In this document: in pieces, positions 1 through 32,566 of the stretch
How positions within the stretch are numbered: position 1 is the first letter of the stretch
Layout: each line of letters starts with the position of its first letter
Origin: a virus
Reading direction: 5' to 3' (one strand)
Virus genome (UHGV): UHGV-0085244
Length of the DNA stretch: 32,566 nt
Position numbers and translations under genes: made by a program
The notes under the pieces: model-generated
Database searches by the model: none
What the model was told of the DNA's origin: nothing
What the model saw: the letters and a program-made list of their open reading frames with translations, nothing else

Positions 1-10
1 TTTGTGGAGC

Positions 11-52
11 CCATCAACCCCGCCATTTCGGTTCAAGGTTGATGGGTTTTTT
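11..52 (+). terminator. Rho-independent terminator-like hairpin of a flanking host gene; its 3' arm and T-run contain the att core
   Basis: Stem CCATCAACCC (11-20) pairs with GGTTGATGGG (37-46), followed by TTTTTT (47-52). Confidence 0.6.
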
Positions 53-55
53 GTT
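42..55. repeat. att core copy at the ogr-proximal prophage end (attR in P2 convention)
   Basis: ATGGGTTTTTTGTT identical to 32512-32525; similarity extends to 42-63 vs 32512-32533 with 2 mismatches. Confidence 0.75.
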
Positions 56-132
56 GTCTGAAATTTAAGCTGTTTAAAATCATGATGTTAGAAGCACTAT
101 TCTTTAACGATGGCGACAAAATGGCGGCAGCG

Positions 133-351
133 TCAAAGAGAGAGCGCCACCTGTCCTGATTTCATTGGATGCGGCTGAACCGGATTTGACTCTTTTGGCG
201 TTGCAATCGAACGAACAAAAGTTTCATGGGTAACAAAAGTATGGCTGCAGTTAATGTTCTGGCACTGGTTGTAACGCTCTTTGGTCAATGAAGATACCTG
301 AAAACTGCTGCGAGTATGGGCGGCACTTCCACACAGTGGGCAAATCATCAT
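133..351 (-). CDS. ogr: Ogr-type zinc-finger late-gene transcriptional activator
   Basis: ORF 133..384; CPLC...HTRSS...ERYNQCQNINCSHTF matches the P2 Ogr Cys4 pattern; start taken at the internal ATG giving MMICPLCGS (start 348 equally possible); GGAGA RBS upstream. Confidence 0.85.
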   Translation of the reverse strand: MMICPLCGSAAHTRSSFQVSSLTKERYNQCQNINCSHTFVTHETFVRSIATPKESNPVQPHPMKSGQVALSL

Positions 352-441
352 TTTTCGAGCTCTCCCCATTTTTGCTAAATTCACAATAATGATACCGCAT
401 TATTCCATTTTGCAAACTTAAAAGTTCTCCATTGCGAAGAA

Positions 442-1542
442 TCATTCCATTTCGAAATCATCAATCCTCACTTCAAGCTCCAGACTGGTCGTAAAACCGT
501 TATCCGGGCTGACGGTATGCGTCAGAGTCGTAATGGTCCATTCCGCATCATCTATCGGCTGTTTAAAGCCACTGACCTTCACAGGCATTTCTGTGTAGAG
601 ATCTGCCCGCCCTTCCGCCAGTTGTAGCGAGAATGACGCAACGCCGCGTTGCAGGCGTTCCCACTGCATTTTCGCTGCCCGTTCAGCGTTGCTCCGGTTG
701 GCATAAGTGCGATTAAGTACCAGCACGTTTTCATCCGTACCCACCAGGTAATCGCCCTGCTTCGCTTCCGGCTCTTTCTTCTGCTTCTTACTCCTGCGCT
801 TACGCTTCACCGTGGTGCTTTCTTTCTTCGCGGGTTCGCGGGTATGCAACCAGCTGGCAATTACGCCCGTGTAGGCTCCGCGATCTGCCAGGGTAAAGCG
901 GTGACTGTCGCCGTCCTTACGTGTGATAGTGATAACCGGTAGTGGTTTACCGCTGGCGCTTTTACCCTGTCCCTGACGGATGAATAACAGATTGCCATTT
1001 TTCACCGACGCAATAGCACCGTACTGGCGCGCCAGCCGCATCAGAAAACTGCCGTCACTCTCATTGGTCTGGTCTATATGCTCCACGGGTTTATCCGACA
1101 GGTCTTCACCCAGTGCCATCTTCAGTTTGTGCCGCGCAGCTATTTCCTTCACTACTTCCCCAACGGTGGTCTTGTGCCACGATTTTTCACGGCGGGTATT
1201 CAGCGTTTCACGAAAATCAGCACTTCGCGCCCGGATAGTCAGGCGGTCCGGTGCGCCAGTGTGTTCAATCTCGTCCACCGTGAATGCTCCTTTCGGGAAA
1301 AGCGGCTGCCCCTTCCAGCCCAGCGCCAGCGTGATGACCGCACCACGGCGCGGCAGCACGATTTTTCCGTCGGCGTCGTCCAGCTCCAGATCAAGCTGGT
1401 CTGCTTCAAAGCCCCGATTGTCCGTCAGCGTCAGACTCATCAGGCGGTTATCCAGCACAGTGGTGATATCCTTCCCCTCAATACTGATGCTGAATGCGGG
1501 AGTTTTGTTGCCTTTGTTAAGCAGTTCAGAGCTGAAATTCAC
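442..1542 (-). CDS. D: Tail protein D (late control gene D family)
   Basis: 366-aa ORF recognised as P2 gpD-like; GTG start overlapping the U stop (GTGA); position after U. Confidence 0.85.
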   Translation of the reverse strand: MNFSSELLNKGNKTPAFSISIEGKDITTVLDNRLMSLTLTDNRGFEADQLDLELDDADGKIVLPRRGAVITLALGWKGQPLFPKGAFTVDEIEHTGAPDRLTIRARSADFRETLNTRREKSWHKTTVGEVVKEIAARHKLKMALGEDLSDKPVEHIDQTNESDGSFLMRLARQYGAIASVKNGNLLFIRQGQGKSASGKPLPVITITRKDGDSHRFTLADRGAYTGVIASWLHTREPAKKESTTVKRKRRSKKQKKEPEAKQGDYLVGTDENVLVLNRTYANRSNAERAAKMQWERLQRGVASFSLQLAEGRADLYTEMPVKVSGFKQPIDDAEWTITTLTHTVSPDNGFTTSLELEVRIDDFEME

Positions 1543-2024
1543 GACAGCAGCCCTCCCACCGTTTTACTGATATCGCTTAAGGCAGACGTTGCCGTATCCT
1601 GCAAATTATTCAGCTGCGCACTGAGATCACCGAACATATCGGACAGGGATTCATCCACCCGTTTGAGCGACAGGGTGAACTCAATCCGGCGCGGCATACC
1701 GTCGCGGAAAAACTCCGTTTTAGTCTGATTCAGTCCCTCAATCACATACATGCCGTAAATCGTGCCGCTGCCTTCAATCAGGGGCCATGCTTTCCCCTGT
1801 TCTGCCATCTGCTCCAGTGCCAGCAACGACAGCCTGCCGCCTGTTATCTCCGGCATAAGAACGCCAGAAAGCGTCAGCATGTCGTTATCCGGTCCCAGAA
1901 ACTGCGTTGACGGGCGTCGGTTAACCCGGCTGTTAGCCGCATGTCTCCAGCTGCGCTGATACTGCAGCTCCTGATACGGAACGGTGCGCAGCATAAACAC
2001 GTACAATCCCAGCACCATCATCAT
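1539..2024 (-). CDS. U: Tail protein U
   Basis: 161-aa ORF starting MMMVLGLYVFMLRTVPYQELQYQR, as I recall for P2 gpU; synteny. Confidence 0.9.
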   Translation of the reverse strand: MMMVLGLYVFMLRTVPYQELQYQRSWRHAANSRVNRRPSTQFLGPDNDMLTLSGVLMPEITGGRLSLLALEQMAEQGKAWPLIEGSGTIYGMYVIEGLNQTKTEFFRDGMPRRIEFTLSLKRVDESLSDMFGDLSAQLNNLQDTATSALSDISKTVGGLLS

Positions 2025-5000
2025 GCGTCGTATCCCCCCTGATCGCTGTAGTTACTCCTGGCTTTTGCCTTCAGCCTGCGTTCACGTTCATCAAGCTGGC
2101 GGGCCACCTCCCGCGCAATATCCTGCGCACTTTGTCCTGGCTGCGTCTGAATGATGATCTGCGTCGGTGCCTCAATCCGTTGAACGAGCGGCACAGTGGC
2201 TGCGCGACTCACAATTGCTTCTCCACCTTTCGCGGGAAGTGCCAAGGGGTGCAACGGTGGAAGCTCTGCTGGCGCGGCAGCAACGCCCATCATTCCGGCA
2301 ACAACGGCAGCCAGTGCAGCTGTATTTCTCCGGCTGGTCACATTTGCCGGGCCGTTAACAATTTCCGGCCCGTTTTCACCGACGATGCCAAACTGCCCAC
2401 GCGGGATATAGCCGCCGCTGTCATACATCCCCGCAAAGCCATATCCCCATGACGGAAAACCACCCGATGGCATCATCACTTTACCGTCTGCATTCACCGT
2501 CGCAGGTTGCTGACGCGTCACGCTTTCCGGCAGTTTCGCCTTTGCAGCCTCTTTACTGACAATGCCGAGTTTATCCAGCAACCAGGAAACGCCAGATTTC
2601 AGGGAGTCCAGCGGATGCATAACCATATTCAGCCCTTCCGCCAGTGCCTCCCCGAATCGTCGCCCCATTGCCGCTGCGCTCTGCAGTTCGGCAGAGGTCG
2701 ACTTAACGGGCGTCAGCAGATCAGTAAACCAGCCCCACAGCGCCTGCACTTTGTCACCAATCCACTGGAACACAGGCTTAAGCGGTTCGAACGCTGCACT
2801 GATGGGACCTGCCGCCGCTTTGAATCCTTCCACCACGCCACCGAGAAATGCGGTGATGGGTTGCCAGTATTTCCAGACAACCAGTGCCACACCCGCCAGT
2901 GCAGTAACCACAAGACCTATCGGACTGAGCAAAGCACCTAACAGACCAGATACGGCATACAGGGCAACGCGCAACATCGCCAGTGGACCAGATGCCAGTA
3001 CTCGCAGCACCGTGCCTGCGGCAGCCAGCCCGCCGCGCAGTACCGCCAGAGGATTCATAAACATCACAGCAACAGCACGTAAAGCGGATAATCCAGACCG
3101 CAATAGTGCAACCGGCGCACCTGCTACAGTTTTCAGGACATTTCCCGTCAGTGATGCCGTACGGCGCAAAGACGACAACGGCGCAGTAAGTAAACCCGCT
3201 GCGTTACCCGATGAAGCAAGCCCGCGTCGCAGCACTGCCAGTGGAGCGCCAGCCAGCCAGGACAACGCGCTGCTGGTTCGTGTTACTGCTGCCATAACGG
3301 AAGGTAACGTTTTGATGCCCAGCACAGAGAATCCCAGACGGATGACTGCCAGCGGCCCCAGCACTGCAGCCAGCGCCACAGCCAGGGTGCCGAGGCCTAC
3401 GGTAACCGCAGCCACAATAGCGGCTACTTTCATCAGTGTGCCCGTCAGTTCCGGGTTAGCTTCCACCCAGCGACGCAACGCTCCCGTAACGCTTTTCACC
3501 GTGTACAGAATATCCATCAGCGGCTGGCGCAGCGTTTCGCCCAGGCTGCTGAAGGTATTCTGCGCTCCGGTTTTAACCAGCAACCACTGAGCAGAAAGTG
3601 AGTCCTTGTTGATGTCGGATTCTTTCTGCATGGAACCGAGCGCATCATTGCCCGCTGTCAGTTTTAGCTGGCGCTGCAGTTCCGGAAGGTTGTTTGCCAG
3701 TTTCGCCGCGTCATCACCAAACTCTTTACCAAACAACATGGTCATGGCAGACAGACGCTTGTCCTGCGGCAGTGCGTTCACCTTCTCCAGCACACGCTGG
3801 ATAGTTCCCATCGCATCCTTCGTCATCTGCTTTTCAATCACTTCAGGATTGAGTTTCAGCAGATTCATCCCTTCAAAGAAACTCTTGCTTTGCATGGTGG
3901 CAATGGACAATTCACGCACCATCGCGTTTGCTGCACTGGCTGCAACCTCCGGCGCAGCGCCCAGTGTCAGAAAGGTGGACCCCAGTGCCGCCGCTTTACG
4001 ATAATCCAGACGGTCAGCCACACCGCCCAGACGTTGCATCACATCAATGATGTCCGCCCCTTTCGACATGGCGTTATCATCCAGATAGTTCAGCGCATCG
4101 CCGAGCTGTTCAATATTGCGGGTAGGTATTTTGTAGAGCTGGGCGATTTTCCCCAGACTTTCTGACAGTTCATCCGCTGGCAGCTCAAAGGCTGTTGCCG
4201 CCTTTGCTGCCGTACTGGCGAAGGCCAGCAGGTCACGTTTCTGGTCTTCCCAGCTGTCGTCAGGGTTTGCGACGTTCATGCGCGCACCACCTTCAACCAG
4301 TGCAGCGAAGTCCACCGCACCGTTTTCCATCGGCAACTGTTCGCTGGCAGCCTTGATGGCATCCTGCATTTCATAAAAACGTGCAGTGCGGTTGCCATTA
4401 TCGTCACGCAGACCATTGACCTGCTTTGCCACACCTTTCATGGCATCTTCCATGCTGGTATAGCTTTTTACTGCCGCCATCACTGGCGCACCCATTGCCA
4501 GCCCTGCAGCCGTGGTGGTGGCTCCGGCACCTGCAATACGATCACGCACCTCCAGCGAACGGGCATAACTGGCACGCGCTGCATTCATCCTGCGCTGAGC
4601 TTCCCCCAGTCGCTTCAGCCGTGCCTCCTGTTTCGAAAGTTCCTGGTTATAACGTGATGTTTCACGGGCTAAACGGGCAGTTGCTCCCGCATCGTCTTTC
4701 GCAGAAATTCCCGCCCGGTACAGTTCAGCACGCACAAGCGCCGTCTGCTGCTGCAGCTTTTTCTGGCGTTCTTCCAGGCGCTGAACAGCCAGCCGTTGAC
4801 GGCCCAGAGCAACAACCTGACGTTGCGAAGGCGGCCCCATCGTTCCCAGTTCCTGACTGAGCAAATTTGCACGCTGGCGGGCATAGTTCAGCCTGTCGCC
4901 TAATTTCTGATTTTCTGCCTGCAGCTTTCGGAAGCTGTCCAGACTGCTCCCGGCCTGATCAAGCTGCTTTATTGCATCGCGGGATTTTTTGACAGCAGCA

Positions 5001-5098
5001 GCCAGTTCTCTTGAACTGGCCTGCGCAGATCGAAATGGGCGGGTGAGCTTGTCAACCGCATTAAGAATGACCTGCAGGCGCAGGTTATTATCACTCAT
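2021..5098 (-). CDS. T: Tail tape-measure protein
   Basis: 1025-aa ORF, coiled-coil N-terminal part, Ala/Leu/Gly-rich repeated central part; sits between E/E' and U as in P2. Confidence 0.9.
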   Translation of the reverse strand: MSDNNLRLQVILNAVDKLTRPFRSAQASSRELAAAVKKSRDAIKQLDQAGSSLDSFRKLQAENQKLGDRLNYARQRANLLSQELGTMGPPSQRQVVALGRQRLAVQRLEERQKKLQQQTALVRAELYRAGISAKDDAGATARLARETSRYNQELSKQEARLKRLGEAQRRMNAARASYARSLEVRDRIAGAGATTTAAGLAMGAPVMAAVKSYTSMEDAMKGVAKQVNGLRDDNGNRTARFYEMQDAIKAASEQLPMENGAVDFAALVEGGARMNVANPDDSWEDQKRDLLAFASTAAKAATAFELPADELSESLGKIAQLYKIPTRNIEQLGDALNYLDDNAMSKGADIIDVMQRLGGVADRLDYRKAAALGSTFLTLGAAPEVAASAANAMVRELSIATMQSKSFFEGMNLLKLNPEVIEKQMTKDAMGTIQRVLEKVNALPQDKRLSAMTMLFGKEFGDDAAKLANNLPELQRQLKLTAGNDALGSMQKESDINKDSLSAQWLLVKTGAQNTFSSLGETLRQPLMDILYTVKSVTGALRRWVEANPELTGTLMKVAAIVAAVTVGLGTLAVALAAVLGPLAVIRLGFSVLGIKTLPSVMAAVTRTSSALSWLAGAPLAVLRRGLASSGNAAGLLTAPLSSLRRTASLTGNVLKTVAGAPVALLRSGLSALRAVAVMFMNPLAVLRGGLAAAGTVLRVLASGPLAMLRVALYAVSGLLGALLSPIGLVVTALAGVALVVWKYWQPITAFLGGVVEGFKAAAGPISAAFEPLKPVFQWIGDKVQALWGWFTDLLTPVKSTSAELQSAAAMGRRFGEALAEGLNMVMHPLDSLKSGVSWLLDKLGIVSKEAAKAKLPESVTRQQPATVNADGKVMMPSGGFPSWGYGFAGMYDSGGYIPRGQFGIVGENGPEIVNGPANVTSRRNTAALAAVVAGMMGVAAAPAELPPLHPLALPAKGGEAIVSRAATVPLVQRIEAPTQIIIQTQPGQSAQDIAREVARQLDERERRLKAKARSNYSDQGGYDA

Positions 5099-5527
5099 CG
5101 TTGGCCCCGCTTCTCTGAATCGCTTTATACCGCCATTCCAGCACTTCGGTCAGCGGCATAACGTCAGTAACGGATGGCGGCCAGTGAAAGATGGTGGCGA
5201 TATCAGCCACCAGATCGTCAACCGTCAGGCTGTCGGTAAACCGGCAAGCACCGACTTCTTCAACAAAAAAGTGACAACCTCAACCGACATGGCAGTGAGA
5301 TCTGCCGGGTCCATCTCTGCAATTTCCTGTGCAGTCAGTGCCGGACTGGAGATGCGGGGGATCACGGTCATCATCGCGTTCACATCCATATCCATAATGG
5401 CCTGCAGGCGTGTACCGCGCAGCGCACCGGACTGCGGTTTACGCAGCACAATTTCGGTGATTTCTGTTTTACCGCGCATGATGGGGGTATCCAGTTGAAT
5501 GGTCTTTTCAGTCTGTTTATCGCTCAT
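5091..5527 (-). CDS. Tail assembly chaperone E+E' made by programmed -1 ribosomal frameshift
   Basis: Slippery TTTTTTG on the minus strand (plus-strand 5265-5271); the -1 frame reads on as VEEVGACRFTDSLTVDDLVADIATIFHWPPSVTDVMPLTEVLEWRYKAIQRSGANDE with no stop for 57 codons, ending at a TGA (5091-5093) that overlaps the T start. Confidence 0.75.
5225..5527 (-). CDS. E: Tail assembly chaperone E (zero-frame product)
   Basis: 100-aa ORF directly upstream of T, ATG start; contains an in-frame T_TTT_TTG slippery heptamer. Confidence 0.85.
   Translation of the reverse strand: MSDKQTEKTIQLDTPIMRGKTEITEIVLRKPQSGALRGTRLQAIMDMDVNAMMTVIPRISSPALTAQEIAEMDPADLTAMSVEVVTFLLKKSVLAGLPTA
5265..5271 (-). other. 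Slippery heptanucleotide for the E/E' -1 frameshift
   Basis: Minus-strand ACT TTT TTG in the E reading frame. Confidence 0.75.
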
Positions 5528-5581
5528 TTTGTTGTCCTGTCAATTGGGTTCTGGCGCGGTATCCCGCGCCGTTCAGATATA

Positions 5582-6097
5582 TCAGAGGCCGAGGGCGTTG
5601 CGGTGCGCTTCCATCAGGTCCACACCGTCCACAATTTCCACCATGTTGATAAGGTCCACTTCATAGAGCACCTCACCATTGATGGTCAGCTTCGCGTAGC
5701 TGTTGGTACTGGTCACTTTGGTGGTGTTGCTTTCGCCCGTCTTCCACTCGCCGGAATCCACTTCTTTGTGACGTCCACGCACGACAAGCTCCACGGCCTG
5801 CACTTCCCCGGTATCGTCACGCTGGATAGAGCCGGTAAAGCGCAGCTGGATGCCATCCACCGTGGATTTGCCCATCTGCTTAAACAGCAGCAGTTCAGTA
5901 CCACCAATGGAAAATTCTGTATCCAGTGCACTGTCATCCAGTCCCAGATCCACATCCACTGCACCCGGCATTCCGCCGCCGCGATACTTCTCATATTTGC
6001 GGGTAAATTTCGGCAGCGTCAGCGACTCAACGATCCCCTGCCAGTTGTTCCCGTCGTTAAACAGGTTCAGGTGTTTTAATTTGCGTGGTAAAGCCAT
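5582..6097 (-). CDS. FII: Tail tube protein
   Basis: 171-aa ORF, P2 FII-like; synteny after the sheath gene. Confidence 0.9.
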   Translation of the reverse strand: MALPRKLKHLNLFNDGNNWQGIVESLTLPKFTRKYEKYRGGGMPGAVDVDLGLDDSALDTEFSIGGTELLLFKQMGKSTVDGIQLRFTGSIQRDDTGEVQAVELVVRGRHKEVDSGEWKTGESNTTKVTSTNSYAKLTINGEVLYEVDLINMVEIVDGVDLMEAHRNALGL

Positions 6098-6106
6098 GTT
6101 GTCCCC

Positions 6107-7279
6107 TTACGCGCTGACCTGGCTGGCGAAATTCACCAGGTACTGATCGGTGATGCGCTGACGCAGCATCAGGTTTTCAAGTGGCGGCACTGGCGTGTAG
6201 TCGTAGTCGATGGTGAGTTTTCCGGCTTTCAGCGTGTCTTTGTCGTTCACCGACTCATCCAGCCAGCAATCACCACCAATGAGATAGCCCTGACTGACCA
6301 GGCTGCGCATTTTGGCGCGGATACCTTCGATAATGTCGCGGGCCAGCGACGGGTTAAGCGGTTTATCCACCGCCCACATGTGTGCTTCTGCCATCGTGTC
6401 CATCAGCACCTGCGCCGTGCGGGTGTAGTTTTCGAAGGCAAAGAGCGGGTCATCACTCAGGCAGCGGGAACCCCAGAAGCGGAAACCGTCTTTACGCACA
6501 AGCGTGGTGACGTCGTTCTGGTTCAGCAGACCTGCATCGGTTGCCGGGTCCTGCAGATCCCAGAACACATCTGCAGAAATTCCGGTGACACCGTTCACGC
6601 CCACGTTGGACAGGCTTTTGTGCCATCCGGTCTGCTCGTCAATTTTGGCGCGCAGACCAAGCGCACGGGCGGTGGCATATGCCGTTGCTTCGGCATTCAG
6701 CACCGTGTCCCAGCCAGTAAAGTCAGGCCAGATCAGCATCCCTTCGCGCTGGCTGAAGTTTTCGCGGTAAGTGATCGCCTCCTGCACTGTCTTGCAGCCA
6801 TACGCTGACAGGTAAGCAAATCCACGCAGGCTTTGCGCCACGCTCAGCAACTCAGTAGCTACCGCCTTGGTATCGTGGCCTGGCACGCCGAGAATGCGCG
6901 GTTTAACGCCGAGCTGTGACTGGGCAGATAACAGGGCTTTCATACCTGTTTTTTTACCTTCAGCAGTCACTGCTCCGATGATATTGGTCGTGGTTTCTTC
7001 TTCCGTTTCACCCTGCGGCACACGCACAACAACGGTCACGGGTTTTGCCTGGTCAGCGATGGCATCCAGCGAACGAGCCAGCGTGCCTGACTCACCCGCT
7101 TTACCGCTGGCAGTCAGCACATCAGTGATCAGCACGGGTTTATTAAGAGGAAACATTTTTGCATCGGCATCATCGCCCGTGCAGACCATACCCACGATGG
7201 CGGTGCTCACCGTGGTAATGGATCGGGTGCCTTCGTTGACTTCAACAACGCGCACCCCGTGGTGGTAATCCTGAGCCAT
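6107..7279 (-). CDS. FI: Contractile tail sheath protein
   Basis: 390-aa ORF, P2 FI-like sheath; synteny. Confidence 0.9.
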
Positions 7280-7355
7280 AGTGGCGAACCTCCTGATTGG
7301 ATTAGGCTTCGCCCTATGTTGAAGTGATTGTGCCTGACAAACAGCTAAGCGCAGT

Positions 7356-7373
7356 TGTACCGTTATTCACACA
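7356..7373. promoter_or_regulatory. Candidate Ogr-binding dyad (TGT-N12-ACA) of the late FI operon promoter
   Basis: TGTACCGTTATTCACACA about 85 bp upstream of the FI start codon. Confidence 0.55.
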
Positions 7374-7421
7374 AAATGACGGTATTTGTCTGCTTTCAGG
7401 GATAATCAAAATAAAGCTGAT

Positions 7422-7988
7422 TCAGGGAGATTTATTGTTCTTATTTGCCGGAAATTTTCGATAAATGGTAGAAACGCCTACATCAAAAATCAGTGCAATA
7501 CGCTGTCTTGATTCTCCGGCCTCGAGTAAACGCCCAATCTGTGCCCACTGTTCGCTGGTCAACTTAGGACGGCGTCCACCTACTCTGCCTTTAGCACGAG
7601 CTGCAGCCAGCCCCGCCCTGGTACGTTCAACTATCAGTTCGCGTTCCATTTCAGCCAGGGCACCCATGACATGAAAAAAGAAACGGCCCATTGGGGTGCT
7701 GGTATCAATACTGTCAGTCAGGCTTCGGAAATTCACGCCACGCTGGCGCAGCTCTTCTATCAGCGTAACAAGATGCCGCATACTGCGCCCCAGTCTGTCC
7801 AGCTTCCAGACAACCAGCGTGTCTCCTGCCGATAGTGTCCTGAGCAGCTTTTTCAGCCCCGGTCTGTCGGACTTGGTGCCACTGATTTTATCCTCAAAAA
7901 TCCGCTCACATCCCGCACAGTTCAGTGCATTGCGTTGCAAATCGGTGTTCTGGTCATTTGTTGACACGCGTACATAGCCAATAAGCAT
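7422..7988 (-). CDS. Serine-recombinase DNA invertase (Hin/Gin/Cin/Pin family)
   Basis: N-terminus MLIGYVRVSTNDQ with catalytic-Ser context, C-terminal HTH; start placed at the ATG 6 nt after a GGGGG RBS (track ORF 7422..7994). Confidence 0.9.
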   Translation of the reverse strand: MLIGYVRVSTNDQNTDLQRNALNCAGCERIFEDKISGTKSDRPGLKKLLRTLSAGDTLVVWKLDRLGRSMRHLVTLIEELRQRGVNFRSLTDSIDTSTPMGRFFFHVMGALAEMERELIVERTRAGLAAARAKGRVGGRRPKLTSEQWAQIGRLLEAGESRQRIALIFDVGVSTIYRKFPANKNNKSP

Positions 7989-8043
7989 GATCATCCCCCT
8001 GAATAAAAACCGGAGATGATGCCAGTTAGCCGTTATCTCTGCA

Positions 8044-8068
8044 TTTTCATAAACGTTGGTTTGGGAGA
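8044..8068. repeat. Invertase crossover site (hix/gix-like), invertase-proximal
   Basis: TTTTCATAAACGTTGGTTTGGGAGA; inverted-repeat partner at 9592-9616. Confidence 0.7.
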
Positions 8069-8405
8069 GGGAGCAAAATTAGGCGCAGCGGTGTGTGTGA
8101 CCGGCTCTACAGGCTATATGACTATCCCGGCAATGGTCGCCGGGAAAGAACGGGTGATCATATTGCAGTGGTTTGATGCCTCTACAAGTGGTTATGCGAC
8201 ACCAGTAACTGCGAATTTCCCTATTGCATTCCCAAATGAGTGCATGATTCCGTTATTTAGTGATGTATCAACTGGGGCTGCTGATTTGAGTTCTACAACT
8301 GCATATAATTTGGCTGTTGGTAGAACGTATTACACTGGTATGACAAAAACTCAAATTACATGTGCTGGCTACGGTGGCTTTAGAGTTTTCGCGATTGGAT
8401 GGTGA
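8069..8405 (+). other. Silent alternative tail-fibre C-terminal cassette (Sv'-like), expressed only after inversion
   Basis: Part of ORF 8016..8405; shares ILQW and FPIAFPN motifs with the C-terminus of H; no plausible promoter or start of its own. Confidence 0.65.
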
Positions 8406-8410
8406 TTAAT

Positions 8411-8830
8411 ATGTTTTATTCTGCAAAAGAAAATGCGTTCTACGCTGATGAGCTAAAAAGTATTTATGAAAATGCAGGTAGCTGGCCTGACGATGCCGTT
8501 GAAGTAGACTATTCCGTATTCGTTGAGTTTGCCGGAGAATCACCTAACGGAAAATTACGCGCTCCTAATTCTGATGGTTTACCTGAATGGATAGATATTC
8601 CCGAACCAACTGAAGAGGAAATTATTGCGTTGGCAGAAGCCGAAAAATCGCGACTGCGTGCTTCAGCTGACTCTGAAATAGAATGGCGGCAGGACGCCGT
8701 TGATGCGGGGATCGCGACGGAAGAAGAAACTGTTTCATTAGCCGAATGGAAAAAATACCGGGTGCTGCTGATGCGAGTTGATACAGCAGACCCGGACTGG
8801 CCTACTCCTCCGGCGACTCAGGCCAGTTGA
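8411..8830 (+). CDS. Alternative tail-fibre assembly chaperone (U'/G'-like), silent orientation
   Basis: [16 protein letters not shown]... parallels the minus-strand assembly protein [18 protein letters not shown]...; starts 6 nt after the Sv' stop. Confidence 0.75.
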
Positions 8831-9233
8831 TATCTGGTGCGCTGGATATGTCCACAGATTCCAGCGCATCGAGATAATCCAGCCACTCGTTATACTGGGC
8901 CTTCTCGTCGTCTGTAAGTCGTCCCAGCGCAGCTTTACCCGGCCACTGCTTGCTGTTTATATACTCATTAGCCTGATCGATACGATACTGTTTTTCAGCT
9001 TCAGCTGCTGCGATTTCCTCCTCATGGCTTAAAGGTGGAATGTCTACCCATGCCGGCATTCCATCCTCAGTAGCTCCACGAGTTTTACCCTCTGGTGGCA
9101 TCCCCGAATATTCAGTGAATGTCTCATCTGAGACGGCTATGAGATCGTCAGGCCAGTTTCTACTCGCTTCATAAACATCTCTGAGCTCATCAGGGTAGAA
9201 AGCGTTATTTAATGCTGAATAAAAATAAGCCAT
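8802..9233 (-). CDS. G: Tail-fibre assembly chaperone (currently expressed)
   Basis: 143-aa ORF directly downstream of H, P2 gpG-like. Confidence 0.85.
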
Positions 9234-9236
9234 TTA

Positions 9237-10652
9237 TTAATACCCCACAGCAAAATAGTTAAACCCGCCAGCGCCGATGGATGATTCAGCGTTGGTTCCT
9301 GCCTGATAAGCGCGTAACTGAAAATCAGTGCTCGAAAAATTTTGGGCGGTTAACACAAAACCTTGCCCTACCCCCCCAACTGACTGATCGGTTGCCACAA
9401 CACACAATGCCCTGTTTGGAAATGCAATTGGGAATGATACTGTTTCTGGGGATGTTTTCGTTTTGGTTATTGCCCATTGAAGAATTAACCCGCCTGGCAG
9501 GTATTGATACCCCGAATCGGCTCGCTGATTACCAAATGAAGACATGTCCGGAATCTGTCCGGAACCAGTGCCAACATTTTTTTTTGCCGCATCTCCTAAA
9601 CCAAGGTATGTGAGAAGACCAGCTACATCCTTTCCACTCAAATTGGTAAGCGTATTGTCCAGCGGTTGTTTACCTGCCAGCGCATTAAGCATTGTCGTGG
9701 CAAAGTTCGGATCATTCCCCAGTGCCGCCGCCAGTTCGTTCAGTGTATCCAGTGCAGCAGGTGCAGAACCCACCATTCCTGCAATCGCCGATTTCACAAA
9801 AGCCGTAGTGGCAATCTGTGTATTGTTGACCGACTGCGCCGCCGTGGGGGCTGTTGGCGTTCCGGTGAGTGCCGGACTCGACAACGGTGCTTTTAGTGCC
9901 AGCGCATTGTTAATGGTGGTACTGAAATTCGGATCATTGTTAATGGCTGCGGCTATTTCTTTCAGCGTGTCCAGCGTGGCTGGCGCACCATTAATAAGGG
10001 CCGTCAGTGCCGCCTGTACAAACGCAGTGGTCGCAACCTGCGTGGTATTATTCCCCGCCGCTGGCGTTGGCGCTTTGGGGGTTCCGGTAAATGTCGGGCT
10101 GGCTTTTGGCGCGTACTGTGAATGCGGGTCCGGTGCGGCAAGATGTTTTGCCATCTGATCATCCGCGTACACCTTCAGCTCCAGTGCCTTGTCATCCACA
10201 TACTTGCGGGTTGCCAGCACTACAGCAGGGTCGATTTTCAGGGTGATATTGTCCGTGCTGCTGGTAATCAGCACCATGCGCACGGTCTGAGTGCGCCCGC
10301 TACCTTCAGCCAGTTGCGGCTTATAGCTTTCCGGGCAGTTGCCCACGGCAATCAATGCCCCTGACTCATCAAACAGGCCCACTTCACGTATCCACCAACC
10401 GCCCTCGTTTTCAGGGATCACCTGTTCGGCAATAATCTGGCTGCTGTTCTGCGGGTCGATATAAAGCATATTCAGCGCAGCCCGGCGTTTCTCATTTACC
10501 AGTGCCGTCTGCTTTGCGTCCGGCGTTGGCAATACTCCACCGCCATCGCCCACCGCCATATGGGTAATTTTTAGCGGCACACCGAGCGCGGCGGCGCTGG
10601 CAAGTTTCGCCGCGCCAATATCCGTCAGCAGGGTATAAAATTTTGTGCTCAT
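9237..10652 (-). CDS. H: Tail-fibre protein; constant N-terminal part fused to the variable C-terminal cassette in the current orientation
   Basis: 471-aa ORF; N-terminus MSTKFYTLLTDIGAAKLA... as I recall for P2 gpH; crossover site at codons about 346-354. Confidence 0.9.
   Translation of the reverse strand: MSTKFYTLLTDIGAAKLASAAALGVPLKITHMAVGDGGGVLPTPDAKQTALVNEKRRAALNMLYIDPQNSSQIIAEQVIPENEGGWWIREVGLFDESGALIAVGNCPESYKPQLAEGSGRTQTVRMVLITSSTDNITLKIDPAVVLATRKYVDDKALELKVYADDQMAKHLAAPDPHSQYAPKASPTFTGTPKAPTPAAGNNTTQVATTAFVQAALTALINGAPATLDTLKEIAAAINNDPNFSTTINNALALKAPLSSPALTGTPTAPTAAQSVNNTQIATTAFVKSAIAGMVGSAPAALDTLNELAAALGNDPNFATTMLNALAGKQPLDNTLTNLSGKDVAGLLTYLGLGDAAKKNVGTGSGQIPDMSSFGNQRADSGYQYLPGGLILQWAITKTKTSPETVSFPIAFPNRALCVVATDQSVGGVGQGFVLTAQNFSSTDFQLRAYQAGTNAESSIGAGGFNYFAVGY
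9592..9616. repeat. Invertase crossover site (hix/gix-like) inside tail-fibre gene H
   Basis: TCTCCTAAACCAAGGTATGTGAGAA, reverse complement of the 8044-8068 site with about 5 mismatches. Confidence 0.7.
9660..10091 (-). repeat. Tandem in-frame duplication of about 70 codons within H
   Basis: Protein repeats TTQVATTAFVQAALTALINGAPATLDTLKEIAAAINNDPNFSTTINNALALKAPL and NTQIATTAFVKSAIAGMVGSAPAALDTLNELAAALGNDPNFATTMLNALAGKQPL. Confidence 0.7.
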
Positions 10653-11254
10653 GGATTCACTCTCATTGTGTCAATAACATGGACCGCCCCGCCTTCATGC
10701 GCGGTGCCACCGGAAATAATCGTTTCGTTGATATACGGATAGATCGTGATTTCTTCGCCAAGATAGCTGGCGGCTCCCACCCAATGCGGGCCGCTGGTCT
10801 GCAGATTGATGGACATGCCGATCATGTGACGGCTACATGGTTTGGCATCGCTTATCAGTCGCTCAAGTTCCAGATAGGTATCTTCAGTGATGCCCTGGTC
10901 CTGCACGCCGATATCCAGGCGAAACGTGCCCGGTGCCTCTCCGGTCTGCCACCACTCAATAATGCGGATCAGAAAGCCGAACGGCTCCACCACCCGCCGC
11001 ACGGCACTGGTGGTCCCTTTATGCTGATGAATATAAAAAGCATCCTTCACCACCTGGCGCTTGACGCTTTCTGTCCAGCCCTCGTCCCAGCGATCCACAG
11101 AGAACGCCCAGGCGAGATAAGGCAGGAAACTGACCGGACAGGTTGCCGGATTCCACAAGTCACGAAGCGGCACCTGCAGATCAGAAATCCCGCTGCAGGT
11201 TTGCGCCAGTCGGCGCTCCAGTGGTGTTGAACCCGGTGGCAGCAGACTATTCAT
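10649..11254 (-). CDS. I: Baseplate assembly protein I
   Basis: 201-aa ORF, P2 gpI-like; synteny between J and H. Confidence 0.85.
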   Translation of the reverse strand: MNSLLPPGSTPLERRLAQTCSGISDLQVPLRDLWNPATCPVSFLPYLAWAFSVDRWDEGWTESVKRQVVKDAFYIHQHKGTTSAVRRVVEPFGFLIRIIEWWQTGEAPGTFRLDIGVQDQGITEDTYLELERLISDAKPCSRHMIGMSINLQTSGPHWVGAASYLGEEITIYPYINETIISGGTAHEGGAVHVIDTMRVNP

Positions 11255-12155
11255 CCGTTCCTCCGTTGGTTACGCTCCACTGCGTACATGATGCCGCCTG
11301 TGTTTTGTTCAGGACCACATCCGCCAGAGGAGAAGCCAGCTCCACACGCTGCACACCCTCAACATGCAGGGCGGCAAAGATGGCGCTACGGCGAATATCC
11401 CGACCAAGACGCGTCTGACTGGCGATGTACTTCTGCAGGCTGGTTTTTGCCGCTGCCATTACCGGCTCTGCTTCCGGTCCCGGATAGAGAAAAATGGTGG
11501 CTTCCACGCGATACGGGATGATTTCTGCGCTGCGAACCGTAAGACGGTCAGCCACCGGGCGGACGTTCTCACTGTTCAGAGCTTTTTCCACCACGTCCAG
11601 CAGGTCTTTTTCTGCAGTTCCATCGCCTTCGCGGCTAAGGACAGTCAGCACCACCTCTGCAGGTGCCGGGCTGGTTGCACTGGCATCCGCCACCCGACCG
11701 TCGGCGCTTCGGGCATGAAATTCATAAGCTGCAGTTGGCCCCGCAACAGAAAGCCCTTCAAAGGCTGCAGGCACACGCAGGCGCAACGCTTCATCGCTTT
11801 CCATCACAGCTGCAACGGGCGGCACAGCATCATTATCAGCAGGCGTCACCGTCAGGCGTGTCACGTTGTAGTTGGCAGCGAGCTGGTCAAGATCGCCGCC
11901 CATCGCGTAAGCCACCATCACCGCCTGCGCGGCTTCGTTAATGCGCTGGCGCAGAAGCAACTCACGGTAAGCGTTCTCCTGCAACAATTTAGTGGCGGGT
12001 TCAGATTCCAGTTCCAGCGTGCGGATCACTGCTTCCTGCTCATCTTTCGGATGAAGCGCCACAAATTCTGCCTTGCGTTCGGCAAGCAGCGTCTCAAAGT
12101 CCGGCACATCCACAATCTGCGGTGCAGGCAACTGCGAAAGGTCAATCACTGCCAT
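11247..12155 (-). CDS. J: Baseplate wedge protein J
   Basis: Track ORF 11247..12194 has a GTG start; the ATG at 12155 gives MAVIDLSQLPAPQIVD..., matching the P2 gpJ N-terminus as I recall it, with AGGAG RBS. Confidence 0.85.
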   Translation of the reverse strand: MAVIDLSQLPAPQIVDVPDFETLLAERKAEFVALHPKDEQEAVIRTLELESEPATKLLQENAYRELLLRQRINEAAQAVMVAYAMGGDLDQLAANYNVTRLTVTPADNDAVPPVAAVMESDEALRLRVPAAFEGLSVAGPTAAYEFHARSADGRVADASATSPAPAEVVLTVLSREGDGTAEKDLLDVVEKALNSENVRPVADRLTVRSAEIIPYRVEATIFLYPGPEAEPVMAAAKTSLQKYIASQTRLGRDIRRSAIFAALHVEGVQRVELASPLADVVLNKTQAASCTQWSVTNGGTDE

Positions 12156-12501
12156 TCTCTGCTCCTGTTGATACGGAAAGGGACACAGGCACACCGTTAT
12201 TCCGCCGCCCGGTCAGCTCCACCACCATAGAACCGTCAAAATTGCTGTTGATGGTGATGGAATCCAGCGTCATCCGTGGCTCCCAGCGACTCAGCGCCAC
12301 ATACACTGCCGACATGACCTGCAGGCGTAATGCCGGATTTTGTGGCTGGTCTATTAGCGACGACAGCAGGGAACCATATTCACGACGAGCAATGCGGCTA
12401 CCCTGCGGCGTCAGCAGAATGTCCCGCACCGACTGGCGCAGATGGTCAATATCAGTAATGACTTTGCCGCTGGTATTGTTCATCCCGCTATAAAGCGTCA
12501 T
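12142..12501 (-). CDS. W: Baseplate protein W
   Basis: 119-aa ORF, P2 gpW-like. Confidence 0.85.
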   Translation of the reverse strand: MTLYSGMNNTSGKVITDIDHLRQSVRDILLTPQGSRIARREYGSLLSSLIDQPQNPALRLQVMSAVYVALSRWEPRMTLDSITINSNFDGSMVVELTGRRNNGVPVSLSVSTGAENGSD

Positions 12502-13076
12502 ACCGGGCCTCCGGTTGTATCGCCGCCTTTCAGGACGCCAGTATGCTGATGCGCATCAACCACGATCCCGTTAGAACTCATCGCTCCGCCGCCCTGGGTA
12601 ACGCCACCATTGATCACCACTTCGCTGTTAATGCGCGTGCGGTCAGCCTCCAGTACAAACTCACTGGTTTTCATGGTGATGTTGTCAGCGGCCTCAATGA
12701 CCATTGATTTGATGCCCCTGACATACCAGCGTCCGGTGGCGGGTTCGTATTCAAACCAGCCACCGTCAGGATGTTCTGTCACGCAGGCGTCCGCCGACGT
12801 CGACGGTGGCGCGAACTGATTCGAATAGATGGCGGGTAACGCAAAGGCGGTTTCCAGATTGCCGCCCAGACTCAGCAGCACCACCTGCTCACCTTCCGAT
12901 GGTCGCCACCATGTGCGGGCATTCCCGGCACGCAGCGTCAGCCAGCTGATCCAGTTGGTTTCAAGCTCGCCCGTTTTCACCCGGCAAAGCCAGTTTTCCC
13001 TGTCCACTTCGGTGACTACCCCAGTGCGGATCAGGTTGGTGATAAGGCGCATGATTTCGGTTAATTGTGCGTTCAT
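12498..13076 (-). CDS. V: Baseplate spike protein V
   Basis: 192-aa ORF, P2 gpV-like. Confidence 0.85.
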   Translation of the reverse strand: MNAQLTEIMRLITNLIRTGVVTEVDRENWLCRVKTGELETNWISWLTLRAGNARTWWRPSEGEQVVLLSLGGNLETAFALPAIYSNQFAPPSTSADACVTEHPDGGWFEYEPATGRWYVRGIKSMVIEAADNITMKTSEFVLEADRTRINSEVVINGGVTQGGGAMSSNGIVVDAHQHTGVLKGGDTTGGPV

Positions 13077-13122
13077 AGGGAAAGGTTGCCATCAGGGGAA
13101 GAAAGGCGGCAGTGCTGCAACT

Positions 13123-13140
13123 TGTATCAGTGCTGATACA
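13123..13140. promoter_or_regulatory. Candidate Ogr-binding dyad (TGT-N12-ACA) of the late V operon promoter
   Basis: TGTATCAGTGCTGATACA, a perfect palindrome between the S stop and the V start. Confidence 0.55.
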
Positions 13141-13144
13141 AAGA

Positions 13145-13591
13145 TCACCCCGCCAGCCATTGCAGAATCATGTCGCTGGTCATTGCCTCAACATCATCAT
13201 TTACACCCAGCAGGCGGCGCTCTGCGTAACGGACCTCCGGTCCTTTGCGACTGACGCGATCACGCAGGCCGTAATGGTGAACACGGGCAATACGCTGCAC
13301 CTTGCCTTCAAACTGTACGCTGGCAGAGTCGGCGCTGGCGGCAGTTTTCAGGTATTTTGTGGTGCGCAGCTTTGCAAACATCTGACGTTTGATGCGGCCT
13401 TTTTTGCTGCGTGCTGTTACCCTGCGCGGTTCATAACTGCTGCCATCTGGATTGCGCTGCATCCTGATATTCTGCTGCTGTGTCCGGCGCAGTTCCTGCG
13501 CCAGCTGGCGCATCATGCGGCTTCTCGTGGCTGGTTCCAGATTCGCCAGCAAGGCACTCAGCCAGTCGTCCACCTTCTGCAGTTCAGCCAC
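13145..13591 (-). CDS. S: Tail completion protein S
   Basis: 148-aa ORF, GTG start overlapping the R stop. Confidence 0.8.
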   Translation of the reverse strand: MAELQKVDDWLSALLANLEPATRSRMMRQLAQELRRTQQQNIRMQRNPDGSSYEPRRVTARSKKGRIKRQMFAKLRTTKYLKTAASADSASVQFEGKVQRIARVHHYGLRDRVSRKGPEVRYAERRLLGVNDDVEAMTSDMILQWLAG

Positions 13592-14015
13592 GTTTCACCG
13601 TCCACATTTCTTCAGGTTCATCGGGTTCTGCTACAGCTTCAACGCTCGACACACTGCCGTCAGTACTGACCAGCACACGTTCCGTCAGTTGCAGGTTAAG
13701 GCTGATATCACAGACATCGTTGCGCAAAATATCCACCTCAAAGGTGAATAGCTTTTCCCGTAACGCCGGGTTATTGATGGCATCGGGCTGGTTATCCCGA
13801 AGCCACAGTAAAACCGGGGCCATCAGCAGATTCTGGTCGCCGCTGAAATCCTCTATCACCACGTTCAGGGTATAGCGGTACTCCCATGACATGGAGCTGG
13901 CCCCCGTGGCAACCAGCGAACCGTTATCCACAAACAGATGCAGTTTGTCCGGGTTATTGCGGACATAAGGCACCGCTTTATTGAGGGCGTGGCGCAGGGA
14001 TTGTGGTTTGTTCAC
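13584..14015 (-). CDS. R: Tail completion protein R
   Basis: Track ORF 13584..14036 has a TTG start; the GTG at 14015 with AGGAG RBS gives (M)NKPQSLRHALNKAV, resembling the P2 gpR N-terminus as I recall it. Confidence 0.8.
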   Translation of the reverse strand: MNKPQSLRHALNKAVPYVRNNPDKLHLFVDNGSLVATGASSMSWEYRYTLNVVIEDFSGDQNLLMAPVLLWLRDNQPDAINNPALREKLFTFEVDILRNDVCDISLNLQLTERVLVSTDGSVSSVEAVAEPDEPEEMWTVKRG

Positions 14016-14268
14016 TGTTTCGCTCCTGACACGCAATAATCATGTCCACTTTGTCTGCACAGACCGCCCAGGCGGCCTCCGTTTCATCCAGCAACGCGTT
14101 CAGGTCACCGTTAGTGCGCGGCGCTGCCTGCCCCAGCCGACACGGCGTCACTCGCGGACAACCACTGACGGTAAGCTGCACCTCCGGTGAGTGTGGGGCG
14201 TTCCCGCAGCCGGATAATGTCAGCAGGCAAAGGAGTATCAGCCCAGCGGCGTAAATCCTCGTTCTCAC
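13978..14268 (-). CDS. lysC: LysC, Rz1-like outer-membrane lipoprotein spanin embedded out of frame in lysB
   Basis: Lipobox LTLSGC after a hydrophobic leader; nested in the +1 frame of the lysB 3' half; GTG start, so start uncertain. Confidence 0.65.
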   Translation of the reverse strand: MRTRIYAAGLILLCLLTLSGCGNAPHSPEVQLTVSGCPRVTPCRLGQAAPRTNGDLNALLDETEAAWAVCADKVDMIIACQERNSEQTTIPAPRPQ

Positions 14269-14539
14269 GTTTCAGTTCCTCAATCCGGCGTTGTCGTTGT
14301 CTCAGCAGTACACTGGTCTGTTCTGCTTCGGCATAGAGCCGCGCCTGCTCCCGGTTATTGGTTTCAGTCAGAATGGACAGGCTGATAAGCTGGCTGTTGC
14401 TCTTTGCCAGTGACTGGCTTTTGCTCCGAAGCTCGTCTGCCTGCGTGCTGATGGTCTGGCTGGCATCAGCCAGCCGCCACGTCTGCCAGCCCAGCGCCGC
14501 CAGTAATAACGCCAGCACAACCAGCAGCAACCGGTTCAT
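14111..14539 (-). CDS. lysB: LysB, Rz-like inner-membrane spanin
   Basis: 142-aa ORF with N-terminal transmembrane segment and coiled-coil periplasmic part. Confidence 0.8.
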   Translation of the reverse strand: MNRLLLVVLALLLAALGWQTWRLADASQTISTQADELRSKSQSLAKSNSQLISLSILTETNNREQARLYAEAEQTSVLLRQRQRRIEELKRENEDLRRWADTPLPADIIRLRERPTLTGGAAYRQWLSASDAVSAGAGSAAH

Positions 14540-14913
14540 GCTACTACCTGTTGCGCAATCTGATTACGGATCATCCAGAAGGCAATAACGGTCAGCAGAT
14601 AAAAGACCAGGGTAATAGCCCACCCCGTCCAGGCGAAACTTACGACAATCAGCAATCGCATCACCCAGCTGATAAATACGTTTTCTTTTCGGGTAATGGT
14701 CTTTAGCAAAGATGCCCTCAACTCCTGCCAGAGCGGGCCGTTCTTAATTAACGCAGCCAGTGCTACCGGAATTACCGCCCATGTCAGCAGACAGGCTACC
14801 CAGACACCGGACGCTGCCAGTACCGGAAAAATCCCCTGTGGATACACCATTGCTGCGATCAACAGCGCCATCCATAACATCAGAAACAGCCCGCTGATTA
14901 CTTTCTTTTTCAT
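14536..14913 (-). CDS. lysA: LysA, multi-pass membrane lysis-timing protein
   Basis: Start at the ATG giving MKKKVISGLFLMLWMALLIAAMV... (GGGAG RBS, 1 nt after the K stop); several hydrophobic helices; position as P2 lysA. Confidence 0.75.
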   Translation of the reverse strand: MKKKVISGLFLMLWMALLIAAMVYPQGIFPVLAASGVWVACLLTWAVIPVALAALIKNGPLWQELRASLLKTITRKENVFISWVMRLLIVVSFAWTGWAITLVFYLLTVIAFWMIRNQIAQQVVA

Positions 14914-14914
14914 T

Positions 14915-15427
14915 TCAGTTTGCTCCCTGTAAGCACCAGGCCATCTCCCGCGCACGGCGGTTATCCAGCCCCTGATTAAAAACACCTTTCACATAAACCC
15001 AGCGCGGCAACTGTCGGCACGCATCCGCCCAGCGCCGCTGATTGAGTAATTTCACCAGTGTGGAACTGCAGGCATTGCCCGTTCCCACGTTGAAGGCAAA
15101 CGACACCGCAGCGTCATACACCTTCTGCGGCGGCTGTTGCTTCACACACCTTTCCAGCGCCCGCTCCACACGCAGCACGTTGGAGATCAGCCCTTCTGCT
15201 GCCTGTCGCTCCGTAATGGTTTTGCCGGGAATGACGCCCGACGTATTACCAATGCCGTCGGTCCAGACACCCGCGCTGCACTGATACGGCTGCAGACGAC
15301 AGCCTTCGTAATCAGCAATCAGTTTCAGCCCCTCCACGGAGGTGTGAAGCTGCTGAAAACCCGGCAGCGTGGCAGCAATAGCCAGCACGGCCCCGACAAG
15401 GCAGCGTTTAACGATTGATGGATTCAT
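14915..15427 (-). CDS. K: Endolysin (lysozyme family), probable signal-anchor-release type
   Basis: 170-aa ORF; N-terminal hydrophobic CLVGAVLAIAATLPGF followed by a lysozyme-like domain; P2 gpK position. Confidence 0.85.
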   Translation of the reverse strand: MNPSIVKRCLVGAVLAIAATLPGFQQLHTSVEGLKLIADYEGCRLQPYQCSAGVWTDGIGNTSGVIPGKTITERQAAEGLISNVLRVERALERCVKQQPPQKVYDAAVSFAFNVGTGNACSSTLVKLLNQRRWADACRQLPRWVYVKGVFNQGLDNRRAREMAWCLQGAN

Positions 15428-15623
15428 AGTCCTCCCGCGAAATCTGCCCGTCGCGCAGAAGCTGGTAGGCTTTGTGTTTGTAGTACCAGTTGATAGCCAG
15501 CATCAGTACACCAATCATCAGGCCGCCCAGCGTTGAGGCATCCTTGATGGACAAATCGCCCAGCCAGGCCAGCACGACGGCGATGCAATACGTGATAAAG
15601 GCGCTGATTCGCTCAAGCGTCAT
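15408..15623 (-). CDS. Y: Holin
   Basis: 71-aa protein with two hydrophobic helices and a charged C-terminus; P2 gpY position. Confidence 0.8.
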   Translation of the reverse strand: MTLERISAFITYCIAVVLAWLGDLSIKDASTLGGLMIGVLMLAINWYYKHKAYQLLRDGQISREDYESINR

Positions 15624-15626
15624 AAT

Positions 15627-15830
15627 TCAGTCCCATAGCTGGACGGTCTGCACGGTGGTGGTGGTCGGAATGTCCGGCAGCTCCACCTGCAGCCCGTGAG
15701 GTAAAAAGGGGCCGTATTCGGCAAGCCCCGGATTTGCCTTCAGTACCTGCTCCGTGACCCCCTGCGTGCGCCCGTAATGACGCCAGCAAAGCGCGTCCAC
15801 CGTGTCATACTGATGCGCACGCACTTTCAT
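15627..15830 (-). CDS. X: Tail protein X
   Basis: 67-aa ORF, P2 gpX-like. Confidence 0.8.
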   Translation of the reverse strand: MKVRAHQYDTVDALCWRHYGRTQGVTEQVLKANPGLAEYGPFLPHGLQVELPDIPTTTTVQTVQLWD

Positions 15831-16294
15831 CAGATAAGCTCCACTGTGCAGTGCGGCGCATCCTGCACCCGGCTGATGGCCCAGCGGGCGTCACGCCACA
15901 AATCACCGCTGGCTTCCGCCAGTTCTTCGCCTCGCTTCACACCGGATGCCGTGGCGTCATAGTCCTGGTATCGTTCGTTGAGCATGGCGCGTGCCCAGCA
16001 GTAAACCGCGTTGAAATAGTGCTGAATGCGCTCACTTTTCCCGTCCAGCTGTTCCGCCGGAACCTCTGCCAGCGAGGCATACCCCAGCATCTGCTGGCGT
16101 CTGCGAAACTCATACAGCTCTGCGTTGACCTCCGAAATTGCCGACAGGGCAACCTGCTTTAAACGCGGCTGCGTCACCGTGCCGTCAGTGCGCATGACAC
16201 TGCGAAACTCCGACAGGTCCACATCAGGCCAGAACGGCGTATTTCTGATGATTTCCGCCTGTTCCGGTGCCTGTTCTGGCGCAACAAACTTCAT
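15830..16294 (-). CDS. L: Capsid completion protein L
   Basis: Track ORF 15830..16357; start placed at the ATG giving MKFVAPEQ... with AGGAGA RBS; P2 gpL position. Confidence 0.8.
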   Translation of the reverse strand: MKFVAPEQAPEQAEIIRNTPFWPDVDLSEFRSVMRTDGTVTQPRLKQVALSAISEVNAELYEFRRRQQMLGYASLAEVPAEQLDGKSERIQHYFNAVYCWARAMLNERYQDYDATASGVKRGEELAEASGDLWRDARWAISRVQDAPHCTVELI

Positions 16295-16389
16295 GCTGCT
16301 TTCTCCTGAAATAGAGGGCGGTGGACGGGGTTTTGATGAGGCTGTGCCTTTCGCCACCCCGTGCCGCCCGTGCGCGGGGGCACGTTCTG

Positions 16390-17040
16390 TCAGCGGCTGT
16401 CATTGCGCAGTCTGCGCTCCAGCTGCTGTTTGTCTTTTTTCACGCCACAGCGGGGATCGAGCTGTAACGCATGGTTGAGATGATTAAGGGCGGACGCCGG
16501 ATTGCTTTCACTCAGGACAGCGCCAATCGCTTTATGCAGACGCGCCCGTGACTGGTCCGGCATATCCAGACCGTCTGTCAGCTCCAGCGTCTGCAGCAAC
16601 AGATCAGCATCAAAGCCGGTGGCGGCAAGCATTGCGCTCTGCGCGGCGTCTGCCATTTCCTCTGCCAGCACGGTCTGCACGTTGCGGTTACCCAGCGGCA
16701 TCACCCAGCCATGACGCAGGGCATGACGCCCGATCTCCAGCGCTCCGGCATAATCTCCGGCATCAATGCGCCACAGCATCACGTACATCAGCACGTCATC
16801 CTGTTGAGCGCCTCCGGCAGCCAGGACACCCTCTACCCAGGCGGCGTACTTCGGCAGCAGCTCCACCTTGATTTCCGCTTTTTTGACCGTGGACTGAACG
16901 CCCTTGAGACGGCGGCGGTCTTCCGCCAGTTGCAGCAGCATCAGGTCATAGCCCGATGCGTGGCGAACACTGCCGCCCTCGCGGGCGGCCTGTTCAGCCT
17001 GAACGCGCAGGCGATGCTGCCGTGCGGGACTCAGGCTCAT
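16390..17040 (-). CDS. M: Terminase small (endonuclease) subunit M
   Basis: 216-aa ORF, P2 gpM-like. Confidence 0.85.
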   Translation of the reverse strand: MSLSPARQHRLRVQAEQAAREGGSVRHASGYDLMLLQLAEDRRRLKGVQSTVKKAEIKVELLPKYAAWVEGVLAAGGAQQDDVLMYVMLWRIDAGDYAGALEIGRHALRHGWVMPLGNRNVQTVLAEEMADAAQSAMLAATGFDADLLLQTLELTDGLDMPDQSRARLHKAIGAVLSESNPASALNHLNHALQLDPRCGVKKDKQQLERRLRNDSR

Positions 17041-17043
17041 GGA

Positions 17044-18096
17044 TTACGCTCCTGTTTCGGCTGCGCTGAAGTCACCAATCTGGATGTTTTCCACCAGTGC
17101 AGCGCAGCGATAGTCCTCAACCACATAGGCTTCGTTAACGGATTCAAAATTTTCAATCCGGTCACGTTTCGGGTTGTCGATAACTGAACGGCGGCGGGTA
17201 TCTTCCTGCCAGTAGATGGACAGGTTATCCAGACGGGTGATCAGCAGCGCATTCGGCGGGAAGAACGGCGCACGCACCGCCTGCAGGCCACCCATGCGTT
17301 TCTGACTGATGATCATATCGGCAGCCAGTTTTTCACTGTTTTCCTGCTCTTTGTTGACCAGCGGGAAATACTTGTCAGACAGCAGTTCACGCCCGCAAAT
17401 CACCACCAGATCGTCATCGTCCTGGTAGACCACGTCGATAAGCTCATTGACCGCATCCATCACCACAGCGTCCAGGTTGGCATATTCGCCACCTTTCCCG
17501 ACTTTCACCGCACCCGGTGTGGTTTCGCCGCCCGTGGTGGTGCTGCCCATGACGTGATCCGGTGCATCCTCACGGATTTTCTGCAGCCAGCCTTTGTTCA
17601 CATCCTGCAGCAGCGGGTTTTCACTACGGTTGGAGGTTTTCGCACGCTTCACGCCGTTAAAGCCGATCATGATGCGGTCCAGTGCCTGACGTTTCACGAT
17701 GGCGTCACGGATACGCACCTGGAAATCCTGAAACTTCGCCCACAGGTCCAGCTTCGCGTAGGTCAGCACCGTGTCAAAGTTGGTCTGCTCGCATTTATAT
17801 TCCACATCGACCATCAGCGTCGGATCGACAGGTTCACGCTCTTTCGCGGTGGTATCAGTGGTTCCGGCAATGGTGCTGCCAACACCCAGCCCCAGCAGCT
17901 GACCGGACTGCTCAGTCACTGGCGTGACGTTAATCAGCGTCAGGAAAGCGGCGGACTGCTGGATCTGGTCTTCCAGCGTCTGCTGCACAGACGGCTCCAC
18001 AGTGAATTTGCTGGACAGTTCTTCAACTGCCACACCGTTCAGACGCGCCAGCTGCTGCAGGTAAGCGTTAAAAGCAAAGCGGGTATTCTTTTTCAT
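17044..18096 (-). CDS. N: Major capsid protein N
   Basis: 350-aa ORF, P2 gpN-like. Confidence 0.9.
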   Translation of the reverse strand: MKKNTRFAFNAYLQQLARLNGVAVEELSSKFTVEPSVQQTLEDQIQQSAAFLTLINVTPVTEQSGQLLGLGVGSTIAGTTDTTAKEREPVDPTLMVDVEYKCEQTNFDTVLTYAKLDLWAKFQDFQVRIRDAIVKRQALDRIMIGFNGVKRAKTSNRSENPLLQDVNKGWLQKIREDAPDHVMGSTTTGGETTPGAVKVGKGGEYANLDAVVMDAVNELIDVVYQDDDDLVVICGRELLSDKYFPLVNKEQENSEKLAADMIISQKRMGGLQAVRAPFFPPNALLITRLDNLSIYWQEDTRRRSVIDNPKRDRIENFESVNEAYVVEDYRCAALVENIQIGDFSAAETGA

Positions 18097-18112
18097 CGGG
18101 TTTTGTGCTCCA

Positions 18113-18946
18113 TCAGCAATTGGTCAGAGTGTCAGCGGGGGCGTTACCGCCTGTTGCACGCTGGCGGTAGTCCTGGCGGCTGTCTTCATGACTCAGCTTG
18201 TCCACCAGTTCGTTAAAGGCGGTTTGCTGTGCCTGCAGGGCAGTCTCCAGCTCAGACAGGCGTTCTTCCTGCTCAGACAGGGATTTTTCGGTGCGTGCGT
18301 TCAGGTTCTGCTGCTCAGTGGCGACCAGCTCCACGGCCTTATGCACATCAGAGAACCGGGCGTCATCGGACTGCTCTTTTTTGGTAAACAGCGCCGTGAC
18401 GCGGGCAAACAGGGACGGTTTGTCGTCCTGGATTTCTTCCAGTTCGATCACCGTTTCCTCTGCAGCGGTAAAGAGATTGGCAGGATTCTGCTTGCGGTTT
18501 GCCAGCGGGTTATGGGCTGCACTGGCGCTGAATGTCAGCATTTCCGTACCCAGACTGGCAGGGTCATCAGTGGCAGCCAGGCCGACCAGGTAGGCTTTGC
18601 CCGTATCAGCGAACTTCGGGCTGACTTCCATAGAGGTGAATAATTTCTGGCCTTTTTTCACCAGTTCCACCAGGGACTCCGTTGGCTCAACGTCGGCATA
18701 CAGCGCCATCTTGCCTGCCAGCGGACCTTCCGTGATTTCTTCAGCAAACAGCGCCGTCACCTTGCCGTAGCGGTTAAAGGTGCTGTCCGGTAGATAAGAC
18801 TTGATGTGCTCAAGGTTAATCAGCGCGGTATACACCGCCGGGTTGTAGCTGGCTGCCATCTGTTCCAGCCATTCACGCTGGATTTCGCGTCCGTCGGTGG
18901 TGGCACCTTCCACCCCGATGCGAAAACGCTTTGCTTTCACTGTCAT
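18113..18946 (-). CDS. O: Capsid scaffolding protein O
   Basis: 277-aa ORF, acidic with coiled-coil C-terminal half; P2 gpO position. Confidence 0.85.
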   Translation of the reverse strand: MTVKAKRFRIGVEGATTDGREIQREWLEQMAASYNPAVYTALINLEHIKSYLPDSTFNRYGKVTALFAEEITEGPLAGKMALYADVEPTESLVELVKKGQKLFTSMEVSPKFADTGKAYLVGLAATDDPASLGTEMLTFSASAAHNPLANRKQNPANLFTAAEETVIELEEIQDDKPSLFARVTALFTKKEQSDDARFSDVHKAVELVATEQQNLNARTEKSLSEQEERLSELETALQAQQTAFNELVDKLSHEDSRQDYRQRATGGNAPADTLTNC

Positions 18947-19024
18947 GAGCCGTGCTCCATTAGAAAAAACTTACTGGAGCCTTATGGTTGCGGTGATGGG
19001 GGCAGTGAAACAATGCGCGGTATT

Positions 19025-19042
19025 TGTACCGACAACCACACA
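19025..19042. promoter_or_regulatory. Candidate Ogr-binding dyad (TGT-N12-ACA) in the divergent O / P late promoter region
   Basis: TGTACCGACAACCACACA in the 142-bp O-P intergenic region. Confidence 0.55.
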
Positions 19043-19088
19043 AACCGCAGGCGGGGAAAGCCTTCATTCAAGGCTGTAGGTTTGTGCC

Positions 19089-20855
19089 ATGAACACCACA
19101 CTGACACCCGCAGATCTCGATCCCCGTCGGCAGGCCATGCTGCTGTACTTTCAGGGATACCGCGTAGCCCGCATTGCTGAAATGCTGGGCGAGAAAGTTG
19201 CAACCGTTCACAGCTGGAAAAAACGCGACAAGTGGGGTGACTATGGGCCGCTGGATCAGATGCAGCTCACCACCGCCGCACGCTACTGCCAGCTCATTAT
19301 GAAGGAGCACAAAGAAGGGAAAGATTTCAAAGAGATTGACCTGCTGGCGCGCCAGTCGGAGCGCCACGCGCGGATCAGCAAGTTTAACAATGGCGGCAAC
19401 GAAGCCGACTTAAACCCTAACGTCGCCAACCGCAACAAAGGCCCGCGCCGTCAGCCGGAAAAGAATGTTTTCACCGATGAGCAGATTGAGAAGCTGGAAG
19501 AAATCTTCCATTCCTCCATGTTCAACTACCAGCGCCACTGGTGGGAAGCCGGAAAAGCCAACCGCATCCGCAACCTGCTGAAGTCACGCCAGATCGGCGC
19601 GACCTTTTACTTTGCCCGTGAAGCCCTGATTGACGCCCTGCTTACCGGACGTAACCAGATTTTCCTTTCCGCCAGTAAGGCACAGGCCCACGTCTTTAAA
19701 CAGTACATCATCGACTTCGCCAAAGAAGTGGAGGTGGAGCTGAAAGGCGATCCGATGGTGCTTCCCAACGGGGCCACTCTTTACTTCCTCGGCACCAATG
19801 CCCGCACGGCCCAGAGTTACCACGGCAACCTGTATCTGGATGAATATTTCTGGATACCGAAATTCCAGGAGCTGCGCAAAGTGGCTTCCGGTATGGCTAT
19901 TCACAAAAAATGGCGACAAACCTATTTTTCCACGCCATCCAGCCTGACCCACAGTGCTTATCCGTTCTGGTCCGGTGCACTGTTCAACCGTGGACGCAAC
20001 AAAGCCGACAAGGTGGACATCGACCTGTCCCATAGCAATCTGGCCCCCGGCCTGCTGTGCGCAGACGGGCAATACCGCCAGATAGTCACCGTGGAAGATG
20101 CGGTGCGCGGCGGCTGTAACCTGTTCGACCTTGACCAGTTGCGCATGGAGTACAGCCCGGACGAATACCAGAACCTGCTGATGTGCGAGTTCGTGGACGA
20201 TCTCGCGTCCGTGTTCCCGCTCAGCGAGCTGCAGGCGTGCATGGTGGACAGCTGGGAAGTCTGGACCGACTTTCATGCTCTGGCCCTGCGCCCGTTTGGC
20301 TGGCGCGAAGTGTGGATCGGTTATGACCCGGCAAAAGGTACGCAGAACGGCGACAGCGCCGGATGCGTGGTGGTGGCACCGCCAGCCGTGCCGGGCGGTA
20401 AGTTTCGCATTCTTGAGCGTCACCAGTGGCGCGGGATGGACTTCCGCGCCCAGGCTGACGCAATCAAAAAACTGACCGAGCAGTACAACGTGACCTACAT
20501 CGGCATCGACTCAACCGGCGTTGGTCACGGGGTTTACGAGAACGTGAAAGCGTTCTTTCCTGCCGTCCGGGAGTTTGTCTACAACCCCAACGTTAAAAAC
20601 GCCCTGGTACTCAAGGCCTACGACATTATCAGCCACCGCCGTCTGGAGTTTGACGCCGGACATACCGACATTGCGCAGTCATTTATGGCAATCCGTCGCA
20701 CCACCACCGCCAGTGGCAACCGCCCGACCTATGAAGCCAGCCGCAGCGAAGAAGCCAGCCACGCCGATCTGGCATGGGCAACGATGCACGCACTGTTTAA
20801 CGAACCGCTGCAGGGCGAATCCGCCAATACCAGCAATATTGTGGAGATTTTTTGA
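19089..20855 (+). CDS. P: Terminase large (ATPase) subunit P
   Basis: 588-aa ORF, P2 gpP-like; stop overlaps the Q start (TGATG). Confidence 0.9.
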   Translation: MNTTLTPADLDPRRQAMLLYFQGYRVARIAEMLGEKVATVHSWKKRDKWGDYGPLDQMQLTTAARYCQLIMKEHKEGKDFKEIDLLARQSERHARISKFNNGGNEADLNPNVANRNKGPRRQPEKNVFTDEQIEKLEEIFHSSMFNYQRHWWEAGKANRIRNLLKSRQIGATFYFAREALIDALLTGRNQIFLSASKAQAHVFKQYIIDFAKEVEVELKGDPMVLPNGATLYFLGTNARTAQSYHGNLYLDEYFWIPKFQELRKVASGMAIHKKWRQTYFSTPSSLTHSAYPFWSGALFNRGRNKADKVDIDLSHSNLAPGLLCADGQYRQIVTVEDAVRGGCNLFDLDQLRMEYSPDEYQNLLMCEFVDDLASVFPLSELQACMVDSWEVWTDFHALALRPFGWREVWIGYDPAKGTQNGDSAGCVVVAPPAVPGGKFRILERHQWRGMDFRAQADAIKKLTEQYNVTYIGIDSTGVGHGVYENVKAFFPAVREFVYNPNVKNALVLKAYDIISHRRLEFDAGHTDIAQSFMAIRRTTTASGNRPTYEASRSEEASHADLAWATMHALFNEPLQGESANTSNIVEIF

Positions 20856-21889
20856 TGGGAAAGAGTAAGAAGAACCGAGCTGCGGCGACGAAACAGATCC
20901 AGCTTAAAAGTCAAACTACAGCCGAAGCATTCAGCTTCGGCGATCCCGTTCCTGTTCTGGACCGCCGTGAACTGCTGGACTATGTGGAATGCGTACAGAT
21001 GGACCGTTGGTATGAGCCGCCCGTCAGCTTTGACGGACTGGCGCGCACCTTCCGCGCCGCCGTGCATCACAGTTCCCCGATTGCAGTAAAGTGCAACATT
21101 CTGACCAGTACCTATATCCCTCATCCGCTGCTCAGCCAGCAGGCTTTTTCGCGTTTTGTGCAGGACTATCTGGTATTTGGTAACGCCTACCTGGAGAAAC
21201 GCACGAACCGATTCGGTGAAGTTATCGCCCTTGAGCCTGCCCTGGCAAAATACACCCGACGTGGATTAGACCTGGATACCTACTGGTTTGTACAGTATGG
21301 CATGACCACGCAGCCCTATGAATTTACGCAGGGCAGCATCTTTCATCTGCTGGAGCCGGATATTAACCAGGAGATTTACGGGCTGCCAGGCTATCTCTCC
21401 GCCATCCCGTCAACCCTGCTCAACGAGTCCGCAACGCTGTTTCGCCGGAAGTATTACATCAACGGCAGCCACGCAGGTTTCATTATGTACATGACCGACG
21501 CAGCACAGAACCAGGAGGATGTGAACAATATCCGTCAGGCAATGAAAAGCGCCAAAGGACCGGGTAACTTCCGCAACCTGTTTATGTATTCGCCCAACGG
21601 CAAAAAGGACGGCATCCAGATCATCCCGTTATCAGAGGTTGCGGCGAAAGACGAGTTTCTTAACATCAAGAACGTTAGCCGCGATGACATGATGGCAGCG
21701 CACCGCGTGCCACCGCAGATGATGGGAATTATGCCGAGCAACGTTGGTGGGTTTGGAGACGTGGAAAAAGCTAGTCGAGTATTCGTTCGTAATGAATTGA
21801 TTCCACTTCAAAAAAGATTAATGGAATTAAATGAATGGCTTAATGACGAAATTATTCGTTTTGACGAATATAAATTAGGCGATGCTTGA
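20855..21889 (+). CDS. Q: Portal protein Q
   Basis: Track ORF 20852..21889 begins with TTG; ATG at 20855; P2 gpQ-like. Confidence 0.9.
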   Translation: MGKSKKNRAAATKQIQLKSQTTAEAFSFGDPVPVLDRRELLDYVECVQMDRWYEPPVSFDGLARTFRAAVHHSSPIAVKCNILTSTYIPHPLLSQQAFSRFVQDYLVFGNAYLEKRTNRFGEVIALEPALAKYTRRGLDLDTYWFVQYGMTTQPYEFTQGSIFHLLEPDINQEIYGLPGYLSAIPSTLLNESATLFRRKYYINGSHAGFIMYMTDAAQNQEDVNNIRQAMKSAKGPGNFRNLFMYSPNGKKDGIQIIPLSEVAAKDEFLNIKNVSRDDMMAAHRVPPQMMGIMPSNVGGFGDVEKASRVFVRNELIPLQKRLMELNEWLNDEIIRFDEYKLGDA

Positions 21890-21898
21890 TTAAAGCCT

Positions 21899-21932
21899 GT
21901 TTAAACTGGCTGTCGAAACAGCCAGTTTAAAC
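21899..21932. other. Perfect 15-bp-stem hairpin (4-nt loop) between convergent Q and the cargo operon; possible bidirectional terminator
   Basis: GTTTAAACTGGCTGT-CGAA-ACAGCCAGTTTAAAC; no flanking U-tract on either strand. Confidence 0.5.
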
Positions 21933-22775
21933 ACCGGCACCAATGAAATCGCCATATGAATCTTCTTCAAGGCTGATGTATTCCACCCTCCATTGATCCA
22001 TCCGCCTCAATGCATACAGGGAGAAATGAGTATCGGCAACAGCAATGCACGTATTCAATTCTATAAGCTCTGAATGTCCCAAGATTGGATCACCATAAAA
22101 CTTATAAAACAATGCCTTTAGATCAGAACAGGTTTGTTCAGCCGCCCCTCTGGCATCGGGGCCACCTTCAGTTGCATCATAAACAACATTGATAGAAAGC
22201 TCATATGGTATGCCTTCCTCAAGATCGTTAAATCTTTCTTCGCCCAAATCGAAAAAAACTCCGATCAAATGCTCTGCGTTTGTGGCGATAATGTCCGCAA
22301 CTTCTTTTTCGAAAATAAACTTTTTATCCTCGTCGTAAGCCCGCAAGCGCTCTTCAAACGAGTTAGGAAACGCTGGACGACCATACTTAGCTGCTAACCA
22401 TTGCTTAAGAGCTTGTTTCTCTTCTGTGCTAATGGAGAATGCCGGATCGTTTTCCTCACAACGGAAAGCTTCTTTAGAAATGATGACTTTTCTTTCATGC
22501 CGAAGCTCTACTGCGTTCTTCTTAGCACTTTCTGGGTTTTCAAAGCATAGATCGAGGATTCTCGGATGCTTAGCTCTTTTCATCTTGCTTGACCCCTTTT
22601 TCAAGGGGCCAAACATCAGTTCCACGTTTTTTTCAGAATTACTCTGTAAATCACAATCATGCGTTATAACTACAACTTTATGGTTCGTTTCATCAGGCTT
22701 CAGAAGTCCAAGTGAAACGGCATCATCATGTTTAAGAACATGCCCCTGACGCCATGATGTTCCTCGTACCAACAT
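21927..22775 (-). CDS. Hypothetical protein, third gene of the cargo operon; function unknown
   Basis: 282-aa ORF with ATG start 9 nt after the preceding stop; AT-rich; no P2/186 counterpart recognised. Confidence 0.7.
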   Translation of the reverse strand: MLVRGTSWRQGHVLKHDDAVSLGLLKPDETNHKVVVITHDCDLQSNSEKNVELMFGPLKKGSSKMKRAKHPRILDLCFENPESAKKNAVELRHERKVIISKEAFRCEENDPAFSISTEEKQALKQWLAAKYGRPAFPNSFEERLRAYDEDKKFIFEKEVADIIATNAEHLIGVFFDLGEERFNDLEEGIPYELSINVVYDATEGGPDARGAAEQTCSDLKALFYKFYGDPILGHSELIELNTCIAVADTHFSLYALRRMDQWRVEYISLEEDSYGDFIGAGV

Positions 22776-22784
22776 AAATGTGAT

Positions 22785-23447
22785 TTATTCCTCTACTGTT
22801 CTAGGAATTGAAATAGATGACTTCCAATCATCTGTCGGTTTCGCCTTGCTTGCTAAGTAATTGGTCGATTCAGCAGCTGCATTCATCGCTTTAGCTTCAT
22901 CAATCAGTACCTGAACTGGCTTGTTCCAATCCTCACCTTCTTTTATTAAGTCCATCAATGACCTACCATTGAATGCTTTCATTTTCACCAATAGCTTCGC
23001 ATCATTGAGTCCAGCTTTGGAAAAAGAGTCAGCAACATTACTGAGGTTGGTAATGAATTGGACTTTTGAAGCATCATCAGGCTGGTTCTCCCCTGACAAC
23101 CATTTATAGAGAGCCTGCCGAGTTATCCCCAAATCCTTAGCCAGTTCTGACATTGATGGAGACAGCACTTCTCGAATATTAGCCAAATGTTGGGCAACAT
23201 TCCTGACATCAACCTCAGGAGAAATTGCAGGCGTGTACGTTGACTCTATGGAATCAAATGCAAACTGAACCCTTGGCTGAACATACTGACGCCATTGCTT
23301 ATAAGCATTTACAGGGTATGAAGCCCCCGTACCAACTAATAGTAAAGATGCGGCGACAGCAACAACACCTGATACACATGAGCTTGACTGCGAATCTGGA
23401 GTATACCGATCTACAGAGCCTATGCTTCCAGTAGGAATTGCATACAT
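22785..23447 (-). CDS. XRE-family helix-turn-helix protein with N-terminal hydrophobic segment, second gene of the cargo operon
   Basis: HTH ...NVAQHLANIREVLSPSMSELAKDLGITRQALYKWLSGENQP; start placed at the ATG (MYAIPTG...) after a GGGGGTGA RBS; the track's longer form 22785..23555 would overlap the upstream gene by 89 nt; start uncertain. Confidence 0.65.
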   Translation of the reverse strand: MYAIPTGSIGSVDRYTPDSQSSSCVSGVVAVAASLLLVGTGASYPVNAYKQWRQYVQPRVQFAFDSIESTYTPAISPEVDVRNVAQHLANIREVLSPSMSELAKDLGITRQALYKWLSGENQPDDASKVQFITNLSNVADSFSKAGLNDAKLLVKMKAFNGRSLMDLIKEGEDWNKPVQVLIDEAKAMNAAAESTNYLASKAKPTDDWKSSISIPRTVEE

Positions 23448-23466
23448 TTTAGTCACCCCCGTTGTT

Positions 23467-24276
23467 TCAGTGCCATTTAGCACGGGCAAAATCTGAAACC
23501 ATGCCTTCAAATGCTTCTTTAACTTTACTATGCAACGAAAGAATCTGTTTTTCAATTAACTGCAAATCAGTTGACATGTTGCCTTCAACATAATGATCTG
23601 TATCAATTATTGCGTGCATACGATGTTCTGTATTACTAAATCTCGGCAGCGGCAGTAAACCATTAGGAATCATATCTGGCGGAAAACCTAGCTGACCATT
23701 CATCTTATGTATACGTGAAACCATAAATCCATTAGAGATCAGTGGCTCAACACATGTCTGATATACAGACTCTTGTATGGACTGTATTGGCGTCCATCCA
23801 AAATCAACACCATGAAGTTCCTTTACAAGATACTGCTCAATTGTTTCGCTTTTCTCAGGAAACACAGCATCCAAATATCGAAGCCCAATCCTGCTTACCA
23901 ACGATGGCTTAGCAAATTCAAGAACTTTGCTCAGACCAAGTATTAATGACGAGATGAAAGGTACATGATTATCATAATCTGTTGTATGGAACGTAATGAA
24001 ATCGTTGCCTAAAACAAAACCAGACCTTCTATCTGCATCAATCATCAACCAACTTGTCACAGGCTCAAATGAATGTACCGGTGGCTCATTGGGGTTTTTC
24101 ATTTCAAATTTCAGCTGAGTTGTATTGGAAACTTCAAATAAAGGAAATCCTTCAACTCTTAGCGCATCTTGTATGTCTGGAACATACTTACTCATTGCAG
24201 CTACTGGAGTAAACTTTACTTGCACCAATGCGTAGTAAACGGGCGCATTGGACATACGTTCGCTGTTAGTACTCAT
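23467..24276 (-). CDS. Hypothetical protein, first gene of the cargo operon; function unknown
   Basis: 269-aa ORF with AGGAGG RBS 5 nt before the ATG; N-terminus (SNAPVYYALVQVKF) faintly recalls an uncharacterised TIGR04255-type family, from memory and unverified. Confidence 0.7.
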   Translation of the reverse strand: MSTNSERMSNAPVYYALVQVKFTPVAAMSKYVPDIQDALRVEGFPLFEVSNTTQLKFEMKNPNEPPVHSFEPVTSWLMIDADRRSGFVLGNDFITFHTTDYDNHVPFISSLILGLSKVLEFAKPSLVSRIGLRYLDAVFPEKSETIEQYLVKELHGVDFGWTPIQSIQESVYQTCVEPLISNGFMVSRIHKMNGQLGFPPDMIPNGLLPLPRFSNTEHRMHAIIDTDHYVEGNMSTDLQLIEKQILSLHSKVKEAFEGMVSDFARAKWH

Positions 24277-24416
24277 GCCGCCCTCCTTGAAGTTGTTTCA
24301 TCTCATATCTCTCTATCTCACTAACTGTAGTTTACACATAGGTTGACACTTTCTCCATCATTAAGTTCACTATGACATCAATAGCCAAAACTCTTACATA
24401 ATCGCTTCGGCGCGCG

Positions 24417-24435
24417 CTCGTATCCCCGCCACGCC
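24417..24435 (-). other. Candidate cos site (cohesive-end sequence)
   Basis: Minus strand reads GGCGTGGCGGGGATACGAG; the first 13 nt match the 5' part of the P2/186 cohesive ends as I recall them; orientation is correct for a cos that reads toward Q. Confidence 0.5.
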
Positions 24436-24480
24436 TGCCCGCTTTATGTAGTGGTTTTCATGCACCTGCATGATCTACGC

Positions 24481-24504
24481 AAAAGCCCGCCAGTTCTGGC
24501 GGGC
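24481..24504 (-). terminator. Rho-independent terminator after the DinI-like gene
   Basis: Stem GCCCGCCAG / CTGGCGGGC with a 3-nt loop, followed on the minus strand by TTTT. Confidence 0.6.
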
Positions 24505-24639
24505 CTTAGCAAAAACGATCCTCAAACGATCATGCGATCTCATGCGGCATAGACATGCACTACAGAGCTAACGCCTCGCAAGGGCTCGTTGTTCAACCTT
24601 GCTGACGCCAGAAACAAGTTCAGACGCCAGCAACGTTTC

Positions 24640-24873
24640 TTAATGCAGCCAGCTGTCGTCTTCCCACACCTTCTGCATAATTTTCATCACTTGTTTTCTT
24701 TCTTCGTCCAGTTGCAGTCCGGTCAGTTCCACACCGTTAGAGCTACCTTTGCGGATACGAATTACCGTTTTGGGATACAGGGGGCGCAGATTGCGGTAAA
24801 GCTCGGATTCAAGGGCGTCCAGTGTAGACTGGCTAATCTTCTGCTCTTTATCGATCATTATTTCAATGCGCAT
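24640..24873 (-). CDS. DinI-family protein (Tum-like, possible SOS-dependent antirepressor component)
   Basis: MRIEIMIDKEQKISQSTLDALESELYRNLRPLYPKTVIRIRKGSSNGVELTGL...WEDDSWLH resembles DinI; GAGGTGA RBS before the ATG at 24873 (track ORF 24640..24945). Confidence 0.75.
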   Translation of the reverse strand: MRIEIMIDKEQKISQSTLDALESELYRNLRPLYPKTVIRIRKGSSNGVELTGLQLDEERKQVMKIMQKVWEDDSWLH

Positions 24874-24883
24874 AAAAGTCACC

Positions 24884-25072
24884 TCAGCTGATGACATCCA
24901 TTGAGCGGTTGTATTCATGGGTTCTGATTTTTGCCATGAGTTCATCTGTCAGTTCAGAAACCCACTGCAGGGCCAGCCCCTTCTCTTCATCACTACACTC
25001 ACTAGCCGCTACAAGCTTAAGAAAAAAATCAATGCGCTGGAGCTTCAAAGACTCCAAAAAATAGTCCTGCAT
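24884..25072 (-). CDS. Small hypothetical protein, first gene of the LexA-controlled operon
   Basis: 62-aa ORF with AGGAGG RBS, immediately downstream of the LexA box and ending just before the DinI-like gene RBS. Confidence 0.5.
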   Translation of the reverse strand: MQDYFLESLKLQRIDFFLKLVAASECSDEEKGLALQWVSELTDELMAKIRTHEYNRSMDVIS

Positions 25073-25112
25073 CTTTCCTCCTATGACACCAAAGCAATAC
25101 TGTATACATAAC

Positions 25113-25132
25113 CACTGTTTATATTTACAGTA
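25113..25132. promoter_or_regulatory. LexA operator (SOS box) upstream of the orf62 / DinI-like operon
   Basis: CACTGTTTATATTTACAGTA fits CTGT-N8-ACAG; an adjacent half-site TACTGTATACATAACC at about 25098-25113. Confidence 0.7.
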
Positions 25133-25224
25133 TATAATAATCTTACTGATGTAAAACGTTTTTTTACGTTCATCAGCCTGATATGCCTAGTATTATTAAG
25201 AGCACGAATTGTTAACCCGCGTAA

Positions 25225-27639
25225 TTAATACAGATCCCGCCACTTATCATCTTCCTGCAAACGCTGGTTCCGATAGAAGATACGCAGGCCTGCTCCTGAC
25301 GGAATACTGCCACCGCGAAGGAGTAAATCGACCTCTTTCTCGCTTCCATCAAATCCTCTGGACTTCAGTTCATAGACGAGCTGCTGTCGCTGATGATCTG
25401 TAATTCGCTGTTTGTAGTCTCTACGCCGTTTCGGTTTCACCAGGCGTAACCTTGCAGCCAGTTCCCGGCGCTCTTTTTTGTTCATACTGTGCAGGTAATC
25501 GTGCAATTCCTTGTCATCCATGCAGGTGATATCCGTTCTGGTATCCCCATCAGCTGATTTGTCTTTCCCTTGTTGGTACAAATTTTCAGCAAGGGGACAG
25601 TTATTGCCACGAGTCCAAGGGGCGCAAGCGCCCTGGTCGGCTGCCGCCTCCTGAACGTCAACGGCCTTACGAACCATTTTCCACTTCACTACATGAGTGC
25701 AGATCTTGCCCTCTGCAATGGGTGACCAGATGCCATAAATACGAATACCGTGATCGCCATAGGCGGTTGGCTCTTCGTTGATTTCATAAGCGGTTCTGAT
25801 GAGGTGATATTTGCGGGGAACCAGTACGCCGCCCTGCTTCATGATGTAGGTGGCAAAACAACCAGCATCAGCAGCAGCCAGAATGGCATCAAGACGCGGG
25901 TTATCCAGTACCGGCGCACCTGCTTTTTTGTCACCCTGTTGCCTTGCCGCCTGACCAGCCAGCAAGCGAAGTTCACGGTAAGCCTGACGTCCCGGAATAC
26001 CAAAGAAGCGGAATTGCTGAACACGATGCAGAGACGCCCAGGCATTAACGTATTCAGCGTTATCACGCAGGGATTTACCCGTTTCCTTGCTGATCTCGCC
26101 AGCCAGACCACGCCCGTCAATGTTCTTACTGATGTATTTCGCGATGTAGCTTGTCGGCGTTCCTTTGCGCGGGTTTATCAGCTCAGATTTAAAGCGTGGA
26201 CCAGTGTTATTACCCAGTTCCTCGCGGTCTTCACGGATGGCAAACTTACGCAACAATGCAGTAATGGCGCGGCGGTCTTTTTTGCGCATGAAACACAACA
26301 GGTGCCAGTGAACTGTACCGTCATGATGCGGCTCAGCCACCCGCACGCCATACCAGCGCAACCCGGCTTTGTGCATCGCCTTACGAAATGCAGCAAACAT
26401 GCCGACCAGATAATCGCTGCTTTGTCTTACCGTCGCATTTGTCCAGGTTGGGTTTGGTCTGCCGTTATTGAGCGTGGAATGGAAACGTGACGGACAGGTA
26501 ATGGTGTAGAAAACGGCGCAGTCACCGCGCATTTCCGCGATAAGCTCCAGACCTTTAACACAGGCCATCATCTCATTGCGGCGGTGCGCCGGGTTGCTGC
26601 TGCTGGCGTTTACCACGTCTTCCATATCCAGCGTGTCGCCCTCTTCGTTCACCAGTTCATGAGAACGGAAAAACTCCAGTGACTTGCGGCGCTGCTCACG
26701 TTTATGCATCACGGCTTCATAGCTGACATAGGGAGATGCTTTTTTGCTGACCAGGCAGACAGCACGCAACTGCTCTTCCCGCCATTCGCAACGCATTTTC
26801 CATAATTTCCGGTACCACCAGTCGGCGCACAACATACGCGCCAGCGAACCCGGAATGAGTTCATAGGGCACGGGTTTACGGCGGTTTCTTTTCCGACGGA
26901 GTTGCTCAAACGCAGGCGGGATGACATCCAGACGCAGGGTTTCCGCTGCCACCTTTTCCCATGTCTTGCGGATTTCTTCTGGCTTAACGTCATCGGTGGC
27001 ATACAAATCACCACAAGCTGCATCAAGGCACATGCTCATATGCGCAGCGACAAGGGTAGACAGGCGTTTCACCTGATCCTGACTCATTTCAGGCAGAATC
27101 AGCAGGCCGTCCAGCCCTACATGGCTTGCCATAAAACGAAAAGATGCAGATAGCTGGCTGTCGCGTACATGCTCCAGTCGTTCCAGACATGGCTTAATCG
27201 TCTCACGTAAATAGCGGGAATAAGCCTTTGGCCTGCCCAGGCTGCTGAAGTATTCAATACGTTGCATCAGCGGCTTGCTGATATGGGAGGGCTGGGCGCT
27301 GACGTCTACCAGAATGACCATGTCCGGGTTAAAACGCTGCTGCTCATGCGCCAACTTTGCCCGGCTAATGAGCTTATCCTGCTCTATTTCGCGTTGGACA
27401 GGATCACGGGATTCATTAAAGAAATAACGCTCCCAGACCTGATCACTCAGTGCCTCGCGGCGCAGTTGTTCCTGCTCGTTATCGGCAGCGTACAGAGTGA
27501 TCAGGTTTGAAAGCGCAGAAACCGGCGCAACTTCCGCCGGGTCCAGATAAGGGTTAATGGCCTTTTTCGGGCTGTTCCATGAGAACGATGCGGCAGCCTC
27601 TTTAAAGCCGCAGCAGTTGCTCATATCGGCATGGCTCAT
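25225..27639 (-). CDS. A: Replication initiation protein A (rolling-circle nicking endonuclease)
   Basis: 804-aa ORF with HWHLL (HUH-like) and YIAKYISK tyrosine motifs; P2 gpA-like. Confidence 0.9.
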
Positions 27640-28493
27640 GCACGTACTCCGTACACGGCAGAACTATCCACGCCACGCGAATAATCAAATCCCACCCAGC
27701 AGCGCGGCCCGGAAACAGCAATGATTTCTGTTGCTGATTTACTCTCACCAGCTGCTACGCCGATGCTGCGTTTTACCTTGATATAGTGGTGAGTAAAATT
27801 GCGATACAGCGAACGGATCAGGGATGTGTCACTGTTAGAAACAATTACCGGATGTCCTTCTGATGACCGATGTTCAAGAACGGATGCCAGGTGATACTGG
27901 TCATCTTCAGTAAAGCCGTCAGCGTGATAGCCGGAAAACGTACCGTCATAAGGCGGATCGCAATACACCACATCCCCCGCCTTCAACATCGCCAGCGTTT
28001 CATCAAAGCTGGCGCAGATAAACGTTGCTTGCTGGGCTTTCTCTGCAAATGCGCGAATTTCTTTTTCAGGGAAATACGGATTTTTATAATTACCGTATGG
28101 AATGTTGAAATGCCCGCTCTTGTTATAACGACATAACCCACGGTAACCATGACGATTGAGATACAGGAAATATACCGCTTTCATGAAATCAGTAATTTCA
28201 GTGGAGTAATTAAACTCCTGTCTTATGTTGTAATAAGCCAACTCCCTGTTTGCTTCCTCAAATAAAGCTCTGGCACGAGATATAAACGCCTCGCAATCAG
28301 CAGCAACCTTTTTATAGAGGTTGATTAAATCAGGATTAATGTCCGCAACCAGATAGCTGGGGTAATCCGTCTCCATCATCACAGCACAGGAACCCGCGAA
28401 AGGTTCAACCAGTCGCGGGCCAGCAGGAAGGTGTTTTTTCAGTTCGGACATAATGGCGGTTTTATTTCCCGCCCATTTCAGGATGGTGCTCAT
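27636..28493 (-). CDS. DNA adenine methyltransferase (Dam family, orphan)
   Basis: N-terminus [18 protein letters not shown] (AdoMet motif), CDPPY catalytic motif; start at the ATG overlapping the upstream stop (ATGA); track ORF 27636..28553 has a TTG start. Confidence 0.9.
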
Positions 28494-28717
28494 ACAGCAC
28501 CTCCGTTGTAATGTTTGCCTTTCAGCTCTGCAATTTCCTGGCAGGTAATGCAAAGCTGCACACCCGGAATGGCACGGCGGCGTGCTGGCGGAATTGGCGC
28601 TTCACACTCAATGCAAAGCACGCGAGACACGCCCGGTGTTTTGGCACGGGCAGCACGGATATGGCGCTGGCGTTCTTCTTCAACGCGCTGCTGTACGAGA
28701 TCCATTGCATCAGCCAT
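28490..28717 (-). CDS. TraR/DksA-family C4 zinc-finger protein
   Basis: 75-aa ORF with CIEC-X17-CITC. Confidence 0.75.
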   Translation of the reverse strand: MADAMDLVQQRVEEERQRHIRAARAKTPGVSRVLCIECEAPIPPARRRAIPGVQLCITCQEIAELKGKHYNGGAV

Positions 28718-28950
28718 TAGTGGATCTCCTGCGCTTCGTTCTGGATTGCTTCAGCAGTCACACGCAGCAGTTCTGCCGCTTCCACGTGGTTTAGCTGACG
28801 GGATGAGATATGACACGCCAGGCTATCAAGGCGAGCTGCCATTGCTTCAGCCCTTGCCCGGCGTTCTTCCAGACGAGCCTCTGTCAGTAAAATATTAAGC
28901 CCTGCATCATCCGGTCCGGTTTTAGTCGTGAGGGTTTCAATATTACGCAT
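28717..28950 (-). CDS. Hypothetical early protein
   Basis: Track ORF 28717..28956 (TTG start); ATG at 28950 with AGGAGA RBS. Confidence 0.5.
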   Translation of the reverse strand: MRNIETLTTKTGPDDAGLNILLTEARLEERRARAEAMAARLDSLACHISSRQLNHVEAAELLRVTAEAIQNEAQEIH

Positions 28951-29017
28951 AATCAATTCTCCTGAATTTAGATAAAGGGATGCCCGGCGGGTTTACGCCA
29001 TTAATTTCATTAGTTGG

Positions 29018-29359
29018 TTAATTCGGCATGGTTAGCCGTCTGGGAAATAAGCTCACCACTGCACGAAAATGATTCATTGCTTTAATCAACTCCCGCTTTT
29101 CGTCAGTGGTCAGCTCATTAATGCTGATGCTATGACGTTCAGCTGGAATTTTTGCCATAAAGAATATGGCAGCCAGTGCCCTTTTATTTTGTTCATTATT
29201 GATATCCCATGGATCACGCATATCTTTAATAAACCGCTCAAGCTCTGACTCAATATTTAGGCCAAAAACTTTCGCCCTTAACTCCGCAATGTGATTAAGT
29301 CCATTCAGGCGTTCACCGGGGCTTAATGGAACAGTCGCCGCAGTGCCTTCAATAGCCAT
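29018..29359 (-). CDS. Hypothetical early protein
   Basis: 113-aa ORF with ATG start, same strand as the early operon. Confidence 0.5.
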   Translation of the reverse strand: MAIEGTAATVPLSPGERLNGLNHIAELRAKVFGLNIESELERFIKDMRDPWDINNEQNKRALAAIFFMAKIPAERHSISINELTTDEKRELIKAMNHFRAVVSLFPRRLTMPN

Positions 29360-29523
29360 TTGTTCCCCCGTTTTTTCGTAGATAGTTCTGCCAGCAATTC
29401 ATCTTGTGAACGGCACGGATGCCAGCGTTTACCATCCTCCCCCATGATCCAGCCGTGACCGTAATGCATTGCCGGGCTTTGTTTAACCAGCAGCGATGCA
29501 AATGATGGTTCTTTCGTCAGCAT
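29323..29523 (-). CDS. Hypothetical small early protein
   Basis: Track ORF 29323..29553; ATG at 29523 with GAGGTG RBS directly after the upstream stop. Confidence 0.45.
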   Translation of the reverse strand: MLTKEPSFASLLVKQSPAMHYGHGWIMGEDGKRWHPCRSQDELLAELSTKKRGNKWLLKALRRLFH

Positions 29524-29530
29524 AAGCACC

Positions 29531-30040
29531 TCACAGCAAACCAAATGAAGCACCGAGGCCAGTCACGGTATCAACTGCACTCGCCATCGCAGGATTAGCC
29601 TGTAAACGGGCCTGCAATGAAACAGCCGCCAGCGCCATCAGTCGTGTTACAGAGTTAATGCTGCTGATAGCATCACGACGACCGGCACAGGTTTTTACAT
29701 CGCCAGACACCGCACCTGCAGCAACACGCCCGATCTCTGCGGTTGCACTCATGACGTAATGTGGCAGTTTCTCTTTTGCCACCTCATTAATCGGTACACA
29801 TGGCAGACAATGAATCTGTGCCAGAAAACCATCTACCAGCGTTGAATCTTCAGTCAGATCGGTAAGCAGCCAGATTTCTGGTGCGGTTAATAAATGAGGC
29901 TGAGCTGGGTTCAGCTTGTTCCGCAGAATCTGCACATTCATGCCTGCACGTTCTGCCAGTTGCACCAGATTGTGGCGCAGTGCAAAGGCACGACAGGCTT
30001 CATCAAAATGTGGATGTTTGGAAACTTGGTAATCAAACAT
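29531..30040 (-). CDS. CII/B-family early protein (186 CII-like lysogeny regulator / P2 gpB-position protein)
   Basis: Start at the ATG giving [25 protein letters not shown]... (track start is TTG at 30046); size and position match 186 CII / P2 B. Confidence 0.65.
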
Positions 30041-30072
30041 GGTCAATGCCTCTGATGTATTTCAGAATCGAA

Positions 30073-30294
30073 CTAATTAAGGTTTAGATTGCATTCTGAA
30101 AGCGCATCAACGGTCATTGCTGCTATGTTGATCATCACTTTTTCGCGTTTTTTATCTTTGCGCAGACGGTGACGGATAAGGCGTCCATCAGCCAACATGT
30201 CATTGATGGTATCGATGGATAGCCCTGTCAGCTCGCTATAGCGTTCAATAGTCACATGAGGCGTGGTAAGAGTGATTGAAATGTTAGGTCTCAT
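30073..30294 (-). CDS. Cox/Apl-like small HTH protein (excision / lytic-switch regulator)
   Basis: 73-aa ORF with HTH-like [26 protein letters not shown], first gene of the rightward early operon, divergent from the repressor. Confidence 0.55.
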
Positions 30295-30419
30295 GATGCA
30301 ACATTCCTCGTTTAATGATGATTAATCAGGACGAATACGGATCGTTTGTATTTTGTGAACACTATAAACATACGATCGCACAGTGAAATCGTCAAGATAA
30401 AAGTTCACTTGGAGTGACC
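30295..30419. promoter_or_regulatory. Divergent lysis/lysogeny promoter-operator region
   Basis: 125-bp AT-rich region between divergent Apl/Cox-like and CI-like genes; short inverted repeats (GTGAAC...GTTCAC, GATCGT...ACGATC). Confidence 0.45.
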
Positions 30420-30989
30420 ATGAATTTGGAGAAAGGCGGACGAGGCGCCATAGAGCGCATGGTAGAAGCTTATGGATTCAAGACTCGACAGGCGTTGTGC
30501 GATCATTTAGGAATCTCTAAAAGTACACTCGCCACACGCTACATGCGTGACTCATTCCCAGCAGAATGGGTAATCCAGTGCGCCCTTGAAACAGGCACCT
30601 CGCTTAATTGGCTCACAACCGGGCATGGTTCAAAGCAAACTTCAGGTAATACAAATACTATGGAAGTTGCTAAATATGTATTATCTGATGGGGCCTTGTG
30701 TGAAGACGGTTTTTATATTTTCGATAGAGAATTTCTACCGTCGGCATTCAAGAATCTTTTTGTAATCACAGATAATAATTCTGAATTTATTTGTGATAAG
30801 GAATTTGATGATATACGTGATGGTAAATGGGTAATAAGTATTGATGGCGAAATAACGATCCGTGACATTACTCGTTTACCCGGTGGAAGAATCTTCGTCG
30901 AGGGTGGAAACAGAGCCTTCGAATGTAAGATAGAAGACATTGAAATAATTGGTAAAATTATAAGTTTAACAGTCAAGTATGTTAAATAG
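30420..30989 (+). CDS. Immunity repressor (186 CI-like)
   Basis: About 190 aa with N-terminal HTH (QALCDHLGISKSTLATRYMRD); ATG at 30420 after GGAG (track start GTG at 30414); divergent from the early operon and co-directional with int. Confidence 0.7.
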   Translation: MNLEKGGRGAIERMVEAYGFKTRQALCDHLGISKSTLATRYMRDSFPAEWVIQCALETGTSLNWLTTGHGSKQTSGNTNTMEVAKYVLSDGALCEDGFYIFDREFLPSAFKNLFVITDNNSEFICDKEFDDIRDGKWVISIDGEITIRDITRLPGGRIFVEGGNRAFECKIEDIEIIGKIISLTVKYVK

Positions 30990-31004
30990 TACCGGGAGGA
31001 AATT

Positions 31005-31196
31005 ATGCTTGGTAAGGTATTTTTTGTGGTTTTGTCATGTTCTTTGTTATTAAACCCACTAGCTACCTATGCTAGAAATTATCCCTGCTCAGGGAAAAAG
31101 GGAGGTGTTTCTCACTGTACCTCTGATGGCAAATTCGTTTGCAATGATGGAACTATTAGTAAATCCAAAAAAATCTGTACTAAAAACTCACGATAA
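31005..31196 (+). CDS. Small secreted cysteine-rich peptide (signal peptide plus about 40-aa mature part with 4 Cys)
   Basis: GGGAGG RBS 6 nt before the ATG; [23 protein letters not shown] then [40 protein letters not shown]; AT-rich. Confidence 0.55.
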
Positions 31197-31384
31197 CTTT
31201 TGCTTTTATATCTGCGCCTAAAATAAAAATGAGCCACAGGTTAACCGCAAAAGTTACATGATCACATAGCAAAAAGAATAGCCTACTTCATTATGGCTTC
31301 AGTGAGATGTATGGTCGCAGGATTTCATACATTGACACTGGTTATACATACAGTAAAAATGCTCTCTATTGGAGGGCATTTTTT

Positions 31385-32437
31385 ATGGCTGTACGAAAAC
31401 TCACCACAGGAAAATGGCTTTGCGAATGTTACCCCGCCGGACGTAGTGGGCGTCGTGTGCGTAAACAATTCGCCACCAAAGGCGAAGCACTGGCTTTTGA
31501 GCGTCACACGATGGAAGAAACCGAAGCAAAGCCCTGGCTAGGTGAATCAGTGGATCGTCGAACACTGAAAGACGTGGTTGAGCTATGGTTCAAACTACAT
31601 GGTAAATCACTGACTGCTGGGCAGCATGTCTATGACAAATTGCTGCTGATGGTTGACGCTCTGGGCAATCCCCTTGCAACTGATCTAACCTCTAAAATGT
31701 TTGCCCACTATCGAGATAAACGCCTGACAGGTGAGATCTACTTCAGCGAGAAATGGAAGAAAGGAGCAAGCCCGGTCACCATTAACCTGGAGCAAAGCTA
31801 TCTAAGTAGTGTTTTTAGCGAACTATCCCGCTTGGGCGAATGGTCGTATCCGAACCCACTGGAGAACATGCGAAAATTCACCATCGCAGAAAAAGAGATG
31901 GCATGGCTTACCCATGAGCAGATTGTTGAATTACTGGCTGATTGCAAACGTCAGGACCCAATTCTGGCACTGGTAGTTAAGATATGCTTAAGCACAGGCG
32001 CACGCTGGCGAGAAGCCGTAAATCTTACTCGTTCACAGGTGACCAAATACCGAATTACCTTTGTAAGAACGAAGGGGAAGAAAAACAGAAGCATCCCTAT
32101 CAGTAAAGAGCTTTACGAAGAGATCATGGCGCTTGATGGGTTCAATTTCTTCACAGACTGCTATTTTCAATTTTTATCCGTGATGGAAAAAACGTCTATC
32201 GTGCTCCCTCGCGGTCAACTCACACACGTTCTGCGCCATACGTTTGCGGCGCACTTCATGATGTCGGGTGGAAACATTCTGGCCTTACAAAAAATTCTCG
32301 GACACCACGATATAAAAATGACTATGCGTTACGCACATCTGGCACCGGATCATCTGGAAACGGCGCTCCGTTTCAATCCTCTGGCAACGCTGCCAAGTGG
32401 CGACAAAGTGGCGACAGCGGTTGGCATTACCCCGTAA
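31385..32437 (+). CDS. int: Tyrosine integrase
   Basis: Start at MAVRKLTTGKW... with GGAGGG RBS (track ORF begins 31307); C-terminal HxxR...Y catalytic region (LRHTFAAHFMMSGG...MRYAHL). Confidence 0.9.
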   Translation: MAVRKLTTGKWLCECYPAGRSGRRVRKQFATKGEALAFERHTMEETEAKPWLGESVDRRTLKDVVELWFKLHGKSLTAGQHVYDKLLLMVDALGNPLATDLTSKMFAHYRDKRLTGEIYFSEKWKKGASPVTINLEQSYLSSVFSELSRLGEWSYPNPLENMRKFTIAEKEMAWLTHEQIVELLADCKRQDPILALVVKICLSTGARWREAVNLTRSQVTKYRITFVRTKGKKNRSIPISKELYEEIMALDGFNFFTDCYFQFLSVMEKTSIVLPRGQLTHVLRHTFAAHFMMSGGNILALQKILGHHDIKMTMRYAHLAPDHLETALRFNPLATLPSGDKVATAVGITP

Positions 32438-32497
32438 TAACCACCGCTGACCACCAACCTAACTTATTGATTATCTTGCAAGTCGTTGTTTTCACTA

Positions 32498-32523
32498 ACC
32501 CATTTACATAAATGGGTTTTTTG
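32498..32523 (+). terminator. Terminator-like hairpin rebuilt by phage DNA at the int-proximal att site
   Basis: ACCCATTT / AAATGGGT stem with 4-nt loop, then TTTTTT; the 3' arm and T-run are the att core. Confidence 0.6.
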
Positions 32524-32525
32524 TT
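32512..32525. repeat. att core copy at the int-proximal prophage end (attL in P2 convention)
   Basis: Identical 14-mer to 42-55, located 75 bp downstream of the integrase stop. Confidence 0.75.
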
Positions 32526-32566
32526 ATCTAAAACTTATCTACTACCCTGCAACCCTCTCAACCATC

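Follow-up and report, generated by a model that had tools for sequence, protein, structure and literature searches.

The 32,566-nucleotide stretch of DNA analysed here (the window) very probably contains an entire temperate phage, about 32.5 kb long and belonging to the P2/186 group (Peduoviridae), which carries its own tyrosine integrase and is integrated in the 3' end of the Escherichia coli small RNA gene rybB, between ybjL and rcdA. This is borne out by the boundaries of the insertion, by the empty site of E. coli K-12, by the identity of the host sequence as rybB, by a contiguous attachment site (attP) in a free phage and by the conservation of the arrangement. No evidence contradicting the integration model was found.

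The prophage is bounded by a direct repeat of 14 nucleotides, ATGGGTTTTTTGTT, one copy of which is the attL core at 42–55 and the other the attR core at 32512–32525, both read on the plus strand. These are the only two copies in the window, even with one mismatch tolerated, and shuffled sequences gave a mean of 0.01 matches, two being reached in 0 of 100 shuffles. The pair extends imperfectly to 26 nucleotides, 42–67 versus 32512–32537 (plus strand), of which 23 are identical (88%), with a start-to-start spacing of 32470. The window begins with the letters TTTGTGGAGCCCATCAACCCCGCCATTTCGGTTCAAGGTTGATGGGTTTTTTGTT and ends with ...CACTAACCCATTTACATAAATGGGTTTTTTGTTATCTAAAACTTATCTACTACCCTGCAACCCTCTCAACCATC. 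The empty site of K-12 MG1655 reads ...GGTTGATGGGTTTTTTGTTATCTAAAACTTATCTACTACCCTGCAACC..., which is base for base window 1–55 followed by 32526–32566; the same stretch of K-12, also given as ...GGTTGATGGGTTTTTTGTTATCTAAAACTTATCTACTACCCTGCAACCCTCTCAACCATC..., matches 1–55 and then 32526–32566, and the repeat consequently lies exactly at the insertion boundary. A sequence-only reading of the window had already placed the ends of the prophage at this repeat and had proposed a comparison with an empty site, which K-12 supplies, as it lacks the insert and breaks exactly at the repeat. That the repeat matches by coincidence, and that the hairpins beside it have no relation to the true insertion boundary, deserves virtually no credence. 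The exact repeat is short (14 nucleotides) and of low complexity, and nothing else speaks for such a coincidence. Against it stand the 0.01 matches expected from shuffling, the attP of a free phage which joins both phage sides at the same core, and the empty site, which breaks exactly at the repeat in K-12 and in the 4226 of the complete E. coli genomes with an intact K-12-type attB, a number obtained from a search whose identity bands mix empty and occupied sites. The shuffles and the empty-site comparison led to rejection of the chance repeat. For annotation the limits of the prophage are thereby fixed, with phage DNA from 56 to 32511 and the 14-nucleotide core at either end.

Alignment with the attP of Klebsiella phage KP12 and the K-12 empty site shows that the extended repeat is composed of two kinds of right half. 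Positions 56–67 are the phage-type half, GTCTGAAATTTA, and positions 32526–32537 the host half, of the K-12 type, ATCTAAAACTTA. At 56, 60, and 64 attL has the phage variant and attR the host variant, while to the left of the core base 41 is the host G and base 32511 the phage A. As these bases differ by host or phage origin, strand exchange must lie within 42–55, and the exact cleavage positions inside this core are ones that we infer. The identity of attL and attR stops after 14 nucleotides because the host has an attB right half of the K-12 type. The extended 22-mers do differ at the two positions previously counted, with G versus A at 56 and 60. These mismatches had been taken as marks of the crossover region; they form only its right-hand limit, the exchange being inside 42–55.

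The host sequence at the left end is the 3' part of rybB. RybB (RF00110) was the sole Rfam match in the window, located at 1–55 with 62.6 bits compared to a gathering score of 40 (E = 2.3e-10). The match covers model positions 25–79 and is cut at its 5' side only by the window edge. Window positions 1–52 (plus strand) correspond to RybB nucleotides 28–79 and are identical to the annotated rybB of K-12 (b4417, 79 nucleotides, between ybjL and rcdA), with the 5' 27 nucleotides and the promoter outside the window. In the terminator hairpin 10–19 is paired with 37–46, G.U and A-U pairs lengthen the stem into the U tract, and this tract of six U residues occupies 47–52. Folding of the 60-nucleotide segment yielded -23.3 kcal/mol with a z-score of -3.9. 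A simple terminator pattern scan did not flag the RybB terminator, since its 17-nucleotide loop is above the limit of the scan; folding and Rfam do show it. RybB is a sigma-E-dependent, Hfq-binding small RNA (PMC3632133), and the host hairpin is its Rho-independent terminator and as such part of a functional small RNA. It had thus been rightly proposed that the repeat supplies an intrinsic terminator of the host with its 3' arm and U tract, as seen from both Rfam and folding. ARAGORN found no tRNA or tmRNA at the junction or elsewhere in the window, and a tRNA or tmRNA was rejected as target on this ground. The absence of a tRNA target had also been foreseen; it is not unusual, as small RNA genes are known phage targets and the rybB site is documented.

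In its first interpretation the hairpin had been assigned to a protein-coding gene on the plus strand ending upstream of the window, which would be ybjL, and the phage was thought to rebuild the terminator in order to keep this gene terminated. We consider this highly improbable. It is true that ybjL, which has the same orientation, stops about 100 nucleotides short of the window. Reading of the sequence also shows no obvious GC-rich hairpin in the gap that separates it from rybB, and read-through from ybjL may therefore end at the rybB terminator as well. The hairpin and U tract are, however, the annotated 3' end of rybB and fit the RybB covariance model, rybB has its own start 27 nucleotides before the window, and the rebuilt hairpin is found at the opposite end of the prophage, 32 kb downstream. 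As the native terminator is wholly kept at attL, no host gene upstream requires any rebuilding. A protein-coding gene's terminator was therefore rejected as the target in favour of rybB, by the Rfam match and the K-12 annotation. These two also provide the identification of the host gene which had been called for, and the gene does not end just before the window, as had been supposed, but has nucleotides 28–79 inside it.

With rybB as the target, the consequence of integration for the host gene can be read from the attL junction. The core spans RybB nucleotides 69–79, that is ATGGG at the end of the 3' arm of the terminator and the six U residues, and three bases past the end of the RNA. Being identical to the last 11 nucleotides of the gene, the core leaves rybB intact at attL. 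This junction encodes an unchanged 79-nucleotide RybB with its native terminator, and phage DNA resembling that of the host takes over only from position +4 beyond the RNA 3' end. In the homologous lysogen strain LR-17-1 (L001) the order is ybjL, intact rybB, ogr ... int, rcdA; the bases preceding window position 1 agree fully with those of K-12 in this strain, in which the 5' part of rybB and its promoter region are intact. Termination of the host gene is hence preserved, as had been suggested, but by the core at attL and not by the hairpin at attR, which belongs to attP and lies downstream of int. For annotation the result names the interrupted locus and shows that the small RNA is left intact.

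On the other side of the prophage the host sequence is the 3' end of rcdA (stop codon and last codons, 32542–32566, minus strand), which is convergent with rybB; its coordinates were transferred by offset from the annotation of LR-17-1 and K-12. The stop codon at 32542–32544 (minus strand) is 16 nucleotides beyond the core, with a spacer of 16 nucleotides. At the empty locus only 19 nucleotides separate the 3' end of RybB from the stop codon of the convergent rcdA. In the lysogen rcdA faces a small phage hairpin and incoming cI-int transcription, not the RybB terminator.

The integrase is encoded at the right end of the prophage (31385–32437, plus strand) and is of the P2/186 type, with matches to Int_N (PF24624, 3e-32), Phage_integrase (PF00589, 1e-21), and phrog_1. 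Its likely start is at 31385, the longest open reading frame beginning at 31307, and the annotation as a protein of 350 amino acids comes from LR-17-1. The stop codon lies 75 nucleotides before the core. The integrase is 99% identical to that of Klebsiella phages (Kp48xx) and of E. coli phage vB_EcoM-813R9, 54% to Fels-2 Int, and 39% to P2 Int. When the phage sides were joined (...32525 followed by 56...) a predicted attP was obtained, and this 600-nucleotide reconstruction could be compared with free phages. In the isolated Klebsiella phage KP12 int, attP, and ogr are contiguous, with 96.7% identity over the 600 nucleotides, and Klebsiella phage 4LV2017 has an annotated att on the same core, beside Klebsiella rybB.

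Around the core the attachment site has candidate binding sites for the integrase. The motif TGGCGRCA-N3-TGGCGRCA occurs in the window only at 111–129 and 32398–32416, in the same orientation, where 0.01 matches are expected; a spacing of N4 gave no match, N3 being the correct one. The putative P' arm-type sites are the tandem TGGCGACA-AAA-TGGCGGCA at 111–129 (plus strand), found by pattern match and conserved in KP12 and 4LV2017, and the putative P arm-type sites the tandem TGGCGACA-AAG-TGGCGACA at 32398–32416 (plus strand), which lies in the last codons of int, 116 nucleotides ahead of the core GGG. Of 41 integrase loci from other species, 24 had an exact match to the arm pair downstream of int; where its distance was compared, in L005 and in L022, L031, and L040 of Serratia, it was likewise 116 nucleotides ahead of the GGG. 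Since the P arm repeat is inside the int coding sequence, part of its conservation could reflect the protein. The consensus published for 186-type arms, tgccGCCActt (PMC3448106), has TGGCGRCA as its reverse complement, which suggests the arm repeats as integrase binding sites. A perfect match to the IHF consensus, WATCAANNNNTTR, is found at 32460–32472 (minus strand), between the P arm repeats and the core. The window has two such matches, a count not above chance as at least two occurred in 28 of 100 shuffles, and it is the position of this match which is suggestive of its use as an IHF site. With tandem arm repeats on both sides, the IHF match, and a Cox/Apl-like excisionase encoded by the phage, the architecture of attP looks classical.

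From these elements integration very probably came about as follows. The phage attP carries the last 11 nucleotides of rybB and three further nucleotides, plus a 12-nucleotide segment resembling the host sequence, and strand exchange occurred within the 14 identical bases of the core. The resulting attL consists of host rybB joined to phage-derived downstream sequence, with the 79-nucleotide small RNA and its terminator unchanged, and attR of the phage arm, the core, and the rcdA side of the host. In attP the core ATGGGTT can pair with the phage sequence AACCCAT to form a small hairpin followed by a U tract, about 60 nucleotides after int.

Such a hairpin, AACCCATTT-ACAT-AAATGGGTT followed by U residues, was found at 32497–32522 (plus strand) by folding and by the pattern scan, which flagged it as terminator-like, approximately 60 nucleotides after the int stop codon. 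Positions 32497–32505 are paired with 32510–32518 in a stem of 9 base pairs including 3 GC pairs, with the loop ACAT, and TTTTGTT follows. The 5' arm and two A residues of the 3' arm are phage DNA and the remainder is the core; the idea that phage DNA supplies a new 5' arm at the right end is in agreement with this smaller hairpin. The predicted stability is -9.4 kcal/mol with a marginal z-score of -2.05, 10 of 200 shuffles folding as well. The hairpin is present in the attP of the isolated phage KP12, and AACCC(A/G)TTT-ACAT-AAATGGGTT with the following T residues is conserved behind the related integrases of some 25 enterobacterial species, from genera including Escherichia, Klebsiella, Raoultella, Citrobacter, Enterobacter, Kluyvera, Silvania, and Dryocola. 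The 5' arm has G for A in about half of the related prophages and T for C in one, and both changes yield G.U pairs in the RNA of int sense only. These wobble-compatible changes favour a terminator of the cI-int transcript, with the restriction that true covariation is impossible and the evidence one-sided, as the host core dictates the 3' arm.

On this basis the attP hairpin most likely terminates the cI-int transcript and stays beside int in the prophage. It is not what preserves rybB, as the end of this gene is regenerated at attL, 32 kb away. The modest stability and the marginal z-score would also suit a feature acting at the level of DNA, such as a palindromic protein-binding site or an Int site of the core type, or a structure that arose neutrally because the phage carries the 3' arm of rybB. 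The hairpin adjoins the crossover region, where core-type sites of Int are expected, and relatives from Serratia, Yersinia, and Hafnia (63–73% integrase identity), with the core TCGGGTTTTTT, form at best weak alternative hairpins. As these distant relatives are without an equivalent strong hairpin, it is not a universal requirement of the system. The A-to-G and C-to-T changes, however, which give G.U pairs in the int-sense RNA, are mismatches in DNA and in the RNA of opposite sense, and the U tract that follows, about 60 nucleotides after the int stop codon, is in the place expected for a terminator. A DNA-level or neutral origin of the hairpin is therefore regarded as rather unlikely compared to termination of the cI-int transcript.

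The attL junction was detected in 1106 of 5426 complete E. coli genomes, about one in five, when a coverage of at least 80%, that is at least 21 nucleotides beyond the quasi-repeat into phage DNA, was required. Empty E. coli rybB sites (K-12, L002, as well as L046 and L047) proved to be polymorphic in the 12–13 nucleotides to the right of the core. K-12 has the sequence given above for the host half (given also as ATCTAAAACTTAT), strain 1450 has GCCTGAAATTTA (also given as GCCTGAAATTTAT), which is the right half of the phage type. In strain S1-ESP-03-A the sequence is GCCTATAATTTAT, and the 3' arm of the RybB terminator has a G in place of an A. Such differences may have been left by earlier rounds of integration and excision, or the polymorphism may be an old one. 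A more far-reaching view would be that phage and host co-shape the locus, the attP hairpin being an evolved mini RybB terminator which provides the cI-int transcript with a small RNA-like, potentially Hfq-binding 3' end, and the variants to the right of the core being integration-excision footprints. We regard this as improbable. The right-half polymorphism of empty sites and the wobble-only variation of the 5' arm are minor points which may not have been documented.

Among the more distant loci, six from Serratia, Yersinia, and Hafnia (L022, L025, L031, L032, L039, and L040; 63–73% integrase identity) keep the spacing of the P arm and have the right half GTTGCCTGAAAT. The same six have the core of these relatives named above and another upstream sequence, without the 5' arm of the hairpin. 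Their cores are presumably adapted to the terminator of these hosts' own small RNA. The integrase was also encountered on short contigs assigned to Firmicutes, with 99% identity in JAEWTL010000113.1 (L006, a metagenome-assembled genome of a 'Bacillota bacterium') and 93% in 'Fredinandcohnia humi' (L042). The former also has an attR flank of the E. coli type. Contamination or mis-binning is the most likely explanation of these copies, rather than a host jump.

The remaining genes of the prophage are those of a P2-like phage. The late genes follow the P2 order, with ogr, D, U, T, E, FII, FI, tail fibres, baseplate, lysis, L, M, N, O, P, and Q. The last phage gene before attL encodes an ogr/delta-type late-gene activator (133–351, minus strand; PF04606, E = 7e-22; limits of the coding sequence from LR-17-1). 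The early genes include the replication endonuclease A and a Dam methylase (27636–28553), and CII, Cox/Apl, and CI make up a switch of the 186 type, with the tyrosine integrase at the right end. The Cox/Apl-like protein, excisionase (recombination directionality factor) and switch repressor, is encoded at 30073–30294 (minus strand) and matches phrog_575, 'Cox-like excisionase and repressor', with E = 6e-31. The 186-type CI immunity repressor (PF07022 and PF16452) is located at 30414–30989 (plus strand), upstream of int and on the same strand. Between cI and int, a 63-amino acid open reading frame at 31005–31196 (plus strand) has a hydrophobic N-terminus and several cysteines. It matches NCBIfam PRK10040.1-2 and phrog_6000, is called 'YdcA family protein' in one genome, and is likely to be an accessory gene expressed in lysogeny (a moron).

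Two further regions were noticed. A Hin/Gin-type serine invertase (7422–7994, minus strand; PF00239, E = 2e-53) lies beside oppositely oriented open reading frames for tail fibre and fibre assembly (8016–10652), where a 57-nucleotide imperfect inverted repeat was found at 8414–8470 and 9168–9224. Judged by its gene content and repeats, this region looks like an inversion switch for the tail fibre, that is for host range. The second region is a cassette of three cargo open reading frames at 21927–24276 (minus strand), between DinI and the portal gene Q, a position taken up in related prophages by the retrons Ec67 and Ec86 or by other genes. The three encode a protein of 282 amino acids, which matched only phrog_34320 of unknown function, a helix-turn-helix protein of 256 amino acids, and a TIGR04255-family protein of 269 amino acids (E = 2.5e-54). 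PADLOC gave no convincing match for any of the three, PADLOC and Pfam gave nothing for two of them, and neither Pfam nor PADLOC gave a reverse transcriptase or retron match in these three open reading frames. The cassette is possibly an uncharacterised anti-phage or accessory module, and it is likelier than the attachment site to hold something new.

The rybB site of P2-like prophages is already known and published, and the present observation is real but ordinary, since the prophage is in its usual, documented attachment site. Nilsson 2011 (PMC3448106) described PhiECO1, PhiECO2, and PhiECO3, of E. coli HS, ATCC 8739, and CFT073, as sharing one integration site, with the cores deduced from attL and attR. 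Archer 2011 (PMC3032704) gave 'rybB ncRNA' as the place where the P2-type prophages Rybb*W/B/Cr of E. coli W, B, and Crooks are inserted; of these, Rybb*B carries retron Ec86. In Hudson 2014 (PMC4048246) Kpn38RybB is placed 'precisely within the gene for RybB', and Hochhauser 2023 (PMC10121019) lists hotspot #29, with only Felsduovirus-type phages within rybB, in 109 genomes. Small RNA genes as phage targets in general were treated by Bobay 2013 (PMC3603311). Rediscovery of rybB, a documented hotspot for P2/186-type prophages, is thus of little discovery value; the site is a clean illustration of how a phage takes the 3' end of a small RNA terminator into its attP.

The closest known systems are the P2-like phages of the rybB site, that is PhiECO1/2/3, the Rybb* prophages, Kpn38RybB, the phages of hotspot #29, 4LV2017, KP12, and the Kp48xx phages. 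They share with the present prophage the site between ybjL/rybB and rcdA, the 14-nucleotide core, the integrase (99% to the Klebsiella phages and 813R9), the 186-type switch with CI, Cox/Apl, and CII, and the P2-type late genes. Only the cargo, here the three-gene cassette, and minor sequence differences set them apart. The retron-Ec67 prophage (Hsu 1990; Dodd & Egan 1996) appears in the part of PMC7826664 that cites it as a 34-kb, Dam-encoding, 186-related prophage with 26-bp direct repeats. By this description it resembles the present prophage (as does the Ec86 prophage of E. coli B) in size class, Dam methylase, 186-related backbone, and a flanking repeat of 26 nucleotides, the repeats being likened by length and described features and not by their letters. 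Compared to the Ec67/Ec86 prophages, the open reading frames in the corresponding cargo position are here without a reverse transcriptase or retron match.

The same logic of integration is seen in 186, HP1, and Fels-2/SopEPhi at the 3' ends of tRNA and tmRNA genes, in P2 at cyaR (ryeE), and in Salmonella prophages at ryeB (sdsR) (PMC3448106, PMC3603311). These phages have in common with the present one the tyrosine recombinase family, the arm sites, IHF, and a Cox/Apl directionality factor (PMC3448106, PMC3603311). In each case a small structured RNA gene has its 3' end repeated in the attP core and is consequently regenerated at one junction. In contrast to the phages at tRNA ends, where the T-arm and acceptor stem are the target, the present phage uses the Rho-independent terminator of a small RNA that depends on Hfq, and only 11 nucleotides of the gene are duplicated.

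Follow-up and report, generated by a model that had tools for sequence, protein, structure and literature searches.

The sequence analysed here was virus genome UHGV-0085244 at its full length of 32,566 nucleotides, hereafter referred to as the window, which holds an apparently complete P2-like prophage with a full set of genes for morphogenesis, lysis and replication as well as for repressor and integrase. Positions 7,422 to 10,652, in the Z/fun hotspot of this prophage, are occupied by a tail-fibre switch that comprises a serine DNA invertase gene, a segment of about 1.55 kb between two crossover sites, and the tail fibre gene H, the last but one gene of the late baseplate operon. The same layout was found in every one of the best-ranked matches listed by the searches of E. 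coli prophages and P2-like phages. A first-pass annotation of this DNA had proposed a Hin/Gin-type invertase acting on a frame-preserving tail-fibre segment with two cassette-specific chaperones, a proposal that agreed with every computational test run, including the placement of the roughly 1.55-kb segment beside the invertase gene; its boundaries are now given as 26-bp sites at 8044-8069 and 9591-9616. It had also stated that P2 itself has no such switch, and the P2 genome (NC_001895) indeed carries fun(Z) between G and FI, with no invertase gene.

The invertase gene (7422..7988, minus strand) encodes a Din family protein of 188 amino acids (Gin/Cin/Pin/Hin type), as assigned by Pfam models and by alignment with Gin and Cin. 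Its open reading frame extends over 7422..7994, where an in-frame ATG at 7994 would yield 190 amino acids; the start at 7988 (MLIGYVRVST), previously annotated, was favoured by the gap-free alignments with Gin and Cin, in which the protein shares 76% identity with Mu Gin and 79% with P1 Cin over its full length. It contains the Pfam domains Resolvase (E-value 2.3e-53, amino acids 3-135) and HTH_7 (5.7e-16, amino acids 138-181), and the catalytic Ser9 is present within MLIGYVRVSTNDQ (YVRVST motif). On its sequence the enzyme is an orthologue of Gin and Cin in the Din subfamily of serine recombinases. In common with Gin and Cin it retains Q150, R153 and L154 as well as K46, K47 and R50, which we take to be the counterparts, with an offset of one residue, of Q151, R154, L155 and the basic residues 47, 48 and 51 of Hin. 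These Hin residues are conserved uniquely in Fis/enhancer-dependent invertases (PMC3798978). A promoter scan found no sigma-70-like promoter for the invertase between the left crossover site and its start codon, and promoter-like matches in the region were at chance level (4 found, 4.2 expected). A weak terminator-like hairpin (8027..8008, minus strand) in the interval from the left site to the invertase gene was not relied on.

The 5' end of the invertase gene holds a putative Fis-dependent recombinational enhancer (sis; 7899..7970, minus strand) at nucleotides 19-90 of the gene, matching its position in P1, and about 86-157 bp from the left crossover site. Identity to the annotated P1 enhancer (cin nucleotides 19-90) was 55 of 72 nucleotides, and to the Mu sequence 53 of 72. 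Because the stretch is also coding, coding constraint confounds this conservation, which is therefore not independent evidence. By analogy with characterised relatives, the invertase probably depends on Fis and on this enhancer.

The two crossover sites each consist of a 2-bp core flanked by imperfect inverted half-sites of 12 bp, and are inversely oriented with identical TT cores. The left site (8044..8069) reads TTTTCATAAACG-TT-GGTTTGGGAGAG with its core TT at 8056-8057. The right site (9591..9616) reads ATCTCCTAAACC-AA-GGTATGTGAGAA on the plus strand, with its core AA at 9603-9604, and TTCTCACATACC-TT-GGTTTAGGAGAT as reverse complement. They had first been described as 25-bp inverted repeats at 8044-8068 and 9592-9616; the positions held, whereas the repeats turned out to be imperfect (20 of 25 positions complementary) and are better described as two 26-bp sites. 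Both could be aligned in register with the annotated P1 sites cixL and cixR and with the Mu gix sites at the G-segment boundaries, an alignment that the first-pass annotation had suggested as a check. The right site matched P1 cixR at 21 of 26 positions in a comparison by eye, while the left half-site of the left site ends with G instead of C (AAACG-TT, against the family consensus AAACC). The sites were detected by coordinate-paired comparison and a degenerate motif search; a repeat finder at default seeds had missed the pair because its longest perfect stretch is only 7 bp, a length far too short for efficient RecA recombination. Allowing at most one mismatch, the degenerate motif occurred at only these two places in the 32.6-kb window, with 4 strand matches against 0.23 expected, a number reached in 0 of 100 shuffled sequences. 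A multi-site system of the Min or shufflon kind was considered and rejected, as the window contains only two sites and two cassettes.

The constant 5' part of H (Hc; 9605..10652, minus strand; amino acids 1 to about 349) matched the Pfam model Phage_tail_fib (5.1e-65) and holds a tail-collar fibre N-terminal domain. It is followed by the expressed variable 3' part (Hv; 9237..9602, minus strand), a gp53-like tip (Gp53-like_C, 9.3e-18, amino acids 385-471) that matched structure 4mtm, a putative tail fibre protein. The silent 3' cassette (Hv'; 8058..8405, plus strand, stop codon 8403-8405), which is without a 5' part and without a promoter, encodes a second gp53-like receptor-binding tip (Pfam Gp53-like_C, 8.9e-9) with a weak match to the fibre foot of R1-pyocin (6cxb, E = 1.3e-4). 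Neither cassette has a promoter of its own above chance in the promoter scan. As annotated before, the right site falls at codons 346-354 of H (site LLTYLGLGD, of which LTYLGLGD is amino acids 347-354), across the left site the translation of the silent cassette is IFINVGLGEG, and the motifs ILQW and FPIAFPN are common to this cassette and the expressed tip. The two tips are divergent gp53-like domains with a few common motifs, both resembling solved receptor-binding fibre tips, and we infer that they bind different receptors. Each fibre variant was said to have its own chaperone, and two Caudo_TAP genes were indeed found, convergent and with a tail-to-tail overlap of 29 bp: the expressed tail-fibre assembly chaperone, a gpG/U analogue (8802..9233, minus strand; Pfam Caudo_TAP, 1.9e-38), and the silent chaperone', the partner of Hv' (8411..8830, plus strand; 9.4e-34).

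Inverting the segment in silico (8056..9604; 1,549 bp, both core dinucleotides included) placed Hv' at the C-terminus of a fibre H' and the silent chaperone' gene directly behind it in the same direction. The predicted preservation of the H reading frame held: H' has 465 amino acids, the first 353 of which are identical to those of the 471-amino-acid H. The silent tip has a GC content of 46.0%, close to the 47.0% of the expressed tip, whereas the constant part of H reaches 55.3%. The proposed higher AT-richness of the silent cassette relative to H thus stands against the constant part only and fails against the expressed tip; because the two cassettes have nearly equal GC contents, their AT-richness is not evidence specific to the silent one.

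Invertible tail-fibre devices of this kind are textbook biology and very common, and the device as such is not a discovery. Among the closest known systems is the Mu G segment, which has the same order of constant part, site, variable part, chaperone, convergent chaperone', variable part', second site and invertase. As in Mu, the invertase is transcribed in the direction of the fibre gene, the 26-bp sites are in register, and within the fibre gene the site encodes an LGL motif (QNLGLQE in Mu, TYLGLGD in the window). The Mu segment is about 3 kb long, compared with 1.55 kb here on a P2-like backbone; the variable part in the window is only a gp53-like tip of 112-118 amino acids, with no relation to Mu Sv; its two chaperone genes have a 29-bp overlap, whereas those of Mu are separated; and the core is TT/AA instead of the TC/GA of the gix sites. 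In its TT/AA core the locus resembles cixL and cixR of the P1 C segment, the fibre-side half-site shares the unusual GGTAT of cixR, and the site encodes YLGL in both fibres. The P1 C segment differs in its length of 4.2 kb and in that cin lies on the other side and points towards the segment, so that cixL overlaps the 3' end of cin. The Min system of p15B, with multiple sites and cassettes, differs from the two sites present here.

Among P2-like loci, those in the EPEC E2348/69 prophages, phage 500465-1, Cartapus and Klebsiella phage KP12 have the same backbone, position and invertase but a different cassette pair, and invertible loci of this group lie between the fibre chaperone gene and the sheath gene FI, with flanks of 95-99% DNA identity. 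The Fin system of Fels-2 is another invertible tail-fibre locus of a P2-like prophage. Flipping in two P2-like EPEC E2348/69 prophages was observed by sequencing, with PCR validation at a locus that has three repeats and four variants, as opposed to the two sites and two variants in the window (PMC4272514). Invertases are frequent cargo of the P2-like hotspot (bioRxiv 10.1101/2024.10.15.618418). The e14 P segment with PinE likewise has a Din-family invertase beside a pair of fibre cassettes, and loci annotated as pinE are about 90% identical to a part of the invertase and cassette region. Element e14 is a defective lambdoid element with a reported role in host defence, whereas the module in the window belongs to an apparently complete myovirus prophage.

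The first-pass annotation had named as its own refutation test the finding of only one orientation. The inverted form was found in a public E. coli assembly, and the claim was not refuted: contig CABVVJ010000013.1 (GCA_902501765.1) equals the in silico inverted window at 100.000% identity over 8,717 nt, with 0 mismatches. The window as it stands matched an E. coli assembly at 99.993% over 13,416 nt, with 1 mismatch; the two exact orientations come from different isolates and assemblies, not from one culture. The predicted H' protein is exactly WP_250543005.1, and the exact H is likewise present in E. coli assemblies. These exact matches were obtained through an exact-protein look-up and occur only in short-read draft assemblies; among complete E. 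coli genomes none covered at least 80% of the entire 3.4-kb region, whichever its orientation. Two complete genomes, Ecol_224 and CM151386, carry the chaperone proteins WP_060615093 and WP_060615094 in swapped positions relative to each other; Ecol_224 cleanly lacks the stretch corresponding to 7408-8034, and with it the invertase gene, but keeps the left site. Since the two sites differ on each side of TTGGTTT, the exchange took place within this 7-bp interval (8056-8062), where the predicted core lies. Given the 0 and 1 mismatches over 8.7 and 13.4 kb, respectively, inversion must have been faster than the build-up of point mutations.

In view of the parts and their reading frame, the relationship of enzyme and sites to those of known systems, the occurrence of both exact orientations in nature and the mapping of the crossover to 7 bp, we consider the locus at 7422..10652 to be a host-range switch of the G-segment/C-segment type in an E. 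coli prophage of the P2/186-like (Peduoviridae) kind, with a probability of about 93%. Dimers of the invertase would bind the two inversely oriented 26-bp sites and, by analogy with Hin, Gin and Cin, would assemble with Fis on the enhancer in the 5' end of the invertase's own gene. Both sites would be cut at the central TT/AA, one pair of subunits would rotate by 180 degrees, and religation would leave 8056-9604 inverted. Because codons 346-354 of the late gene H contain the right site, the first 350 or so fibre residues, which hold the baseplate attachment and the shaft, would be kept at each flip. The last 112-118 residues, that is the gp53-like receptor-binding tip, would be exchanged, and the downstream chaperone gene with it. 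Particles of two kinds, differing in receptor specificity, would then be released by a population of lysogens as a form of bet-hedging.

The lack of an invertase promoter above chance, the departure of the left half-site AAACG from the family consensus AAACC and the existence of invertase-less relatives such as Ecol_224 could also be taken to mean that the switch was inherited from an active ancestor and is now frozen, flipping having been lost here through a silent invertase or a suboptimal left site, with the orientation fixed. We regard this as improbable, since the invertase reading frame is intact with all the checked catalytic and Fis-contact residues conserved, both cassettes and both chaperone genes are intact reading frames, and the exact inverted form and the near-exact window form in E. 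coli isolates point to recent inversion. Even less probable is that the flip mainly serves the lysogen, with one fibre-tip orientation blocking receptors and excluding phages, as reported for PinQ and StfE2 in e14, although inversion of the e14 P segment is reported to yield a chimeric fibre protein by which T2 is kept from adsorbing (PMC12529663) and the Z/fun hotspot of P2 usually carries superinfection-exclusion or defence cargo. Against this, H is a late baseplate operon gene of an apparently complete prophage and is not expected to be expressed in the lysogen, no promoter above chance was found for either cassette, and the arrangement of the parts is that of Mu and P1, in which it serves the host range of the virion. 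That the orientations arose through RecA-dependent recombination, which inverted repeats can in principle support, or through assembly error in the short-read drafts from which they come, with the recombinase gene irrelevant, can practically be dismissed: perfect repeats reach no more than 7 bp, the crossover falls exactly on the 7-bp interval holding the predicted core of a cix/gix-like site, the same swap occurs in complete, closed genomes, and the mixtures obtained in experiments on P2-like prophages were stable and reproducible, as is typical of site-specific inversion (PMC4272514).

Beyond the host-range switch itself, a more tentative reading, which we hold at less than even odds, is that the segment, its sites and the 5' end of the invertase gene with its putative enhancer form a portable receptor-binding module that moves between unrelated myovirus backbones through exchange at the crossover sites or close to them, and that copies without an invertase are flipped in trans by co-resident prophages. 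Three observations support it. Phage 500465-1 carries another cassette pair, and its homology to the window stops at 8078 and resumes at 9592, at the two sites; these breakpoints also support the horizontal cassette exchange suggested by the first-pass annotation. E. coli NCTC11023 has the same segment twice, once in a P2-like prophage that lacks an invertase and once in a non-P2 prophage that has a recombinase of its own. In Ecol_224 the invertase gene is missing but the left site is present. In the e14 P segment PinQ and PinR act in trans, and trans action between invertases is documented (PMC12529663). If invertase-less copies are flipped in trans, host-range switching in polylysogens would be controlled as a network. 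Site-based cassette exchange and trans-complementation within the Din family are old ideas, so that the portable module, if true, would extend known biology.

The locus provides a clean, well-resolved example of the classical mechanism, with several practical consequences. For host-range prediction, two receptor-binding tips per genome should be counted in P2-like prophages and their tailocin-like derivatives. No characterised receptor was found for the cassette pair of the window, and identifying one would aid the prediction of phage-host pairs in E. coli. Short-read assemblies can break or be mis-oriented at invertible loci. In RefSeq the promoterless silent cassette is listed as a separate gene for a "gp53-like domain-containing protein", and the sites and the segment are unmarked. 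The RefSeq start of the silent chaperone' is the alternative one at 8399.

The serine recombinase ORF of the invertible module (7422..7994, minus strand), which lies between the sheath gene FI (6107..7279) and the tail-fibre gene H (9237..10652, minus strand), was matched by the Pfam models Resolvase (2.3e-53) and HTH_7 (5.7e-16). Counted from the ATG at 7988, its product gave ungapped alignments with Mu Gin (76% identity) and P1 Cin (79% identity), which bears out the Hin/Gin-type assignment made in the first-pass annotation. The catalytic serine Ser9 is kept, and the residues K46, K47, R50, Q150, R153 and L154, described as uniquely conserved in Fis/enhancer-dependent invertases (PMC3798978), are shared with Gin and Cin. 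Nucleotides 19-90 of the invertase gene (7970-7899), located approximately 86-157 bp from the left crossover site, are identical to the annotated P1 enhancer at 55 of 72 positions and to the Mu equivalent at 53 of 72. We infer an enhancer within the 5' end of the gene and grade it no higher because the stretch is also coding sequence. A promoter scan returned no convincing invertase promoter. A weak terminator-like hairpin (8008-8027, minus strand), with TTTATT after it, is situated between the left site and the invertase start and might shield the invertase from late-operon read-through; terminator-like matches in the region were not clearly above chance (7 found, 4.0 +/- 1.9 expected).

The 25-bp inverted repeats proposed at first were complementary at 20 positions when each position i was compared with position 17660-i. 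The crossover sites are 26 bp long, the left one (8044-8069) reading TTTTCATAAACG-TT-GGTTTGGGAGAG and the right one (9591-9616), in reverse complement, TTCTCACATACC-TT-GGTTTAGGAGAT. Reference sites were taken from the P1 record, in which cixL, cixR, the crossover points and the enhancer are annotated, and from the Mu record, in which the G-segment boundaries are annotated. In the comparison with known invertase sites that the first-pass annotation had proposed, both window sites aligned in register with all four P1 and Mu sites; the pattern ...TC..A.AC.T.GGTTT...GA... was invariant across all of them, and the window core TT/AA is the same as the P1 cix core. In the 32.6-kb window the degenerate motif matched only these two sites (4 hits counting both strands, where 0.23 were expected; none of 100 shuffled sequences gave as many), which makes the locus a two-site system rather than a Min- or shufflon-like one.

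The 471-aa H protein carries an N-terminal tail-collar fibre domain as well as a Gp53-like_C tip, and a second Gp53-like_C tip is encoded by the silent-cassette ORF on the plus strand (8016..8405). The right site covers H codons 346-354, about where it had been placed from the sequence, and its translation YLGLG is comparable to QYLGLRE, encoded at the site in P1 S, and to QNLGLQE, encoded at that in Mu S. Inversion of 8056..9604 in silico kept the H reading frame, as had been claimed, and yielded a 465-aa fibre (H') that equals H through residue 353 (…LLTYLGLG), after which the second tip follows (…EGAKLGAAV…ILQW…FPIAFPN…FAIGW). Each tip also has its own Caudo_TAP fibre-assembly chaperone gene, as first proposed; the two genes (8802..9233, minus strand; 8411..8830, plus strand) are convergent with a 29-bp overlap, their products are clearly homologous to each other, and after inversion the second lies directly downstream of H'. 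The tips align only loosely and have in common ILQW, FPIAFPN and, towards the C-terminus, a GGF..FA.G motif. The expressed tip matched PDB 4mtm, a putative tail fibre protein (E=4e-6), and the silent tip weakly matched the R1-pyocin fibre foot 6cxb (E=1.3e-4), and both would fit a role as receptor-binding tips. RefSeq calls the silent cassette (window 8016-8405; also in the compared E. coli loci L002, L003 and L011) a separate "gp53-like domain-containing protein" gene, with its start placed at an ATG that precedes the crossover site though the cassette is promoterless, and the crossover sites and the invertible segment are unmarked in the RefSeq annotation of these three loci.

Both orientations of the segment exist in nature, in different isolates; the first-pass annotation had made its proposal depend on more than one being found. 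By exact-sequence look-up H' is WP_250543005.1, encoded on an E. coli contig (L006; GCA_902501765.1, CABVVJ010000013.1) that aligned to the inverted window with 100.000% identity, 0 mismatches and 0 gaps over 8,717 nt. A second E. coli locus (L007; ERR11812265) aligned to the window as it stands with 99.993% identity over 13,416 nt. Since TTGGTTT is flanked directly, on both sides, by differences between the left and right sites, the exchange relating these two genomes falls within 8056-8062, which includes the predicted core dinucleotide. Among closed genomes of lower identity, an uninterrupted match to the inverted query spanned the H junction in five E. coli chromosomes, two others matched the window orientation across both junctions, and the identical chaperones WP_060615093 and WP_060615094 are swapped in position between Ecol_224 and CM151386.

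We estimate the probability that the locus is a Gin/Cin-type host-range switch at about 0.93. By homology the invertase would act like Hin, Gin and Cin (general knowledge; PMC3798978): its dimers would bind the two sites, the Fis-bound enhancer would bring the site-bound dimers into an invertasome, Ser9 would make double-strand cuts at the 2-bp core, and one subunit pair would rotate by 180 degrees before religation. The main rival, that the module is a locked relic, is very improbable for a locus found in both orientations, and each of the remaining readings is less probable still.

The L006 contig ends at window position 7936, exactly 127 nt past the last orientation-specific base (8063), the stretch common to both orientations being 7936-8062. 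A de Bruijn assembly graph with k=127 that branched at the left junction would give such an end. This hints, only suggestively, at mixed orientations, or a second prophage with the same invertase side, in the sample; the right junction is unbroken in this contig, which counts against the hint.

A host-range switch of this type is already known, because the module is common in P2-like phages and its orientations are documented in P2-like prophages of EPEC. The gene order along the minus strand (constant part of H, site, expressed tip, chaperone, convergent second chaperone and silent tip, site, invertase) is that of the Mu G region. P2 itself carries fun(Z) between G and FI and no invertase, in agreement with the claim that P2 lacks the switch, whereas the window has the invertase module. 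Phage 500465-1, Cartapus, Klebsiella KP12 and further phages share the flanks at 95-99% identity and are annotated with a DNA invertase and two genes for fibre assembly. Some part of the 3.4-kb query was matched in 2,337 of the 5,426 complete E. coli genomes searched, and the same gene set was present in all 40 of the 40 best matches. Whole-genome sequencing of EPEC E2348/69 revealed coexisting orientations in two P2-like prophages, and four variants of a three-repeat locus were confirmed by PCR (Goldberg et al., PMC4272514). A 2024 preprint (bioRxiv 10.1101/2024.10.15.618418) notes that this P2 hotspot often holds DNA invertases, with inversion of the neighbouring genes. The window thus shows no departure from a textbook system already described for this group of phages and this host species.

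The silent cassette had been described as AT-richer than H, suggesting horizontal exchange. This is correct relative to the constant part of H (46.0% versus 55.3% GC) but not relative to the expressed tip (47.0%), so that composition is a weak argument. Horizontal exchange of the cassette nevertheless holds as the probable reading of the homology breaks and identity contrasts between genomes. Homology with phage 500465-1 is lost at 8078 and regained at 9592, that is, at the two sites, and in CM151386 the invertase and segment are 90.5% identical to the window, in contrast to only 66% for the constant part of H. In E. coli NCTC11023 (L011; NZ_LS483297.1, 2,608,513-2,617,074) the segment is 91% identical over window 7784-9612, with identical chaperone proteins, and homology ends at the right site. 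This locus is a non-P2 prophage remnant beside tonB/yciI in which DUF2612 and baseplate J/gp47 genes accompany a short gp53-like fibre of 211 aa and a recombinase of the remnant's own (182 aa). Cassette and sites together thus appear to move between unrelated backbones. A P2-like prophage of Ecol_224 (L002; NZ_CP018948.1, 3,374,116-3,381,980) carries the same segment in the opposite orientation, with window 7408-8034 cleanly absent, hence no invertase gene, and the left crossover site kept. P2-like copies in MS6192, MS6193, CH468 and NCTC11023 presumably lack the gene likewise, given the same match pattern. Such copies would be either locked or reliant on invertase supplied in trans from another prophage.

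The window is apparently a complete P2/186-like prophage, with the minus-strand genes D, U, T, E, FII and FI followed by H, I, J, W, V, S, R, the lysis genes and the capsid genes, and beyond these the terminase and portal genes, replication gene A, a CI/CII-type control region and the integrase gene. Klebsiella phage KP12 and a series of Klebsiella prophages are 96-97% identical over 83% of its first 25 kb, and its exact tail-fibre protein is present in E. coli assemblies (exact-sequence look-up). A sister prophage with an identical H protein (L008; GCA_053948635.1, DBLDIM010000003.1) has, between tail genes S and V (1373-3476), an insertion missing from the window that encodes a DUF4435 protein and an AAA_15/SMC_N ATPase, a pair resembling PARIS AriA/AriB. 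The old/tin hotspot of the window (21927-24276, minus strand), flanked by portal gene Q (20852..21889) on one side and by replication gene A (25225..27639) on the other, holds three ORFs of 282, 256 and 269 aa, which matched no Pfam or PADLOC family apart from a weak HTH_3 match in the middle one; they are uncharacterised cargo and a candidate anti-phage system. Directly downstream of gene A lies a gene for a Dam-like D12-class N6-adenine methyltransferase (27636-28553, minus strand), classified by PADLOC as an orphan methyltransferase (7e-112).

Follow-up and report, generated by a model that had tools for sequence, protein, structure and literature searches.

The described systems that come closest to the locus reported here are of several kinds. 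In MazEF, Kid-Kis, and CcdAB, a toxin with a barrel fold is accompanied by a small DNA-binding protein encoded upstream, of the AbrB/RHH type (MazE/CcdA), and operator-like DNA is found at the start of the operon. TAC, MqsRAC, and CmdTAC consist of three genes, and some of them reside on prophages; in the TAC type, the third protein holds the antitoxin via a dedicated aggregation-prone segment of the latter and can serve as an infection sensor. CapH-CapP, ImmR-ImmA, and the RmrA of RosmerTA combine an Xre-type repressor with a signal-responsive partner, either as separate proteins or fused, and in pairs of the CapH-CapP/ImmR-ImmA type this partner is an M78/ImmA metallopeptidase. As for genomic position, the A-Q cos-proximal region of P2-like phages is a documented cargo hotspot (PMC9122126; PMC13586616), whose tested cargo is often defensive and includes Rst_3HP (pFR109), a validated “hp + hp + hp” system that protects against P1 (PMC9122126).

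The DNA considered here, referred to as the window, is the whole stretch of 32,566 nucleotides from the virus genome UHGV-0085244, in which a self-contained mobile three-gene cassette with its own control DNA occupies the 2.5 kb from the portal gene Q to cos. The genes, named A, B, and C from upstream to downstream, are tightly packed on the minus strand, i.e., gene A (23467–24276, 269 aa), gene B (22785–23447, 220 aa), and gene C (21927–22775, 282 aa), with a gap of 19 nt between A and B and of 9 nt between B and C. On one side, the stop codon of Q is at 21889, and on the other the right boundary of the cargo block is given by a cos-like sequence, CTCGTATCCCCGCCACGCC (24417–24435), identical to the cos-adjacent stretch of the E. 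coli E1114 clone (Rousset 2022, Table S2A). The GC content across 21800–24400 is 0.38–0.45, whereas the structural genes on the left side have 0.52–0.63 and the replication gene on the right side has 0.48–0.55. Both the close spacing of the three genes and an insert AT-richer than its flanks had been pointed out in a preliminary description of this DNA, and the ORF list and the GC profile bear them out.

The same description suggested a separate acquisition at the variable cos-proximal A-Q site, and alignment against a related P2-like prophage, that of E. coli TUM9754, agrees with this by showing that the block is an indel at the Q-cos junction. In this P2/186-like prophage, no more than 382 nt lie between the portal gene and DinI, which comes next, i.e., the Q-cos site is empty. 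The homology with the window ends at ∼21879 and restarts at 24410 with 99.7% identity; from these sharp edges, the cargo block is defined as 21890–24409, and in its place the relative has a spacer of roughly 175 nt. Located between gpQ and gpA, adjoining cos, and present or absent among related prophages, the cassette has the features that define cargo of the A-Q hotspot, and none of its three proteins has a P2 core function, as had been supposed.

The initial suggestion that the trio was possibly undescribed holds only in part. It is already cataloged by Rousset et al. 2022 (PMC9122126), whose Table S5B lists it as system 59 of the P2 A-Q hotspot, with 69 E. coli occurrences and a label, “HTH_31”, taken from the HTH alone, and the proteins of the window share 97%, 95%, and 97% identity with this entry, hence they form the same trio; on the other hand, system 59 is missing from the table of tested systems of that survey (PMC9122126). 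In the literature after Rousset 2022, no paper was found on phage protection by the trio or on its toxicity, and none of the indexed papers contains “TIGR04255” or the RefSeq accessions of the trio. In DefensePredictor the TIGR04255 family name appears in a score table only, and regarding two reports from 2026, one mentions a MazF-like Gabija variant and nothing else relevant (PMC13069673) and the other contains no relevant term (PMC13617665). New with respect to the system 59 entry are the assignment of A to TIGR04255, the MazF-type fold recognized in C, the operator, the A-B fusion, and the synteny across phyla. Rst_3HP was also considered as a candidate; it too is a set of three functionally unassigned genes from the P2 hotspot, but its proteins have other sizes and lack an HTH, and the best BLASTP match across the protein pairs, with an E value of 0.076 over 42 residues, rules this identity out.

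The distribution of the cassette is much wider than this hotspot. The TIGR04255-HTH-C trio comprises ∼2000 clusters at 50% identity, and the A-B-C order is constant in every locus with enough sequence examined, over about ten phyla. A genome scan found this order in 80 of 80 species loci, always with exactly three genes, and plasmids of Klebsiella, Pseudomonas, and Meiothermus keep it at ∼29% identity of C. Carriage is sporadic, with ∼19 of 5426 complete E. coli genomes having the cassette, and in IMG/VR it occurs on 49 contigs, about 35 of which have it adjoining a P2-type portal gene, with the identity of C going from 100% to 39%. The cassette is found in prophages, plasmids, and integrase-flanked chromosomal islands; the plasmid copies adjoin rep/par and other toxin–antitoxin (TA) genes, and the neighbors, as obtained from crude ORF calls, include AbiE, BrxR with an SNF2/NOV_C helicase and NYN, DUF499/DUF1156, HicAB, PIN, RES, type I RM methylases, Mrr, integrases, resolvases, and plasmid rep/par genes. 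The three proteins of enterobacterial copies have 45–50% identity to those of beta- and alphaproteobacterial copies. These comparisons of sequences indicate that the cassette moves among phages, plasmids, and chromosomes of many phyla, together with its control DNA.

Protein A, in which no motif could be named at first, belongs to the TIGR04255 family by a full-length match to the NCBIfam HMM (184.8 bits with a cutoff of 30, profile positions 1–252 of 252), and its E. coli orthologs are also annotated as TIGR04255 in RefSeq. Besides this family, Pfam, NCBIfam, PADLOC, and PHROGs returned nothing for A. Its predicted structure is confidently modeled and consists of a beta-sheet platform with a guanido-kinase/TBP-like topology, the closest folds being enzymes that bind ATP on the sheet, and the invariant residues R129, R133, E169, H221, D225, D227, and H228 are located on the strands of this sheet. 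A was rejected as an ATP:guanido phosphotransferase or protein arginine kinase, as it has neither the sequence membership nor the ATP-binding Arg set of these enzymes. Differently from CapH-CapP, ImmR-ImmA, and RmrA, A has no M78/ImmA domain and adopts another fold, and unlike in the TAC type, the third component here is not a SecB-like chaperone.

Protein B was described at first sight as carrying an XRE-type HTH, and it does match Pfam HTH_3, though marginally (23.6 bits with a cutoff of 23), the same domain being matched by 33 of 36 B homologs. The longest form of its ORF starts from TTG at 23555, and the alignment of the homologs favors the ATG at 23447, which gives the 220 aa protein. This form begins with a variable N-terminal segment closing in a conserved GTGS-x-Y motif, continues with the Xre-type HTH (about aa 86–125) and a helical region, and ends with a conserved C-terminal tail, SKAKPTxDWxSxxSIPG; the positions that are invariant, or nearly so, are T40, G41, W52, R110, Q111, Y114-W116, W208, and P215. 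Searching the PDB by sequence or profile gave no meaningful match for A, B, or C, those of the B profile being mostly to HTH DNA-binding proteins (CylR2, P22 C2) and all with an E value of 0.017 or weaker. B matches the phage regulator family phrog_8, and in PADLOC-DB v2.0.0 it has weak matches to RmrA and mad1, limited to the HTH region, the former being the likeness that it has with the repressors of the CapH-CapP/ImmR-ImmA/RmrA group. An MbcA/ParS-type antitoxin was evaluated as well, and the PDB profile match to MbcA (6fkg_C, E = 0.1) is not significant; a match to DUF2384 of Pfam is listed for none of the 36 homologs.

System 59 was annotated as having “1 TM in protein 2” (PMC9122126). 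The N-terminal segment of B reaches TM-level hydrophobicity in just 12 of the 36 homologs and is missing from natural A-B fusions, so that a membrane anchor is ruled out as a feature of the B family. In the fusions, which form six protein clusters, full-length A takes the place of the N-terminal segment of B and is followed by the HTH and the remaining C-terminal part; in their clade, as read by eye, three invariant residues of A are altered, namely R129 to Q, Y134 to N, and D136 to N. Where the TAC type has a dedicated segment of the antitoxin, B has a variable, often hydrophobic one that gives way in the fusions to a covalent link with A.

Protein C is composed of an N-terminal barrel (about aa 5–110), a very conserved helix, LKQWLAARYGRPAFPNxFE (117–141), and a C-terminal part with an alpha/beta domain and a low-confidence tail. 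Two methods concur in assigning the N-terminal domain to the SH3-like barrel fold of the MazF/PemK/Kid-CcdB superfamily, and this barrel, where the invariant polar residues are concentrated, carries an invariant His-Asp-Cys-Asp/Glu/Arg set; the strictest invariants of the whole cassette belong to C. The relationship concerns the fold; sequence homology of C with MazF or CcdB is ruled out: there is no match in Pfam or NCBIfam, and hhalign of the family profile against E. coli MazF and against CcdB gave probabilities of 0.6% and 0.06%, respectively. The known catalytic residues of MazF could not be mapped onto C, and its sole match in Pfam, NCBIfam, PADLOC, and PHROGs is to phrog_34320, of unknown function. 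The search against PADLOC-DB v2.0.0, which had been listed as a check of a defense role, returned zero families for either A or C at E values up to 0.1, i.e., no known defense model, and for B the HTH-region matches given above. The cassette resembles MazEF, Kid-Kis, and CcdAB in the N-terminal barrel of C, in the small DNA-binding protein encoded upstream, and in the operator-like DNA at the start of the operon, but differs from them in lacking sequence similarity, in the 282 aa length of C with its two additional regions and other invariant set, in having as partner a 220 aa Xre HTH protein instead of AbrB/RHH MazE/CcdA, and in the presence of a third obligate gene, A.

Regarding the control DNA, a direct repeat, TGTCAAC-CTATG-TGTAAAC (24329–24348, minus strand), precedes the ATG of A by 52 nt. 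The window has a single copy of this TGTCAAC-N5-TGTAAAC element, and shuffled sequence gives an expectation of 0 matches. The pattern TGT[AC]AA[CG]-N5-TGT[AC]AA[CG] occurs 96 times across 3.6 Mb of loci, each time within 350 nt upstream of A and on the same strand; it precedes A in 95 of 132 loci and is found nowhere else in them. The repeat was kept while the rest of the upstream regions diverged, and its conservation extends from Deinococcota to Enterobacteria, which suggests an operator-like element transferred together with the cassette, with B as its predicted binder. The −35-like hexamers within the repeats are read on the opposite strand, and for this reason the repeats are taken as operator half-sites rather than as a promoter; a promoter scan made no sigma-70-like call in front of A.

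Closer to the gene, the strong ribosome binding site noticed from the start is confirmed as a Shine-Dalgarno AGGAGG (24282–24287, minus strand) placed 5 nt before the ATG of A, and enterobacterial relatives keep it as AGGAGGGCGRCATG. The leader between the operator and this site contains three degenerate 8-nt units, TAGTGAGA TAGAGAGA TATGAGA (24301–24323, minus strand), which in relatives appear as a variable-number repeat. Serratia sp. L9 has 7.1 perfect TAGTGAGA copies in the same place; besides this different leader repeat, its locus encodes an identical C protein and has a partial match to the replication gene, with no portal or terminase gene, from which it follows that the window is not derived from that locus. 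At the other end of the cassette, between the convergent genes Q and C, an 11-bp inverted repeat with a 4-nt loop, AAACTGGCTGT / ACAGCCAGTTT (21903–21928), overlaps the stop codon of C; it has no clear U-tract and the terminator scan made no call for it, and it is possibly a bidirectional terminator.

To explain these features, we propose that the cassette is an autoregulated, tripartite toxin–antitoxin-like exclusion module, in which C is the effector, B the repressor and antitoxin, and A a sensor bound to B, and to this reading we assign a probability of about 0.5. Carried as a moron by a P2/186-like prophage, in the hotspot close to cos, the cassette would be of abortive-infection or addiction type. 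B would repress the operon through the TGTCAAC-N5-TGTAAAC direct repeats and would also keep C inactive, possibly by means of its conserved Trp-containing C-terminal tail, while the beta-sheet platform of A would be attached physically to the N-terminal peptide of B and act as sensor or switch. A phage or stress cue perceived by A would lift both repression and neutralization, and C, once free, is expected to damage RNA or another essential target via the distinct invariant site of its MazF-type barrel.

We infer this scheme, with a toxic C, a neutralizing B, a sensing A, and an anti-phage effect, from several observations: the HTH gene comes right before C, only 9 nt apart, an arrangement shared with type II TA pairs; the toxin-type fold of C holds invariant polar residues; the A-B-C order is obligate and full-length A is fused to parts of B; all 96 matches of the operator motif are just upstream of A; the site is empty in a relative, with sharp homology edges, at a defense hotspot; and the cassette is carried by phages, is sporadic in its distribution, and has neighbors from defense systems and mobile elements. 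More generally, the MazF-type fold of C, the strict synteny on prophages, plasmids, and islands, and the co-transferred operator-like element fit a conflict system. Counting against the exclusion module are the 45–50% identity across classes, by which the trio is unusually conserved for genes of an arms race, the unmapped MazF catalytic residues, the promoter scan without a sigma-70-like call, the crude ORF calls from which the apparent defense enrichment of the neighbors derives, and the E value of 0.1 for MbcA.

The architecture of the cassette, i.e., its MazF-type fold, strict trio, and operator, would equally be expected of a plain addiction cassette that stabilizes its prophage, plasmid, or island by post-segregational killing and has no anti-phage role. 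The copies on plasmids beside rep/par and TA genes, and the Serratia sp. L9 locus devoid of portal and terminase genes, are in line with this alternative, but it does not account for the recurrence at the P2 cos-proximal hotspot, with its often defensive tested cargo, or for neighbors of the restriction, Abi, and BREX types; TA and defense roles can coexist, and we consider addiction as the only role unlikely.

The roles of A and C could also be swapped, with A, a putative enzyme with Arg, Asp, and His residues on its beta-sheet, being the effector and C a sensor or adaptor whose barrel merely binds a ligand or partner. The confident model of A, whose closest folds are enzymes binding ATP on the sheet, and its seven invariants on the strands of the sheet lend some weight to this assignment, and CcdB-type barrels are able to act by binding instead of catalysis. 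Yet the A-B fusion clade does not keep R129, Y134, and D136 of A, the most strictly invariant residues of the cassette belong to C, and the fusion of A to a DNA-binding protein suits a regulator better than a toxin, which makes the exchange of roles quite unlikely.

A further alternative is a mobile operon for stress response or small molecules, with A and C as enzymes under the substrate-sensing repressor B and with no relation to phage or plasmid conflict. High conservation across phyla, enzyme-like invariant sites, and a local repressor–operator logic typical of catabolic or detoxification operons would agree with it. Nevertheless, there are always exactly three genes with no transporter or metabolic partner gene, carriage is sporadic and rare, the cassette resides in a prophage hotspot, on plasmids, and in integrase-flanked islands, and C has a toxin-type fold, so that we regard such an operon as very unlikely. 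Finally, a role in the life cycle of P2-like phages, e.g., in packaging at cos or, by way of the HTH protein, in the control of lysogeny or in superinfection immunity, is hardly credible, given that, despite the adjacency to cos and the portal gene in ∼35 phage contigs and the match of B to phrog_8, the cassette is entirely missing from related prophages, occurs with the same operator on plasmids and islands at loci without a P2-type portal or terminase gene, and has its operator only once in the window.

Returning to the exclusion module, its parts may together define a new and widespread tripartite anti-phage or conflict family, with an enzymatic effector of MazF/CcdB fold, a beta-platform sensor, and a traveling operator, a view that we advance tentatively. 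If this joint reading is true, the effector would represent a branch of the MazF/CcdB fold that is enzymatic, so far unrecognized, and marked by an invariant His-Asp-Cys-Asp site, and the beta-platform sensor would control an Xre repressor/antitoxin by way of a docking peptide. This regulatory logic is directly testable thanks to the deep conservation of the operator and the natural fusion of A with B, and its size of 2.4 kb with native control DNA makes the cassette easy to clone and challenge. Should it prove to be a working exclusion system, the TIGR04255 family, as well as a family of ∼2000 clusters without a Pfam model, would gain a function, toxin–antitoxin-like defenses would gain a third, non-chaperone type of “third component”, and the MazF/CcdB barrel would be shown to exist in a new catalytic form. 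In any case, the trio illustrates the extent of the unexplored catalog of the P2 hotspot.

The prophage examined here is P2/186-like, and its terminase gene (19089..20855), portal gene Q (20852..21889) and replication gene (25225..27639) are accompanied by genes for a DinI-like protein, a Dam-type methylase, a CI repressor and an integrase. Between Q and cos, the ORF listing places three minus-strand genes, here called A (23467..24276, 269 aa), B (22785..23447, 220 aa) and C (21927..22775, 282 aa), with gaps of 19 nt (A-B) and 9 nt (B-C) and, as read from the sequence, an AGGAGG 5 nt ahead of the start of A. The longest version of the B ORF opens at a TTG (23555), and the ATG at 23447 was preferred because it matches the starts of the homologs. 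The cos-like sequence (24417-24435) is identical to the cos-adjacent sequence of the E. coli E1114 clone (Table S2A of Rousset et al. 2022, PMC9122126). The GC content of the block is 0.38-0.45, versus 0.52-0.63 for the structural genes and 0.48-0.55 for the replication gene, so that the tight packing, the strong ribosome binding site and the AT-richness relative to both flanks, all reported in the preliminary description, were recovered.

Regarding the status of the block as cargo, an empty-site probe, made by joining the 3'-terminal 300 nt of Q with the 300 nt from 24400, was searched in complete E. coli genomes, and its two pieces adjoin in nine of them. In the empty-site prophage of E. coli TUM9754, 382 nt lie between the portal gene and the downstream DinI-like gene; homology with the window stops near 21879 and restarts at 24410, with 99.7% identity, and these break points delimit the cargo to 21890-24409, where it stands in place of an unrelated spacer of ~175 nt. 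The alignment with related prophages that had been suggested earlier thus identifies the block as an indel at a conserved Q-cos junction. The insertion site is the cos-proximal A-Q hotspot of P2-like phages, described by Rousset et al. 2022 (PMC9122126) and confirmed in 2026 on 1511 P2-like elements (PMC13586616).

Other parts of the window deserve brief mention. The stretch from cos to the replication gene (24640-25224, minus strand) is partly AT-rich too (GC ~0.40 at 24800-25400); its DinI-like gene (24640-24945, minus) and a 62-aa ORF of no family (24884-25072, minus) are placed outside the cargo because the empty-site prophage has them too. Directly past the replication gene, the early operon encodes a D12-class, Dam-like N6-adenine DNA methyltransferase (27636-28553, minus), whose gene is frameshifted in the TUM9754 prophage. 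The segment 7422-9233 looks like an invertible host-range segment, with a Hin/Cin-type serine invertase (7422-7994; Resolvase and HTH_7), an adjoining alternative tail-fibre C-terminus (8016-8405) and two opposed tail-fibre assembly genes (8399-8830, plus; 8802-9233, minus). At positions 1-55 (plus), Rfam model RF00110 matches with 62.6 bits; this is the RybB sRNA gene, of which the window edge leaves only the 3' portion, and the prophage probably adjoins rybB.

Among 5426 complete E. coli genomes, 18 carry this exact block (~96.5% identity), each time with the annotation [quoted passage not shown], and one further E. coli genome has another allele, which shares 76% identity with the cassette of Escherichia sp. 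ESNIH1. The cassette was not found in any sequenced phage record; in IMG/VR it is carried by 49 contigs, ~35 of them P2-like with the cassette adjoining the portal gene, and identity runs from 100% to 39% for C in these cassette alleles and from 96% to 57% for the portal genes. In Serratia sp. L9 (NZ_CP192591.1, 374160-391005), the C protein is identical to that of the window; portal and terminase genes were not found at this locus, upstream, the replication gene is matched only in part (418 aa), and the cassette appears to sit inside a degraded P2-like remnant.

The trio is not new to the literature: it corresponds to entry 59 ("HTH_31"; 69 occurrences, "1 TM in protein 2") of Table S5B in Rousset et al. 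2022 (PMC9122126), with protein identities of 97%, 95% and 97% to the three described here. It is missing from the table of tested systems of that study and is not related to "hp+hp+hp", a three-gene system of the same hotspot that has been validated. PADLOC-DB v2, checked with the proteins, has no model that fits A or C, "TIGR04255" and the RefSeq accessions appear in no indexed paper, and the cassette is not described in the 2026 literature checked for related terms. From these observations we conclude that the cassette is catalogued yet uncharacterised; the earlier suggestion that it was possibly undescribed holds for its characterisation, but not for its listing.

A synteny scan with one genome per species, in which ORFs were searched with HMMs for A, B and C, returned 80 loci, and the order A-B-C was kept in all 80. 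Going by the titles of their records, the host bacteria belong to the Gamma-, Beta- and Alphaproteobacteria, Chloroflexota, Verrucomicrobia, Actinomycetota, Nitrospirae, Acidobacteriota, Gemmatimonadota, Omnitrophota and Chlamydiota, single assignments being less certain because many are MAGs. Plasmid-borne copies from Klebsiella, Pseudomonas and Meiothermus (Deinococcota), in which C is only ~29% identical, keep the order as well. Very probably, the three genes make up a mobile unit that is autonomous and self-regulated. The only interruptions of the tight B-C junction observed are in two chlamydial MAGs (L064, 3211-8001; L091, 5687-8025), where ~2.3-4.3 kb of additional DNA lies between B and C.

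Protein A, in which the preliminary description could name no motif, is a full-length member of TIGR04255 (184.8 bits; cutoff 30). Its AlphaFold2 model is confident (mean pLDDT 90) and predicts two beta-alpha-beta repeats forming a single large antiparallel sheet with helices behind, on whose strands lie the invariant polar residues R129, R133, E169, H221, D225 and D227. The likeness of the model to guanido-kinase/TBP-like topology is at the level of the fold only, these families receiving no sequence support in Pfam or in PDB sequence and profile searches.

Protein B carries the Xre-type HTH noticed earlier, followed in our account by a helical region with the motif LLKMKAFxGRSL and a conserved tail, SKAKPTxDWxSxxSIPG; its N-terminal segment is poorly conserved among homologs and terminates in a conserved GTGS-x-Y motif. 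The hydrophobicity of this segment rises to the transmembrane level in no more than 12 of 36 homologs, so the "1 TM" of entry 59 was rejected as a family property. In Arenicellales and relatives, full-length A is fused with the HTH and the C-terminal portion of B (six distinct clusters, 417-441 aa), the fusion substituting for the N-terminal 57-69 profile positions of B, which argues that A and B work jointly and that this segment normally links B to A. Two such fusions (L087 and P0389, 78% identical) lie apparently on one 2,687,031-nt contig of an Arenicellales MAG, and thus one genome may hold two paralogous cassettes.

For protein C, Pfam, NCBIfam and PADLOC offer no family. Its relatives, collected at E up to 1e-3, nevertheless form a large group of 1957 clusters at 50% identity, in which full-length members, where listed, measure ~260-300 aa. 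Its AlphaFold2 model has a mean pLDDT of 80 (84-96 over the N-terminal 50 residues), and an independent Foldseek search with this model placed MazF structures on top (E 3e-3, probability 1.0, TM 0.52-0.60 on target). A comparison of the C profile with the E. coli MazF and CcdB sequences found no similarity, and the modelled relation is therefore one of common fold, family membership not being demonstrable. Residues invariant in homologs down to 27% identity (Q10, H39, D40, C41, D42, E52, R72, W126, L127, Y131 and R133) are grouped in the modelled barrel and in the helix next to it, LKQWLAARYGRPAFPNxFE, which suggests a candidate catalytic or tight-binding site.

The enterobacterial upstream regions have diverged except for an invariant GTGTCAACC-N4-TGTAAACT. 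In the window, the operator-like repeat TGTCAACCTATGTGTAAACT (24329-24348, minus), 52 nt ahead of the A start, occurs once, with 0 copies expected by chance. A looser pattern, TGT[AC]AA[CG]-N5-TGT[AC]AA[CG], searched on both strands of 3.6 Mb of fetched sequence (132 loci), gave 96 matches in 95 loci, all of them on the coding strand and no more than 350 nt ahead of A; many loci have extra GACAAC/TGTCAAC copies, and the Meiothermus copy reads TGTAAAG-N5-TGTAAAG. A promoter scan called no sigma-70-like promoter in this region. The simplest reading is that B would bind these candidate direct repeats and autoregulate the operon, the cassette's own HTH protein being favoured as binder because host factors vary among the phyla that share the repeat. 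Between operator and ribosome binding site, the leader holds three degenerate copies of the 8-nt unit TAGTGAGA (24301-24323, minus), which is present in 7.1 perfect copies in Serratia sp. L9 (L012, 6420-6476); this variable-number repeat could alter leader length or expression.

Precomputed Pfam calls identify as neighbours AbiEi/AbiEii, DUF499/DUF1156, HicAB, PIN, Phd, BrxR-WYL with an SNF2/NOV_C helicase and an NYN nuclease, plasmid Rep/ParA, resolvase and integrase. Crude ORF calls at ~70 loci add type I RM methylases, Mrr, Hhe, LeoA and WYL proteins as immediate neighbours, together with portal proteins, integrases and transposases. On the plasmids, the cassette adjoins a RES toxin and Tn7-like genes, an integrase accompanied by PIN and a DUF262-type system, or tail genes of a phage-plasmid. 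Such surroundings fit a mobile conflict cassette.

That the cassette is a conflict system, either toxin-antitoxin or defence, is somewhat more likely than not; for the narrower reading that we favour, an autoregulated tripartite toxin-antitoxin-type exclusion module, we estimate a probability of about 0.5. In this module C would be the effector, B would both repress the operon and neutralise C, possibly through its Trp-containing tail by analogy with MazE, and A would be a sensor or switch tied to B, such that a trigger acting on A would end both the repression of the operon and the neutralisation of C, leaving C free to act. This assignment of roles is tentative. The analysis establishes the cargo status of the block, its modelled folds, the synteny, the fusion and the conservation of the operator, and toxicity, neutralisation, sensing and any anti-phage effect are inferred. 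The defence, exclusion or abortive-infection role proposed at the outset is a reasonable interpretation of a real block, but unproven. The trio could instead be a pure addiction module, the roles of A and C could be swapped, or the genes could form a mobile stress or metabolic operon. A function in the phage life cycle is unlikely, since empty-site prophages exist and the cassette also occurs at non-phage locations.

Compared with known TA-like and Abi-like cargo, the exclusion module proposed here is similar in having a component with a predicted MazF fold, and differs in its unexplained, family-defining third protein and its unusually deeply conserved operator. Its listing in a catalogue makes the cassette less surprising, but it is still worth study.

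Follow-up and report, generated by a model that had tools for sequence, protein, structure and literature searches.

A three-gene cargo cassette at the cos-proximal end of a P2-like prophage and its 282-aa candidate effector with a predicted MazF-like domain

The cargo locus and its setting

The window, by which we mean the whole 32,566-nt stretch of DNA analysed here, is a P2-like prophage whose orientation is reversed relative to the P2 map. The main features of the region around its cargo genes are listed below.

16390-18946, minus strand: genes for the terminase endonuclease subunit (gpM-like), capsid and scaffold
19089-20855, plus strand: large terminase
20852-21889, plus strand: portal gene Q, which converges on the cargo operon (the E. 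coli relative is annotated 'phage portal protein')
21898-21933: perfect 16-bp hairpin between the convergent Q and cargo genes, containing the cargo stop codon
21927-22775, minus strand: 282-aa protein, third and last cassette gene, ATG start and TAA stop (ORF call and homologues)
22785-23447, minus strand: 220-aa XRE-type HTH protein, middle gene (HTH_3, E 6.6e-5; RefSeq annotates 220 aa)
23467-24276, minus strand: 269-aa TIGR04255 family protein, first cassette gene (E 2.5e-54), proposed sensor or enzymatic partner
24301-24323: 8-nt tandem repeat, 2.8 imperfect copies, in the leader, immediately before the TIGR04255 start
24417-24435, minus strand: cos core GGCGTGGCGGGGATACGAG, which sets the cassette between cos and Q
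~24480-24510: G+C-rich, terminator-like stem-loop with a T-run, GGCCCGCCAGAACTGGCGGGCTTTT, after the DinI-like gene
24640-25072, minus strand: DinI-like gene (PF06183, E 1.3e-22) and a 62-aa ORF, between gpA and cos
25225-27639, minus strand: replication endonuclease gpA

Read from gpA, the order is A, the 62-aa ORF, the DinI-like gene, cos, the three cargo genes and Q. The exact P2 cos 19-mer is absent from the stretch, which carries the 186/P4-like variant GGCGTGGCGGGGATACGAG instead; this string is also found in pFR109, a cloned cos-proximal sequence, and is listed alongside related P4 and P2 cos strings (Table S2 of Rousset et al. 2022, PMC9122126). With cos at 24417-24435, the cassette therefore lies on the Q side of cos, at the very end of the packaged genome that is nearest Q, and the DinI-like gene and gpA are on the opposite side. 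The trio has a G+C content of ~0.40, lower than the ~0.54 of the phage backbone.

The cassette is carried by 18 of 5426 complete E. coli genomes (~96.5% identity), and the adjacent end of Q is common to 117 of the 5426. One E. coli copy spans 1006785-1009335 of NZ_CP027462.1. Its locus lies between replication gene A and portal gene Q, beside cos, and varies among related prophages, as is characteristic of the cos-proximal gpA-gpQ hotspot, the site of old/tin and of numerous further defence systems (Rousset et al. 2022, PMC9122126, section 10). The trio corresponds to system 59 of that study, labelled 'HTH_31' with 69 occurrences and '1 TM in protein 2' (Table S5B, PMC9122126), which was catalogued yet falls outside the systems that the authors cloned and tested. 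We considered whether the trio might be the validated Rst_3HP ('hp + hp + hp') of the same study and rejected this, the three proteins being unrelated.

The initial annotation had called an ORF for a 282-aa protein at 21927-22775, and it is found exactly there, on the minus strand, from ATG to TAA. It encodes a genuine conserved cargo gene. The cassette and its E. coli copy are ~96.5% identical in nucleotide sequence, with 17 synonymous and 7 non-synonymous codon differences in this gene, and homologues of ~280 aa are found in many phyla at identities down to ~27%. We regard the ORF as coding because this substitution pattern and this deep conservation are typical of a coding gene, and both stand against a spurious ORF. 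Nor does it behave like an ordinary phage structural, lysis or housekeeping gene: there are zero core-family matches, the gene is missing from most P2-like prophages (18 of the 5426 E. coli genomes carry it) and it also occurs in non-phage chromosomal contexts across phyla. These two readings are for practical purposes refuted. The gene had been described as cargo and not phage core, a description that holds: a family match to a known housekeeping or virion protein was looked for and none was found, and the only PHROGs match is to phrog_34320, whose function is not known.

Q and the cargo gene are 37 nt apart, with a hairpin between them. Its arms (21898-21913 and 21918-21933) are 16 nt each and 100% complementary, and its 4-nt loop reads UUCG on the cargo transcript. 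A 71-nt RNA around the hairpin folds at -30.1 kcal/mol, compared with -13.1 +/- 2.7 for 200 shuffles (z = -6.3), and 0 of the 200 shuffles fold as well, a difference far larger than chance would give. A perfect hairpin had been reported at 21899-21932; it is indeed perfect, and its arms are one base pair longer than described. The cargo stop codon (21927-21929) was correctly placed in the 3' arm, 21918-21933, if plus-strand coordinates are used; on the cargo mRNA this is the 5' arm. Eight nucleotides separate the Q stop (21887-21889) from the opposite side of the stem.

Among E. coli P2-like prophages, the hairpin is common to only the 18 cassette carriers. In cassette-free E. coli genomes that have the Q end, similarity ends at or before window position 21877, and the hairpin therefore lies on the cassette side of the junction. 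It is identical in the Serratia sp. L9 locus and has a single loop base changed in a second related locus (L001). Sister enterobacterial P2-like cassettes have different strong hairpins 6-14 nt past the stop, some of them with T-runs. Here, only UUU follows the stem on either strand; a terminator scan that requires 5 T in 8 did not list the hairpin, and no Rfam family matches the region. Judged by its sequence, it does not appear to be a textbook intrinsic terminator, because it is not followed by a proper U-tract. Our preferred reading is that the hairpin forms the 3' end of the cargo operon and separates its transcripts from the convergent ones of Q; it plausibly acts by RNA stabilisation or weak bidirectional termination. 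The earlier suggestion that it terminates or stabilises the cargo transcript is thus plausible in view of the sister hairpins and the cassette-only distribution, although the U-tract of a terminator is wanting.

The prophage of Serratia sp. L9 (NZ_CP192591.1, L006 6850-8200) is a remnant. An IS256-type element (Transposase_mut) cuts it ~20 nt into the 3' end of Q, and a different integrase and a CbtA/CbeA island lie beyond the element; the trio and the hairpin persist. We dropped this genome as proof that the hairpin travels with the cassette, since the insertion sequence truncates the prophage just past the hairpin; the comparison among E. coli prophages supports that point instead.

A conserved three-gene cassette

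The cassette measures 2.35 kb (21927 to 24276), or about 2.5 kb with its leader. A 19-nt gap separates the TIGR04255 stop (23467) from the HTH ATG (23447), and a 9-nt gap separates the HTH stop (22785) from the ATG of the 282-aa protein (22775). This layout, with all three genes on one strand as a unit between A/cos and Q, is consistent with the view that the 282-aa gene is the last gene of a cargo operon.

The middle protein has weak matches to antitoxin-type HTH families and a conserved C-terminal tail (DDW..SIP), and we propose that it is a repressor or antitoxin. In PADLOC-DB v2.0.0, it finds just weak generic HTH matches, and there are 0 families for the TIGR04255 protein and 0 for the 282-aa protein, the models including Rst_3HP, the PD-T4/T7/Lambda systems and the PDC candidates. 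In three Arenicellales metagenome-assembled genomes (MAGs), the TIGR04255 and HTH proteins are fused in one ORF of 421-434 aa (L073 4709-5971; L081 and L083 4679-5980). These fusions argue that both proteins work as one unit.

Ahead of the HTH, residues ~24-42 of the middle protein form a hydrophobic segment rich in Ala and Gly (Kyte-Doolittle 2.0 over 19 residues). Comparable segments, at 1.6 or above, are found in 49 of 82 sequences, and the fused ORFs are without the hydrophobic N-terminal segment of the stand-alone protein. The segment is a putative membrane tag, possibly the feature recorded as '1 TM in protein 2' (Table S5B, PMC9122126).

The 8-nt repeat in the leader also differs between cassettes. 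In Serratia sp. L9, whose cassette is 99.4% identical, it is present in 7.1 perfect copies (TAGTGAGA, L006 4420-4476). The difference could reflect slipped-strand variation, or the repeats could be operator sites.

The three genes are tightly linked well beyond the P2-like prophages. All three are present in 84 of 84 assessable related loci, which span Proteobacteria, Nitrospirae, Chloroflexota, Verrucomicrobia, Acidobacteria, Actinobacteria, Chlamydiae and others, and in 82 of them the genes sit side by side on a single strand, always in this order. (The loci were scanned with the closer of our two alignments of the 282-aa family, the diverse one being too variable.) In the two other loci, both from chlamydial MAGs (L058 1733-6000 and L085 3688-6024), insertion sequences lie exactly between the HTH and 282-aa genes and uncouple the latter from the operon; in one case this is an IS66 that has a group II intron, in the other an IS607-like element with a resolvase and a large ORF. 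The layout is kept at 27-33% identity to the 282-aa protein, and the partners of members at ~27% identity have diverged along with it, to 33% and 28% identity. Frameshifts were seen once in the 282-aa gene and once in the TIGR04255 gene, too few to be read as a sign of toxicity.

While the layout of the trio is constant, the genes that flank it vary, and for this reason we consider the trio a mobile, self-contained three-gene module of variable regions. A distant trio is found on the K. pneumoniae plasmid pVA126-339 (a 339-kb record; L090 4558-6822), beside tape-measure and chromosomal-type genes. Another lies in a 208-kb record filed as Acinetobacter phage MD-2021a (L091 3639-5786), where its neighbours encode a DGQHR-domain protein and a methyltransferase. 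Neighbours of other relatives include BrxR-WYL with an SNF2/NOV_C helicase; AbiEi/AbiEii, Vsr and MazE; and type I methyltransferases, AbiEii, WYL, Fic, integrases, resolvases and transposases. RES-Xre is a further neighbour. The cassette thus sits in variable regions with a flavour of mobile elements and defence, a signal that is qualitative only; ordinary metabolic and housekeeping genes are intermixed with these neighbours.

Predicted fold and conserved residues of the 282-aa protein

The family to which the 282-aa protein belongs is large and consistently anonymous. An exhaustive HMM search (E <= 1e-3) returned 1949 cluster representatives at 50% identity, 293 homologues are word-indexed, and nearly all of the full-length matches listed are ~260-300 aa long. 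Every naming source calls them hypothetical. The protein itself has zero matches to Pfam, NCBIfam and PADLOC models, a sequence search of the PDB came back empty, and no Pfam family is shared among 52 diverse members at E <= 0.01 or at E <= 10. Among the 120 matches listed in a profile search with the diverse alignment, there were solely ~280-aa 'hypothetical' proteins devoid of Pfam domains, and none was a fused or annotated relative. Literature searches on TIGR04255, on the RefSeq accessions of the family and on MazF-like three-gene systems found no relevant publication. The initial annotation had proposed remote homology searches and structure prediction. The profiles gave no usable family, and the structure prediction did give a fold, similar to MazF, Kid and ToxN in the N-terminal domain.

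An AlphaFold2 model built from 34 sequences has a mean pLDDT of 80.6 and a pTM of 0.54, and consists of two well-predicted domains followed by a conserved C-terminal tail of low confidence. The parts of the protein correspond to the following positions.

22383-22775, minus strand: N-terminal domain, residues ~1-131, predicted beta-rich barrel with a long C-terminal helix, MazF/Kid/CcdB/ToxN-like fold
22650-22661, minus strand: codons of H39-D40-C41-D42, an invariant motif that directly follows the strand VVVIT
21996-22313, minus strand: C-terminal alpha/beta domain, residues ~155-260, predicted minimal-nucleotidyltransferase/ferredoxin-like topology, holding the invariant C243
21930-21995, minus strand: C-terminal tail, residues 261-282, with conserved W262, S268 and L269 ('DQWRVEYISL')

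The top Foldseek matches are almost exclusively MazF chains, mostly with a probability of 0.9-1.0, a TM score normalised to the target of 0.5-0.6 and E values of 3e-3 to 5e-2. In residues 1-131, the elements are arranged as a strand, a helix, a strand, a short helix, four strands and a long helix, an order that agrees with the secondary-structure layout of MazF. We therefore judge the N-terminal domain to be structurally closest to the MazF/Kid/ToxN toxins, at a level of support that is moderate and not strong, and the protein belongs to a new sequence family on a probable MazF-like scaffold.

H39-D40-C41-D42 is invariant in 52 of 52 diverse members (27-79% identity). Across the same alignment Q10, W126, L127, R133 and C243 are also invariant, and W8, G11, E48, E52, R72 and L74 are nearly so. 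Where the earlier note had found no motif to name, H39-D40-C41-D42 and E48/E52/R72 can now be named. E. coli MazF has a catalytic Arg before its second strand (R29) and T52 at the end of its third. Compared by secondary-structure register alone, R29 would correspond to position 33, just before the strand VVVIT, where the diverse members have I, V, K, R, L or A, so that there is no conserved basic counterpart. H39, D40, C41 and D42, with E48, E52 and R72, appear from the alignment to stand in for the MazF catalytic residues. A His/Asp/Cys/Asp plus Glu/Glu/Arg cluster on a barrel suggests catalysis on nucleic acid, possibly metal-dependent and in this unlike MazF. Alternatively, H39, C41 and C243 could form a structural metal site. 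As the four acidic residues suggest metal-dependent chemistry or a structural metal site, cleavage of RNA is only a guess.

The MazF fold also takes in CcdB, which is not a nuclease, and the N-terminal domain might likewise bind to a protein of the host or the phage, gyrase or a replication factor for example, and poison it with no cleavage involved. We think this improbable, since the H-D-C-D motif with two Glu and an Arg resembles a catalytic or metal site more than a binding surface, and MazF chains rank above CcdB in both structure searches.

The topology of the C-terminal domain recalls minimal nucleotidyltransferases (MNT), and the residues do not. D176 is frequent, and the acid at position 192 varies across the alignment. 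The hG[GS] turn and DxD carboxylates that mark the MNT of HEPN-MNT, HI0073 and AbiEii are unconserved here, so nucleotidyl transfer is unlikely, and we dropped an active nucleotidyltransferase as a candidate for this domain. No NTPase signature was found in the protein. The label given to it at the outset, 'candidate effector (nuclease, NTPase or other)', accordingly survives in its effector part, which the MazF/Kid/ToxN-like N-terminal ~130 residues favour, and loses the NTPase. The tail has a pLDDT below 50 at residues 261-271 and 274-282; being conserved, it may be a segment that docks a partner.

Possible roles of the module

A first comparison is with MazF and Kid (PemK), which give the best structural matches for residues ~1-130 and share the barrel, the short helix after the second strand and the long C-terminal helix. 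As in toxin-antitoxin loci, the 282-aa gene lies directly downstream of the gene for a small DNA-binding protein. MazF is a single-domain protein of ~110 aa, whereas the protein described here has 282 aa and two domains. It has no sequence-profile match to PF02452 and relatives (52 members, E <= 10), and in place of a conserved catalytic Arg, of which no counterpart was found, its family has the HDCD/E/E/R set. In place of MazE (AbrB type), the protein encoded upstream is of the XRE-HTH kind and has a hydrophobic segment; the trio also has an obligatory third gene. As a member of the MazF/PemK family, the protein would therefore qualify by its predicted barrel with a C-terminal helix, a moderate assignment, and not by profile or as a single-domain toxin paired with MazE/Kis.

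The antitoxin that neutralises ToxN, AbiQ and CptN is a repeated RNA, encoded immediately before the toxin gene. The 282-aa gene instead starts 9 nt after a protein gene and has no sequence similarity to these toxins; no tandem-repeat antitoxin RNA was found beside it, the only tandem repeats being at the hairpin and upstream of the first cassette gene. MqsRAC, CmdTAC and HipBST are each encoded by a co-transcribed set of three genes, of which one product is a toxin and another an HTH or antitoxin component, and some tripartite modules of this kind are prophage-borne and active in phage defence. Their components are unrelated to the trio. Other cargo of the gpA-gpQ hotspot (old/tin, Rst_3HP, DUF4238, DprA-PRTase; Rousset et al. 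2022) shares with the trio the cos-adjacent locus and the form of a compact, self-contained unit that is exchanged among prophages which are otherwise alike, and differs in its proteins.

An HTH gene upstream of a MazF-fold gene, an obligate and fusible third partner, the hotspot location and the neighbours together lead us to read the 282-aa protein as an effector. Our leading proposal, which we put forward tentatively and at somewhat less than even confidence, is that it is the effector-type terminal component of an obligate three-gene, toxin-antitoxin-like or abortive-infection anti-phage module. Such a module would run as a tripartite toxin-antitoxin or abortive-infection system. The HTH protein would repress the operon, hold the effector inactive, or both, and the TIGR04255 protein would sense infection or modify a partner. 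Once freed, the 282-aa effector would use the acidic/His cluster of its MazF-like scaffold to attack nucleic acid, RNA being the likeliest target, and so halt the growth of the infected cell. The hairpin would end the cargo transcript, stabilise it, or both, and insulate it from the convergent late gene Q.

The roles of the first and third proteins might also be exchanged. The TIGR04255 protein has a sheet like those of guanidino kinases and glutamine synthetase, and it could be the catalytic effector, a kinase or ligase, with the 282-aa protein as a sensor, adaptor or inhibitor whose MazF/CcdB-like barrel serves for binding only. This exchange of roles is the main rival reading, and we consider it unlikely. 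A second alternative keeps the 282-aa protein as a toxin and sees in the cassette a module for addiction or regulation that would serve to maintain the prophage or island, or to exclude close relatives only, and would play no part in general phage defence. The toxin-antitoxin-like gene order and the resemblance of the HTH protein to antitoxins agree with it, as do the presence of the cassette on large plasmids and at prophage ends and the two loci in which an insertion sequence lies exactly between the HTH and 282-aa genes, suggesting that the gene is costly. Restriction-modification, Abi and BREX-regulator genes beside the cassette in unrelated genomes point instead to defence, and we rate addiction as rather improbable. 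Addiction and anti-phage roles are compatible, and one need not exclude the other.

The anti-phage proposal can be taken further. The TIGR04255-HTH-'HDCD' trio could be an unrecognised phylum-spanning anti-phage system in which TIGR04255, as an enzyme of the guanidino-kinase/ligase-like type that is tethered to an HTH protein at the membrane, would sense infection, modify or release a partner and thereby unleash a novel class of metal-dependent nuclease built on a MazF barrel. This extension is speculative and has, in our view, a small chance of being correct. To our knowledge, metal-dependent nuclease chemistry has not been described for the MazF fold.

The cassette is compact, present in sequenced E. 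coli strains and listed with coordinates in the published hotspot table, and it can therefore be cloned and tested directly. The 282-aa protein represents a family of 1949 clusters over many bacterial phyla, for which we found no characterised member in the literature. If the module defends against phage, it would add a new system to the defence catalogue, give the TIGR04255 family its first function and provide an example of a MazF scaffold with a different active site.

Follow-up and report, generated by a model that had tools for sequence, protein, structure and literature searches.

The stretch of DNA analysed here (the window; UHGV virus genome UHGV-0085244, 32,566 nucleotides) is a P2-like prophage. 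A cassette of three co-directional genes, numbered 1 to 3 from the promoter-proximal end, occupies the variable cargo site between its portal gene and its cos/gpA region. Other prophage genes of the window encode a Dam methylase, capsid, tail and lysis proteins and an integrase, and the annotations of a 96.8%-identical E. coli region match these prophage genes. The cassette is 2.35 kb in size and lies entirely on the minus strand, with gaps of 19 nt between genes 1 and 2 and 9 nt between genes 2 and 3. The G+C content of its genes is 38-45%, compared with approximately 52-55% for most of the phage backbone. The features of the locus, in window coordinates, are:

19089-20855: terminase gene
20852-21889, plus strand: portal gene
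21902..21929, no strand assigned: hairpin TAAACTGGCTGT-TTCG-ACAGCCAGTTTA, read from the sequence, overlapping the gene 3 stop codon
21927..22775, minus strand: gene 3, 282 aa, probable effector, with an N-terminal region of about 105 aa predicted to have a MazF/Kid/CcdB fold
22785..23447, minus strand: gene 2, Xre-type HTH protein, 220 aa (Pfam HTH_3, E 6.6e-5; phrog_8 transcriptional regulator, E 4e-15)
23467..24276, minus strand: gene 1, TIGR04255 family protein, 269 aa, an ATG-to-TGA open reading frame
24282..24288, minus strand: Shine-Dalgarno sequence AAGGAGG, 5 nt before the gene 1 ATG, read directly from the sequence
24301..24323, minus strand: imperfect GTGAGATA-like octamer repeat in the gene 1 leader, about 2.8 copies (TRF, period 8)
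24360..24388, minus strand: weak sigma-70-like promoter candidate TTGGCT-17 nt-CTTAAT, 8/12 matches, picked by eye
24417-24435: cos-like site, upstream of gene 1
24479-24510: strong hairpin terminator, upstream of gene 1
25225-27639, minus strand: gpA replication endonuclease gene

Gene 1 is a genuine coding gene that is under purifying selection. The comparison with the 96.8%-identical E. coli copy gave 20 synonymous and 8 non-synonymous differences and a dN/dS of 0.10 for gene 1; the corresponding values were 0.24 (gene 2) and 0.10 (gene 3). An earlier note on this DNA had placed gene 1 next to the promoter of a three-gene cargo operon and had credited it with the strongest ribosome-binding site of the three, and it was right on both points. 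Gene 1 is the first of the three co-directional genes, and its perfect AAGGAGG stands 5 nt from the ATG, compared with weaker or badly spaced sites for gene 2 (GGGGGTGA) and gene 3 (AGAGGA, about 12 nt off). The Serratia, E. coli and IMG/VR copies all have the same AAGGAGG. A promoter scan of the intergenic region upstream of gene 1 called no promoter. The stretch TTGGCT-17 nt-CTTAAT, which is under the threshold of that scan, is invariant across four copies and may serve, to judge by its letters, as a weak promoter for gene 1.

The gene 1 product is a plain member of NCBIfam TIGR04255 ('sporadTIGR04255'). The earlier note had tentatively named this family on the basis of the peptide SNAPVYYALVQVKFTPV, which corresponds to residues 9-25, and the family is correct over the full length of the protein. 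TIGR04255.1 matched residues 7-269 across the whole profile (positions 1-252 of 252) with an E of 2.5e-54 and a score of 184.8 bits, for which the curated cut-off is 30 bits. RefSeq names the protein in the same way, and the gene is annotated in 18 complete E. coli genomes; near-identical copies were found in 18 of 5,426 complete E. coli genomes, and a DNA-level search of deposited phage genomes detected no near-identical copy. An exhaustive search with a profile through 1.84 billion cluster representatives, with clusters defined at 50% identity, detected 2,187 clusters with an E of 0.001 or lower, of which 386 had an E of 1e-30 or lower. Stand-alone proteins of 255-275 aa make up nearly the whole family, and the window protein belongs to this common length class and shares with the family the motifs NAPxYY and RxGxRYLD and the D-x-D strand. 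Gene 1 had no family matches in Pfam, PADLOC or PHROGs and no matches in the PDB by single-sequence or profile searches. A literature search for TIGR04255, IPR026349 and the RefSeq protein accessions returned no papers. Table S3 of DefensePredictor contains the TIGR04255 product name, as a name only.

Gene 2 starts at the ATG at 23447, a choice backed by RefSeq and by an M1 that is invariant across the homologue alignment. These two observations disfavor the longest open reading frame, which begins with a TTG at 23555 and would overlap gene 1. The gene 2 product has an N-terminal hydrophobic segment, an invariant GTGxxY/W motif (GTGxxY in the window), a conserved LLKMKAFxGRSLxDL segment and an equally conserved tail at the C-terminus, DWxSxxSIP. 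The hydrophobic segment passed the transmembrane-like Kyte-Doolittle threshold in only 39 of 76 homologues. It is thus not a conserved feature, and the reading of gene 2 as a membrane protein, which the '1 TM' entry in Table S5 of Rousset et al. (2022) would imply, was dropped for that reason. Membership of the MbcA/ParS/Xre (DUF2384) antitoxins was rejected as well, with no Pfam or NCBIfam match at E up to 1. The HTH region gave a marginal profile match to MbcA (6fkg_C; E 0.062) and weak matches to RmrA and mad1 in PADLOC (E at or above 7.7e-4), and the antidote models that match gene 2 cover the generic HTH only and score far under their cut-offs.

The N-terminal domain of gene 3 is predicted to form the SH3-like barrel of the MazF/PemK/CcdB toxin superfamily, and neither the sequence families of that superfamily nor its conserved catalytic Arg/Thr pair was recovered. 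Gene 3 had no matches to Pfam PemK or CcdB, and hhalign comparisons with E. coli MazF and Kid gave probabilities of <1%, so that no link to MazF/Kid was found at the sequence level. The position of the MazF catalytic Arg is occupied by K in the window and by R in most homologues, and it is absent in distant ones. The protein instead has its own motif, (S/T)(H/Q)xCD at residues 38-42, followed by a helix (WLAxRYxRPAFP) and a C-terminal alpha/beta domain. The modelled fold suggests that gene 3 is toxic. Gene 3 and the portal gene are convergent, and the hairpin between them (21902..21929) is likely, from its sequence, to be a bidirectional terminator. It was flagged by TRF because GTTTAAAC is repeated, and it went uncalled in the terminator scan because it has no T-run.

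TIGR04255 genes are strictly linked to both partners. In the window, the TIGR04255 gene, an Xre-HTH homologue and a gene for a protein of about 280 aa follow one another in one orientation. Gene 2 was found after gene 1 in 85 of 87 loci and both partners were found in 80 of the 87 with constant order; 80 of these loci came from reference genomes and the rest from earlier look-ups, and the misses were mostly at contig ends. The hosts of the 87 loci were Gamma-, Beta- and Alphaproteobacteria, Chlamydiae, Nitrospirae and Omnitrophota. Across about 150 loci from many phyla, gene 1 was accompanied by an Xre-type HTH gene and then a gene for a protein of about 280 aa, down to 21-33% identity. The triad surrounded distant family members at 21-45% identity, including the metagenomic representatives P0340 and P0389, as well as Paraburkholderia, Burkholderia and other distant TIGR04255 members. 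Copies at 21-33% identity included those of A. baumannii, Vibrio and Meiothermus (Deinococcota) plasmids and one on a K. pneumoniae record that is labelled a plasmid and contains the gene for a phage tape-measure protein. Across loci, both junctions had a median gap of 11 nt, and in several cases the genes overlapped.

A gene 1-gene 2 fusion occurs naturally in one lineage. Six full-length, non-identical proteins of 433 aa, from at least eight contigs of which one is 5.29 Mb long, carry positions 2-258 of the gene 1 profile joined to positions 45-213 of the gene 2 profile, and the next gene is a full-length homologue of gene 3. The fusion proves that genes 1 and 2 are functionally linked, not which of the two regulates the other. 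It is very probable that the products of genes 1 and 2 work together in a complex, in which they would be in physical contact. The triad linkage together with the fusion makes TIGR04255 the marker of a three-component system.

The triad is mobile and is found in defence hotspots and defence islands. A relative was detected on 52 IMG/VR viral contigs, the whole triad on 46 of them, and a P2 portal gene within 600 nt of gene 3 on 32. The P2 slot is also filled by diverged versions of the cassette (44-62% identity), in Atlantibacter, Citrobacter, Franconibacter, Escherichia sp. and Winslowiella. At one locus (L118) all three proteins were identical to those of the window, with a portal protein that was 93% identical. 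In Serratia sp. L9 (L008), which has no portal gene downstream, the gene 1 and gene 3 proteins were identical and gene 2 was 99% identical, with gpA only 87% identical; given this gpA and the missing portal gene, L008 is a different element from the window. Cassette proteins that are identical or differ by about 1% (in gene 2) in P2-like backbones whose gpA is 86-87% identical point to cassette exchange, and the module moves as a unit between cargo hotspots of phages and mobile elements. The triad also adjoined SSB and primase genes in a different prophage, shared an integrative element with a type I restriction-modification (R-M) system, and adjoined another type I R-M system at a second locus. 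Further neighbors included HmaA-like genes (four neighboring open reading frames), PbeA-like genes (five), DUF4011 helicase-REase and DUF499/DUF1156 genes, and PIN, Fic, MazE, HNH and REase/restriction genes. Some copies, for example L096 and L002, had no defence genes nearby. The earlier note had tied its reading to two expectations, that homologues cluster in prophage hotspots or defence islands and that gene 1 is conserved as a coding gene in relatives. The P2 slot and the R-M, HmaA and PbeA neighbors bear out the former, and the dN/dS of 0.10 and the homologue alignment bear out the latter.

The cassette of the window occupies the cos region that is flanked by portal gene Q and replication gene A; this is the P2 hotspot, a known hotspot of anti-phage systems (Rousset et al., 2022; PMC9122126). 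In that study, defence activity was found for old-tin and for three of eight other systems cloned from the hotspot. The cassette is listed in Table S5 of the same study as NZ_CP025840 with WP_058344351, and the summary row gives it as locus 59 with 'HTH_31' and '1 TM in protein 2'; the value 69 is printed beside the rank 59 and is apparently the number of occurrences. It was absent from the systems that were cloned and tested (Rousset et al., 2022). Like other P2 hotspot cargo (old, tin; Rst_3HP, DUF4238, DprA-PRTase), the cassette sits between portal Q and cos/gpA, is AT-rich, has three genes and its own candidate promoter, and is entered in the Table S5 catalogue. The old and tin genes are on the gpA side of cos, whereas the window cassette is on the portal side. 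Identity with Rst_3HP, a three-gene (hp+hp+hp) anti-P1 system of the P2 hotspot, was rejected: Hp1-3 are unrelated to the cassette proteins, the best BLASTP match had an E of 0.076 over 42 aa, and profile searches gave nothing.

Thus, the TIGR04255 annotation and the flagging of the cassette as a P2 hotspot locus (Rousset et al., 2022) were already known. What is new relative to the searchable literature is that TIGR04255 defines a strict three-gene module, together with the predicted folds of its proteins and the places where the module travels. A literature search found no experimental work, anti-phage validation included, on the cassette or on any TIGR04255 protein, and the cassette is absent from the main texts of recent P2/P4 and machine-learning defence papers. 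PADLOC-DB 2.0.0 has no family for gene 1 or gene 3 and matches gene 2 only through weak HTH hits.

The structure of the gene 1 product was modelled with AlphaFold (pLDDT 90.3). The predicted architecture, a duplicated beta-alpha-beta4-alpha arrangement, is a familiar one with no close structural homologue. Foldseek searches of the PDB returned weak matches to AdoMetDC and TBP (TM <=0.29, E about 1e-4 or weaker), and the distant fold matches shared about 10% sequence identity. The resemblance to guanidino (phosphagen/protein-arginine) kinases, McsB and the glutamine-synthetase-like fold is one of architecture only, at about 10% identity; in comparisons with ATP:guanido phosphotransferases and McsB, no Pfam ATP-gua_Ptrans match and no kinase signature motif was found and the Foldseek TM was <0.3. 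RnlA and LsoA carry TBP-like N-terminal domains that are fused to a HEPN RNase, whereas gene 1 is a separate protein with weak similarity to them.

The conservation pattern of gene 1 points to a functional site. R133 is invariant in an alignment of 211 members, and P12, Q19, Q36, R40, T99, Y101, R129, G131, E169, P199, D225, D227 and W268 are conserved in >=90% of them. The closer subfamily shares the motifs NAPVYY, RxGxRYLDA, FPPD and HxxIDxDH. Conserved polar residues occur on strands with i/i+2/i+4 spacing (R129/R133; H221/D225/D227), and this alternate spacing of charged residues fits one face of a sheet. The polar residues of this set (R133, Q19, Q36, R40, T99, Y101, R129, E169, D225 and D227) are strongly conserved and look like a putative ligand-binding or active site. 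No recognizable ATP- or nucleotide-binding motif and no Pfam enzyme family was detected in gene 1. The statement in the earlier note that the protein has no recognizable catalytic motif therefore stands for known motifs, and it needs qualifying in view of the polar set that includes R133. Among the three proteins, that of gene 1 is the best conserved, at about 48-51% identity where gene 2 is at about 40-45%. This conservation and the dN/dS of 0.10 suit a fixed ligand or chemistry better than a fast-evolving binder of phage proteins.

The cassette is a good candidate for a new anti-phage or toxin-antitoxin (TA)-like system. Our preferred reading, to which we give a probability of roughly 45%, is that the triad is a TA-like defence module with gene 1 as the sensing or regulatory subunit and gene 3 as the effector. 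Gene 3 is assigned the effector role because it is the only one of the three proteins with a recognized toxin fold, and gene 1, which the earlier note had called a candidate effector or sensor, would then by elimination be a sensor, regulator or enzyme. The fold of gene 3, the type II-like order and spacing, the fusion and the conservation of gene 1 are the grounds for reading the module as TA-like, with gene 1 as the subunit that binds gene 2. The gene 2 product would be a DNA-binding autoregulator and an antitoxin-like adaptor, and gene 3 would arrest growth. The gene 1 product would bind gene 2 and act as a sensing or regulatory subunit, not as the killer. Its large, open antiparallel beta-sheet platform, with a cluster of conserved Arg, Glu and Asp residues, may bind, and possibly chemically transform, a phosphate-bearing ligand or a nucleic acid. 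A phage cue received through gene 1 would then release or activate gene 3, and the outcome would be abortive infection or the exclusion of competing phages. The anti-phage function, the identity of the toxic gene, the contact between genes 1 and 2, and ligand binding or catalysis by gene 1 are what we infer here.

By analogy, gene 2 followed by gene 3 has the order and spacing of classical type II pairs. Relative to type II systems that combine an Xre-HTH antitoxin with a MazF/PemK/CcdB-fold toxin, gene 3 differs in its length of 282 aa with an extra C-terminal domain, in having no PemK/MazF sequence match and in its conserved residues (C41, D42), and a third, larger and obligate gene, the TIGR04255 gene, precedes the pair. 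The cassette resembles tripartite TA and abortive-infection arrangements, with a third component that has no characterized relative. As in TAC (HigBA-SecB), omega-epsilon-zeta and PaaR-PaaA-ParE, there are three co-transcribed genes of which one would modulate a TA pair. The cassette differs from them in its third component, which is a 269-aa protein with enzyme-like conservation instead of a SecB-like chaperone or a small repressor.

It is unlikely, in our view, that gene 1 is itself the toxin. It would then be a toxic enzyme that uses ATP or another nucleotide at a sheet site like that of guanidino kinases or glutamine synthetase (GS); gene 2 would be its Xre antitoxin, HigA-like and encoded downstream, and gene 3 would be an accessory protein or a second effector. 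The antidote-model matches of gene 2, confined as they are to its generic HTH, argue against this assignment, as does the failure to find a known nucleotide-binding motif or Pfam enzyme family in gene 1. Moreover, the sole recognized toxin-fold domain is in gene 3, which is kept in the cassette as strictly as gene 1.

Somewhat less likely again is that the triad is an ordinary addiction or stabilization TA module or regulatory cassette, travelling as a passenger in variable regions, with no role in defence and with gene 1 as a structural accessory. The TA-like architecture fits such a module, and the triad often lies among PIN, Fic and MazE modules. Some loci have no defence neighbors, and no defence database model matched the cassette. 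Many TA modules in defence-type hotspots nevertheless work as abortive-infection systems, and this, together with the recurrent R-M, HmaA, PbeA and helicase-nuclease neighbors, weighs against a purely stabilizing role. The P2 cargo hotspot is held by several diverged versions of the triad, and, as noted above, old-tin and three of the eight other systems cloned from that hotspot were defensive (Rousset et al., 2022).

More speculative is the proposal that TIGR04255 is a new enzyme class whose sheet-platform active site resembles that of guanidino kinases and glutamine synthetase in architecture, with unrelated sequence. On phage infection, such an enzyme might attach a covalent modification, for instance a phosphate or a nucleotide, to the Xre partner or to the MazF-fold protein, or might make a small signalling molecule. 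We regard this as a long shot; if it were true, a defence system with new chemistry would be present in many bacterial phyla and would be carried by P2-like phages.

A role for gene 1 as a dedicated chaperone or stabilizer of the gene 2 antitoxin, binding its hydrophobic N-terminal extension in the SecB-like manner of TAC, is the least probable: gene 2 does have the N-terminal hydrophobic segment and the invariant GTGxxY/W motif, and the fusion drops exactly gene 2 profile positions 1-44, as if covalent linkage had made them dispensable, but the gene 1 fold is not SecB-like (SecB was not among its fold matches), the segment is hydrophobic in only 39 of the 76 gene 2 homologues, and an invariant Arg with a conserved Asp-x-Asp/Glu set across phyla would be unexpected for a passive chaperone.

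TIGR04255, a named family with no assigned function, thus marks one strictly conserved and horizontally mobile three-gene module. If this module is a defence system, it would be a widespread new member of the prophage arsenal on which the phage susceptibility of E. coli, Klebsiella, Salmonella, Serratia and many environmental bacteria depends, and it would offer a new sensor or enzyme fold for study. If it is only a TA module, its tripartite architecture would still be new. The cassette is small, at 2.35 kb, has its own promoter region, and is directly testable.

A type III TA system (ToxIN/CptIN/AbiQ) was rejected, with no tandem antitoxin RNA repeats and no Rfam match. The only tandem repeats found at the cassette were the terminator palindrome and the leader octamer. 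The latter, the GTGAGATA-like repeat upstream of gene 1, is present in about seven copies in Serratia sp. L9, where the leader is otherwise identical, and it could possibly be an operator or a leader of variable length.

The variable cargo site of P2-like prophages is situated between the portal gene and cos/gpA (Rousset et al., 2022; PMC9122126). The following features lie between gene 1, which encodes the TIGR04255 family protein of the triad, and gpA.

24301-24323, coding strand of gene 1: 8-nt repeat in the gene 1 leader, about 2.8 imperfect copies of the unit GTGAGATA
24417-24435, read on the minus strand: cos-like site GGCGTGGCGGGGATACGAG, inside GGGCAGGCGTGGCGGGGATACGAGCGCGCG
24479-24510: terminator hairpin GCCCGCCAG/CTGGCGGGC, preceding the cos-like site
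24640-25072, minus strand: two small ORFs, situated between cos and gpA

Comparison with a P4 clone sequence showed that GGCGTGGCGGGGATACGAG of the window, inside GGGCAGGCGTGGCGGGGATACGAGCGCGCG, closely parallels the P2/P4 cos region, GGGCGGGCGAGGCGGGGAAAGCACCGCGCG, and the match at 24417-24435 therefore places the triad between the portal gene and cos. Unlike the triad, the old and tin genes of P2 lie on the opposite side of cos, and both sides of cos seem to be occupied by cargo. The two small ORFs at 24640-25072 have counterparts in the 96.8%-identical E. coli relative, one annotated as a DinI-like protein and the other as a 62-aa hypothetical protein; both are counted in the hotspot locus in Table S5 of Rousset et al. 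(2022).

The triad and its surroundings were compared with those of two other elements. The triad proteins of an IMG/VR contig (L118) were 100% identical to those of the window, with gpA at 86% and the portal protein at 93% identity. In Serratia sp. L9 (L008), the products of genes 1 and 3 were identical to those of the window, with gene 2 (the Xre-HTH gene) at 99% and gpA at 87% identity, and portal and terminase genes were absent within 6.4 kb downstream. This pattern indicates either recent exchange of the cassette among P2-like elements or extra cargo or rearrangement in Serratia. The gene 1 leader of Serratia sp. L9 (about 7945-8000) contained about seven perfect copies of the octamer, and the remainder of the leader was identical to that of the window. 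The octamers could constitute a slippage-prone leader of variable length or an array of regulator-binding sites.

The longest ORF of gene 2 (22785-23555) begins with a TTG at 23555, encodes 256 aa and shares 89 nt with gene 1. The start supported by homologues and by RefSeq is the ATG at 23447 (220 aa), and gene 2 would be mis-annotated if the longest ORF were taken automatically. Natural fusions of genes 1 and 2, each 433 aa long, were found in protein cluster P0290 (L154, 6001-7302, and L155). In these fusions about 44 N-terminal profile positions of gene 2 are missing; a normal gene 3 comes next, and the surrounding island contains Fic, PIN-MazE, HNH and CfrBI-type restriction genes.

Two large ORFs recurred directly upstream of the triad. 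One encodes 755 aa (L019, L028, L029, L036, and L048), had no match in a Pfam search and is probably the source of the PbeA matches obtained with PADLOC, a defence-system HMM collection. The other encodes 1176-1244 aa (L021, L022, L026, L030, and L063), is an SNF2 helicase that carries a NOV_C domain, and matched the HmaA model at E=0. The hosts sharing either neighbour are unrelated, and the two proteins may point to islands in common or to functional partnerships. The name "TIGR04255 family protein" has two entries with numerical values on one sheet of the DefensePredictor supplementary Table S3 (PMC13092281); as they appear on that sheet, these may represent the contribution of a neighbour's name to defence prediction.

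Other layouts were also detected. In Nitrincola lacisaponensis and related contigs (L002, L003, and L004; about 4869-9041), the triad exactly splits a His_kinase gene from its LytTR response-regulator gene. This unusual insertion site adjoins type IV pilus genes, and the neighbours of the triad there included no defence genes. In a Parachlamydiaceae MAG (L076, 8001-12505), an insertion puts about 2.3 kb between gene 2 and the downstream homologue of gene 3, in place of the usual gap of about 10 nt.

Follow-up and report, generated by a model that had tools for sequence, protein, structure and literature searches.

A predicted cohesive-end site and the accessory genes that adjoin it in a Fels-2/186-type prophage of the P2 family

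The window, as we call here the whole stretch of 32,566 nucleotides of viral DNA that was analysed, very probably contains at positions 24417-24435 the DNA-packaging cos of a Fels-2/186-type prophage of the P2 family (Peduoviridae), as judged from its sequence homology to the cohesive ends of these phages. The cos variant, the slot for accessory genes at its side, and the gene cassette found in this slot are all already known in the literature. The terminase genes cognate to such a site, of the gpP and gpM types, are located on the same element according to their Pfam matches, and gpO and gpN were also identified in the window in this way. The site and the main phage genes around it are the following:

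16390-17040, minus strand: small terminase gene of the gpM type (Pfam Phage_term_smal, E = 3e-41), the expected cos-recognition subunit
19089-20855, plus strand: large terminase gene of the gpP type (Pfam Terminase_5, Terminase_6N and Terminase_6C), the expected cos-nicking enzyme
20852-21889, plus strand: portal gene Q (Pfam Phage_portal), 92-96% identical to the portals of IMG/VR P2-like contigs
24417-24435, minus strand: predicted 19-nt cohesive end (cosN equivalent), GGCGTGGCGGGGATACGAG, by homology to the 186, P2 and P4 ends
24410-24465, minus strand: cos core of 56 bp, consisting of GTGCATGAAAACCACTACATAAAGCGGGCA, then the 19-mer, then CGCGCGC
25225-27639, minus strand: replication gene A (Pfam Phage_GPA, E = 1e-127), the far boundary of the gpA-gpQ interval
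30414-30989, plus strand: CI repressor gene of the 186 type (Pfam)

The predicted cos and its counterparts in P2, 186 and P4

The minus strand of the window, which runs in the conventional direction of the P2 map, reads GGCGTGGCGGGGATACGAG from position 24435 to 24417. The annotated cohesive ends are GGCGAGGCGGGGAAAGCAC in P2 (NC_001895, cosL 1-19) and GGCGTGGCGGGGAAAGCAT in 186 (NC_001317, cos 1-19). The window 19-mer is identical to the 186 cos at 15 of its 19 positions, the first 13 nt being all the same, and to the ends of P2 and P4 at 14/19 each, with 12 of the first 13 nt shared with P2. The last six bases set it apart, since it ends in TACGAG whereas P2, 186 and P4 end in AAGCAC or AAGCAT. 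A search with GGCGWGGCGGGGA, allowing up to one mismatch, gave a single match in the window versus 0.08 expected from shuffles. The site is located between Q (20852-21889, plus strand) and A (25225-27639, minus strand) with the 19-mer reading toward Q, and this order is that of the P2 and 186 records.

These results agree with the preliminary description of this DNA, which had read the same 19-mer from the minus strand at 24417-24435, had stated that its first 13 nt are shared with the P2/186 cos, and had taken the site to be oriented toward Q as in P2. The reading is borne out by the sequence, the 13-nt match is complete for 186 and holds at 12 of 13 positions for P2, and the orientation follows from a plus-strand Q and a minus-strand 19-mer. 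Alignment to the P2 and 186 cos regions, which it had proposed as a check, revealed homologous flanks and a core with 43-44 of 56 positions identical. Compared without gaps, the 56-bp core is identical to 186 at 44 positions, and to P2 and P4 at 43 each. Its counterpart is the 55-bp core reported by Ziermann and Calendar (1990, as cited in PMC5694545 and PMC2231350), a conserved stretch of some 55 bp enclosing the cohesive end that P2 and P4 have in common.

The window was then placed in a four-way alignment with P2, 186 and P4, each of them with its right and left ends joined. The common architecture spans about 150 bp and comprises three TGCAT-type repeats located around 100-125 nt upstream of the 19-mer, two more such repeats at about -37 and -28, and a GC-rich hairpin that is present in 186, P4 and the window. 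In order toward Q, AAAACC is followed by AAAG(C/T)GGGC(A/G), the 19-mer and (T/C)GCGCGC, and after this last motif similarity ends in all four sequences. The window thus shares with the cos of P2, 186 and P4 the map position between A and the portal gene, the orientation, a 19-nt unit starting GGCG(A/T)GGCGGGGA, the flanks AAAGYGGGCR and YGCGCGC, and a right-end arm with TGCAT-type repeats and AAAACC. It differs from P2 and 186 in the gap from cos to the portal gene, which is about 170 bp in these phages and 2.5 kb in the window.

The cos of lambda (cosN plus cosB) served as a working analogy, as it is a staggered nick site with terminase-recognition repeats on one side and an unconstrained other side. 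The lambda site, however, has a 12-nt overhang and no sequence relationship to the site described here, which does not belong to the lambda family.

Conservation among relatives and limits of the cos cassette

We examined 160 loci encoding relatives of the window portal, 80 of them in bacterial contigs taken as one genome per species and 80 in IMG/VR. The cos of these relatives was located by the pattern GGCGNGGCGGGG, such that positions 1-12 were fixed and positions 13-19 constituted the free test. A single copy of the pattern was present in the interval from Q to A in 138 of the 160 loci, and the 22 loci without a unique match were short contigs or had a more divergent cos. Among the located sites the free positions were near-invariant (TACGAG), and the identical 19-mer occupied the same map position in 105 of the 138 loci. 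In every one of these 105 the portal was at least 85% identical to that of the window; more divergent variants of the 19-mer occurred with less similar portals.

The TACGAG-type variant is already described in SEN8 and Cartapus, where it is labelled putative, and no experiment that mapped DNA ends at this variant was found. For Salmonella phage SEN8, the putative cos given in the literature (PMC5427200) is ggcgtggcggggatacgag, identical to the window 19-mer, and the SEN8 record (KT630647.2) starts with the 19-mer, labelled 'putative cos site', and ends one base before it, being linearised at the predicted nick. In the record of Escherichia phage Cartapus, the start is annotated as 'putative cos site, homologous to the cos of P2 phage' and agrees with the window along 58 nt. 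Over 61 nt spanning cos, identity is 98-100% in Fels-2, SopEPhi and Cartapus, and the Fels-2 group as a whole (SEN8, Fels-2, SopEPhi, RE-2010 and Cartapus) resembles the window both in its putative cos and in having accessory genes between cos and Q. No P4-like satellite was found with a TACGAG-type cos: the 119 IMG/VR loci with the exact 36-mer were all P2-like or unclassifiable, and psu, sid, delta and alpha had no matches in them. A cloned P4-like sequence from Klebsiella pneumoniae SB5442, listed in Table S2A of Rousset et al. (2022), has a different cohesive-end variant, GGCGTGGCGGGGAGAGCAT, which suggests that the cos variants of satellites diversify along with their helpers.

The conserved DNA around the 19-mer has the following parts:

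24410-24561, minus strand: whole conserved cos cassette of about 152 bp, in which the 19-mer is flanked by an arm of 126 bp toward A and by 7 bp toward Q
24554-24558, 24541-24545, 24531-24535, 24468-24472 (inverted) and 24459-24463: five GCATG/CATGC repeats of the A-side arm (24459-24558)
24479-24510, minus strand: GC-rich hairpin with a T-run (GGCCCGCCAGAACTGGCGGGCTTTTGC), an inverted repeat within the cos cassette seen in the sequence and in its fold

The limits of the cassette were drawn from an information profile of 132 distinct contexts anchored on the 19-mer, in which information content is high from about -120 to 7 nt past the 19-mer (CGCGCGC) and about zero from there on. Of 131 loci, 120 have BLAST homology blocks spanning cos that stop 5-22 nt beyond the 19-mer (mode 7), and the A-side end of the blocks falls at -123 to -129 in 96 of the 131; in most of the remaining loci the A-side homology runs on into DinI, as it does in the window. 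Both sides of 24410-24561 are therefore bordered by variable DNA in the relatives, and the cassette in the window is nearly a base-for-base match to the consensus of the 132.

Five copies of GCATG/CATGC in 126 nt, versus 0.23 expected from the window-wide density (about 20-fold), make the A-side arm the densest cluster of this motif in the window. As TGCAT repeats are found at equivalent places in P2, 186 and P4, we regard the GCATG repeats by analogy as candidate recognition sites of the gpM small terminase, equivalent to cosB. The hairpin and T-run at 24479-24510 are kept in the relatives according to the information profile and are likely to terminate rightward transcription that arrives from the DinI operon, i.e. 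from the A side. In 186, the annotated terminators t95a and t95b occupy the same interval, downstream of tum and before cos. A second, imperfect inverted repeat of 19 nt is located at 24595-24637, directly after the DinI stop codon, and holds the direct repeat GACGCCAG(A/C)AAC twice. This repeat may be a first, partial terminator comparable to t95a of 186, upstream of the stronger hairpin at 24479-24510.

P2 packages its DNA from covalently closed circles. The packaging substrate of P4 is likewise a covalently closed circle, whose 55-bp cos is cut to yield 19-nt cohesive ends, and lambda packages from concatemers where P4 and P2 use monomeric circles (PMC2231350). By analogy with P2, 186 and P4, the gpM homologue (16390-17040) would recognise the A-side arm with its GCATG repeats, and the gpP homologue (19089-20855) would introduce two nicks 19 nt apart in the circular phage DNA, at bonds that we infer from the counterpart sites. 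The 186 record places the top-strand cut at the 5' end of the 19-mer and the bottom-strand cut at the 3' end; with the same cuts here, the cargo would come first within the left virion end. That end would begin with the 5' single-stranded extension GGCGTGGCGGGGATACGAG; CGCGCGC would come next and the cargo operon immediately after it, and the right end would finish ...ATAAAGCGGGCA, just past the terminator of the DinI operon. All that the terminase requires would be contained in the 152 bp of 24410-24561, a cassette that extends past the 19-mer toward Q by 7 bp only. With the recognition determinants almost wholly on the right-end arm, the DNA just left of the nick would be unconstrained and free to vary, and for this reason cargo could start 8 bp from the 19-mer.

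That the cos homologue is genuine but out of use, either in a defective prophage or through inactivation of this copy, seems improbable to us. Nothing in the window demonstrates activity, and the window may lack part of the prophage as its left edge falls in the tail genes; nevertheless, a cassette of 152 bp that follows the consensus of 132 distinct relatives so closely, full-length terminase, portal, scaffold, capsid, gpA and CI genes with strong family matches, and a surrounding of cos in which neither an IS element nor a frameshift was seen argue against this reading. A fortuitous GC-rich resemblance to the P2/186 end, with the true packaging site elsewhere, was rejected and is effectively refuted by the comparative data: although the contiguous match to 186 is limited to 13 bases and the six final bases of the 19-mer differ, the homology covers about 150 bp at the canonical position and orientation, the one match in the window compares with the 0.08 expected and recurs at the same place in 138 loci, and the cos annotated in SEN8 has the identical sequence.

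Genes on the Q side and on the A side of cos

The DNA between the predicted cos and Q contains the following features:

21890-24409, minus strand: Q-side cargo island of 2.52 kb and low GC, a three-gene cassette transcribed from cos toward Q
23467-24276, minus strand: cargo gene 1, 269 aa, a TIGR04255-family protein (NCBIfam TIGR04255, E = 2.5e-54)
22785-23555, minus strand: cargo gene 2, an XRE-type helix-turn-helix protein (mechanical ORF of 256 aa)
21927-22775, minus strand: cargo gene 3, 282 aa and without assigned family, with a motif HDCD at residues 39-42 that is invariant in the alignment
21900-21931: perfect 14-bp inverted repeat (TTTAAACTGGCTGT cgaa ACAGCCAGTTTAAA) between the convergent Q and cargo gene 3

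The composition profile gives a GC content of 38-45% for 21890-24409 versus 52-57% for the backbone and flanking phage genes, a drop of about 12 points. Homology of the cargo region to the relatives breaks at cos+7 on one side and within the last 10-50 nt of Q on the other. At this 3' end of the portal gene (21840-21889), where homology to the relatives is lost, the extreme C-terminus of Q appears from the sequence to have been exchanged together with the adjacent cargo.

Cargo gene 1 had no Pfam, PADLOC, PHROG or PDB sequence match, and TIGR04255 was not found as a name in the full-text literature. The product of cargo gene 2 matches Pfam HTH_3 (E = 6.6e-5) and phrog_8, a transcriptional regulator (E = 4e-15); its translation probably starts at the ATG near 23447, in agreement with protein 2 of Table S5B of Rousset et al., which begins MYAIPTG. 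Cargo gene 3 had no Pfam, PADLOC or PDB sequence match and belongs with 293 homologues of about 280 aa to a family without a Pfam model. The AF2 model of its product has a pLDDT of 79.7, and the best PDB matches of this model are MazF-family toxins (about 100-120 aa) over some 125 columns; the matches are weak (best Foldseek E = 6e-3), and we take a MazF-like fold as a lead suggested by the model. The inverted repeat at 21900-21931 is a candidate bidirectional terminator equivalent to tQ, and in P2 and 186 the terminators tQ and tW are annotated between Q/W and cos. The promoter scan found no sigma-70-like promoter between cos and the first cargo ATG.

The cassette of the window is system #59 ('HTH_31', 69 occurrences) of Table S5B of Rousset et al. 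(2022), and its genes 1-3 agree with the listed proteins nearly residue for residue. System #59 does not appear among those whose tests the main text of that article describes, nor in the portion of its Table S2A that was consulted. We also considered whether the cassette is the validated three-gene anti-P1 system of Rousset et al., and this identity is unsupported in the material consulted, where Table S5B lists the cassette only as #59.

The unit formed by the TIGR04255, helix-turn-helix and 282-aa proteins is mobile and is also found outside phages. In Arenimonas it adjoins BrxR/WYL and an SNF2 helicase, and on plasmid-like contigs of Komagataeibacter it adjoins toxin-antitoxin genes and resolvases. 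An anti-phage or host-fitness role is a reasonable candidate for this cassette. The evidence regarding defence is circumstantial, consisting of the BrxR/WYL and toxin-antitoxin neighbourhoods elsewhere and the weak MazF-like match, with genes 1 and 3 lacking a PADLOC match.

Of 5426 complete E. coli genomes, 18 carry this cassette in the slot, with about 97% identity, and it also occurs there in 4 of 131 related loci, as would be expected if the 2.5-kb block between cos and Q were an ancestral, fixed part of the phage lineage and not exchangeable cargo. We find this hardly credible, however, and reject it on the loss of homology, the GC content and the non-phage copies. About 120 of the 131 relatives lose homology 5-22 bp past the 19-mer and carry other DNA there, as many as 106 distinct cargo starts are found among the relatives with cargo lengths of 0.5-6 kb, GC drops across the block by the 12 points or so mentioned above, and the three-gene unit occurs in Arenimonas and on the Komagataeibacter contigs as well.

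The interval between cos and A holds an SOS module:

24640-25130, minus strand: SOS module, made of a LexA box, a 62-aa ORF and a DinI/Tum-C-like gene
25115-25130, minus strand: LexA box CTGTTTATATTTACAG, a perfect match to CTGT-N8-ACAG
24884-25072, minus strand: 62-aa ORF with a phrog_698 match
24640-24945, minus strand: DinI/Tum-C-like gene (Pfam DinI, E = 1.3e-22)

The DinI-like gene is probably expressed as the 77-aa form from an internal Met; the relatives annotate a DinI gene of 234 nt at this A-side position. The DinI domain shares 41% identity with the 71-145 segment of 186 Tum, in the C-terminal half of that protein, and only this DinI-like half aligns, the N-terminal half of Tum not being detectable in the module. 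The 62-aa ORF was considered as the missing N-terminus of Tum and discarded, as no similarity was found. In sequence the module resembles the tum operon of 186, and an antirepressor role would be assigned to it only by this likeness; the p95-tum operon, between A and cos, is the positional counterpart of the LexA-DinI module of the window. Of 137 relatives, 87 have a DinI homologue in the interval from cos to A, and in the window no extra variable DNA separates DinI from the cos cassette, such that variable cargo is found on the Q side only. The DinI/Tum-like module is therefore better described as lineage-conserved than as swappable cargo.

The preliminary description had placed the cargo operon between cos and Q, at the left end of the packaged DNA, and had noted that old and tin of P2 are on the A side. 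The three genes at 21927-24276 (minus strand) are indeed in that interval and would sit at the left end, and the P2 record confirms the position of old and tin. It had also proposed cargo on both sides of cos. The Q-side operon and the DinI/Tum-like module with its LexA box are both present as proposed, but the module is conserved in the relatives as stated above and does not qualify as variable cargo.

The gpA-gpQ hotspot and the two sides of cos

Cargo between cos and Q is the normal layout for this phage lineage. At least 500 bp separate cos and Q in 125 of 137 relatives, and over the 138 loci the distance from the Q stop codon to cos has a median of 1665 bp, with the compact P2/186 arrangement (less than 250 bp) in 12 only. 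Extra DNA on the two sides of cos could be classified in 123 of the 137 relatives: it was found on both sides in 77, on the Q side only in 37, as in the window, on the A side only in 8, and on neither side in 1. The portal proteins of the relatives with the 106 distinct Q-side cargos are 60-100% identical to that of the window.

A cos-proximal defence hotspot between gpA and gpQ of P2-like phages, as well as the psu-int hotspot of P4, was described by Rousset et al. (2022; PMC9122126), and in the parts of that article consulted gpA-gpQ is treated as one locus, without separating the sides of cos. The cosL-Q position was reported as a hotspot where foreign genes are picked up in the study of Ralstonia phage phiRSY1 (PMC5694545, citing Dodd and Egan, 1996 and Nakayama, 1999). 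The cargo of the window fits the gpA-gpQ hotspot, as it adjoins cos, starts 8 bp from the 19-mer, and has variable content between conserved flanks.

The cos-Q slot contains STM2723.1 in Fels-2, orf14 and orf15 in SopEPhi, a hypothetical protein and an HNH endonuclease in SEN8, a DUF4145 protein in Cartapus, a Ymh-domain protein in vB_EcoM-813R9, and a TIR protein in 500465-1. In phiCTX, the ctx toxin gene is located just inside cosL and is transcribed away from cos in the direction of Q, with terminators and the convergent portal gene beyond it, in this order; unlike the window, phiCTX has a different host, an annotated cosL of 21 nt, and a toxin cargo with annotated promoter and terminators. 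In P4, gop-beta-cII begins just inside cosL and, as in the window, variable DNA starts a few bp past the cohesive end. That the records of SEN8, Cartapus, SopEPhi and phiCTX share the slot suggests that a layout with cargo beside cos is compatible with packaging.

Since the cos cassette is sharply bounded on both sides, the gpA-gpQ hotspot of the literature consists physically of two slots, one on each side of cos. It is possible, if rather doubtful, that these are two cargo slots under different rules, split by a self-contained and transcriptionally insulated cos cassette of 152 bp. With orientation taken from the longest ORF alone, the direction is from cos to Q for 103 of the 106 distinct cargos on the Q side (binomial p about 5e-27, for cases that are not phylogenetically independent), and A-side cargos are of mixed orientation, 36 toward cos and 24 away from it (shared ancestry uncorrected). 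The terminator of the cassette is on the A side only, and shielding from the Q side would depend on the orientation of the cargo and on the terminator that adjoins Q. One reading of this is that cos must be shielded from transcription.

A separate treatment of the two sides of cos was not found in the portions of Rousset et al. (2022) and of the 2026 NAR follow-up that were consulted. Concerning the polarity of P2 packaging and ejection, the passages of the literature found cite Chattoraj and Inman (1974) without stating the polarity, and we mention only as speculation that the left end enters the cell first. If the asymmetry between the two slots was selected, possible reasons are the avoidance of transcription across cos, the left end being the last DNA into the capsid and the first out, or cohesive ends that seed cargo exchange, as Rousset et al. 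speculated.

The location of cos would fix the ends of the packaged genome and puts the three-gene cassette in a recognised accessory-gene slot. The understanding of packaging and of the hotspot in the P2 family is unchanged by it, and what is added is a modest refinement of a known hotspot. The precise limits of the cos cassette for this lineage (24410-24561) and the strong orientation bias on the Q side were obtained as by-products; if selection is behind this asymmetry, it may amount to a design rule for the accessory loci of P2-family phages.

Follow-up and report, generated by a model that had tools for sequence, protein, structure and literature searches.

This locus raises the question of what a short minus-strand operon, placed behind a LexA-type SOS box and ending in a DinI-family gene, does for the virus that carries it, and which of its two small proteins would do the work. 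The window, by which we mean the whole stretch of 32,566 nucleotides that was analysed (UHGV virus genome UHGV-0085244), is by its sequence a Fels-2-like prophage of the P2 family, of the Fels-2/186 type. The region shares 95-98% identity with Fels-2-like Peduoviridae of E. coli, Klebsiella, and Salmonella. An 804-aa minus-strand ORF, annotated at this position in close relatives as a replication protein or as P2 gpA-like, ends at 25225, and the first small ORF (ORF1) begins at 25072 in the same direction; an operon directly after gene A is also the layout of 186, PSP3, Fels-2, and DuoHS. Genes for Cox/Apl, CII, integrase, and CI lie in the window as well, 5 kb from the operon. Taken with the evidence below, this very probably makes the operon the split-tum version of the switch by which DNA damage induces P2-like prophages of the Fels-2/186 type. 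The system is already known: a near-identical copy has been characterised in DuoHS, and for about twenty years both publications and GenBank annotation have shown tum of Fels-2 and PSP3 as split.

A sequence-only reading of this DNA had proposed that a promoter with an SOS box, a 62-aa ORF, a 77-aa DinI-family ORF, and an intrinsic terminator form one minus-strand operon. All of these elements are present where that reading placed them (Table 1). Both ORFs have Shine-Dalgarno sequences of their own, and the terminator, which had been put at 24481-24504, appears in the minimum-energy fold as a stem followed by UUUU; a simple terminator scan missed it.

Table 1. Features of the putative SOS-controlled operon and of related genes in the window (SD, Shine-Dalgarno sequence).
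Feature	Coordinates	Strand	Details
Putative sigma-70 promoter	25127..25155	-	-35 TTTACA 25155..25150, 17-nt spacer, -10 TACTGT 25132..25127
SOS (LexA) box 1	25113..25132	-	17/20 matches to the consensus palindrome
SOS box 2, degenerate	25098..25117	-	CAGTGGTTATGTATACAGTA; 5-bp overlap with box 1
ORF1, 62 aa, putative antirepressor of the Tum-N/TumA type	24884..25072	-	SD AGGAGGA 25082..25076
Six-pair hairpin GTCATC-AGCTGA-GGTGAC	24878..24895	-	Covers the ORF1 stop codon and the ORF2 SD
ORF2, 77 aa, DinI family, TumB equivalent	24640..24873	-	SD GAGGTG
Long hairpin without U-run	24595..24637	-	Directly 3' of the ORF2 stop; position of the 186 partial terminator t95a
Intrinsic terminator of the operon	24481..24510 (about)	-	G+C-rich stem GGCCCGCCAG/CUGGCGGGCU, then UUUU, in the minimum-energy fold
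Two large ORFs, putative terminase/portal	19089..20855, 20852..21889	+	Named by position in relatives
CI immunity repressor, 189 aa from the ATG at 30420	30420..30989	+	Phage_CI_repr PF07022 and Phage_CI_C PF16452

Box 1 (25113-25132) reads CACTGTTTATATTTACAGTA on the plus strand and TACTGTAAATATAAACAGTG on the coding strand. Its CTGT-N8-ACAG core occurs once in the window, where 0.55 occurrences are expected and 38 of 100 shuffles hold at least one, and by itself it has no significance here. When up to three mismatches from the LexA consensus TACTGTATATATATACAGTA are allowed, the full 20-mer is matched once in the window and in none of 100 shuffles, and at the sequence level the box claimed at this position is upheld. 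Its sequence is also nearly invariant across 80 IMG/VR loci. The promoter was identified through its likeness to p95 as annotated in 186 (TTCACA-N18-TACTGT), in which the LexA site begins at the -10. Here the TTTACA lies about 70 nt downstream of the 804-aa ORF end, and the -10, TACTGT, sits within SOS box 1 and forms its start, as it does in p95. The promoter sequence is kept in Fels-2, DuoHS, and 813R9. A scan for consensus sigma-70 promoters did not list TTTACA-N17-TACTGT because the -10 fits TATAAT at only three of six positions.

The sequence-only reading missed a second, degenerate SOS box. Read from 25132 to 25098, the operator consists of two overlapping LexA boxes, the second with a GTG left arm, and it has the sequence of a colicin-type pair of overlapping SOS boxes. 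A 44-nt operator query finds stretches of ~90% identity in small Col plasmids, immediately 5' of the colicin Y and cloacin genes; the 20-mer of box 2 is identical upstream of colicin Y and differs by one mismatch upstream of cloacin. What is shared is a 35-bp pattern, TACTGT-N8-ACAGTGG-N8-ACAGTA, and colicin double boxes of this kind bind two LexA dimers, which makes expression very tight or delayed (PMC2994835). The two arrangements differ in that the Col plasmid boxes lie just downstream of the -10, whereas here the -10 is inside box 1, and in that the genes controlled there are unrelated to those of the tum operon. The likeness ends at the box edges, with none beyond them, and thus nothing supports a recent exchange with Col plasmids. 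Fels-2, DuoHS, SopEPhi, one Yersinia phage, and one Klebsiella phage keep the double box between diverged flanks, and the strict double-box pattern is found in 63 of the 80 IMG/VR loci, whose variation falls mostly in the box-2 spacer and just downstream while the arms are conserved. A single SOS box is present in 186, PSP3, and the ESSI-2-like phages. We found no description of a double SOS operator for this operon in the literature examined.

The assignment of ORF2 to the DinI family holds. Its product matches Pfam DinI (PF06183) over profile positions 1-63 of 63 with 81.3 bits against a cut-off of 24.2 (E 6.6e-23), and it matches the solved DinI structure 1GHH (E 2.7e-6), with the acidic C-terminal WEDDSW of ORF2 aligned to WESADDW of 1GHH. 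It aligns without gaps to residues 71-145 of 186 Tum (41% identity, E 3e-24) and is 78% identical to PSP3 TumB. Against the NCBIfam equivalog for chromosomal E. coli DinI (NF007893) it scores 42.7 bits, below the cut-off of 111, and it is therefore a phage DinI-like paralogue and not dinI. Judged by its family membership, ORF2 most likely acts on RecA filaments, tuning the SOS signal, rather than on CI.

Pairwise BLASTP gives no similarity of ORF1 to 186 Tum or to PSP3 TumA, so the relationship is revealed by profiles only. We built three alignments: 28 diverse ORF1 relatives from an exhaustive search (34-73% identity, all stand-alone small proteins), the relatives of Tum residues 1-70, and the relatives of PSP3 TumA. 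Compared with hhalign, the ORF1 family matches the family of the 186 Tum N-half, residues 2-44 to residues 2-44, with 96.4% probability and an E-value of 1.4e-9 over 43 columns. Tum-N in turn matches PSP3 TumA (85%, E 6e-6), while the direct match of the ORF1 family to TumA is weak (8.7%, E 0.004) and falls on the same C..AL..(I/V)..L columns; the link between ORF1 and TumA is thus an indirect one, via 186 Tum-N. ORF1 has no Pfam or NCBIfam match, its match in PHROGs (phrog_698) is labelled 'unknown function', and RefSeq names the 62-aa protein 'hypothetical protein'. Pfam, NCBIfam, and PHROGs assign the family no function, a gap that we did not find described in the literature examined. AlphaFold2 models ORF1 as a hairpin of two helices (pLDDT 88). 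No Tum N-module structure is present in the PDB, and a Foldseek search with the model returned generic helical hairpins only, none with E < 0.001.

The ORF1 relatives form a stand-alone family of 55-75 aa. An exhaustive phmmer search over 1.84 billion representatives found no protein in which ORF1 is fused to a DinI domain, and no such fusion is present among the best 120 matches from a collection of 5.8 billion proteins. The relatives of the 186 Tum N-half (P0182-P0301) are likewise mostly stand-alone proteins, of 63-91 aa and without a DinI domain, and several of them are named 'Tum protein'; the split state appears to be common in the 186-type lineage too. In ESSI2_ev015 and Cronobacter phage ESSI-2 (L008 and L009), an ORF1 homologue of 41-49% identity stands behind a single SOS box, with no DinI-like gene downstream of it. 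From these phages it follows that the antirepressor module can stand alone, and their arrangement fits ORF1 as the essential part of the operon.

How the two ORFs are joined was a further point raised by the sequence-only reading, which asked whether a single frameshift would fuse them into a Tum-like protein. It would: ORF2 is in the +1 frame relative to ORF1, its frame is open from 24948, and deletion of 1 nt within ORF1 codons 42-62 would yield a fusion of about 140 aa. As ORF1 corresponds to Tum residues 2-44 and ORF2 to Tum residues 71-145, the two ORFs are collinear with the two halves of Tum, and the layout and both sets of matches support the earlier suggestion that a Tum analogue is present here in split, two-component form. 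Whereas the 146-aa Tum of 186 unites both modules in one polypeptide, the window has two ORFs in different frames, the variant known from Fels-2 and PSP3. A Tum-like fusion of 144 aa would also arise if ribosomes underwent a programmed +1 shift at the end of ORF1, but this was rejected: no slippery or stimulatory sequence is present, and the pre-stop codon is unconserved, differing in Fels-2 (AGC vs AAT). A short hairpin lies between the two ORFs at 24878-24895, with a stem that is kept in Fels-2 and DuoHS and a loop that is altered in Fels-2. Speculatively, this hairpin may couple the translation of ORF1 and ORF2; alternatively, it could pause transcription between them.

The known relatives place the operon more closely. 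Tum of 186 is a LexA-controlled anti-CI factor (PMC7708051), and binding to CI is established only for this member (PMC3121763, PMC7708051). The 186 record lists p95, a LexA site at the -10, tum (146 aa, with internal starts), t95a, orf97, and t95b, and notes that the shortest tum product, the DinI-like part, 'modulates SOS induction'. The window shares with 186 the position after gene A, the -10 TACTGT inside the LexA box, the N-terminal antirepressor and C-terminal DinI modules, and a 186-type CI that, as in 186, has no Peptidase_S24 domain above cut-off. It differs from 186 in that Tum there is a single polypeptide with internal starts, in having two overlapping SOS boxes rather than one, and in lacking orf97; the N-modules of 186 Tum and ORF1 are related only at the profile level.

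Splitting of tum has been described for Fels-2 and PSP3 (Lemire et al. 2011, citing Bunny, Liu & Roth 2002; PMC3121763), and in PSP3 the antirepressor activity is carried by the upstream gene, tumA (PMC3121763). The PSP3 record describes tumA as 'similar to 5' end 186 tum; UV induction of prophage' and tumB as 'similar to dinI and 3' end of 186 tum'; a literature search for TumA and TumB returned only noise. PSP3 thus resembles the window in having a split tum behind a LexA box, but its tumA and tumB are in the same frame with a TAG codon between them, its SOS box is single, and TumA comes from another N-module family than ORF1. Fels-2 is closer, with a split tum (STM2728/STM2726.1), a LexA box, and the same double box; STM2728 is 98% identical to ORF1, although its CI is only 39.6% identical to that of the window. 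The dinI-antirepressor operons of the Gifsy phages (GfoA, GftA) are also LexA-controlled and pair a DinI homologue with a small antirepressor that acts against a non-cleavable repressor, but they have the reversed order, dinI first, and belong to lambdoid phages (PMC3121763). The Gifsy antirepressor families were not among the relatives found for ORF1 and are set apart here by description.

The closest system is DuoHS, a prophage of E. coli HS. In the DuoHS study, deletion of tum (ECHS_RS04495) and the lexA(Ind-) allele each abolish mitomycin C-induced lysis, the deletion being described, in the text examined, without complementation (PMC12055606). In the HS genome, ECHS_RS04495 is a 189-nt gene for a 'hypothetical protein', directly upstream of the DinI-like gene ECHS_RS04500. 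Its product is identical to ORF1 at 61 of 62 residues, the two CI proteins are identical at all 189 positions, and the regulatory regions are nearly identical, so that the window carries essentially the switch that was tested genetically. In DuoHS two bases differ in the spacer of SOS box 2, and the stretch from the DinI gene to the portal gene holds other genes. With PSP3 tumA, this result corrects one point of the sequence-only reading, whose title implied that the antirepressor is the DinI-family protein; the literature gives that activity to the small ORF upstream (PSP3 tumA, ECHS_RS04495).

A mechanism can be laid over the anatomy, the homologies, and the near-identity to a tested system that are observed here, with LexA binding, the contact between ORF1 and CI, and the role of ORF2 carried over from relatives. 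In the lysogen, LexA would sit on the double operator, which overlaps the -10 and start region downstream of gene A, and the operon would be silent. Upon DNA damage, RecA is expected to be activated and LexA to cleave itself, allowing the operon to be transcribed. ORF1, with its predicted two-helix fold and homology to the N-half of Tum, would then bind the 186-type CI and block its binding to operators, and we propose that the early lytic promoter is thereby released and the prophage induced. ORF2, presumably translated from its own ribosome-binding site and corresponding to the C-half of Tum, would tune the SOS response via RecA.

Two other accounts of the ORFs need to be weighed against this mechanism. 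The DinI-like ORF2 could be the real inducer, working via RecA or on CI, with ORF1 accessory or unrelated. Of the two products, only that of ORF2 has a recognised domain; one half of 186 Tum is DinI-like, and in databases the entire Tum carries the label 'RecA filament binding protein DinI'. However, the gene deleted as tum in DuoHS is the orthologue of ORF1 and not the DinI gene, the PSP3 activity is assigned to the upstream gene (PMC3121763), the DinI-only product of 186 is said in its record to 'modulate' induction, and the ESSI-2-like phages, which lack a DinI gene, have retained a homologue of ORF1 downstream of an SOS box. We consider an inducing role for ORF2 very unlikely. The frame offset, which the deletion of one base would convert into a 186-like fusion, could also be read as decay, the two ORFs being a frameshifted, functionless tum pseudogene in a defective prophage. 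Each ORF, however, has a strong Shine-Dalgarno sequence of its own; the same split and frame offset recur in Fels-2, DuoHS, SopEPhi, and the Yersinia and Klebsiella phages; and ORF1 belongs to a stand-alone family whose conservation extends to members of only 34% identity. DuoHS and Fels-2 are, moreover, inducible phages, as stated in PMC3121763 and PMC12055606. Decay is contradicted by these observations, and we give it next to no credence.

The target of ORF1 is presumed, by analogy with 186, to be CI. The window CI matches the 186 CI structure 2FJR (E 2.6e-31), which points to a repressor of the 186 type, and its match to Peptidase_S24 is below the Pfam cut-off; it is probably not cleavable by RecA. 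Among at least 593 IMG/VR stretches that carry the module, the best 80 loci (L013-L092) all encode an ORF1 that is 100% identical to that of the window, and the CI proteins that accompany it share between 39% and 100% identity with the window CI. The same pattern of an identical ORF1 with varied CI is seen among GenBank phages. The CI divergence lies mostly in the C-terminal domain, where identity falls to 25%, while the N-terminal DNA-binding domain is 67-100% identical, and the antirepressor does not co-vary with the C-terminal domain. Of the 26 CI residues that are invariant among the partners, 23 fall within residues 7-68, in the N-terminal domain, and these include the patch RDSFPAEW, which corresponds to RGAISYDF in 186 CI. 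We found no description of an identical ORF1 with many CI types in the literature examined.

That one ORF1 should be paired with CI proteins of down to 39% identity is not what a specific antirepressor and its repressor would lead one to expect, unless ORF1 contacts the conserved N-terminal domain. An identical 62-aa protein beside such varied partners could also mean that ORF1 triggers induction without binding CI, by acting on another conserved factor of phage or host, such as Apl, CII, or LexA. We regard this as quite unlikely, since the half of 186 Tum to which ORF1 is homologous acts on CI (PMC3121763, PMC7708051) and since the conservation of the CI N-terminal domain, with its cluster of invariant residues, leaves a conserved contact surface available on CI itself. 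The simplest reading of the sequences, then, is that the Tum family to which ORF1 belongs contacts the N-terminal domain of CI, and such a contact would permit prophages that differ in the C-terminal domain of CI to cross-induce one another. We tentatively extend this to a broader proposal, which we think somewhat more apt to fail than to hold. ORF1 might be a 'master key' that contacts the conserved N-terminal domain of CI (the RDSFPAEW patch) and not the variable oligomerisation domain, and that could therefore serve CI proteins differing by up to 60%; one SOS-induced copy might then cross-induce several heteroimmune Fels-2-like prophages within one cell, with the double operator, which 186 and PSP3 lack, setting a higher or later damage threshold in this lineage.

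The module is common. It is present in 1281 of 5426 complete E. coli genomes, about a quarter, and it sets the moment at which these prophages, a very common enterobacterial family, turn lytic after DNA damage, a timing that bears on antibiotic-induced phage release and on gene transfer. Because the mechanism is established, the practical value of the present analysis lies mostly in annotation: the profile match to 186 Tum and the genetics of DuoHS justify naming the 62-aa protein an antirepressor. The double SOS box, and one antirepressor paired with many CI types, are modest leads on induction thresholds and on cross-talk between prophages.

The region downstream of the operon holds several further features. 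The whole 3' region folds with z = -3.3, and an Rfam search of 21800-25400 returned nothing meaningful. Between the operon terminator and the portal gene lies a minus-strand cargo island (21927-24276) that encodes a 269-aa protein of the TIGR04255 family (E 2.5e-54), an overlapping HTH-containing ORF (listed as 256 aa), and a 282-aa protein without a family. This island is absent from Fels-2, DuoHS, and 813R9. PADLOC gave no match for ORF1, ORF2, or the cargo genes apart from weak HTH hits. The island occupies a position that is a known hotspot of anti-phage genes in P2-like phages.

Fels-2 and DuoHS have an extra gene between the DinI gene and a shared terminator segment (window 24559-24639 against L001 2161-3001). 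In Fels-2 this gene is 732 nt, the same length as orf97 of 186, and the window is without such a gene; the segment that follows the extra orf97-like gene in both phages is the one found at 24558..24410 in the window. A conserved element of ~31 nt, GGTTGAACAACGAGCCCTTGCGAGGCGTTA, lies at 24567-24598, downstream of the tum/DinI genes. It is found again after orf97 in 186 and twice in PSP3, where it flanks variable genes (copies at L003 4884-4914 and at L004 about 3598-3628 and 4000-4029), and it may represent a cassette boundary or a recombination junction.

Follow-up and report, generated by a model that had tools for sequence, protein, structure and literature searches.

What does the short open reading frame between the repressor gene cI and the integrase gene int of a P2-like prophage encode, and what might its product do for a lysogen? 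We addressed this question for a stretch of 32,566 nucleotides from the virus genome UHGV-0085244 (hereafter, the window), whose gene content (gpA, dam, cII, apl, cI, and int, along with tail and capsid genes) is that of a P2/186-like prophage. The prophage is one of E. coli and adjoins rcdA in the RefSeq annotation. Beside cI, and divergently transcribed from it, lie genes for cII (CP76) and an apl-like protein. Their presence marks this part of the window as an immunity region, that of a 186-like phage within the P2 family. A reading made from the DNA letters alone (the original prediction) had proposed that the open reading frame encodes a small, secreted, cysteine-rich peptide, carried by the prophage as a lysogenic-conversion moron. 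This proposal is partly supported by our analysis: that the lysogenic operon holds a moron for a secreted product was largely right. The features of the locus are collected in Table 1.

Table 1. Features of the cI–int region, with positions counted along the window.
Feature	Position	Strand	Description and basis
cI repressor, 186 type	30420..30989	+	Upstream gene of the lysogenic operon; Pfam, RefSeq annotation of identical DNA
Shine-Dalgarno sequence GGGAGG	30994..30999	+	5 nt before the ATG; direct sequence reading
YdcA-family precursor, coding sequence	31005..31196	+	63 codons, ATG start, stop codon included in the positions; open reading frame list, family matches
Predicted Sec/SPase I signal peptide	31005..31073	+	Residues 1–23, cleavage after T-Y-A; feature analysis
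Mature basic peptide	31074..31193	+	40 aa, four invariant Cys; invariant columns, AlphaFold
AT-rich 3' part of the cargo insert	31197..31324	+	Boundaries from blastn against KP12 and ev129; stem at approximately 31194–31256 (RNA fold)
Conserved int leader	31325..31384	+	Part of the int module, not of the cargo; promoter scan, RNA fold, relatives
P2-type tyrosine integrase	31385..32437	+	Downstream gene; Int_N 3.2e-32, Phage_integrase 7.1e-22 (Pfam); RefSeq

The predicted frame of 63 residues and its strong GGGAGG ribosome-binding site were both confirmed. The frame starts 15 nt after the cI stop codon and ends 188 nt before int. The product of cI carries the domains Phage_CI_repr (PF07022, E = 2.8e-33) and Phage_CI_C (PF16452, E = 2.7e-27). 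Its longest open reading frame begins at a GTG at position 30414, and the RefSeq coding sequence begins at 30420. The gap between the 2 genes had been described as AT-rich, which holds: GC content is 0.35 over positions 30600–31300, compared with 0.46–0.52 in int.

Downstream of the open reading frame, homology to relatives with no cargo or another cargo (Escherichia phage ESSI2_ev129 and Klebsiella phage KP12; blastn) picks up again at the first nucleotide of the int leader. In this leader, a promoter scan found a promoter-like TTGACA (31332–31337) and AAAAAT (31355–31360) with a 17-nt spacer, and a 13-bp hairpin (31355–31383) holds the int Shine-Dalgarno sequence GGAGGG and ends in U6 directly before the int ATG. 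The layout is common to KP12, ev129, and Yersinia prophages. Together, the approximately 190 nt on the 3' side of the open reading frame, including the leader, are strongly structured (fold z = -5.2). Such structure would suit the view that the frame is non-functional, either a chance frame in an AT-rich spacer or part of an RNA or regulatory spacer for int, as would the disrupted copies seen in a few genomes (an IS5 insertion in locus L090 and an altered C-terminal tail in L088). The structured, conserved leader begins only at 31325, however, outside the frame, and neither an Rfam family nor a tRNA was matched in the region.

Moreover, the open reading frame is under strong purifying selection in its reading frame. 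Between the window and the copy in BL21, the 32-codon core differs by 8 synonymous and 0 non-synonymous changes, and across the core dN/dS is about 0–0.04. The signal peptide, with a dN/dS of about 1, diverges freely while its hydrophobicity is kept. Conservation as coding sequence extends to related prophages: against 3 Yersinia copies in the same cI–ydcA–int arrangement, pN is 0.075–0.095 and pS is 0.73–0.91, the latter being saturated. Selection, together with the family matches described below (NF007463 and 466 clusters), effectively refutes a non-functional frame, to which we assign next to no likelihood. The frame is a bona fide protein-coding cargo gene, or moron, between cI and int, and encodes a precursor of the YdcA family. 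We are highly confident that it is a real cargo gene with an exported product.

The family assignment follows from several resources. The protein scored 114.6 bits with NCBIfam NF007463 (PRK10040.1-2; E = 1.3e-33), for which 93 bits are the curated threshold, and matched PHROG 6000, a family of unassigned function (E = 3.1e-34). An identical protein, which represents a cluster of 355 members on at least 1,000 contigs, has a precomputed assignment to Pfam PF27300 (YdcA). In RefSeq, the protein is named “YdcA family protein” (WP_001513672.1) and is placed between “phage repressor protein CI” and “phage integrase”. A search of our local Pfam-A copy with the whole protein and with the trimmed core gave no significant family, PF27300 being newer than that copy. 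A permuted DUF3761, which the motif had suggested, was dropped, as no Pfam match appeared at E ≤ 1. Among the defence models of PADLOC-DB 2.0, no family matched the protein at E ≤ 0.1.

As the gene is already catalogued as YdcA (NF007463, PF27300, and PHROG 6000), it is not a new gene. The original prediction had missed its membership of a known family, the core paralogue ydcA in every E. coli, and the presence of the RefSeq-annotated gene in approximately 11% of complete E. coli genomes. The existence of the gene is thus not news, and its interest lies rather in how common it is, in the uncharacterized state of the family, in its links to Dis2, nucleases, and type VI secretion (T6SS), and in a homolog in Haemophilus phage HP2. 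In the literature searched, we found no mention of the likeness to Dis2, the nuclease fusions, the paralogs in T6SS clusters and on MOBQ plasmids, or the HP2 homolog.

The cargo DNA was found in 598 of 5,426 complete E. coli genomes (704 with a wider query), including BL21/B and HS, which places the gene among the commonest prophage cargo genes in this species. The integrase type is present in 1,137 E. coli genomes, so that roughly half of these prophages carry the cargo. Relatives are encoded on at least 534 IMG/VR contigs. Among 50,697 deposited phage genomes, megablast with the region gave no match, and tblastn found relatives only in phages of Moraxella, Acinetobacter, Haemophilus, and Pseudomonas. 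The gene is missing from all deposited coliphage genomes, despite being common in the prophages of E. coli. An exhaustive HMM search recovered 466 representative clusters (50% identity) at E ≤ 1e-3, mostly of 56–130 aa, and a scan of one genome per species found the family in 148 species, chiefly alpha-, beta-, and gammaproteobacteria.

Feature analysis bore out the predicted architecture of a signal peptide followed by a lysine- and cysteine-rich mature part with 4 cysteines. The signal peptide consists of M-L-G-K, with one lysine in the n-region, a hydrophobic stretch of 12 residues (10-residue Kyte-Doolittle mean 2.7), and NPLATYA, with threonine at position -3 and alanine at -1. Ala-23, at position -1, is invariant in 29 relatives. 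The signal peptides of these relatives span 18–32 residues (18–23 in all but 2) and have a mostly positive n-region (net charge 0 in 4 of them), a hydrophobic core, and mostly a small residue at -3. A fifth cysteine lies within the signal peptide and is unconserved. This residue, Cys-12, raised the option of a lipoprotein, but only 11 residues precede it, it falls midway along the h-region (V-L-S-C), and no lipobox L-[AS]-[GA]-C is conserved. The lipoprotein reading was rejected because Cys-12 is missing in most relatives, while the A-x-A-type cleavage site is conserved. The precursor is predicted to be exported by Sec and cleaved after Ala-23.

The mature part contains 7 lysines and 2 arginines against 2 aspartates, giving it a pI of 9.7, and the mature parts of other family members have a pI of 9.3–10. 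Its core follows the motif PCSG-KGG-V-x-H-C ... F-V-C-N-D-G-x-x-S-x-S-K-x-x-C, in which P27, C28, S29, K32, G33, G34, C38, F44, C46, D48, G49, S52, S54, K55, and C58 are invariant in 27–29 relatives. The AlphaFold model has a mean pLDDT of 77.6, rising to 81–89 over residues 31–60. From these features, we infer that the 40-mer would be oxidized in the periplasm to a compact, strongly cationic mini-domain with 2 disulfides.

The position of the gene gives a first indication of its role, as the interval between cI and int serves as a slot for varying cargo. No cargo is present in ev129, in 186, where cI and int abut, or in P2, where C and int are separated by a gap of 115 bp that is gene-free, as the original prediction had stated. 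In KP12, whose int is 97–98% identical, the slot holds a 558-aa PD-Lambda-1 defence protein (PADLOC, 7e-120). Other 186-like prophages of E. coli and Klebsiella carry a 61-aa YdcA paralog (61–67% identical) followed, after 12 nt, by a KAP-family NTPase that matches the PADLOC candidate system PDC-S20 (1e-171) and is PifA-like (3e-15). These prophages are found at a TetR-family-regulator/MFS locus that is seemingly equivalent to the rcdA site of the window. Haemophilus phage HP1 has 4 small open reading frames in the slot, and the Haemophilus phages HP2 and S2 have an unannotated 60-aa YdcA homolog and then a secreted protein of 254 aa. In HP2, the ATG of the homolog overlaps the cI stop codon (TAATG). 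In Vibrio phage K139, the slot holds orf2 and glo, and according to the record, Glo is a “periplasmic protein; involved in phage exclusion”.

In K139-like Vibrio prophages, the cI–int interval has already been reported to be a defence hotspot (Rousset et al. 2022, PMC9122126). For the P2 family, hotspots noted in the literature are cI–int and int-to-primase. Locus contexts of YdcA genes were taken from 80 loci retrieved out of the scan of one genome per species, and the cI–YdcA–int arrangement was found in 5 of them: Escherichia, a metagenome-assembled genome labelled Bacillota that carries the same prophage, and 3 Yersinia species. With the Yersinia prophages and HP2, homologs do occur in other prophage cI–int gaps. 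No conserved 2-gene module was apparent: in HP2, Mcat17, and the small plasmids described below, the genes that follow the YdcA gene encode secreted or membrane proteins that are not detectably homologous to each other. The sole exception among these downstream proteins was a weak match between Acinetobacter and Psychrobacter.

The gene had also been predicted to be transcribed in the lysogenic direction, and this agrees with what we found. It lies on the cI strand directly behind cI, and the records of 186 and K139 annotate the stretch from cI to int as a lysogenic operon driven by pL. No terminator-like site was predicted between cI and the open reading frame, so co-transcription with cI would be expected. 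Judging from this position, we consider it likely that the gene is expressed with cI from the lysogenic promoter and that the protein is made in the lysogen. The gene would sit in the operon that is on in every lysogen. As for the claim that the gene follows the pattern of lysogenic-conversion morons, it stands insofar as this is a cargo gene in a slot that holds defence or exclusion genes in relatives. As PD-Lambda-1, the KAP NTPase of PDC-S20, or Glo occupies the same slot in relatives, the role of the protein is probably protection of the lysogen at the envelope.

Its neighbors in kind differ from it in instructive ways. Defence cargo of P2-like hotspots (old/tin, PD-Lambda-1, and the PDC-S20/PifA-like KAP NTPase) shares the variable, AT-rich slot of the P2 family with the window gene. 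However, such cargo encodes NTPases and nucleases of the cytoplasm or membrane, for which defence models exist, whereas YdcA is a predicted periplasmic protein of 40 aa with no PADLOC model. Glo, which the literature counts among soluble periplasmic Sie proteins (PMC3952083), comes closer. Its gene, too, lies between cI and int, in the lysogenic operon of a member of the Peduoviridae. The protein itself begins with a signal peptide, and its annotation is that of a periplasmic exclusion protein. It is longer, however (137 aa), and its exclusion phenotype has been tested experimentally. Homology between the 2 proteins was rejected, as hhalign gave a probability of 5% and aligned the signal peptides alone. 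In functional terms, Glo is the best analog of the window protein.

Outside prophages, the family is found in several other contexts. Every E. coli has the core-genome paralog ydcA next to cybB and rydC, and this K-12 arrangement beside cytochrome b561 (cybB) accounted for 5 of the 80 loci. K-12 YdcA (b1419, PRK10040 group, PF27300) is a 57-aa protein with a signal sequence that is predicted to be periplasmic (10.1101/2024.02.12.579971). Like the window protein, it has a signal peptide followed by a four-cysteine core, PCSGxKGG(I/V)SHC..., and the 2 cores are 75% alike. Unlike the window gene, ydcA is a chromosomal core gene and not prophage cargo, and the signal peptides of the 2 proteins are unrelated. 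The window protein also belongs to the NF007463 subgroup and not to the K-12 equivalog NF007462, for which it scores 68.5 bits against a cut-off of 118. Two genes of the same name should be kept apart from this family: “ydcA” of plasmid pS88, an annotated adenine methylase, seemingly shares the name alone, as does, judging by the title of the report, “ydcA” of a gonococcal island.

Among the same 80 loci, a longer YdcA-domain paralog is encoded within the T6SS cluster of about 9 Enterobacteriaceae species, between tssE and tssA. In Kluyvera, the order is tssB, tssC, tssE, an unnamed gene, the YdcA-like gene, a gene for a T5orf172 protein, tssA, and vasL. The family gene also occurs on 58 plasmids, among them 5-gene plasmids of 3.9–5.4 kb from Acinetobacter (typed MOBQ) and Psychrobacter. 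On these Moraxellaceae plasmids, it lies near mobilization genes (MobA/MobL relaxase).

[quoted passage not shown] This score comes in part from the signal peptide, and with a core-only profile Dis2 was still first, at E = 0.03. Both repeats of Dis2 align with the YdcA core (C-x-K-x-GG-x-x-x-C ... G-x-h-V-C-N-x-G-x-x-S), and a second family member (P0155) matches Dis2 at 5e-4. Of 2 metagenomic Dis2-like proteins retrieved, one (P0080) has a precomputed PF27300 assignment. Aligned with this protein, the core profile reached E = 7.5e-5 (hhalign), and the window core matched its 2 lobes at 4e-5 and 2e-4 (BLASTP). A Foldseek search with the AlphaFold model ranked Dis2 first among 350,542 PDB chains, with 38% identity over 37 columns, at an E-value of just 0.5. 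Family members with tandem 2- and 3-fold repeats exist as well (P0082–P0086).

Dis2 is described as 2 lobes that are alike in sequence and structure, pinned by 5 disulfides, and located near the outer membrane (PMC8486379), and is present in 13 copies per Dot/Icm complex in the outer-membrane cap (PMC8486379; PMC9302130). We consider the YdcA core probably homologous to Dis2, with which the window protein would share the features of an exported, disulfide-pinned protein for the vicinity of the outer membrane. The window protein is not a Dis2 ortholog, however: it is a single free core with 4 cysteines rather than 2 lobes with 5 disulfides, and no T4SS is encoded beside its gene. The link suggests that Dis2 represents a duplicated form within a widespread family and not an invention of Legionella.

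A further clue came from longer family members. In a Pfam scan of 10 of these, 5 had a YdcA domain near the N-terminus, after a signal peptide, and a non-specific nuclease at the C-terminal end, with nucleases of 3 unrelated folds: Endonuclease_NS (2), SNase (2), and the PLD/Nuc type (1). A local phmmer search identified 8 clusters with nuclease fusions among the best 149. All of them are metagenomic and rare, with 1–3 members each. Some may be gene-calling fusions. One further protein (P0201), which by eye resembled an HNH nuclease fusion, was not counted, as a phmmer search of the PDB found nothing. The fusions provide a moderate link between the YdcA domain and nucleic acid. In keeping with its charge, the domain might bind DNA; in keeping with Dis2, it might instead hold enzymes at a site near the outer membrane. 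The occurrence of the family on small relaxase plasmids and in phages of Haemophilus, Moraxella, and Acinetobacter fits, circumstantially, a theme of DNA traffic across the envelope.

The reading we favor, at somewhat less than an even chance when taken as a whole, is that of a periplasmic factor made in the lysogen that excludes incoming DNA. The cationic 40-mer would be exported by Sec, disulfide-bonded, made together with cI, and active in the periplasm. There, the free domain would bind a polyanionic target or one near the outer membrane, which is the weakest step of the proposal; this target may be DNA during its passage, or else a conduit for DNA or for secretion, contacted on its periplasmic side. 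Once bound, the domain would hamper the entry of foreign DNA, be it that of a superinfecting phage, conjugative, or transforming DNA. The protein would then exclude DNA as a soluble factor of the periplasm, an analog of Glo from K139 with an unrelated sequence. That exclusion would work through binding of DNA or a conduit is in itself rather doubtful. Several findings count against the favored reading. Every E. coli already has a chromosomal YdcA, which weakens the case for a phage-specific function. The rare nuclease fusions would fit anchoring at the envelope as well as DNA binding. The low share of cI–ydcA–int among the species-representative loci (5 of 80) and the lack of a PADLOC model were also counted against it.

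One competing explanation retains the docking and drops the DNA. As an accessory or adaptor of an envelope machine, the protein would dock, much like Dis2, on the outer-membrane-proximal face of a periplasm-spanning complex (a T4SS, T6SS, secretin, or outer-membrane lipoprotein complex), and the prophage copy would modulate a machine or receptor of the host, for example by blocking a phage receptor or an attack by a T6SS or T4SS. The probable homology to a component of the Dot/Icm outer-membrane cap and the paralog in T6SS clusters both speak for such a role. However, the window, a P2-like prophage, holds no T4SS or other secretion-system genes, standalone single-lobe proteins do not have the second lobe of Dis2, and the nuclease fusions would be left unexplained unless the domain is simply an outer-membrane anchor. 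We regard this explanation as unlikely. The protein could instead be an extra, constitutive copy of a host periplasmic protein that helps against acid, organic-acid, or stationary-phase stress, that is, classical lysogenic conversion for fitness and not for defence. The closeness of the prophage core to K-12 YdcA would be in keeping with this, and so would what has been reported on the host gene. Deletion of ydcA in E. coli W leads to sensitivity to 300 mM 3-hydroxypropionate (PMC7642389), ydcA is induced at pH 5 in a YdcI-dependent manner according to a report cited there, and the intergenic region of rydC and ydcA, upstream of ydcA, contains a SELEX peak of the RpoS holoenzyme (PMC5493296). 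The sensitivity and the pH 5 induction point to stress physiology rather than exclusion and thereby count against the reading that we favor.

Stress tolerance is nevertheless improbable in our view. In the literature searched, 3-hydroxypropionate sensitivity was the only ydcA phenotype, from one study and with no mechanism, and none was found for the prophage copy; nor does stress tolerance account for the spread of the family on phages and small plasmids, in T6SS clusters, in nuclease fusions, and in a slot for defence genes. A small, strongly cationic, disulfide-stabilized peptide with a signal peptide also calls to mind an antimicrobial or bacteriocin-like peptide that is freed by lysis or in vesicles and harms competitors. 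Yet, no immunity, maturation, or export genes adjoin the open reading frame, a Sec signal alone leads only as far as the periplasm, all E. coli have a core-genome paralog, and a probable homolog of the domain serves a T4SS as a structural component, which makes a toxin highly improbable.

The probable homology to the “species-specific” T4SS subunit Dis2, the fusions to nucleases of 3 folds, and the defence slot provide concrete hypotheses on the prophage gene and likewise on ydcA, the orphan of K-12. A novel reading, which we put forward as an unlikely but far-reaching one, is that the YdcA/Dis2 domain would be a hitherto unrecognized extracytoplasmic module that binds DNA or docks on DNA conduits near the outer membrane, and that mobile elements deploy it to control DNA traffic in the periplasm. 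If so, the same module would occur on its own in the lysogenic operons of prophages and on small mobilizable plasmids, as a tandem pair in the Dot/Icm cap, and joined to nucleases that are periplasmic or secreted. The copy in the prophage would then represent a novel type of exclusion factor, soluble, periplasmic, and only 40 residues long. At this length, the mature peptide is short enough for chemical synthesis.

The segment between ydcA and int ends in a conserved int leader, in which a promoter scan detected a promoter-like site close to the consensus (TTGACA at 31332 and AAAAAT, separated by a spacer of 17 nt). The spacer of this site contains an inverted repeat, ACTG...CAGT. The leader also holds a 13-bp hairpin at 31355-31383, which includes the Shine-Dalgarno sequence of int, GGAGGG, and terminates in U6 immediately 5' of the int ATG. 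The 5' arm of this hairpin is overlapped by the -10 element of the promoter-like site, suggesting that the hairpin forms in RNA reading through from cI-ydcA and not in transcripts started locally. In the read-through RNA, the structure would lead to termination of transcription or to occlusion of the int ribosome-binding site, and transcripts starting at the putative local promoter would be free of it. The int leader was found to be arranged alike in Klebsiella phage KP12 and Escherichia phage ev129, neither of which carries ydcA between cI and int, and in Yersinia prophages.

Relatives of the prophage carry other cargo in the cI-int slot than that found in the window. In KP12, the slot contains a gene for PD-Lambda-1, which is labeled "chromosome segregation ATPase" in the record, while in 2 further loci, from E. 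coli and Klebsiella, a gene encoding a KAP-family NTPase lies directly 3' of a YdcA paralog in the same slot. Occasionally, the prophage ydcA itself was found to be disrupted, as in E. coli 730V1, where it is interrupted by an insertion element. In E. coli ECONIH4, the final 4 residues of the product, KNSR, are replaced by a tail of 12 residues, giving a protein of 71 aa in total that keeps the four-cysteine core whole. One copy appeared in an unexpected taxonomic setting: a 3-kb contig comprising cI-ydcA-int, from a metagenome-assembled genome labeled "Bacillota bacterium" (JAEWTL010000113.1), matches the E. coli prophage with 98% identity, and is almost certainly Enterobacteriaceae DNA that was mis-binned.

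Features of the window and of related loci, with their coordinates
Feature	Sequence	Coordinates	Strand	Remarks
Conserved int leader	Window	31325-31384		
PD-Lambda-1 in cI-int slot	L006 (Klebsiella phage KP12)	804-2480		
KAP-family NTPase	L174 (E. coli) and L178 (Klebsiella)	5198-6529		PADLOC PDC-S20, PifA-like
Disrupted ydcA	L090 (E. coli 730V1)	1556-2838		Truncated after codon 51 by IS5-family element (ISKpn26)
ydcA with changed 3' end	L088 (E. coli ECONIH4)	1556-1771		
T6SS cluster with embedded YdcA-domain paralog	L039 (Kluyvera sp.)	3092-9152		
Serine invertase	Window	7422-7994	minus	Resolvase + HTH_7
Tail-fiber C-terminal ORF	Window	8016-8405	plus	Adjoins serine invertase
Tail-fiber assembly gene	Window	8399-8830	plus	
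Tail-fiber assembly gene	Window	8802-9233	minus	Opposite orientation
Three ORFs (282, 256, 269 aa)	Window	21927-24276	minus	Between portal-side genes and gpA

YdcA-domain paralogs were also found embedded in T6SS clusters, in the order tssB-tssC-tssE-unknown gene-YdcA-like-T5orf172/MUG113 protein-tssA-vasL, followed by an OLD-family ATPase. Besides the Kluyvera locus, comparable loci were L037, L041, L048, L050, L063, L074, and L085. These paralogs are longer (107-146 aa), and consist of an N-terminal core, a linker rich in lysine, serine, and threonine, and a C-terminal tail containing cysteine.

A subfamily of approximately 100-160 aa (P0056-P0062, P0113, P0132, P0193, P0228, and others) carries a second, C-terminal cysteine-rich motif, C-x-C-x3-5-C-x-G-(P/K)-(R/K)-(G/N)-G-x-(Y/F)-C...G-x-K-x-Y, which was present in 9 of the best 149 clusters. 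In addition, rare metagenomic proteins combine a signal peptide and a YdcA domain with a non-specific nuclease of one of 3 unrelated folds: Endonuclease_NS (P0175, P0167, P0200, P0227, and P0156), SNase (P0119 and P0223), or PLDc_2 (P0183). P0201 may have an additional HNH-like tail, which was recognized by eye alone.

Two small plasmids, each with five genes, were found to include a YdcA gene. On the 3,916-bp pApiMCR53a of Acinetobacter pittii (L182), which was typed as MOBQ and mobilizable, this gene has a small "TraD" gene on one side and a membrane-protein gene on the other; on the 5,371-bp pA40P1 of Psychrobacter (L183), it is flanked by lipoprotein and membrane-protein genes. The latter plasmid is non-mobilizable according to PLSDB typing, yet contains a MobA/MobL gene. 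Such settings may be the reason why the E. coli prophage protein is labeled "Conjugal transfer protein" in UniRef.

Elsewhere in the window, the three ORFs next to gpA occupy the place of the classical old/tin defense hotspot of P2-like phages. A PADLOC search of these ORFs gave no significant match, with one marginal match to RmrA (E 7.7e-4), and the only Pfam matches were weak, HTH-type ones in the middle ORF, making the three genes candidates for uncharacterized cargo. The serine invertase and the adjacent tail-fiber genes (7422-9233) resemble invertible host-range segments such as G of Mu and C of P1.
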